NCBI GenBank assembly: GCA_964372385.1
Contig: CAYJQP010000002.1
Location: forward strand, 1 to 24,677
Source of the DNA: Candidatus Woesearchaeota archaeon
GTDB taxonomy: Archaea > Nanobdellota > Nanobdellia > Pacearchaeales > GW2011-AR1
Length of the DNA stretch: 24,677 bases
Reading direction: 5' to 3'
Positions 1 through 24,677 of the stretch are shown in pieces. Position 1 is the first letter of the stretch, and every line of letters begins with the position of its first letter. The translations under genes and the position numbers were made by a program. The notes beneath the pieces are model-generated. The model ran no database searches. It saw only the letters and a list, made by a program, of their open reading frames with translations, and was not told the DNA's origin.

Positions 1-109
1 ATTTTTGGGAAAATTATAGAGCTATTAAGGGCAGGTTCTATTTTATCATTTTTAAGTTAACAAGGCAGATGTTGGAAATATTTATATTGTTCCTTGATTA
101 GAGATTTAG

Positions 110-325
110 ATGGCAGAGGAAGTTGTGACAGGCGGGCTGATGAAATTTAGATATGACAAGAGAGAAAAGACTTCTGAATTGAAGTCTGAAGAAAAGAGAG
201 AGATAAGAGATGCTTACGATAAGCATTATGAGAAGAAAAGAAAGGCGAGAAGGAGAAAAATGATGCTTATCATTCTTGTTTTAATTATTTTGGCGGGAGG
301 ATTATTGGCTTTTTTTCTTTCTTAG
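110..325 (+). CDS. Small tail-anchored membrane protein, function unknown
   Basis: 71-aa ORF with a charged N-terminus, a basic cluster (KKRKARRRK) and one C-terminal hydrophobic helix. TATA-like TTTATAT lies about 25 nt upstream. Confidence 0.7.
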   Translation: MAEEVVTGGLMKFRYDKREKTSELKSEEKREIRDAYDKHYEKKRKARRRKMMLIILVLIILAGGLLAFFLS

Positions 326-343
326 ATTTTTGAGTCAAATCAA

Positions 344-429
344 CGTCCCCGCAAGGACTCGAACCTTGGACCCCATGGTTTCTATAAAATTTTAACAGCC
401 ATGTGCTCTACCAGCTGAGCTACGGGGAC
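344..429 (-). tRNA. tRNA-Asn(GTT) with a 13-nt intron at canonical position 37/38; CCA not encoded
   Basis: Minus strand reads GTCCCCG-TA-GCTC-AGCTGGTA-GAGC-A-CATGG-CTGTTA-[intron]-A-CCATG-GGGTC-CAAGG-TTCGAGT-CCTTG-CGGGGAC-G. All four stems pair, and 86 nt minus 13 nt gives 73 nt. Confidence 0.95.
380..392 (-). other. tRNA intron (AAATTTTATAGAA), bulge-helix-loop type splice motif
   Basis: Intron AUAG pairs with anticodon-loop C32-U33-G34-U35 (one G-U). This leaves a 3-nt bulge (A,A,A38) at the 3' splice site, as in archaeal BHB/BHL motifs. Confidence 0.88.
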
Positions 430-741
430 TTAGAATTTTGAGATAAGTTAGTTATTTAAAAGTTATTGTTTGGGTTTTTTTTATTGCTGGTAATTAGCGG
501 AAATGCAGACTAATTTTTTATTTTTTAGCTTTTGCAGATAATGTTATAAATAATGATTTTGAATTATAAATAATATTTGACAAGCAGTTTGTAATTAATT
601 ATCATCTACATTATTATGCTTGCGGATTTGCTAATTTTTTCTTCTGGATTTTTTCAAAATTTAAAATTTTTTGCAATAGATTTATAAAGAAGAAGAACTT
701 TGTTAAATTATAAAATTGAAAGAGGTGCACTTGATAAGACG

Positions 742-810
742 ATGAAAAAGAGAAAATCAACGAAAAAGAAGTCGACTAAAAAGAAAGCAAGCAAGAAAAA
801 AAGAAGATAA
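742..810 (+). CDS. 22-aa Lys-rich basic peptide MKKRKSTKKKSTKKKASKKKRR (not in ORF track)
   Basis: ATG at 742 to TAA at 810, with TTTATAAA at 681-688 and GAGGTG at 722-727. The two STKKK repeats use different synonymous codons (TCA ACG AAA AAG AAG vs TCG ACT AAA AAG AAA). Confidence 0.62.
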   Translation: MKKRKSTKKKSTKKKASKKKRR

Positions 811-837
811 TCTCTAAAATTTTAATTATTTTTATTT

Positions 838-1341
838 TTAATTTATGTCTTTAGTGTTGTATAAACGCCCTGATTTTGTTTTTTCAAGATATCTGTAAGT
901 GTTTGATTGTTTTGAGCCTCTGATTAGGTTTGCTAGAGCGGTGATGAGTTCTTCTATTGATTCTGGACTGCCGATTAATCCTATTTCGTTGTTTTTAATA
1001 ACGAGATGACAGTTTGTTATGTGCTCTATTGTTTTTTTTGTTTTTCCTTTTGTGCCAATTACTCTTGCTCTGACTTGCTTTAGATTTTTTTTCTTTGTGA
1101 AGTTTTTTATGTTTATAATGCGGAATTGCATTTCCTGCTCTTTTATGAGGAGTGCTTTTCTCGCCGAGAAGCCGAAATTAATTGCGTCAAGCACTTGTGA
1201 TGCTTCGTATTCGTCTATTGGATTTTCTGAATGGACAACGACTTTTTTTCCTTTAATCATGAGTTTTATGTTTAGCTTTTTTTCTAAGAGAGTTAAATTT
1301 CTTTTCAATTCAGAGGTTTTTTGGAAGTATAGAGTTTGCAT
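838..1341 (-). CDS. KH-domain RNA-binding protein, Dim2/Pno1-like small-subunit rRNA processing factor
   Basis: KH GxxG loop (RVIGTKGKTKKTIE), DAINFGFS motif and C-terminal LIRGSKQSNTYRYLE, typical of archaeal Dim2/Pno1 homologs. Confidence 0.88.
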   Translation of the reverse strand: MQTLYFQKTSELKRNLTLLEKKLNIKLMIKGKKVVVHSENPIDEYEASQVLDAINFGFSARKALLIKEQEMQFRIINIKNFTKKKNLKQVRARVIGTKGKTKKTIEHITNCHLVIKNNEIGLIGSPESIEELITALANLIRGSKQSNTYRYLEKTKSGRLYNTKDIN

Positions 1342-1393
1342 TTTTATTGTATTTGTTATAAGAGAATGTTGTTTTTAATTTTTTGTCTGCTGT

Positions 1394-1690
1394 TTAAATT
1401 AGAATGATTGTGAAAGGAACGTCTTGTATTTTATCTATTGACTTTTTTGTTATTATTCCTGCTTCAATCGCTGTTTGAATTGATTTTTTTCCTACGATGT
1501 TGAATGTTGCATCGTTGTCTGCGTGCAATTGAAGGAGTTTGATTGCTTCTTCTTTTGTTACTTTTTTGTCTTTGTAGAAATTCTCCCTGCAGTCTAACTG
1601 GCGTTTTCCTTCTTCAAATTTTTTTCCAATTATGTCTGCGTCGCACAATGCGACGACACTTCTGTAGGATTCGTGGATTTTGATGTACAT
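1394..1690 (-). CDS. DUF424 family protein
   Basis: VVALCDADIIGKKFEEG, ENFY and TFNIVGKKSIQTAIEAGII motifs. Start moved to ATG at 1690, 1 nt after the aIF-2beta stop. Confidence 0.82.
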   Translation of the reverse strand: MYIKIHESYRSVVALCDADIIGKKFEEGKRQLDCRENFYKDKKVTKEEAIKLLQLHADNDATFNIVGKKSIQTAIEAGIITKKSIDKIQDVPFTIILI

Positions 1691-1691
1691 T

Positions 1692-2108
1692 TTACAGCGA
1701 ATATTTAATTGGGGATTTCGCGCCGCAGGCAAGGCAGTGCTTCAACTTTATACCTCTTTCTGATATCTGCTCTGTGTCAGGCTTTGTGCAGACGGGGCAG
1801 AGCACAAACTCTTTTGCGTAGAGCTGTATTTTCTCGTTTACTTTTGCCGAATTTAATCTGGAATTGAGAATAAGAGAATTATTCTGGAGCTTTCCGAAAG
1901 TCGCGAGCTCTCTTTGCAGGAATTTTATTAAGTGCTCTGTTGGGCGTCTTAGATAGGATGAGATTGATGTTATGTTTGTGATTACTGTATTTTTTCCTGA
2001 AACCTGGCCTTCAACTTTCGGGATTTCAAATCTGTCAGATGAGGTTTTGACTAGTTTAACCTGCGAGTAAGCTTTTTTCAAGAGTGTTTCGTAATCAAAT
2101 TCCTGCAT
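1692..2108 (-). CDS. eif2b: Translation initiation factor 2 beta subunit (aIF-2beta)
   Basis: DYETLLKKAY, RFEIP, HLIKFLQRELAT and a C-terminal Zn ribbon CPVC-x17-CLAC. Confidence 0.95.
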   Translation of the reverse strand: MQEFDYETLLKKAYSQVKLVKTSSDRFEIPKVEGQVSGKNTVITNITSISSYLRRPTEHLIKFLQRELATFGKLQNNSLILNSRLNSAKVNEKIQLYAKEFVLCPVCTKPDTEQISERGIKLKHCLACGAKSPIKYSL

Positions 2109-2129
2109 TTTAATGGGAGAAAGATAGGA

Positions 2130-2137
2130 TTTATAAA
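2130..2137. promoter_or_regulatory. Palindromic TATA box, probably serving both divergent leaderless genes
   Basis: TTTATAAA lies exactly 21 nt from both flanking ATGs (2108 minus, 2159 plus). Confidence 0.6.
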
Positions 2138-2158
2138 GATGTTTATTCTTTTTTTTTT

Positions 2159-2758
2159 ATGACATTCAATATTAAAAATCTTATTTTGGGAATTGGAATT
2201 TTTGTAGTTTATTTGTTAATGCTGGCTTATGGTATAGAGGCTTTTTATCCCTCACCTAAGTATGAAGACTTCTGTAAGACCTACGAATCCGGTAGATATC
2301 CTGTAAAGGCATATGATCCTGGATTTGCTAATAATTGCACATTTTCTAGGGAGCTGCAAGAAGCTCAGGATCAGTGCTATAGAGATGGGGGAACGCCAAT
2401 TTTTGAGTATGATGACAACGGTTGTACAGTTACTGTTAGAGAATGTGATTATTGTAATAAGGAGTTTAATGAAGCTAATAATGTTTATACTAAAATTGTA
2501 TTTATTATTTCTATTATAGTAGGAATAATTACTTTAGTTTTTGGATATGGGATTTTTAGTGTTGAACCAGTAGGAAGCGCGCTGATGGCATCTGGAGTTG
2601 GTGCAATATTTTATGGCAGTGTTAGAAACTGGCAGAATTTGAGTGATGTGCTAAGGTTTTTGCTGCTTTTGATAGCTTTGATTTTGTTGGTGTGGATTGC
2701 TTTGAGATTGAACAAGGAAAAGAAGATGGGGTTTTTTGCGAGGATGATGAAGAGGTAA
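2159..2758 (+). CDS. Polytopic membrane protein with a Cys-rich extracytoplasmic domain
   Basis: N-terminal TM helix, then a soluble segment with 6 Cys, then about 4 hydrophobic helices and a basic C-terminal tail. Confidence 0.85.
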   Translation: MTFNIKNLILGIGIFVVYLLMLAYGIEAFYPSPKYEDFCKTYESGRYPVKAYDPGFANNCTFSRELQEAQDQCYRDGGTPIFEYDDNGCTVTVRECDYCNKEFNEANNVYTKIVFIISIIVGIITLVFGYGIFSVEPVGSALMASGVGAIFYGSVRNWQNLSDVLRFLLLLIALILLVWIALRLNKEKKMGFFARMMKR

Positions 2759-2761
2759 TGA

Positions 2762-2998
2762 ATGAGATCTAAACTCATAATGTTAAAGCTTACATTAGAA
2801 GAGTTAGGGCTAATTAGTGATTGGGAGAGAGTTAATTCTCGTTTAATTTTGGAGGTACTTGAGGATATGTGGAGAAGAGATGTATGGGATTTTGGGTATA
2901 AAAAATATCCTGATGCAGAAGGAGATATTTATGGGCCATTTTTGGGAGAGGATATTAATGAAATTGTGTTTTCTGTAAGCTCTGATGAGTTTTTCTGA
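2762..2998 (+). CDS. Hypothetical acidic protein
   Basis: 78-aa ORF starting 3 nt after the upstream stop; no recognisable motif. Confidence 0.5.
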   Translation: MRSKLIMLKLTLEELGLISDWERVNSRLILEVLEDMWRRDVWDFGYKKYPDAEGDIYGPFLGEDINEIVFSVSSDEFF

Positions 2999-3109
2999 TG
3001 ACTATGAACTTAGCGAGAATTATCACAGGATGTTGCTCGATTAGATGAAAACAAAAAATTATAATAGATTAGTTGGGAAAATTAAGATGAATACTTTTGA
3101 AAAAGCCAA

Positions 3110-3808
3110 TTAACCCAAATACCTCAATTTTCCCGGGCGGGGTTCGTAGGCAATCGCGTCTTCTATGAGTTTTTTAATTTCTTTATTGATAATTTCAGGC
3201 GGCTCTTTTAATTCAAGAATTATTTTGTCTATTTCTATTCCGTTGTCTTTTTCCGCGTCCTTTATTATTTGTATTATTTTGTCTTTTAGCTCAAGAAGTT
3301 TTTCTTTCGGCATGGATTTTGGCTGAGAGGCTTCTTTTTCTAATTTTCTTACTAAAAGAAAAGCAGGATCTTTCTTTTTGATAATTTCCGGCGTTATGTA
3401 AACCTCGTTATTCCAGTATCTTAATAATCCGATTATGAGGATTGTGTCGCCCTGGTTTAAATCTGAGAATTTTTCTATATCTTCTCCGAATGTTTTCACG
3501 CGGATTTGGCCTGTTGCGTCGTCTAAAGTTACAGAAGCGTATTTTTTTTCTCCGTCTTGGACGAATTTGTCTACTATGTTTGCTATTATGTTTACTCTTA
3601 CAATTTCTTTGCTGTTTATTTCAACAAAACGAAGGCGGTCGTTTTCAACAATTTGCTTTCCGGCGAGGATTTCTCCTATTCTAAATTTGAAAGCGATGCG
3701 GCGTTTTAGCTGTTCTATTGAAGGATAATTGGGTTCTGTAAATCTTTTTGGAGGAGTTGTTTGGTCTATTTCCTGCTGGTTTGATATGACCTCTTTTTGA
3801 TTGTCCAT
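3110..3808 (-). CDS. OB-fold ssDNA-binding protein, RPA32/RPA2-like, with C-terminal winged helix
   Basis: RVNIIANIVDKF...TLDDATGQIRVKTF...IIGLLRYWNNEVYITPEII OB fold. The C-terminal LIEDAIAYEPRPGKLRYL resembles a wH end. Located downstream of mcm. Confidence 0.83.
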   Translation of the reverse strand: MDNQKEVISNQQEIDQTTPPKRFTEPNYPSIEQLKRRIAFKFRIGEILAGKQIVENDRLRFVEINSKEIVRVNIIANIVDKFVQDGEKKYASVTLDDATGQIRVKTFGEDIEKFSDLNQGDTILIIGLLRYWNNEVYITPEIIKKKDPAFLLVRKLEKEASQPKSMPKEKLLELKDKIIQIIKDAEKDNGIEIDKIILELKEPPEIINKEIKKLIEDAIAYEPRPGKLRYLG

Positions 3809-3868
3809 ATAAAGTTTTGGAGAATTGGGTTTAAATGTTTTTGTGGGGTTGAGAATATTAATAAAATT

Positions 3869-4330
3869 CTATTTTTTGCTGCTGGAAAAATATTGCCTGT
3901 TTTTGAATAAATAGATGAAAGCGAGCAATAAGAGAATAAAGAAAAATCCGGAAATTGCTGAGTAAATTATTTTAGCTTGAATGATTGCCTGCTCTGATAA
4001 ATCTAAAGGAATGTTTAATTTTTGCGCTATTTCTGAGAGAGGAGCTGTTAATTCGATTACTGAATTTATTAAAAGAATCAGAGCATAAAAGCCGAGAAAT
4101 ATTAGGAGGGACTTCCTGCCGCTTCTTCTGTGAATTGCGATTATTAGGGCGATTGAAATAATAAATAATGCAATATAAAACAAAAGAGACGCAGAAGATT
4201 GAATTGTAAAACCTGCAATTACAGCAGTCCTGTTGGGCCTTATTATCATGCTTATGAATTGCGCAAATGCGCTGATGTAAAATACAGTAAGAATAATTTT
4301 TATCCCTGCCGGCATTTTTTTATGGTTCAT
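3869..4330 (-). CDS. Hypothetical membrane protein (about 4 TM)
   Basis: Four long hydrophobic segments; ATG is 1 nt after the mcm stop. Confidence 0.75.
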   Translation of the reverse strand: MNHKKMPAGIKIILTVFYISAFAQFISMIIRPNRTAVIAGFTIQSSASLLFYIALFIISIALIIAIHRRSGRKSLLIFLGFYALILLINSVIELTAPLSEIAQKLNIPLDLSEQAIIQAKIIYSAISGFFFILLLLAFIYLFKNRQYFSSSKK

Positions 4331-4331
4331 C

Positions 4332-6341
4332 TTAAATTTTTTGAATAAATCCTTGTTTTGGACGGAAGATATCTCCTATTTTTGACAACTGTTCAAGGGC
4401 TTCTTCTAATTCTGTTTTTGATATCTTGTCTTCTAATGCTTTTTCAAGCTCTTCTATTGGAATTAATTTTCCTAATTTTGATTCTAATTGAGATAGAGTT
4501 TCTTTAACGAAGAGGATTTTGCTTCTTTTTGATGATGTAATGCCTGTTGTCATTCTGTCTATGTCAAAAGACTGCGTTTCCTCGTCGTAGCCGACTTGAG
4601 ACAATGAAGTTTTTAGAAGGTCTATTGCTTTTTTTGCGTCTTCTCCGAGGACTTTATCGCGTAGATGGAGCTTTGCGTGCGCTTCTGCGAGACGGACAAT
4701 TCCTTCTAACTGCCTTGCTGTTATCGGAATCGGTTTTATATCAGAATCTGATTTTATTGATTGATTTCTTAGTTTTACATAGAAGTTTTTTATTTCTTCC
4801 ACTGCTTCATTTGTTAATTTTGGATGGACTTTTTGTTTTGCATAAGCAATGTATTTTCTTAAAAGCTTTGGCTCTACAACATCTCTTATTATTTCCTGCT
4901 TGTGCTCTTCTAAAACATGTGTTGCAATTGCCTCGTCTTGTATTTTATTTGGGAGATCACGTATAACAAAAATTACATCAAATCTTGAGAGCAGAGCGGG
5001 AGAGATGTCAATCTGCTGTGGAATCGGCGTGTAAGGGTCAAACCTTCCGAGTTTAGGATTGCCTGCTGCGAGGACAGTTGTTTCTGCTCTTAATGTTGCG
5101 TGAATGTTTGCTTTGGTGATTGTAACTGTTTGCTGCTCCATTGCCTGATGCATAGAAGATCTGTCATGCTCGCTCATTTTTTCTATTTCATCTATTGCGC
5201 AGAATCCTTTGTTGCTCAATACCATTGCACCAGCTTCTAGAGACCAGCCCCTAAGAAATTCGTCCTTGACTACGCTTGCAGTCAAGCCAGCTCCTGTAGT
5301 TGCTTTTCCTGAAACATATCTTCCTTTTGGAGCTATTGTTGACACGAATTGTAGCATTACTGATTTTGCAACACCGGGGTCGCCGACAAGCAAGATATGA
5401 ATGTCGCCGCGAGTTTTTCCGCCATCTGATTTTGTTTTCTTTACACCGCCTAAAAGTTGAAGGAGGATAGCTTCTTTAATTCTGTCAAATCCGTAGACAC
5501 TTGGGGCTATACTTTGCGATAATTTTTTAAAAAGTTTAGGATTCGCAGAGAGTTCAAGTATTTCTTTTATGTCTTCTTCTTTTATGTTAAGCTCTTCAAA
5601 AGATTCTTCCATTGGAATTATATTGTTGGCTTCAATTGCGATGTCAAAACGAGTTGAGATTCCTGTTTGAATTGGCACAGGGATTTCTTTTAAAATTCCG
5701 AATATTTTTATCCTGCTTCCTGGATTAGTGTGTTTTTCCATTTTAGGGTCAACTAAATCTTCTTTTAGGAATGTGTTAATTCTTCTTGGCTGTTCGCCGC
5801 CTTCTAAAGCATCAGGCGATTCTTCTATCACGAGTCTTTGGACATCTACCATTTCTTTTGAGAGGAGCTTGAAATTTCCTTTCCAGTTGCAAGAGCATCG
5901 TGATGGCTCTCTGAATTTTCTGTCAACCTGCAGAACAGAAAGAATTGCCCCGCAGCTCGGGCATTCAAATTTTGCGTTAACCACTTGCGGTTTTACATCT
6001 GATGCCTGCCTTACAATGCCTTCAACAGCGAGGAATTGGTCAAGATGTTTTGCTCTTATATTCCTTATTTTTTCGTGCGAAGTTTGCGGAAGATCTAAAA
6101 GGCGAATCCTTGGATTTTTTACCAATTCAGATTCTTCCAATGCATTTTCTAATATTGCAATTGTTTCTTCCGGGCGGTCTGTTGTTTGATCAGCGAGTTC
6201 TGGCGAGAATTCAGACAATTTATTAAAAGAAATGTGGACAACTTTTTCACCTGTTCTTATTGAGCTTATTATGTCTTTTTTTGATGCGTTGAAGAAGTTT
6301 TTTGCTTCTAATAAAAGTTCTTCTTGTCTCTTTTTTTCCAT
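4332..6341 (-). CDS. mcm: Replicative helicase MCM (intein-free)
   Basis: Zn finger CPSC...CSC, Walker A GDPGVAKS, Walker B IDEIEKM, AMEQQT, AAGNP, arginine finger LSRFD, sensor-2 TARQLE, C-terminal wH. Confidence 0.98.
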   Translation of the reverse strand: MEKKRQEELLLEAKNFFNASKKDIISSIRTGEKVVHISFNKLSEFSPELADQTTDRPEETIAILENALEESELVKNPRIRLLDLPQTSHEKIRNIRAKHLDQFLAVEGIVRQASDVKPQVVNAKFECPSCGAILSVLQVDRKFREPSRCSCNWKGNFKLLSKEMVDVQRLVIEESPDALEGGEQPRRINTFLKEDLVDPKMEKHTNPGSRIKIFGILKEIPVPIQTGISTRFDIAIEANNIIPMEESFEELNIKEEDIKEILELSANPKLFKKLSQSIAPSVYGFDRIKEAILLQLLGGVKKTKSDGGKTRGDIHILLVGDPGVAKSVMLQFVSTIAPKGRYVSGKATTGAGLTASVVKDEFLRGWSLEAGAMVLSNKGFCAIDEIEKMSEHDRSSMHQAMEQQTVTITKANIHATLRAETTVLAAGNPKLGRFDPYTPIPQQIDISPALLSRFDVIFVIRDLPNKIQDEAIATHVLEEHKQEIIRDVVEPKLLRKYIAYAKQKVHPKLTNEAVEEIKNFYVKLRNQSIKSDSDIKPIPITARQLEGIVRLAEAHAKLHLRDKVLGEDAKKAIDLLKTSLSQVGYDEETQSFDIDRMTTGITSSKRSKILFVKETLSQLESKLGKLIPIEELEKALEDKISKTELEEALEQLSKIGDIFRPKQGFIQKI

Positions 6342-6582
6342 ACCTTAATTTATGAGCTTTGGTTTATAATGATTATTATTTATAAGAATATGCTTAATAA
6401 TTTTGTAGAAATTTTGAAGTAGAGCTTTAGATAAAGCAGGGCGGTATAAAAATGATAATTAATAATAAGAATATAAAATTATTGTTTATAGGTATATTAA
6501 TGGTTTTAGGGACTGAAAATCAAAGAAGTTAATTAGGGATTATTCTTTATCTAGAAAATTCTGGATTTTTTCTTTTATTGAA

Positions 6583-6809
6583 GGCGTATAATACGCAGTT
6601 AGGGACTCTTGTCGCTCAATAATTTTATTTTTATTTGAGTCTGTTATAACGGAGAACATAAATAATTGAGCATTTCATTTATGTTCCCTGAATATATAGT
6701 GAAAGACAGAAGTCTTTCCCTATCTAGTCAACGACAAATTGAGGAAAAACTAAAGTCGTTGACTATAGCAACAGACAATTCGCTCAATTATTTGAGTCTG
6801 TTGCTATAT
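6583..6809 (-). ncRNA. Candidate structured element E1 (abutting hairpins with complementary loops); RNA vs DNA role unknown
   Basis: Inverted repeats: 6766-6776/6796-6806 (11 bp), 6725-6735/6755-6765 (11 bp), 6696-6707/6712-6723 (12 bp, 1 mismatch), 6654-6663/6677-6686 (10 bp), 6604-6608/6637-6641 and 6584-6588/6592-6596. Loops carry mutually complementary AATTGAG(C)/(G)CTCAAT(T). Confidence 0.5.
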
Positions 6810-7091
6810 TTCAAGAACTTCTGGGAATTTCTCCGGGGTTTCTATTATTATTCTGTATTCTGGCTCTATGTAGTTTTTGTATTTTATTGCTTGTTGATAA
6901 TCTTTTAATTCTGTTTTGTAGGACTGCTGGTTTTCCAGATAGAATGTTTTATATTCTATTTTTTGTTGGATTTCTTTTTGGGGATTATTAATTGCTGATG
7001 TTTGCTCTTTTGTCATTTTACAATTTGTTAATATAACTGTAGAGATTAGAATAATGATAGCTTCTAGTGTTCTTTTTATACGCTGGTGCAT
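6804..7091 (-). CDS. Putative lipoprotein or secreted protein, function unknown
   Basis: Basic N-terminus, hydrophobic helix, lipobox-like LTNC; TATA-like sequence just upstream. Confidence 0.68.
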   Translation of the reverse strand: MHQRIKRTLEAIIILISTVILTNCKMTKEQTSAINNPQKEIQQKIEYKTFYLENQQSYKTELKDYQQAIKYKNYIEPEYRIIIETPEKFPEVLEI

Positions 7092-7122
7092 TTGAGATTA
7101 AAGTTTTTGAGCGTTTTAAGAT

Positions 7123-7569
7123 TTACTGTTCTGGAGGCTTGAGCTTGTAAGTTGGCTGGGAATTTTGCGCCGGCGTTTCTTGAGGTTTTTGTGTTAGGAC
7201 TTTTTCAAGATTTTTTATTGTGCTTTCTGAAGCCATAGCACCGAAAGCTTCAAGGAGACTTATCGTTTTATCGTTATTTGAGTCTATTATTTCAAGGGCT
7301 TTCTTGAATGTCTCTGGATTTTGTAATGACTTTAGATATTCGTGATATAAAAGATGTTCATGTTCTTTTGCTAAATCATAGAGTTCTTTCGTTGTTCTGT
7401 ATCTAGTTCCATCGGCAAAATGAAAGATTTGATAGATGCTATCTCCATAGGATGCGAATTTATTAATTGGGGCTGTTTTTTGCAAGTCTGTGGATTGACA
7501 TGTTGAATTGACAAAGAGAAAACTTGAAAGCAAAAGATGCCGTGATATTTTTTTGAAATAACCTCTCAT
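7123..7569 (-). CDS. Putative secreted protein or lipoprotein with one EF-hand-like loop
   Basis: Signal-like N-terminus ending NSTC; DSNNDKTISLLE fits Dx[DN]xDxxIxxxE; Pro/Gln-rich tail. Confidence 0.72.
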   Translation of the reverse strand: MRGYFKKISRHLLLSSFLFVNSTCQSTDLQKTAPINKFASYGDSIYQIFHFADGTRYRTTKELYDLAKEHEHLLYHEYLKSLQNPETFKKALEIIDSNNDKTISLLEAFGAMASESTIKNLEKVLTQKPQETPAQNSQPTYKLKPPEQ

Positions 7570-7628
7570 GTTTATTTATGTAATTTAAAGGTTTTAAGCA
7601 TTTTTGTTTTGCGATATGCGTTTTGTCT

Positions 7629-8738
7629 TTATTCAATCTGAAATCTTAGGATTGCTCCGACGCCCTTTGTGAGATTGAGAAATTGTTCGCCGTCCTGATT
7701 GTCCGTTGATATTATTACAACTTTCGCATCTATGGCATTTGCTTTTTTTTCAAATTCCTCTTTTTTTTCTTTCGGGAGTTTTTTTGAGAGCAGAAGAATT
7801 TCTACTGCACCACGTTCAAGAGCTATACGAGTTTTTTCTTCTCCGTATACTGCTTTTTCCCTGTGCTTGCCAAGGGTTTCAAAGAATTTTTCAAGAATTA
7901 ATTTTTCTTTTATCAGCTCCTGTTCTGAGATGTCTTTTTGCGATTCTTCAACTAACAGCTCCAAGCCGTGCTCGTCGGTGTAGCCGAGGTCTTTTATAGC
8001 TATTACTTTATTTTTCAGAGATGTTACCAAATTTCCTTCTTCCAAGAATTCTTCTTTTGTTGGAATAGGGCCGCCGATGAGAATTCCTTTTAATTTTGGC
8101 ATGTCAAAGAATACTCTTTTCATTTCGTCTGCAACTCTTCGGAAAAATTGTTTTGCCAGGCCTTCTGTAATGCGATGAAAGCGCTGAGAGGATTGGCCGC
8201 CTGCCTTTATTTTTCCAGGGACGCCTGAAGAAAGTTTTGTCAGTGTTTTTATTTGCTTGCCTTCTAAAAGCCCGAGAGTTGCGTGCTGTCTGTCAATTAC
8301 GAGAAGCCCATAGGTTTCAGTAACTTCCAGCATTTCTTTTAATGGTTCTATAATAAAAGTCTGGTCGCATCTATATAATCTTGTGTTTAACCGCATTGGC
8401 GGTTCGAAGAGCCAGAGCCGAATGTCTTGGACGCCTTCTTTTTCTGATATATTTCCGCAGAATATTGCAAGCCCGTTTTTAGGAGTTTGTTTTATTTCTT
8501 TCATTTTTCTAATAATCATCTCAAGAGCTGTAATGACTGCTGTTTTTGTCTGCTTTGATTTTATGTTTGCGGCTGTTGATTTTTCCGCTTCCAACTGCTT
8601 CTGCACGAGGTTTATATTCTGGCCAACTGGAATTAATACTGTAACTAATTCAGTATGCCTTCCTTTTATACTTCCAAGTAAATCAACAAGCTCTTCAATC
8701 TCTTGTTTTTGCTTGTCTGTGATTTCAACGTGCTGCAT
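7629..8738 (-). CDS. prf1: Peptide chain release factor aRF1
   Basis: TAANIKSK (NIKS), LYRCDQTF (YxCxxxF), GGQSSQRF, C-terminal GVGAILRF. Confidence 0.97.
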   Translation of the reverse strand: MQHVEITDKQKQEIEELVDLLGSIKGRHTELVTVLIPVGQNINLVQKQLEAEKSTAANIKSKQTKTAVITALEMIIRKMKEIKQTPKNGLAIFCGNISEKEGVQDIRLWLFEPPMRLNTRLYRCDQTFIIEPLKEMLEVTETYGLLVIDRQHATLGLLEGKQIKTLTKLSSGVPGKIKAGGQSSQRFHRITEGLAKQFFRRVADEMKRVFFDMPKLKGILIGGPIPTKEEFLEEGNLVTSLKNKVIAIKDLGYTDEHGLELLVEESQKDISEQELIKEKLILEKFFETLGKHREKAVYGEEKTRIALERGAVEILLLSKKLPKEKKEEFEKKANAIDAKVVIISTDNQDGEQFLNLTKGVGAILRFQIE

Positions 8739-8759
8739 AAAAAGTTTAGTTTGAGAAGG

Positions 8760-8767
8760 TTTAAATA
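8760..8767. promoter_or_regulatory. Central TATA of the 50-bp divergent spacer (aRF1 / orphan)
   Basis: TTTAAA(TA); the palindromic core is 21 nt from the aRF1 ATG and 23 nt from ATG 8789. Confidence 0.5.
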
Positions 8768-8788
8768 TCTATTTTTTAGTTGATTTTT

Positions 8789-9151
8789 ATGAGGATTTAT
8801 TTGAGTTATGAGATGAAGGATGAGGAAGTTAAAATTAGCTCTGGCCATGCTCAATTTACCGGAGATAGTTCAGGAAGGGAATATTTTAAACAAGATATAA
8901 TTAATTTTTTAGGTGAACCGAGAGAAGCTCTATATGCTATTCGTGATTTAGTGTGCGGAAAATTTCCAGAGATTGAGTATGATTTTGATATTATGGAAGG
9001 CAGTTTAATTGATGATTTTTTTGCTAATAGGAGCAGAGAGAGGTATATTGAGTTTTATGCCGGAGATCTTTATGAGAGAATAATTTCTTTTTATGGGGAT
9101 TTTGTTGCAGAGCATGAATGTTTTGAGATGTCTAGAGGAATTCAACCCTAA
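8789..9151 (+). CDS. Hypothetical acidic, aromatic-rich protein
   Basis: ATG at 8789 preferred over TTG at 8780 on promoter geometry; 3' end overlaps the valS 3' end by 20 nt. Confidence 0.68.
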   Translation: MRIYLSYEMKDEEVKISSGHAQFTGDSSGREYFKQDIINFLGEPREALYAIRDLVCGKFPEIEYDFDIMEGSLIDDFFANRSRERYIEFYAGDLYERIISFYGDFVAEHECFEMSRGIQP

Positions 9152-11465
9152 AATCTCCTCCATGGATTTTTTTGGCGGCTGTGACCGCTCTGATATCTGG
9201 AAGAATAGTATTAAGAGCTGTTAAAGTTGGTTTGGGAAGAGTTAGAACAATTGGCGAGTTCATTGATTTTTTGGCTTCTGATTTTGCCTGCCTGACTTTT
9301 GAGATAATTTCTATGAGGATATTCCAGATTTGCTCGTCTGATTTTTCCGATTTTATTTTTATTTTTGTTGGCCAGTCTGAAATGTGAATTGAGGGAGTTT
9401 TTTCATATTCTTTAAAATAAGTTTGATAGATATGCTCGGTGATGAACGGAGTGATTGGGGCGAAGAGTTTTAGCAATGTCAGGAGGGAACTGTAAAGAGC
9501 ATATGACGCAGAGGCTTTTTCTTGTTCATTTCCCTGATAGATTCTGTTTTTTATAATTTCCAGATAATTATCTGTGAATGAGTGCCAGAAGAAACTGTCT
9601 GTTTCTAATTTTGCTTTTGAGTAGTTGTAATTGTTGAAAGCAGATGCTGTGGAGATTATTAAAGAGTTGAGCTGCGAGAGGAATAGGCGGTCAGTTTCTA
9701 TTAATTTTGGCTGTTTTTTTTGGTGTTTTAGGTTGAGGAAGACGAATTTTGCCGCATTGAGAATTTTTGTAACATATTTTTTCCCCGTTATCATTTCTTT
9801 TTCTTGGTAGCCGAGGTCTTCGCCTAATTTTGATGTTGATGCCCAGTATCTTAAAACATCAGAGCCGTATTTTTGCATTATTTCCTGTGGGGAAATAACA
9901 TTGCCTTTTGATTTTGACATTTTCTGGCCTTCTAATGTTACAAAGCCAGAGATTGTTATGTCGCTCCATGGGATTTTAGATTCGTGCAAAAGAGATTTGA
10001 CAATTGTGTAGAACGCCCAGGTTCTTATTATGTCATGTGCCTGCGGGCGGAGAGAGTATGGGATTTTTATTTTGTTGTTTATTAGTGATGATGCAATTTG
10101 CGGCGTTAAAGATGAAGTTGCCCAAGTATCAAGAACTTTTGTTTCAGGAACAAGAGGTAATTTGCATTCTGGGCAGTTTTTTTTTATTTTTAATGGATCA
10201 ATTGGGAGTTCTGATTCTTTTGGTAAAACAGTAAGATTGCATTTTTCGCAATGCCATGCAGGGATTGGAATGCCGAAATGCCTATCTCTTGAAATGCTCC
10301 AGTCCCATTCCAAGCCATTAATCCAGTTTTCATATCGCTTTAGCATGTGCTCTGGAAACCAAGATATTTTTTTCCCTTGTTGAATTAATTGTGACTTTTT
10401 ATCTAAGATTTTTACAAACCATTGTTCAAGCGGAAGAAATTCAATCTCTGTTCCGCATTTATCATGAACATTTACATTGTGTTCAATTGTTTTTTGTTCA
10501 AGAATTAGATTTTGTGATTTTAAATCTTCTAGGATTTTTTTTCTTGCGTCTTTTATTGACAGAGAATTGTATTTTGGGATGTTTAGAGTGCCGTTTTTAT
10601 TTATTATTATTTTTGGCTGCAGTTTATGGCGCTTTATTGCATCAACATCGTATTTGTCGCCGTAAGAGCATACCATCAAAACACCTGTTCCTTTTTCTAT
10701 ATTTGCTGATTCGTCCTGAATAATTGGCACTTGGTGATTGAATAAAGGCACGACTGCTTTTTTTCCTATTAGATGTTTGTATCTTTTATCTTGTGGATTT
10801 ATGAAAACTGCGACGCATGCGGCGAGGAGCTCAGGCCTTGTTGTAGCAATCGGCAGGTCTTTGTTTTCTGATTTGAATTTTAATGTTGTGAATTGAGTTG
10901 TTTTTGTTTTGTCTTCTAATTCTGCCTGCGCAACAGGAGTCTGGCATTCTGGGCAGTAGATTGTCGGGAATTTTTCTTTGTAGATTAAACCTTTTTTGTA
11001 CAGCTGGAGGAAGGATTGCTGTGAGATTTTTTGTGAGTTCTCGTCTATTGTTGAGTAATATAAATCATAGTCGCAAGATATGCCTAAATTTTTCCAGTCT
11101 TGGATAAAATCAGGAGTGATTTCTTTGAGGGTTTTGAGGCAGAGAGCGATGAAATCAGTTCTTGACATTGATTTTGATTTTATATTGTTAATTTTTTCCA
11201 CTAATCTTTCTGTCGGCAGGCCGTTGTCATCTGTGCCAAATGGATAGAAAACTTCAAAGCCGGACATTCTTTTGAATCTTGCTATGAAGTCCTGCTGTGA
11301 GTATGAAAATGCATGTCCAACATGCATATTTCCGGAAACTGTCGGAGGAGGAGTGTCTATGCTGTAGATTTTCTTTTTTGAGCTTTTATTAAATTTGTAA
11401 ATTTTTTCTTTTTCCCAGAATCTCAAGATTTGTTTTTCTATTTCTTGGATGTTTGTTTCGTGCAT
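9132..11465 (-). CDS. valS: Valyl-tRNA synthetase (archaeal type)
   Basis: IDTPPPTVSGNMHVGH (HIGH), ATTRPE, GTG editing motif, WDWSISRDRHFGIPIP, LDTWATS, RPQAHDIIRTW, KMSKSKGN. Confidence 0.97.
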   Translation of the reverse strand: MHETNIQEIEKQILRFWEKEKIYKFNKSSKKKIYSIDTPPPTVSGNMHVGHAFSYSQQDFIARFKRMSGFEVFYPFGTDDNGLPTERLVEKINNIKSKSMSRTDFIALCLKTLKEITPDFIQDWKNLGISCDYDLYYSTIDENSQKISQQSFLQLYKKGLIYKEKFPTIYCPECQTPVAQAELEDKTKTTQFTTLKFKSENKDLPIATTRPELLAACVAVFINPQDKRYKHLIGKKAVVPLFNHQVPIIQDESANIEKGTGVLMVCSYGDKYDVDAIKRHKLQPKIIINKNGTLNIPKYNSLSIKDARKKILEDLKSQNLILEQKTIEHNVNVHDKCGTEIEFLPLEQWFVKILDKKSQLIQQGKKISWFPEHMLKRYENWINGLEWDWSISRDRHFGIPIPAWHCEKCNLTVLPKESELPIDPLKIKKNCPECKLPLVPETKVLDTWATSSLTPQIASSLINNKIKIPYSLRPQAHDIIRTWAFYTIVKSLLHESKIPWSDITISGFVTLEGQKMSKSKGNVISPQEIMQKYGSDVLRYWASTSKLGEDLGYQEKEMITGKKYVTKILNAAKFVFLNLKHQKKQPKLIETDRLFLSQLNSLIISTASAFNNYNYSKAKLETDSFFWHSFTDNYLEIIKNRIYQGNEQEKASASYALYSSLLTLLKLFAPITPFITEHIYQTYFKEYEKTPSIHISDWPTKIKIKSEKSDEQIWNILIEIISKVRQAKSEAKKSMNSPIVLTLPKPTLTALNTILPDIRAVTAAKKIHGGDFRVEFL

Positions 11466-11485
11466 GTTTGGGATAAGGAGAAAGA

Positions 11486-11493
11486 GTTATAAA
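11486..11493. promoter_or_regulatory. Central TATA of the 50-bp divergent spacer (valS / orphan)
   Basis: GTTATAAA (TTTATAAC on minus), 20 and 22 nt from the two ATGs. Confidence 0.5.
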
Positions 11494-11515
11494 GGTTTTT
11501 GGTTTTGGTTTTTTT

Positions 11516-11941
11516 ATGGAAAATGATGAAATTGACTTTGAGGAATTGTATGAAAGAGTAAAGGCGCGAAATAATTTATCTTTTGGTGAATTAGATTTAA
11601 CGAGCGATGGATATTTATTAGAAAGTAAAAATCCAATATTGATTTTGTATATTCCTTCTTTGATAGGAGAGGGGAATTTTGTGCGGGCGCATTTGATGAC
11701 TGATATTTTCGGCAAAGAAAGTTTAGAAGAAATTTTACAGTCATTGGGAGAATTAATTATTTACAGAGATAAACTTAGAAAACTTGGCTATAATGGAAGG
11801 TTTGAGCATGATGATGAGAACTTTGAATATTTTTATGAAATTGAAGTTAGAGATACTAGTATTCTTAAGAAAATTGTAGTTGATTTTGGTAGTTTGCGTA
11901 GTGTTAATAGTTATCGATACAGTAAAGAAAAACTTATATAG
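11516..11941 (+). CDS. Hypothetical protein, paralog of 11962-12360
   Basis: Long ORF that aligns by eye with the next ORF (V.AH, GYN, NF.E..[YF]EI.V, K.V.DF). Confidence 0.8.
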   Translation: MENDEIDFEELYERVKARNNLSFGELDLTSDGYLLESKNPILILYIPSLIGEGNFVRAHLMTDIFGKESLEEILQSLGELIIYRDKLRKLGYNGRFEHDDENFEYFYEIEVRDTSILKKIVVDFGSLRSVNSYRYSKEKLI

Positions 11942-11961
11942 GGCATTGATAAAATTTTATT

Positions 11962-12360
11962 ATGGTTTTGGCAACTATTATAGAGAATGGGACAAGAGAA
12001 ATTTACAGTGATATGATGCGGAATGAAAAATTGTATTATAAAGGAAAATTGGAGGAAGATTCTGCAGGGAGATATACTCTTTTGCATGAAAATGGAAAAA
12101 TTTGGCTCGACTTGCCTGACTGCCCTGGAGATAATAAGATGGTTTATGCTCATGTCTTTGGCTCTCTTCATGAAGACAGCCCAGAAAAAATAATAAATGA
12201 AATGCTTTTGGTTGATCGTCTTTGCTCTCTGGCCCGTGCAAAAGGATATAATTCTTCTTCTTGGTGTAATGATGGAAATTTTGTTGAATGCAAATTTGAG
12301 ATACCTGTTAAGAAAAAAGAGGATTTGGAAAAAGTGATTTTGGATTTTAGTTTTGAGTAG
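11962..12360 (+). CDS. Hypothetical protein, paralog of 11516-11941
   Basis: Same shared motifs; lies in tandem, 20 nt downstream. Confidence 0.8.
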   Translation: MVLATIIENGTREIYSDMMRNEKLYYKGKLEEDSAGRYTLLHENGKIWLDLPDCPGDNKMVYAHVFGSLHEDSPEKIINEMLLVDRLCSLARAKGYNSSSWCNDGNFVECKFEIPVKKKEDLEKVILDFSFE

Positions 12361-12521
12361 GGTTATAATGAATTAAATAGCATGATTTATGGATGTATCA
12401 AGATCTATCATCAAGTTTATTAATAATCTTGTTTGGTTTATTTAAAATGGAAAAAAGAGAGGGGTTTTGCGGATTTTTAGAGCGGAGAAAAATTTATATA
12501 CATTGGATTCTTAAATAACAT

Positions 12522-12746
12522 ATGAAAAATTATCTAAAATTGTATAGCGAATTAACTCGTGAAATTGAAAAGTATTATGATGATGTATGTGAAGGATTGC
12601 GTAGTTACTCATTTCGCTTGCCTGAACAGAGACGAGATGATGATTTTGGTGGAGTTTGTGCTGTTTTGAGAGATGGAGATCCACCCAGAGTTCCAAGAAA
12701 ACCTCTGGCATTTGGCAGAACTTTTAGAGATGAACATGAAGTTTAA
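12522..12746 (+). CDS. Hypothetical protein
   Basis: 74-aa ORF with TTTATATA about 25 nt upstream, followed in the same orientation by nth. Confidence 0.52.
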   Translation: MKNYLKLYSELTREIEKYYDDVCEGLRSYSFRLPEQRRDDDFGGVCAVLRDGDPPRVPRKPLAFGRTFRDEHEV

Positions 12747-12770
12747 ATAATATCTTCTATTATTTTTTTT

Positions 12771-13397
12771 ATGAATAAAAGAAAAGAGTTTTTGCGGATT
12801 TTTAAAAAGGCAGAGAAGAAATATAGCAAGTCGGAGAAGAGGCTGGCTGGCGAGGGATGGGGCAGTGCGTGGAAAACATTGATTGTTACGATAATGTCTG
12901 CGCAATCGCGAGATGAGACGACGATTAAGATTGGACAAGAGCTGTTTAAGAAGTATGGGAGTTTGGAGAGCTTGGTGAGAGCGAGGAAAAAAGATGTTCT
13001 TCGGATTTTTAGTGGTTTGAATTACAATAAGACAAAGGCACGGAATGTTATTGCTTGTGCTAAGATGCTTGTAGAAGAATTTAATGGAAAAGTGCCTGAC
13101 AGTATTGACGAGCTTGTGAAATTGCCGGGAGTTGGAAGGAAGACTGCTAATTTGGTTTTGACAGAGGTTCATAAGAAAGATGGGGTTACCGTTGATACTC
13201 ATGTGCATCGCCTAAGCAATGTTCTTGGACTTGTAAAAACGAAAACGCCGCATCAGACGGAATTGGCTTTGATGAAAATTGCTCCCCTGAAATATTGGAG
13301 CAGGATAAACAGGATTTTTGTTTTGTGGGGGAAAGATTGTCCAGGGAGAGATAGGGAGAAATTGTTGAGAAAGCTGGAGGAATATAAAAATCAATAA
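12771..13397 (+). CDS. nth: Endonuclease III (HhH-GPD glycosylase/AP lyase) lacking the 4Fe-4S motif
   Basis: IMSAQSRD, HhH LPGVGRKTANLVL with catalytic Lys, VDTHVHRLS with catalytic Asp; no C-x6-C-x2-C-x5-C at the C-terminus. Confidence 0.92.
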   Translation: MNKRKEFLRIFKKAEKKYSKSEKRLAGEGWGSAWKTLIVTIMSAQSRDETTIKIGQELFKKYGSLESLVRARKKDVLRIFSGLNYNKTKARNVIACAKMLVEEFNGKVPDSIDELVKLPGVGRKTANLVLTEVHKKDGVTVDTHVHRLSNVLGLVKTKTPHQTELALMKIAPLKYWSRINRIFVLWGKDCPGRDREKLLRKLEEYKNQ

Positions 13398-13434
13398 AAC
13401 AAAGCTTTATAAATTTTAATTTATTAAGATTGTT

Positions 13435-13605
13435 ATGGTAAGCGACAACAAAATCCACATGCCTGGCGCTTTCGGCGGACTTATGAGATATGATTCAGAG
13501 TATAAAAGCAGATTCACGCTTTCTCCTGTGCAAGTTGTAGGGTTTGTTATTTTAGTGATTGTTTTTGTTTTGGCTATGAAGCTTTTGTGGCCTGTTGTTA
13601 GTTGA
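13435..13605 (+). CDS. secG: Preprotein translocase subunit SecG/Sec61beta (not in ORF track)
   Basis: MVSDNKIHMPGAFGGLMRYDSEYKSRFTLSPVQVVGFVILVIVFVLAMKLLWPVVS: GGLMRY[DE], LSP and one C-terminal TM helix. TTTATAAA lies upstream. Confidence 0.86.
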   Translation: MVSDNKIHMPGAFGGLMRYDSEYKSRFTLSPVQVVGFVILVIVFVLAMKLLWPVVS

Positions 13606-13633
13606 TTATTTATTAGTAGGGGTTTTGATTTAT

Positions 13634-13942
13634 ATGGATGAAAAAAATATTAAGAAACTCACTATGCTGATGAGGAAGGGCAAGGATAATTTTTGGGTAA
13701 TTTTAAGAAGAATATTAGTTGAAAGAAAGATTGATTTTGATAGGGCGATTTTGGTTGAGTCTTTTGAAGACGATTTAAATTGTGAATACGGAAAGGTTAT
13801 GACTAAAGACAACGAGGTTTATCAGTTTTGGATTTATTTTTCTGATGGAAAGGTTAGGGAGATTGAATGGCGAGAGGTTCTTGATAATTCAGATGAAGAA
13901 GAACTTGCGATTGCTAGGAAATTGATTAGAGAGAGATTTTAG
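13634..13942 (+). CDS. Hypothetical protein
   Basis: ATG at 13634 chosen because the track start overlaps secG; acidic/aromatic C-terminal half. Confidence 0.68.
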   Translation: MDEKNIKKLTMLMRKGKDNFWVILRRILVERKIDFDRAILVESFEDDLNCEYGKVMTKDNEVYQFWIYFSDGKVREIEWREVLDNSDEEELAIARKLIRERF

Positions 13943-13960
13943 TTTTGAAATTGCTTTGTC

Positions 13961-15055
13961 CTATTGCTGGCTGATTAAACTTTCTAATTTTTCTATGACT
14001 CTCTGAACAGTTAATTGAGAGAAGCAACAATCGGAGGAAGGACATTTGAGTTTTTTTATTACTTCATTTAGTTTGCCTTGAGAATTTTCTCTTAGAGCTT
14101 CTTGAATTTCTTGTGGGAATTCATAATTTGGATAATGGGTTTTCATTATATCTTTTATTTCTGGATATTCACTAAGTTGAATATAGCCGTGAAGTCCTAA
14201 ATTTTGACAGGGTTTTGAATTATTGAATGTTTCTAAATCAGGAATTGTTAGCATAGTTTTTTCTGAACCAGGATAAATAACTGCTTTGGGGTGTGTCGGG
14301 CCCAGCAGGATTACCATTTTTTCGTTTCCTAAAGCATAGGCAAGATGGATTTGCATGCCGTCAATGCCGATGCCTGCCGCTGATGCTTTTATTATTTCTG
14401 ATTCTGCTACGAAAGGTAATAATTCACCCGGTTTTGGATATACTGCAGGATGTATTGGAGCTTCATTAGGAGCTCGTTTTTCATAGAAAGTAAATTTATC
14501 AGATAAGCTGTCAATAAGATCTGTCCAGAAGTTTGAGTGATAGCTTTGAGGCATTCTATTCTCACTGCCGGCTGTTCTTGTGCCAAGCCAGATAATTGGT
14601 TTATTTTGTTCTAAAATTTCTTCTAACTTTCTTTTTCCCAATTCTATATTCTGTTTAAATTTTTCTTCAGGGAAGATTAGTTTTGATTCAAATTCTCTTG
14701 TTAGAAAAATCTTTTCGCTTAATTTTTCTGATAATTCTTTTTCAGCCATTCTTAACATGGCTTCAGTATAATGAAAACCGTAGTGATTGGGTAGCTCATT
14801 TTGATACCATGTTAAATCAATTTCTAGTTCATTTGACAATGGTTGATAATCAATGTCTAATAGTTGTGAGACAAAACCACCATCATATACTTTTAAATAG
14901 CCTTCAAGGATTTGCCTTCTTTCATCTTCTTTCACTTTAACTTTTATTTCAAGGTCAGGAAGGTTTTTATTAATAGACTTCAAGACGCGAGTAGTTTCAA
15001 TTAAATCACCAAGGGCTTGAGACGGTTTTAAGATTATTGTTTTTTCATTTGGCAT
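13961..15055 (-). CDS. Glycosyltransferase family 9-like protein (heptosyltransferase fold)
   Basis: N-terminal ALGDLI, and IIKASAAGIGIDGMQIHLAYALG...LLGPTHP resembling the GT9 D[ST]G..HLA.A...P...LFGPT motif; ends C-FSQLTVQRV. Confidence 0.78.
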   Translation of the reverse strand: MPNEKTIILKPSQALGDLIETTRVLKSINKNLPDLEIKVKVKEDERRQILEGYLKVYDGGFVSQLLDIDYQPLSNELEIDLTWYQNELPNHYGFHYTEAMLRMAEKELSEKLSEKIFLTREFESKLIFPEEKFKQNIELGKRKLEEILEQNKPIIWLGTRTAGSENRMPQSYHSNFWTDLIDSLSDKFTFYEKRAPNEAPIHPAVYPKPGELLPFVAESEIIKASAAGIGIDGMQIHLAYALGNEKMVILLGPTHPKAVIYPGSEKTMLTIPDLETFNNSKPCQNLGLHGYIQLSEYPEIKDIMKTHYPNYEFPQEIQEALRENSQGKLNEVIKKLKCPSSDCCFSQLTVQRVIEKLESLISQQ

Positions 15056-15132
15056 TTTATTCTGAAATATTTGCAGTATAAATTATTTTATGTGGTAGAA
15101 AACTATAAATAACATCTTCTTTTTATAAAATT

Positions 15133-15471
15133 ATGTTACCGGGAGTCGGCGGATTAAATCCGAAGAAAATGCAGGCGATGATGAAGCAGCTTGGCATTAA
15201 TCAGGAAGAGATAGATGCAGAGAGGGTTGTAATTGAAAAGAGCGACGGCTCAAGGATAGTTATTGAAAACCCGAATGTGCAGAAAATAAAAATGCAGGGG
15301 CAGGAAAGTTTTCAAATTGTCGGAGATGTTAGAGAAGAAGATTCCGGCGTTAGCGAGGAGGATGTGAAATTAATTATGGAGAAGACAGGCAAGGACGAGG
15401 ATGAGGTTAGAAGAGTTTTGGAAGAAGCTGGAGGAGATATTGCAGAGGCGATTGTTAAGCTTGGAGTGTGA
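15133..15471 (+). CDS. nac: Nascent polypeptide-associated complex protein (aNAC)
   Basis: NPKKMQAMMKQLGI, GQESFQI, C-terminal UBA-like GGDIAEAIVKL. Confidence 0.95.
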   Translation: MLPGVGGLNPKKMQAMMKQLGINQEEIDAERVVIEKSDGSRIVIENPNVQKIKMQGQESFQIVGDVREEDSGVSEEDVKLIMEKTGKDEDEVRRVLEEAGGDIAEAIVKLGV

Positions 15472-17998
15472 AATAATCTTCTAAAACATTTTTATTATTT
15501 TCAAACCATTTCGTGTTTATTTGCATGATTTCAAATGCATTTGCTTTTGTTTTTTCGTAGCCTGTTTTTTTATTTTTCAAGAAATTTTTTATTTCTTTTT
15601 CTTTTTGCTTGTCTGCGTAGAGAGTTATGAAAGATTCCAAGAAAGACATGAAAACAAAGTGCACTTTTTTGTAATCATTTAATTTTGACCAGTTTGTTTT
15701 CACCCATTTGAAATATATCTGCCTTATTTTAGGATTTGTGTTTATATTACCGAAGACAGTTCTTAAATCCTGGATTCTTACTTTTTTTGAGAGGGAGAAA
15801 TCAAGGGCTTTTTTTAGTATGTTTGTGTCTTTGAACTTGTACAATGCAGAAAGTATTTTGACTTTTTCTTCCGGGCTTTTAGTTTTCGCATAAATTTTTA
15901 ATAAGGAGTTGTAGATATTTTCGTTACCGTTTCTTGCAGTTAGTGTGTAGATAGCTCCTCTTATGTCAGGATGAACAGAATCAGGGTTTTTTTGCAGGGC
16001 TTTGAAATAGCTTGTTCCAGAATTTATTATTTCTTGGTCTTCTGCGAATGAGAGATAATTTATTGCCAATGGCCTTAACAGAGAGCTGTTATGGTTTTCG
16101 TTTTTATTTATTTTCCATCCAAGCATTTCAAAATTCTTTTGGAACGGCTCTTTAATATGGCTCTTGTATTTATCCCATATCTTTCCCCATTCTTGTGATT
16201 GAGAGAAGATGAAATAAATTTCGTGAATATTTGAATAAATGTCTTCAAGAACAAAAGAACTTGTTTCATTGCTGTAGGATTTGATGAAATTGAGGCAGAT
16301 GTGCAGAGGGAGTTCGCTGAAGAGGGAGAGAGCGAACAAATCATTTTGTATGTTGTTTCTGTCTATGGCAGAGAGTTTTTTTTGCGAGATAAGGATTTTT
16401 AGTTTTTCCAGATTTTCTTTTTGATATTTTACCCTGTAAAATCCTTCCTGCTCGCTATTTATTTTAAACCATTCTGTATTTTTTGGCAGAGCAAGTGTTT
16501 GCGTTTTTTTTGTTATTAGAGTTTTAATTAAAGAATTGTTTGTTTTAATTGTTATAGGAATTTGCCAGAGAGTTTTGTCTTTGGTTTTTGAATTGAATTT
16601 TTTCTGCGTTAGTGTTAGAGTGTTGTTTATTTGTTTTACTTCAATTAAAGGATAGCCGGGCTGTTTTATCCATGATTCCATTATTGATTTTATTGGAGCA
16701 TTTGAAACTTTTGATAGCTCATTCCATAAGTCAGATGCCTGCGCATTTTTGTATTTGTATTTTTTCAAATAATTTGAGATTCCTCCTTGGAAAACTTTCG
16801 GCGAAAGGTAAGATTCTATCATTCTTAGAACAGAGCCGCCCTTTGCGTAGCTTATCGCGTCAAATATTTCTTCTATTTCATTTGGCGTGTTTACTTTGAC
16901 TGCTATTGGGTGCGTTGTTTTGAGAGAGTCGTCAGACAAACCATGTGTTGTTTCTCCTGCTATAAAGTCATTCCACATCTCCCATTCAGGGAAATAGTAA
17001 TCAACTGCCTTGTAAGCCATGTAAGTTGCGAAACTTTCATTTAGCCATAAGTCGTCCCACCATTTCATTGTCACCAGATTTCCAGACCATTGATGCCAGA
17101 GCTCGTGGGCGATAACTTCTGCTATTCTTTTTTTAACTTTTAATGAGGTTTTTTTTGGATTAAAGAGAAGAAGGAGTTCTCTAAAAGTAATTGCGCCCCA
17201 GTTTTCCATTGCTCCTGCCGCAAAGTCAGGAATTGCTATCAAGTCCAGTTTTGGCAGAGGATATGGGACTTTAGAGAAATTTTCAAAATACTTCAAGAAT
17301 TTTTTTGTTAATTCAAGGGCGAATTTTCCCTCATTTGATTTTCCCGGAGTTGCTGCAATTCTTATTTTTGTTTTATTTAATTTTGATTCTATGAACTCAA
17401 ATTCGCCAACGCCGATGTAGAGAAGATAAGTTGACATTTTTGGGGTTTTTTGGAATTTTATTATCTTTTCTGAAGAAAGGTTTTTGTGTGATTCTATGGG
17501 CATGTTGGAAATTGCTTTTAGATTTTTTGGGATTTTTAATGTTAAGGAGAAAGCGGCTTTTTTGTCCGGCTGATCAAAGCAAGGGAAGGCTTTTCTTGCA
17601 TAGGGAGCTTCAAACTGTGTTGTCGCGAGATATTTCTCTTTGCCTTTATGGAGGTATTTTGAGCGATAGAAACCGTAGAGCTTGTCGTTTAAAACGCCCT
17701 GAAATTTAATTTCTATTATTGCTGAATTATTTATTTGTCTATTGAGCTCAAGAGTGAGGGTCTCGTTTTTTTCATTTAATTTTATTTTTGGTTTTATTGT
17801 TTGATTGTTGTGTTTTACTTTTGCTTCTGTTATTTTTAATTCTGAAGAATTAAGGATTATTTTTGAGGTCGGTTTTTTTATATTTAATGAGATTTTTACT
17901 TCTCCCTTAAATCTGAAAGATTTTAGGTTTGGCTCAATGAATAAATCATAATTTTCAGGGGAAATTGATTCCGGGAGTTTGTATTCTTTTTTTTGCAT
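15455..17998 (-). CDS. M1 family zinc aminopeptidase (aminopeptidase N / tricorn-interacting factor-like)
   Basis: TQFE..ARKAFPCFD, GAMENWG, HELWHQW-x-WLNESFA (HExxH-x18-E), YAKG, ERAP1-like C-terminal region. Confidence 0.95.
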   Translation of the reverse strand: MQKKEYKLPESISPENYDLFIEPNLKSFRFKGEVKISLNIKKPTSKIILNSSELKITEAKVKHNNQTIKPKIKLNEKNETLTLELNRQINNSAIIEIKFQGVLNDKLYGFYRSKYLHKGKEKYLATTQFEAPYARKAFPCFDQPDKKAAFSLTLKIPKNLKAISNMPIESHKNLSSEKIIKFQKTPKMSTYLLYIGVGEFEFIESKLNKTKIRIAATPGKSNEGKFALELTKKFLKYFENFSKVPYPLPKLDLIAIPDFAAGAMENWGAITFRELLLLFNPKKTSLKVKKRIAEVIAHELWHQWSGNLVTMKWWDDLWLNESFATYMAYKAVDYYFPEWEMWNDFIAGETTHGLSDDSLKTTHPIAVKVNTPNEIEEIFDAISYAKGGSVLRMIESYLSPKVFQGGISNYLKKYKYKNAQASDLWNELSKVSNAPIKSIMESWIKQPGYPLIEVKQINNTLTLTQKKFNSKTKDKTLWQIPITIKTNNSLIKTLITKKTQTLALPKNTEWFKINSEQEGFYRVKYQKENLEKLKILISQKKLSAIDRNNIQNDLFALSLFSELPLHICLNFIKSYSNETSSFVLEDIYSNIHEIYFIFSQSQEWGKIWDKYKSHIKEPFQKNFEMLGWKINKNENHNSSLLRPLAINYLSFAEDQEIINSGTSYFKALQKNPDSVHPDIRGAIYTLTARNGNENIYNSLLKIYAKTKSPEEKVKILSALYKFKDTNILKKALDFSLSKKVRIQDLRTVFGNINTNPKIRQIYFKWVKTNWSKLNDYKKVHFVFMSFLESFITLYADKQKEKEIKNFLKNKKTGYEKTKANAFEIMQINTKWFENNKNVLEDYFTLQA

Positions 17999-18132
17999 AT
18001 TTTATTAGAGTTTTTTGCATATTTAAAATTGAAGGTTAGTTTGCTTTTTGATTTGCAGTTTAGAAAGGTATTTAAATGACACAAACTTTTCACCTTCTCT
18101 CTCACTTAACTGTTGAGGGGTGAATTCATTGC

Positions 18133-18558
18133 ATGGAGAGAATAATTAAGGAAAAAATTAGTGCTGACCATCTGCTTTATGTTAGCTTGAAATACACGAA
18201 GACTTGTGATGTTATTATTAATCTTCTTTTAAGGTGGAAGAATATGATTGAATTTGCAATGGATGAATTAACTGAAAGGGCGAAGAAGAAGAAAAAGTGG
18301 AAGACAGTTACGGACGCACCTCGCGCCAAGCTGCTGGAACTGAAGAAAATTTATGCTTCTGAAAAAGATATTGCAGATACTCTTGAATTATACGAATTAT
18401 TTAGGGATATAGAAAAACTTGAGAAGGTTCGAGAGAGCGAGTTTAGGAAAGGCGTTAATTTGAAGGTTTTTTATAAAGGACAGGAGATTAACATAAATTT
18501 GGACAAGCTAAGGGAATATTCTGATTTGTTAGAAAGATTTATAAGTGCTCTGAAATAA
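18133..18558 (+). CDS. Hypothetical helical protein upstream of minD
   Basis: 141-aa ORF with SD-like GGGGTGA upstream and TATA at 18071-18076. Confidence 0.78.
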   Translation: MERIIKEKISADHLLYVSLKYTKTCDVIINLLLRWKNMIEFAMDELTERAKKKKKWKTVTDAPRAKLLELKKIYASEKDIADTLELYELFRDIEKLEKVRESEFRKGVNLKVFYKGQEININLDKLREYSDLLERFISALK

Positions 18559-18577
18559 TTTGTTTATGACATTGAAT

Positions 18578-19333
18578 ATGGCAAAAGTTATAACTATAAG
18601 TTCTGGGAAAGGGGGTGTTGGCAAGACAACTTCTGCTATTAATCTTGGAGCTGCTTTGAATTATTTCGGCAAGGATGTAATAGTTGTTGACGCTAATTTG
18701 ACGACGCCGAATATTGGACTGCATTTGGGCGCGCCGATTGTTCCAGTGAGTTTGAATCATGTTTTGAACGGAAAGGCAAAGATTTCTGACGCAATTTATG
18801 AGCATAGTTCAGGGATGAAGATTATTCCAAGTTCGCTTAGCGTTAGAGAATTGAGAAAGCTGAACAGCAATGGCAAATTAAAGGAAATAGGCAAGAAATT
18901 AAGAAAATTCGCGGATTTTGTTATTTTTGATTCTGCGGCTGGTTTAGGTGATGAGGCAATTGCTTCGTTGGAGGCGGCTGATGAGATTATCATAGTTACA
19001 AATCCGGAAATACCGGCTGTTACAGATGCTTTGAAAACCAGCAAAGTTGTTGAAGGACTTGGAAAAGAAGTCAAAGGCGTTGTGGTGGCAAGAGTCAAGG
19101 GAACGAAAACAGAAATGCCGCTTTCCAATATCAGCGACATGCTTGAACTGCCGATTTTGGTTGTTATTCCAGAGGATAAAAATGTTCCGCAGAGCGTTAA
19201 TTTGAAAGACGCTTTAGTGCATGCTTATCCGAAATCAAAGGCATCAAGAGCATATAGGAAACTTGCCGCGAAATTAATTGGAAAAGAGGATTATAGAGAA
19301 GGCGGTTTTTGGGCAAGGGTTTTTGGAGGATAG
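18578..19333 (+). CDS. minD: MinD-like ATPase (archaeal)
   Basis: Deviant Walker A GKGGVGKTT, DANLTTPN, DSAAG, AVTDALK, C-terminal amphipathic FWARVFGG. ATG at 18578 is the likely start. Confidence 0.92.
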   Translation: MAKVITISSGKGGVGKTTSAINLGAALNYFGKDVIVVDANLTTPNIGLHLGAPIVPVSLNHVLNGKAKISDAIYEHSSGMKIIPSSLSVRELRKLNSNGKLKEIGKKLRKFADFVIFDSAAGLGDEAIASLEAADEIIIVTNPEIPAVTDALKTSKVVEGLGKEVKGVVVARVKGTKTEMPLSNISDMLELPILVVIPEDKNVPQSVNLKDALVHAYPKSKASRAYRKLAAKLIGKEDYREGGFWARVFGG

Positions 19334-19375
19334 GGGTTTTTGATTGGATGAGGGTTTTGATGATGCGAGAATTAG

Positions 19376-19395
19376 GTGTGAGCCACACTTTTTTT
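19376..19395 (+). terminator. Possible hairpin plus T-tract terminator after minD
   Basis: GTGTG-AGC-CACAC followed by 7 T. Confidence 0.33.
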
Positions 19396-19525
19396 ATTAA
19401 AGTTACAAGAAGTTGAATATGTTGGATTAATCTTTCTTTACATCAATATCAGAAAAATAATTCCCCTATTGAACTGTATTCTGAATTGTGATTAAGCTTA
19501 TTAATTTCATATTATATAGTATTTA

Positions 19526-20512
19526 GTGTTAGAAGAAAGATTAAGCAGGGATAATGGAAAAGGATGGGACATTCTTGAAAATTTAGCCAGGCAGGCTGTC
19601 TTGGCAGCAGGCGTTTCTGCACTTAAGTATTACGAAGAAGTTGTGGCTTTAGCTGAAGGCGCAAATCCATCAACAATGGCTGACCACGACGCTACTTTTT
19701 CCTTAATTAAAAGCTTAGAAGATGAACTAAAGAATTTATCTAGCGAGTATAAATTTGACTATAGATATTTTGGAGAAGAATTTGAGAAACTTGAAACTGG
19801 CAAGGCATCTGATTCTGAGAAAAAGGCAATTGAAGATGTGTTGGGGAAGCTTAGTTATGCTGATGGCAGGATTAGTAAGAGCTATGCAGATTTCTCCAGC
19901 AAATATGACAAAGATAATATTTGTATATTATTTGACCCGCTTGATGGAACAAATGCTTTTAGATTAGGGCTACCTTTATTTTCCTCAGCTCTAGCATTTT
20001 TTATCGGCGACAGGCCCAAGATTAGTGCAATCTATAATATTTCAGAGAATGTTATTTATTCTGCGTCCTTAAGAGGAGATGAAAGCGAGGCGGATGTTTG
20101 GAATATTGCTCAAAATAAACATTCAGATTTAAAAGAAGAAAGAAAGAAAAGGCTAGTGAGAAGGGGAAATCAGCCAATTCAAATCTCTACTCAAATAACC
20201 AGGTCTAATGAAGAAAAAAGAAAAGAAGGATTAGAGATGTTGGAGAAAATGCCCTCTAAGTCAACTGTTTATATGCTTAATGGCGGCCAATATTCTATCT
20301 CACAAGTTGCCAAGGGAAGCCTTGATTGTTATATAAATAACTGGACTTATAGTTGGGATGTTTCTCCAGGAGAGGTTTTAATTAACGCAATTGGCGGAAA
20401 AGTAACAGATATTAATAAAAAAGACATTGATTATACTAAGAAAAGAATTGGAGTTATAGCTGCTGGAAACGAGAAAGCATACAATGAATTAATTTATTAT
20501 AAGCTTTTTTAG
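19526..20512 (+). CDS. Inositol monophosphatase / FBPase-IMPase superfamily protein
   Basis: TMAD, FGEE, FDPLDGTNAF metal site, WDVSPG...GGKVTD. GTG start is uncertain. Confidence 0.85.
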   Translation: MLEERLSRDNGKGWDILENLARQAVLAAGVSALKYYEEVVALAEGANPSTMADHDATFSLIKSLEDELKNLSSEYKFDYRYFGEEFEKLETGKASDSEKKAIEDVLGKLSYADGRISKSYADFSSKYDKDNICILFDPLDGTNAFRLGLPLFSSALAFFIGDRPKISAIYNISENVIYSASLRGDESEADVWNIAQNKHSDLKEERKKRLVRRGNQPIQISTQITRSNEEKRKEGLEMLEKMPSKSTVYMLNGGQYSISQVAKGSLDCYINNWTYSWDVSPGEVLINAIGGKVTDINKKDIDYTKKRIGVIAAGNEKAYNELIYYKLF

Positions 20513-20579
20513 TCAGTTAATGTATTAATCACCTTAAAGAAAATAAGTTAGGAATTGTAAAGGTTGATAAAAGAGGAAG

Positions 20580-20811
20580 GGCGTATAATTGATTTGATAA
20601 ATATGTTTTTACTCTTTTTTGTATTGGATTTTAATCTTCTCGGCTTGGGAGATATACATTTTGTCCAGAAATCTTTAGTGGACAATTGCTGAAAACCTGT
20701 CACATAAACAACGCAGTTACAGCAGACCAATTAAGTCTTTCGGCTTTTCTTAATTGCTCCGCTGTCCAGTAAACCAACAAAAAACCGAAGAATTAAGTTG
20801 GTTTACTATAT
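20580..20811 (-). ncRNA. Candidate structured element E2, same termini and architecture as E1
   Basis: Hairpins 20768-20778/20797-20807 (11 bp), 20719-20735/20749-20765 (17 bp with one G-U on minus and one mismatch), 20661-20667/20679-20685. A 10-bp loop-loop complementarity includes a G-U on the minus strand. Confidence 0.5.
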
Positions 20812-20824
20812 CCATAAATTGAAT

Positions 20825-21067
20825 TTATCTTACTTTACTCCCAGTTTCAATATCTTTTTCCGGTATTATTGGAATATTTTTATCAAAAACAGGAATTATT
20901 ATTTTATTGTTGTGTAGAATTATAATAATTTTATCGTTTTCTTCAATATTTAGTTTTATATTTATTAAAAATTTTTTATCACTGACGCATATTTCAATTT
21001 TATCATTGATTAATTTTACTTCTCCTATTCTAAAATCTACTTTTTTGAATTCTTCTATGCTTATCAT
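20825..21067 (-). CDS. Degenerate, internally shortened Trbp111/CsaA-like tRNA-binding-domain protein
   Basis: N-terminal ISIEEFKKVDFRIGEV and C-terminal PEKDIETGSKVR match family ends; central HPNADKL and SxGM motifs are absent. Confidence 0.62.
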   Translation of the reverse strand: MISIEEFKKVDFRIGEVKLINDKIEICVSDKKFLINIKLNIEENDKIIIILHNNKIIIPVFDKNIPIIPEKDIETGSKVR

Positions 21068-21088
21068 TTTGATTAATGTTTATAGATT

Positions 21089-21439
21089 TTATCCATTTTT
21101 GAATTCTGCTTTAGCTCCTTGTTTTAGTTCAGATTTAGATGTGAGGAAAACCACGTTTCCTTTTGCGTCGTCTGCGGCGAGAATCATGCCGTCTGATTTT
21201 ACGCCTCTGATTACCGCCGGCTCTAGGTTTGTTATAAAAATTGCTTTTTTGTTTATTAAATCAGAGGTTTTGTAATAGGGCTTCAGCCCCGCGACAATTT
21301 GTCTTGGCTGTTCTTCTTTGAGGTCAACTTTTAGGACATATAGTTTGTCTGCGTTTGGATGATCTTCTATTTCTAAAATTTTTCCGACTTTTATTTCTAG
21401 TTTTTTAAATTCGTCTATTGGGATTTTTTGTTGTATCAT
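21089..21439 (-). CDS. Stand-alone tRNA-binding OB domain (MetRS C-terminal / Trbp111 family)
   Basis: IDEFKKLEIKVGKI, HPNADKLYVLKVDL, RQIVAGL, NLEP..IRGVKSDGMILAA. Confidence 0.92.
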   Translation of the reverse strand: MIQQKIPIDEFKKLEIKVGKILEIEDHPNADKLYVLKVDLKEEQPRQIVAGLKPYYKTSDLINKKAIFITNLEPAVIRGVKSDGMILAADDAKGNVVFLTSKSELKQGAKAEFKNG

Positions 21440-21825
21440 TTTAATGCTTTAAGTATTTTCCATTTGCCTTTATATTCAGTAAATTTGGATATTTTTTCTA
21501 ATTTATTCATTAATCTTCTTCTTTGATTATCTGAACAATTGAATATAATAAATACTTTTTTAGAACCATAGAAAATATCAAATCTTATTCCCCCCATATT
21601 ATAATATTCATGAATGTCTGTAAAATCTTTAATCTTCTTCTTTTTGCTGATAAATTTCTCATTTTTATCAACAAATTCCCTAATTGTTACATTTTCTCCT
21701 CTCATATCTTTCTCTATAGAAGCAAATAATTCTTTTAGCCAATTGAAAAAATCTTCTTCTTTTTTTACAATTAGGTAATTCAAGTTATTTTCATTTCCCA
21801 TTCCTAAAATTGTTGTTTTTTTCAT
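21436..21825 (-). CDS. Hypothetical protein
   Basis: 129-aa ORF whose stop overlaps the next ATG (ATGA coupling). Confidence 0.7.
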   Translation of the reverse strand: MKKTTILGMGNENNLNYLIVKKEEDFFNWLKELFASIEKDMRGENVTIREFVDKNEKFISKKKKIKDFTDIHEYYNMGGIRFDIFYGSKKVFIIFNCSDNQRRRLMNKLEKISKFTEYKGKWKILKALK

Positions 21826-21836
21826 ATTTGTTTTTA

Positions 21837-22067
21837 TTATAGGAGATTTAAAAATTCTTCCCTTGTTAATTTTGCTTGGCGTATTATGTTTAATAAAGTA
21901 CCCTTATCAATTTCTTGATGCATAGGAACTACTGTTGTTATTTTGCTGTTAATTGTTTCTTTAGCCATAAAAACATGACTTCCTCTTTGCCTTATTGGTT
22001 TAAAACCTGTTTTAGAAAGAGCCCTTATCACTTCTTTACCTGATAATCTTGGCAGTTTTGTCAACAT
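21837..22067 (-). CDS. hicA: HicA family toxin (mRNA interferase)
   Basis: LSGKEVIRAL.K.GF...RQRGSH with catalytic His, VVPMH.EI.KGTL..II.QA. Confidence 0.93.
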   Translation of the reverse strand: MLTKLPRLSGKEVIRALSKTGFKPIRQRGSHVFMAKETINSKITTVVPMHQEIDKGTLLNIIRQAKLTREEFLNLL

Positions 22068-22272
22068 TATCTACTTCAAAATTTATTAATATTGTATCAC
22101 CAGAGGTGATATCTTCCGGCAAACCCATCACTTCTATATACAATTTAACAGCCTCTTTGAGATTTTTTATTGCTTCTTCAATAGTATAACCTTGACTTAC
22201 TACGTCTAATTCAGGGCATAATGCAACAAACTGCTTTTCTCCTCTCTTAATAATAGCTGTTAATGTTCGCAT
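22036..22272 (-). CDS. hicB: Short HicB family antitoxin (no DNA-binding domain)
   Basis: FVALCPELDVVSQGYTIEEAIKNLKEAVKLY; overlaps hicA by 32 nt. Confidence 0.9.
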   Translation of the reverse strand: MRTLTAIIKRGEKQFVALCPELDVVSQGYTIEEAIKNLKEAVKLYIEVMGLPEDITSGDTILINFEVDNVDKTAKIIR

Positions 22273-22310
22273 GTTTTTAATAACTATAACAAGATTATAA
22301 GGTTTTTGGT

Positions 22311-23744
22311 TTAAATTTTCCTAAATAAAATTTCTGATTTTTTTATTTTGTTTGGTTTTAGCGGTGTGTTTAATTGGCTTTTGGTTATTTGGAAATTGAA
22401 AGTTTTGGCGATTTTTTCTGAGCTTTCCGGGATGAAAGGACTTAGGAGAATTGCGGCGTCTTTAATCCCATTTGCTAACTGATATAAAATTTTTGAGTCT
22501 TTTGTCTCCCACGGCTTTTTTTCTTGGATGTATTCATTCAATTTGTCAATAAATGCAAATATTTCATTCAGTGCCTTGTCAAGCTCGTAGTTTTTTAAGT
22601 GAGACGAGACTTTGTTTATTGTTGGCTTTGAATCAACGGGAGAGGATTTTTCCAAGCCATATTTTTCTGCGAGTGTTGAAACTCTTGATACTAAATTGCC
22701 GAGCTTGTTTGCCAATTCATTGTTGTGTCTTTCAATTAATGCTTTTTCGTTAAAATCGCCGTCTTCGCCGAATGGGAAATGCCTTAAACAGAAATATCTT
22801 ATTGTATCTGTTCCGTATTTGTCGCATAGTGTTTTTGGTGATATTGTATTTCCTAATGATTTTGAGATTTTTTGTTCATTGAATGTTAGAAAACCGTGGT
22901 TAAATGTAGATATTGGGAGTTTTATATTTGCAGATTTCAGCATTGCCGGCCAGATGACTGTGTGAAACCAAGTATTGTCTTTGCCTAAAATATGGAGGTC
23001 TGCGGGCCAGAAGTGTTTTGTTTTTTCTGTTTGAGTTGCTGTGTAATAATTAATTAGAGCTTCCCACCATACATAGAAGACATGTCTGTCATCTAGGGGG
23101 AATGGAATTCCCCAACTTATAGATGTTCTTGTTATGCTAAGATCCCTTAAGCCTTCTTTTACTCTGCTGATTACTTCATTTCTTCTTTTTTCTGGAAGAA
23201 TAAATTTAGGATGCTTTTTGTAAAAATCAAGGAGGAATTTTTGGTATTTAGAAAGCTTGAAGAAATATGTTTTTTCTTTTAGAGTTTCCAGCGGTTTTTG
23301 ATGGATAGGGCATCTGCCTTCTTCTGATTCTGTTTCGGTGTAGTAAGATTCACAGCCAGTGCAGTACAAACCTTTGTATTCGCCTTTGTAGATATCATTA
23401 TTTTCATTTATTTTTTTTGTTAAATTCCGGGCTGTTTTTTTGTGATCGGAATCTGTTGTCCTGATGAACCTATTTGGGATGATATTCAGCTGCCTCCATG
23501 CTTCTTTGAATTTTTTTGAAAGTTTATCTGTGAATTCTTTTGGAGAGAGGTTTGCTTGTTCTGCGGCTTGCGCTACTTTTTTGCCATACTCGTCTGTGCC
23601 TGTCAGGAAGAATACTTCTTCACCTAAGAGCCTGTGCCAGCGTGCCAAGGCATCTGCAACAATTTTTTGATATGCGTGGCCCACGTGCGGTTCTGCATTG
23701 ACGTAATCAATTGCTGTTGTTATGTAAAATTTTTTGTTTTTCAT
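22311..23744 (-). CDS. metG: Methionyl-tRNA synthetase, catalytic and anticodon domains only, one-knuckle bacterial type
   Basis: YITTAIDYVNAEPHVGH, FLTGTDEYG, FIRTTD, C-x2-C-x13-C-x2-H, YVWWEALINY, KISKSLGN, NELANKLGNL. ATG at 23744 preferred over GTG at 23750. Confidence 0.96.
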   Translation of the reverse strand: MKNKKFYITTAIDYVNAEPHVGHAYQKIVADALARWHRLLGEEVFFLTGTDEYGKKVAQAAEQANLSPKEFTDKLSKKFKEAWRQLNIIPNRFIRTTDSDHKKTARNLTKKINENNDIYKGEYKGLYCTGCESYYTETESEEGRCPIHQKPLETLKEKTYFFKLSKYQKFLLDFYKKHPKFILPEKRRNEVISRVKEGLRDLSITRTSISWGIPFPLDDRHVFYVWWEALINYYTATQTEKTKHFWPADLHILGKDNTWFHTVIWPAMLKSANIKLPISTFNHGFLTFNEQKISKSLGNTISPKTLCDKYGTDTIRYFCLRHFPFGEDGDFNEKALIERHNNELANKLGNLVSRVSTLAEKYGLEKSSPVDSKPTINKVSSHLKNYELDKALNEIFAFIDKLNEYIQEKKPWETKDSKILYQLANGIKDAAILLSPFIPESSEKIAKTFNFQITKSQLNTPLKPNKIKKSEILFRKI

Positions 23745-23789
23745 TAACACTTGAGAAAGAGCCGATATAAAAAGTTAACGAACTTAAAA

Positions 23790-24536
23790 TTATGCAGCAA
23801 GAATGTCATCTAGTGTAGTAAATTCTATTATTTTTGTTTGCCCCGGTTCTGCTATAAACATTCCTTCTGGAGGCTGGAATTCTGGTTCCCCTGGAAATAC
23901 TCCTTTTTCTACTCTTCTCCACAATGGAAGAAGCTTTTCTTTAACTTCTTCTAATGTTACTTGGTTTACTCCCAGTATGTCAATATCTAATACCCCCATT
24001 GGTACTCTTCTTCCTTTGTAAGGCCCGCTCTTGTTTGGTTCTGATAATGTTAATAAAGCAATTTCAGTTGCACCATATTTTTCAACAATTTTATCGCATG
24101 TTACGTGTTGCGGGTCTTTTCTTACATCTTCTATTAACTGATGCTTACCCGTTAATATTGCTCTCCAGATTACGCCTCCCTGTTCTATTTTTATAGGGGA
24201 GCAGGCTTCTGTTCCTTGATGACATAATACTCTTATTTGCCTTGGATCTGCAGGATCTACTTGATATTGCCCAAAAAAAGGAACATAAAAGTAAGATAGC
24301 TTTTGTATTGGAGTAGCTTTTCTTTGCATAGATAATTCATCACTAACAATGAAATTAAAAGTTGTTGCAATTTCCGAAGCATAGACTCTCCCCCCAAGAT
24401 ATTTATCAACTCTTCCTTTAATTCCATCCCACATTTCTTCTCTTAATTCGTATGGAATTCTTTTTGTTGTTACTATTCTTCTTCTTGGGTATCCTCTTCC
24501 CGACCTTATCGGACTTGCACAATATGTACTTGCCAT
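23790..24536 (-). CDS. GAF-domain protein, free methionine-R-sulfoxide reductase (MsrC/fRMsr)-like
   Basis: QG..AC..I, GV, EDV...HVTCD, EI, GVLDID correspond to the YebR/MsrC motif series; N- and C-terminal extensions present. Confidence 0.75.
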   Translation of the reverse strand: MASTYCASPIRSGRGYPRRRIVTTKRIPYELREEMWDGIKGRVDKYLGGRVYASEIATTFNFIVSDELSMQRKATPIQKLSYFYVPFFGQYQVDPADPRQIRVLCHQGTEACSPIKIEQGGVIWRAILTGKHQLIEDVRKDPQHVTCDKIVEKYGATEIALLTLSEPNKSGPYKGRRVPMGVLDIDILGVNQVTLEEVKEKLLPLWRRVEKGVFPGEPEFQPPEGMFIAEPGQTKIIEFTTLDDILAA

Positions 24537-24566
24537 GGTTTTGCATGTATGTTCAGGTATATAAAT

Positions 24567-24677
24567 TTTTGTATATTGTTTGATATTTGTAGTGTCCGGA
24601 AATTATTTCGCCAGACACTAGGATTTAATCCAGAGTTCTTTTCTGAGCTTAGTATGACTAAGCTTACAAATACAAAA
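24567..24677. other. Hairpin cluster E3, probably truncated by the window edge
   Basis: 24590-24599/24611-24620 (10 bp, one G-U on minus), 24621-24624/24628-24631, 24646-24653/24657-24664 (8 bp), closing stem 24584-24591/24665-24672. Confidence 0.4.

Follow-up and report, generated by a model that had tools for sequence, protein, structure and literature searches.

Several kinds of short, mobile, hairpin-bearing DNA have been described. Miniature non-coding DNA transposons (MITEs) that duplicate a TA target belong to the IS630/Tc1-mariner superfamily, and include plant Stowaway, the Correia elements of Neisseria, MITEEc1/ERIC-like elements and SM1 of Sulfolobus. REP/REPIN elements are bacterial and occur with RAYT transposases, which are Y1 HUH enzymes. 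The targets of IS200/IS605 elements, and of the PATEs derived from them, are specific and 4-5 nt long, with insertion 3' of the target and no duplication. Allomyces mitochondria contain double-hairpin elements (Paquin, Laforest and Lang 2000, via PMC2800124) that, according to PMC2800124, have no flanking duplications and for which an RNA intermediate was suggested. A prokaryotic MITE census (PMC11602168, NAR 2024) places a Woesearchaea genome among those with the highest archaeal MITE densities, at 105 per Mb. Families, hairpin architecture, target, nesting and covariation are not described in the census, and the words "hairpin" and "nested" are absent from its main text.

The stretch of DNA analysed here (the window; 24,677 nt of Candidatus Woesearchaeota archaeon, GCA_964372385.1, contig CAYJQP010000002.1) contains two minus-strand loci, E1 (6809-6583) and E2 (20811-20580), which a preliminary description treated as units of 227 and 232 nt with shared ends. 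Both are insertion pile-ups of MITEs, hosted by a small DPANN archaeal genome. We place the probability that the elements are mobile non-coding DNA repeats of MITE type at about 0.8, a figure that excludes the enzyme. The kind is familiar as selfish DNA; no published description of these families was found.

Like the IS630/Tc1-mariner MITEs, the elements are shorter than 200 bp, non-coding, high-copy and mostly intergenic, have terminal inverted repeats with TA on both sides, and insert into each other. They differ in that each end is a self-contained hairpin that starts from the terminal base and is kept by compensatory substitutions, in that the two ends resemble each other chiefly through a 12-nt loop motif and not through their terminal bases, and in that no IS630-type partner with matching ends was found here. 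Shared with REP/REPIN are inverted doublets of short hairpins, conserved foot nucleotides, variable paired stems and a single-copy Y1 gene; here, however, the Y1 gene is of IS200 type and accompanied by tnpB, the two hairpins have different stems, TA is duplicated and the host is archaeal. The Allomyces elements, as far as PMC2800124 describes them, are also dispersed, apparently mobile, non-coding pairs of adjacent hairpins whose mobilising enzyme is not known, whereas the elements here reside in an archaeal chromosome and share a TA on either side. The density of 105 per Mb in the census (PMC11602168) compares with 94 loci (seven families) in 0.86 Mb.

Composition of the two loci

The features of E1 and E2 are:
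6807-6808, minus strand: TA next to the 5' terminus of element O, one of the two target copies
6647-6806, minus strand: element O, 93 nt without its guest, start TAGCAACAGAC, end CTCCGTTA, interrupted by element C
6808-6764 and 6690-6650, minus strand: hairpins 1 and 2 of element O
6697-6765, minus strand: element C, 69 nt, TAGTCAACGAC to CTTTCACTA
6765-6725 and 6722-6697, minus strand: hairpins of element C, the former with a 19-nt loop, the latter with a tetraloop
6645-6646, minus strand: TA at the 3' end of element O
6583-6644, minus strand: non-repeated tail of E1, with no other genomic copy, ending in ATTATACGCC
20720-20808, minus strand: element E2el, 89 nt, TAGTAAACCAAC to GGTCTGCTG, two hairpins
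20653-20814, minus strand: remains of a B/F/G-family element that hosts E2el (homologous to the F copy, C7:4272-4364, as well as to copies on C86 and C21)
20579-20652, minus strand: non-repeated tail of E2, carrying ATTATACGCCC, part of no repeat

The hairpins had been described correctly. Both loci open with ATATAG, which leads into a hairpin of 11-13 bp whose loop is 18-19 nt long; a second hairpin, with a loop complementary to that of the first, abuts it. The units of 227 and 232 nt did not survive: in BLAST against the own genome only 6808-6644 and 20810-20718 are repeated, both of them composites of smaller elements, and direct alignment of E1 with E2 gave nothing meaningful. What looked like a ~230-nt unit of conserved length and ends arose by accident, from two different pile-ups; the conserved architecture belongs to a two-hairpin element of ~90 nt. 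ATATAG is the TA target plus the TAG terminus of an element, and the supposed "kissing loops" are the inner parts of terminal inverted repeats.

In E1, the TA at 6807-6808 and the next three bases form TATAG, the TAG of which is the stop codon of a small ORF (6804-7091), so that one insertion has affected a gene by providing its stop. Element C is nested in the first TA of a TATA between the two hairpins of O, and comparison of filled and empty sites places the bounding TA copies at 6766-6767 and 6695-6696. The segment 6808-6644 has five copies at ~98-100% identity, and the O+C composite is present on contigs C5, C7, C15, C18 and C20 at 99-100% identity. Uninterrupted copies of O were identified on C8, C26, C31 (two) and C56, and element C stands alone in at least 10 places (C4, C10, C19, C32, C36, C105 and others). 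The tail includes what is left of an O-like 5' arm and its loop (6644-6611), interrupted by 10 inserted nucleotides and lacking the 3' arm, and a fragment, TAACTGCGTA (6601-6592), that resembles the 5' end of family B. Judging from these remains, the tail (6583-6644) is probably debris of older insertions and not a terminus. With regard to a truncation of p95, a remnant of its C-terminus was sought downstream of E1 and none was found.

In E2, element E2el is bounded by TA copies at 20809-20810 and 20718-20719. Its other copies (~96% identical on C4 and C114, partial on C131) are all TA-flanked, and its empty site, TATGGA-TA-ACTGCGT, is identical to the 5' end of family B. The decayed B/F/G host has the 5' end TGGA-TA-ACTGCGTTG, is split by E2el and has lost its second hairpin.

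Two sequences had been reported as common to E1 and E2. The first, TAACTGCGT, is indeed present in both, but it has 18 occurrences in the genome and is mostly the terminal motif of another (third) repeat family. The second, GGCGTATAAT, taken as a shared 3' end, occurs exactly twice in the genome, both times within the window and outside every repeat, and ~2 occurrences are expected (arithmetic from 34.5% GC). Pairs of random intergenic segments of the same size share an exact match of at least 10 nt in 7% of trials, and the sharing of GGCGTATAAT is at chance level.

Element architecture, target and folding

The basic element is non-coding, 69-95 bp long and made of two hairpins. Each hairpin begins at the very end of the element, in the order TA target, T(A/G)G, variable stem, loop, returning stem and CTA. 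Families A and O carry the 12-nt motif AAATAATTGAGC at base 16, counted from either end; the loops are mutually complementary because the same motif occurs at equal offset from both ends. The terminal inverted repeats thus have T(A/G)G in common and, in A/O, the 12-nt motif as well; in families B, C and E2el the ends are ~70-80% identical over 11-28 nt (read directly from the sequences). Changes in the loops are mirrored at both ends, namely a T added to each loop on C78, and NACC in place of GAGC in each loop on C115.

Five filled/empty pairs were identified (C in O and in A, B in A, O2 in another repeat, E2el in a B-like end). They have 2-4 letters in common, with TA in all of them and exactly TA in the E2el pair. 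Wherever full copies of O, C and E2el were checked, TA is present on both sides, and nothing but TA is conserved in the flanks. Duplication of TA is indistinguishable from insertion, beside a TA, of an element that carries one TA of its own. Insertion produces new TAs at hairpin feet and in loops, and these are hit in turn, giving rise to Russian-doll nests.

E1 folds at -70.7 kcal/mol (z -7.55 against shuffles) and E2 at -55.7 kcal/mol (z -2.80). Folding picks no strand, because the plus strands of both loci fold about as well as the minus strands. Hairpin 1 is 91.7% paired in the alignment of copies from the own genome, where 5 of its 13 pairs have changed on both sides. In the metagenome alignment 89% of cells are paired (vs ~40% in slid controls), and in 20 of 26 pairs both partners have changed; the four foot pairs (TATA) are essentially invariant. 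On the evidence of these alignments, both terminal hairpins are maintained by compensatory change, in related genomes (phylum-wide sample) and in metagenomes.

Copy number and distribution

The genome (862 kb, 34.5% GC, 81% long open frame; a MAG 91% complete) contains 94 loci of seven families, amounting to 8.6 kb. Most (87 of the 94) have less than 20% of their length inside long open frames, and 31 are at contig ends; the elements break MAG assemblies. Copies of the E1 and E2 elements elsewhere in the genome are 95-100% identical. In four metagenome runs, read depth in the bin covering E1 is ~20 times that of the neighbouring bins (1679 vs ~86, 474 vs 24, 525 vs 29 and 201 vs 10). A non-autonomous mobile element had been one of two readings proposed for E1 and E2, and it is borne out by dispersed copies that are almost identical, by nesting, by the duplicated TA, by contigs that break at copies and by the ~20-fold read depth. 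This is a streamlined 0.86-Mb symbiont-type archaeon with recently active mobile DNA, in which many family copies are 97-100% identical and no cognate transposase is recognisable.

The covariance model matched 9 of the 95 genomes sampled from the same family, 0 of 45 from other families of the order, and 10 of 150 genomes in a phylum-wide sample. Exact matches were found in two other Woesearchaeota MAGs and in 90 metagenome contigs. Such a patchy distribution is typical of mobile DNA. In a search for viral carriers, the 14-mer alone gave only chance matches, the covariance model had 0 matches in 630 kb of control viral DNA containing the 14-mer, and the two-loop pattern occurred in 0 viral contigs. 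Locus-specific empty alleles were found neither in relatives (the closest genome loses synteny at E2, and the MCM-aRF1 spacer varies too much for alignment) nor in the runs, in which Logan contigs break at repeats.

Mobilising enzyme and alternative explanations

Since the elements encode nothing, they would be moved in trans. In agreement with the preliminary description, no transposase domain was identified in the neighbouring ORFs scanned. The leading candidate, at slightly less than even odds, would be a DDE transposase of the IS630/Tc1-mariner type, a cut-and-paste enzyme that duplicates TA and would bind the conserved loop motif at each end; the hairpins, kept by selection, would probably serve in the recognition or processing of the ends. 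Lacking from the 91%-complete MAG are IS630/DDE_3, mariner, IS4/5 and IS1595 transposases (repeats are under-assembled in MAGs). DDE_3 and NF033545 gave no own-genome match over cut-off, and no serine recombinase was found. A long element with MITE ends, or bounded by the loop motifs, was found neither in the genome nor in 80 metagenome loci. An IS481-like gene (C73) and an IS110-like gene (C42) were rejected as partners (different ends or no repeats nearby), as were the IS630-like genes of the relatives G004 and G118, which are without MITE-like ends; the covariance model had no match at the IS630-like loci of G004, G118 and G031. DDE_3 (IS630-type) was detected in 3 of 141 sampled genomes, two of which are the relatives with the most MITE copies, but the association is weak (P ~0.013, with kin not independent).

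A plain DDE model leaves the compensatory maintenance of both terminal hairpins unexplained. More tentatively, the candidate may be a DNA-shape-reading enzyme, not yet linked to the elements, that would recognise a TA-TA(G) foot, any paired stem and the conserved loop motif at both ends. The elements would then represent a DPANN-wide class of structure-recognised mobile DNA, distinct from DDE MITEs, IS200/IS605 and REPIN. The compensatory evolution of both terminal hairpins is an entry point to how mini-elements are recognised. A little less probable again is a Y1 HUH enzyme, with hairpin-dependent mobilisation of single-strand DNA like that of REP/REPIN-RAYT or IS200/IS605-derived PATEs. Such an enzyme would read hairpin shape, TATA foot and loop motif, cut at the hairpin feet and insert beside TA, and the element's own terminal TA would mimic a duplication. 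The compensatory changes in both terminal hairpins, the stem sequences that differ between families and the essentially invariant TATA foot pairs are consistent with this, and the genome encodes a single Y1 transposase (C7:4514-4966), with an O+C composite and an F element 150-450 nt from the 3' end of its gene. Y1_Tnp is present in 6 of 10 MITE-positive genomes vs 24 of 131 others (P ~0.007, where again kin are not independent). However, the C7 protein, paired with tnpB, is a TnpA of the standard IS200 type, scoring 153 bits against the NCBIfam IS200 model; it is no RAYT, with 29.6 bits against the RAYT model (cut-off 80). The flanks of this tnpA-tnpB pair have no sequence in common with the MITE families, apart from the adjacent MITE insertions, the Y1 loci of G004 and G067 have no adjoining MITE, and G003 has 11 model matches and no Y1. 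IS200/IS605, the example given in the preliminary description, is a poor fit: its sole resident copy (on C7) is without similar ends, the target is conserved only at TA, unlike in IS200/IS605, and the ends are inverted, not direct, copies.

The second of the two original readings, that E1 and E2 are genes of a structured RNA family or cis-regulatory RNA elements with kissing loops, is highly improbable. The strong folds, real stem covariation and loops able to pair over 8-14 nt (96% of cells paired) favour it, but E1 and E2 match no Rfam family at gathering or permissive thresholds (E up to 10; best scores far below thresholds), and the elements are symmetric, both strands folding equally well. 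The units are composed of independently dispersed pieces, their proposed ends are not conserved, and ~100 copies are inserted into each other in a 0.86-Mb genome. Across distant genomes the loop motif keeps its sequence instead of covarying freely, and the second loop of family C is a tetraloop and so has no kissing partner. Hairpins and shared motifs arising by chance in AT-rich intergenic DNA account for the 3' 10-mer, the sharing of which is at chance level, but as an explanation of the loci they have a negligible probability, given that E1 folds 7.5 standard deviations better than shuffles, that there are dozens of near-identical copies, and that the control viral DNA gave no covariance model match. 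In annotation, hairpin piles such as these MITE insertions should be masked as repeats and not called ncRNA genes; the sole passing Rfam match in the window is a tRNA at 344-429.

Repeated elements at E1 and E2

The two sites, E1 (6809-6583) and E2 (20811-20580, both minus strand), are nested two-hairpin MITEs, i.e., short non-coding mobile DNA of 70-95 bp with TA on each side; the family is new, but the MITE kind is already known. The hairpin features in the preliminary description are real. On the minus strand both sites start with ATATAG, which leads into a perfect 11-13-bp hairpin whose loop is 18-19 nt long, and in both a second hairpin with a loop complementary to the first abuts it. Compared with shuffled sequence, the fold of E1 is far stronger (-70.7 kcal/mol, z -7.55) and that of E2 moderately stronger (-55.7 kcal/mol, z -2.80), with the plus strands folding equally well. 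The proposed units of 227 and 232 nt are wrong, as is the favoured reading as a structured ncRNA. BLAST against the organism's own genome found no other copy of 6643-6583 or 20717-20580, an Rfam search with E1 and E2 returned nothing even at E up to 10, and aligning E1 directly with E2 gives nothing meaningful except short motifs. The following segments are repeated (C-numbers are contigs):

6808-6644, minus strand (165 nt): composite of element C inside element O; repeats at ~98-100% identity on C5, C7, C15, C18 and C20
Outer part (93 nt): element O; uninterrupted copies on C8, C26, C31 (two) and C56
Inner part (69 nt): element C; solitary in at least 10 places
20810-20718, minus strand (93 nt): E2 repeat; copies on C4, C114 and C131

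Both sites were also said to share a 3' terminus, GGCGTATAAT. The genome has two copies, both in the window, against ~2 expected genome-wide by our arithmetic on base composition, and this sequence lies 50-75 nt past the last recognisable repeat in E1 and E2 alike. Size-matched random intergenic pairs have an exact 10-mer or longer in common in 7% of trials. We treat the sharing as chance; at most, GGCGTATAAT is debris of an old element.

The assembly, in which the window is contig C2, comprises 862 kb in 135 contigs (34.5% GC, 91% complete). Genes in the window are archaeal housekeeping genes (MCM, aRF1, aminoacyl-tRNA synthetases), and exact-pattern matches elsewhere carry the label Candidatus Woesearchaeota. 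Self-comparison of the genome places 17.4 kb (2.0%) at four or more copies. Seven defined families (A, O, C, C with D inside, B, the E2 element and F) account for 94 loci, and many further families exist. Less than 20% of the locus lies inside long open frames at 87 of the 94, although such frames make up 81% of the genome, and a contig end falls within 60 nt at 31. The bin containing E1 has ~20x the depth of neighbouring bins in four public metagenome runs, and unitigs break at the elements; thus, the copy number is present in the reads and is not an assembly artefact. A census of prokaryotic MITEs places one Woesearchaea genome among the MITE-densest archaea (105 per Mb), with no description of families or structure (PMC11602168).

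Insertion signature and nesting

All checked full copies of O, C and the E2 element have TA on both sides, and the elements start with T(A/G)G and end with C(T/C)A. Five independent comparisons of filled and empty sites in paralogous copies (C inside O, B inside A, C inside A, O2 inside an unrelated 140-nt repeat, and the E2 element inside the 5' end of a B-like element) have 2 to 4 letters in common, with TA always among them. For the E2 element the empty site, TATGGA-TA-ACTGCGT, is the family B 5' end letter for letter and the common letters are exactly TA. Stowaway and Correia elements are TA-duplicating MITEs, and the elements described here behave in the same way. Mitochondrial double-hairpin elements look similar, but theirs lack flank duplications (PMC2800124).

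This signature explains several features previously taken as marks of a shared unit. The ATATAG start is the target TA plus a terminal TAG. TAACTGCGT, likewise in both sites, serves as terminal motif in the B/F/G family (TGGATAACTGCGT) and has 18 occurrences in the genome. At E1, element C inserted into the first TA of the TATA joining the two hairpins of O; at E2, an 89-nt element landed in the B/F/G terminal motif. A deeper nest is found on C12, where A contains C and C contains D.

Three-level nests and tandem multi-family clusters lie at C12:1380-1700, C43:5920-6592 and C31:1-420. Insert D (58 nt, twin-hairpin) and insert H (53 nt, C54:1784-1836) each sit between TA and TA. A short form of C has TAGATA at the position of D, which could be a footprint. 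Two chimeras (C1:5767-5859 and C121:13-104) suggest recombination between inverted loop motifs: in one, an A shell encloses an O interior in inverted orientation, with the joins in the complementary loop motifs; the other is a hybrid of A and O whose second hairpin is broken.

Hairpin conservation and the mobilising enzyme

The hairpin architecture is unusually well conserved. Across 20 aligned A/O-type copies, pairing in hairpin 1 is 91.7%, and both sides have changed in 5 of its 13 pairs; loop-loop pairing is 96% and nearly invariant, vs 40-48% in slid controls. In the metagenome alignment the share of paired cells is 89% vs ~40% in slid controls, a value somewhat inflated as the alignment was fitted to the covariance model R1; both sides change in 20 of 26 pairs, with essentially no variation at the four TATA foot pairs. 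We infer that both terminal hairpins are kept by selection or mechanism and, from the pairing and the matches to R1, that the architecture is old, widespread and patchy.

Matches to R1, built on the 20-copy A/O-type alignment
Own genome: 28 matches
Sampled genomes, same taxonomic family: 9/95 positive
Other families of the order: 0/45 positive
Phylum-wide sample: 10/150 positive
80 metagenome loci: 58 matches
Viral control DNA holding the 14-mer (630 kb): 0 matches

Read inward, both ends of O and A have TA, TAG or TAA, ~10 variable bases and, from base 16, the 12-nt AAATAATTGAGC. The loops, described as kissing, are indeed complementary, but since AAATAATTGAGC lies at the same offset from each end this is the inner part of a bipartite terminal inverted repeat. 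Loop changes come in pairs (an extra T in both loops of the C78 copy, GAGC to NACC in both loops of the C115 copy, and further matched two-loop variants in relatives), and fit either loop-loop pairing or a single protein binding both ends. We favour the protein, because the loop motif is conserved in sequence in distant genomes (G177, G293) and the second loop of family C is only a tetraloop.

The genome encodes three transposase systems, each single-copy, none of which matches the MITEs:

C7:4514-6126: IS200/IS605 element, tnpA with divergent tnpB; TnpA is standard IS200-type
C73:145-1047: IS481-like rve gene, bounded by a 12-bp inverted repeat (TGTGGTATCCGA)
C42:1752-2765: IS110-like DEDD gene, with ~150 nt of GC-richer, structured DNA upstream

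Just past tnpA on C7 are an O+C composite and an F element. The IS200/IS605 element was rejected as the source of the MITEs, since its flanks have nothing in common with them. The IS481-like gene was rejected as partner because its inverted repeats are unrelated. Genes for DDE_3/IS630, mariner, IS4/5 or IS1595 transposases and credible serine recombinases were not identified in this 91% complete genome.

The mobiliser is most likely a DDE enzyme that duplicates TA and acts in trans, with a hairpin-reading HUH enzyme as the main rival; a shape-reading enzyme of a new sort could also be responsible. Of 141 sampled genomes of the order, 3 have DDE_3, among them the two relatives richest in MITE copies (G004, G118), and 30 have Y1_Tnp, including 6 of the 10 MITE-positive ones. 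Hypergeometric P is ~0.013 and ~0.007, respectively, for kin that are not independent, and both tests are confounded by genomes rich in mobile elements. IS630-like loci lack MITE-like ends, and no long element bounded by loop motifs was found in the genome or metagenome loci.

Neighbouring genes and other repeats

The only Rfam match in the window is a tRNA gene at 344-429 (minus strand, 60 bits) whose 14-nt intron follows the anticodon loop; ARAGORN in bacterial mode reported no tRNA there. The TAG stop of the open reading frame p95 (6804-7091, minus) is supplied by TATAG, the MITE terminus. Its weak paralog p148 (7123-7569, minus) lies next to it and extends ~54 residues further, and thus the insertion may have truncated p95; a C-terminal remnant was sought downstream and not found. 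Just downstream of E1, at 6528-6557, a minority contig in three metagenome runs (X1-X3) has six substitutions and a 1-nt deletion at ~1/3 of the depth, which indicates co-existing strains. The MCM-aRF1 spacer ranges from 237 to 1288 nt in same-genus genomes.

GC-rich repeats also occur in this AT-rich genome, at C9:10143, 12592, 13387 and 15949, C4:8900, and C11:3371, 4142 and 5182. They comprise four 88-nt copies on C9 and, in four places, a GC-rich hairpin of 59 nt with a T-run after it. Repeats unrelated to the two-hairpin type were identified at C15:1698-1850, C43:2867, C60:4484 and C105:9, and at C54:2808-3157, C87:420, C101:2344, C114:1658 and C119:827. They comprise a ~155-nt MITE with inverted repeats TGTTAAG..GGTGAT and two sets of ~350-nt repeats, both starting (T)ATCCTGAGTTCGCCA, that may represent both ends of one insertion sequence that was not assembled.
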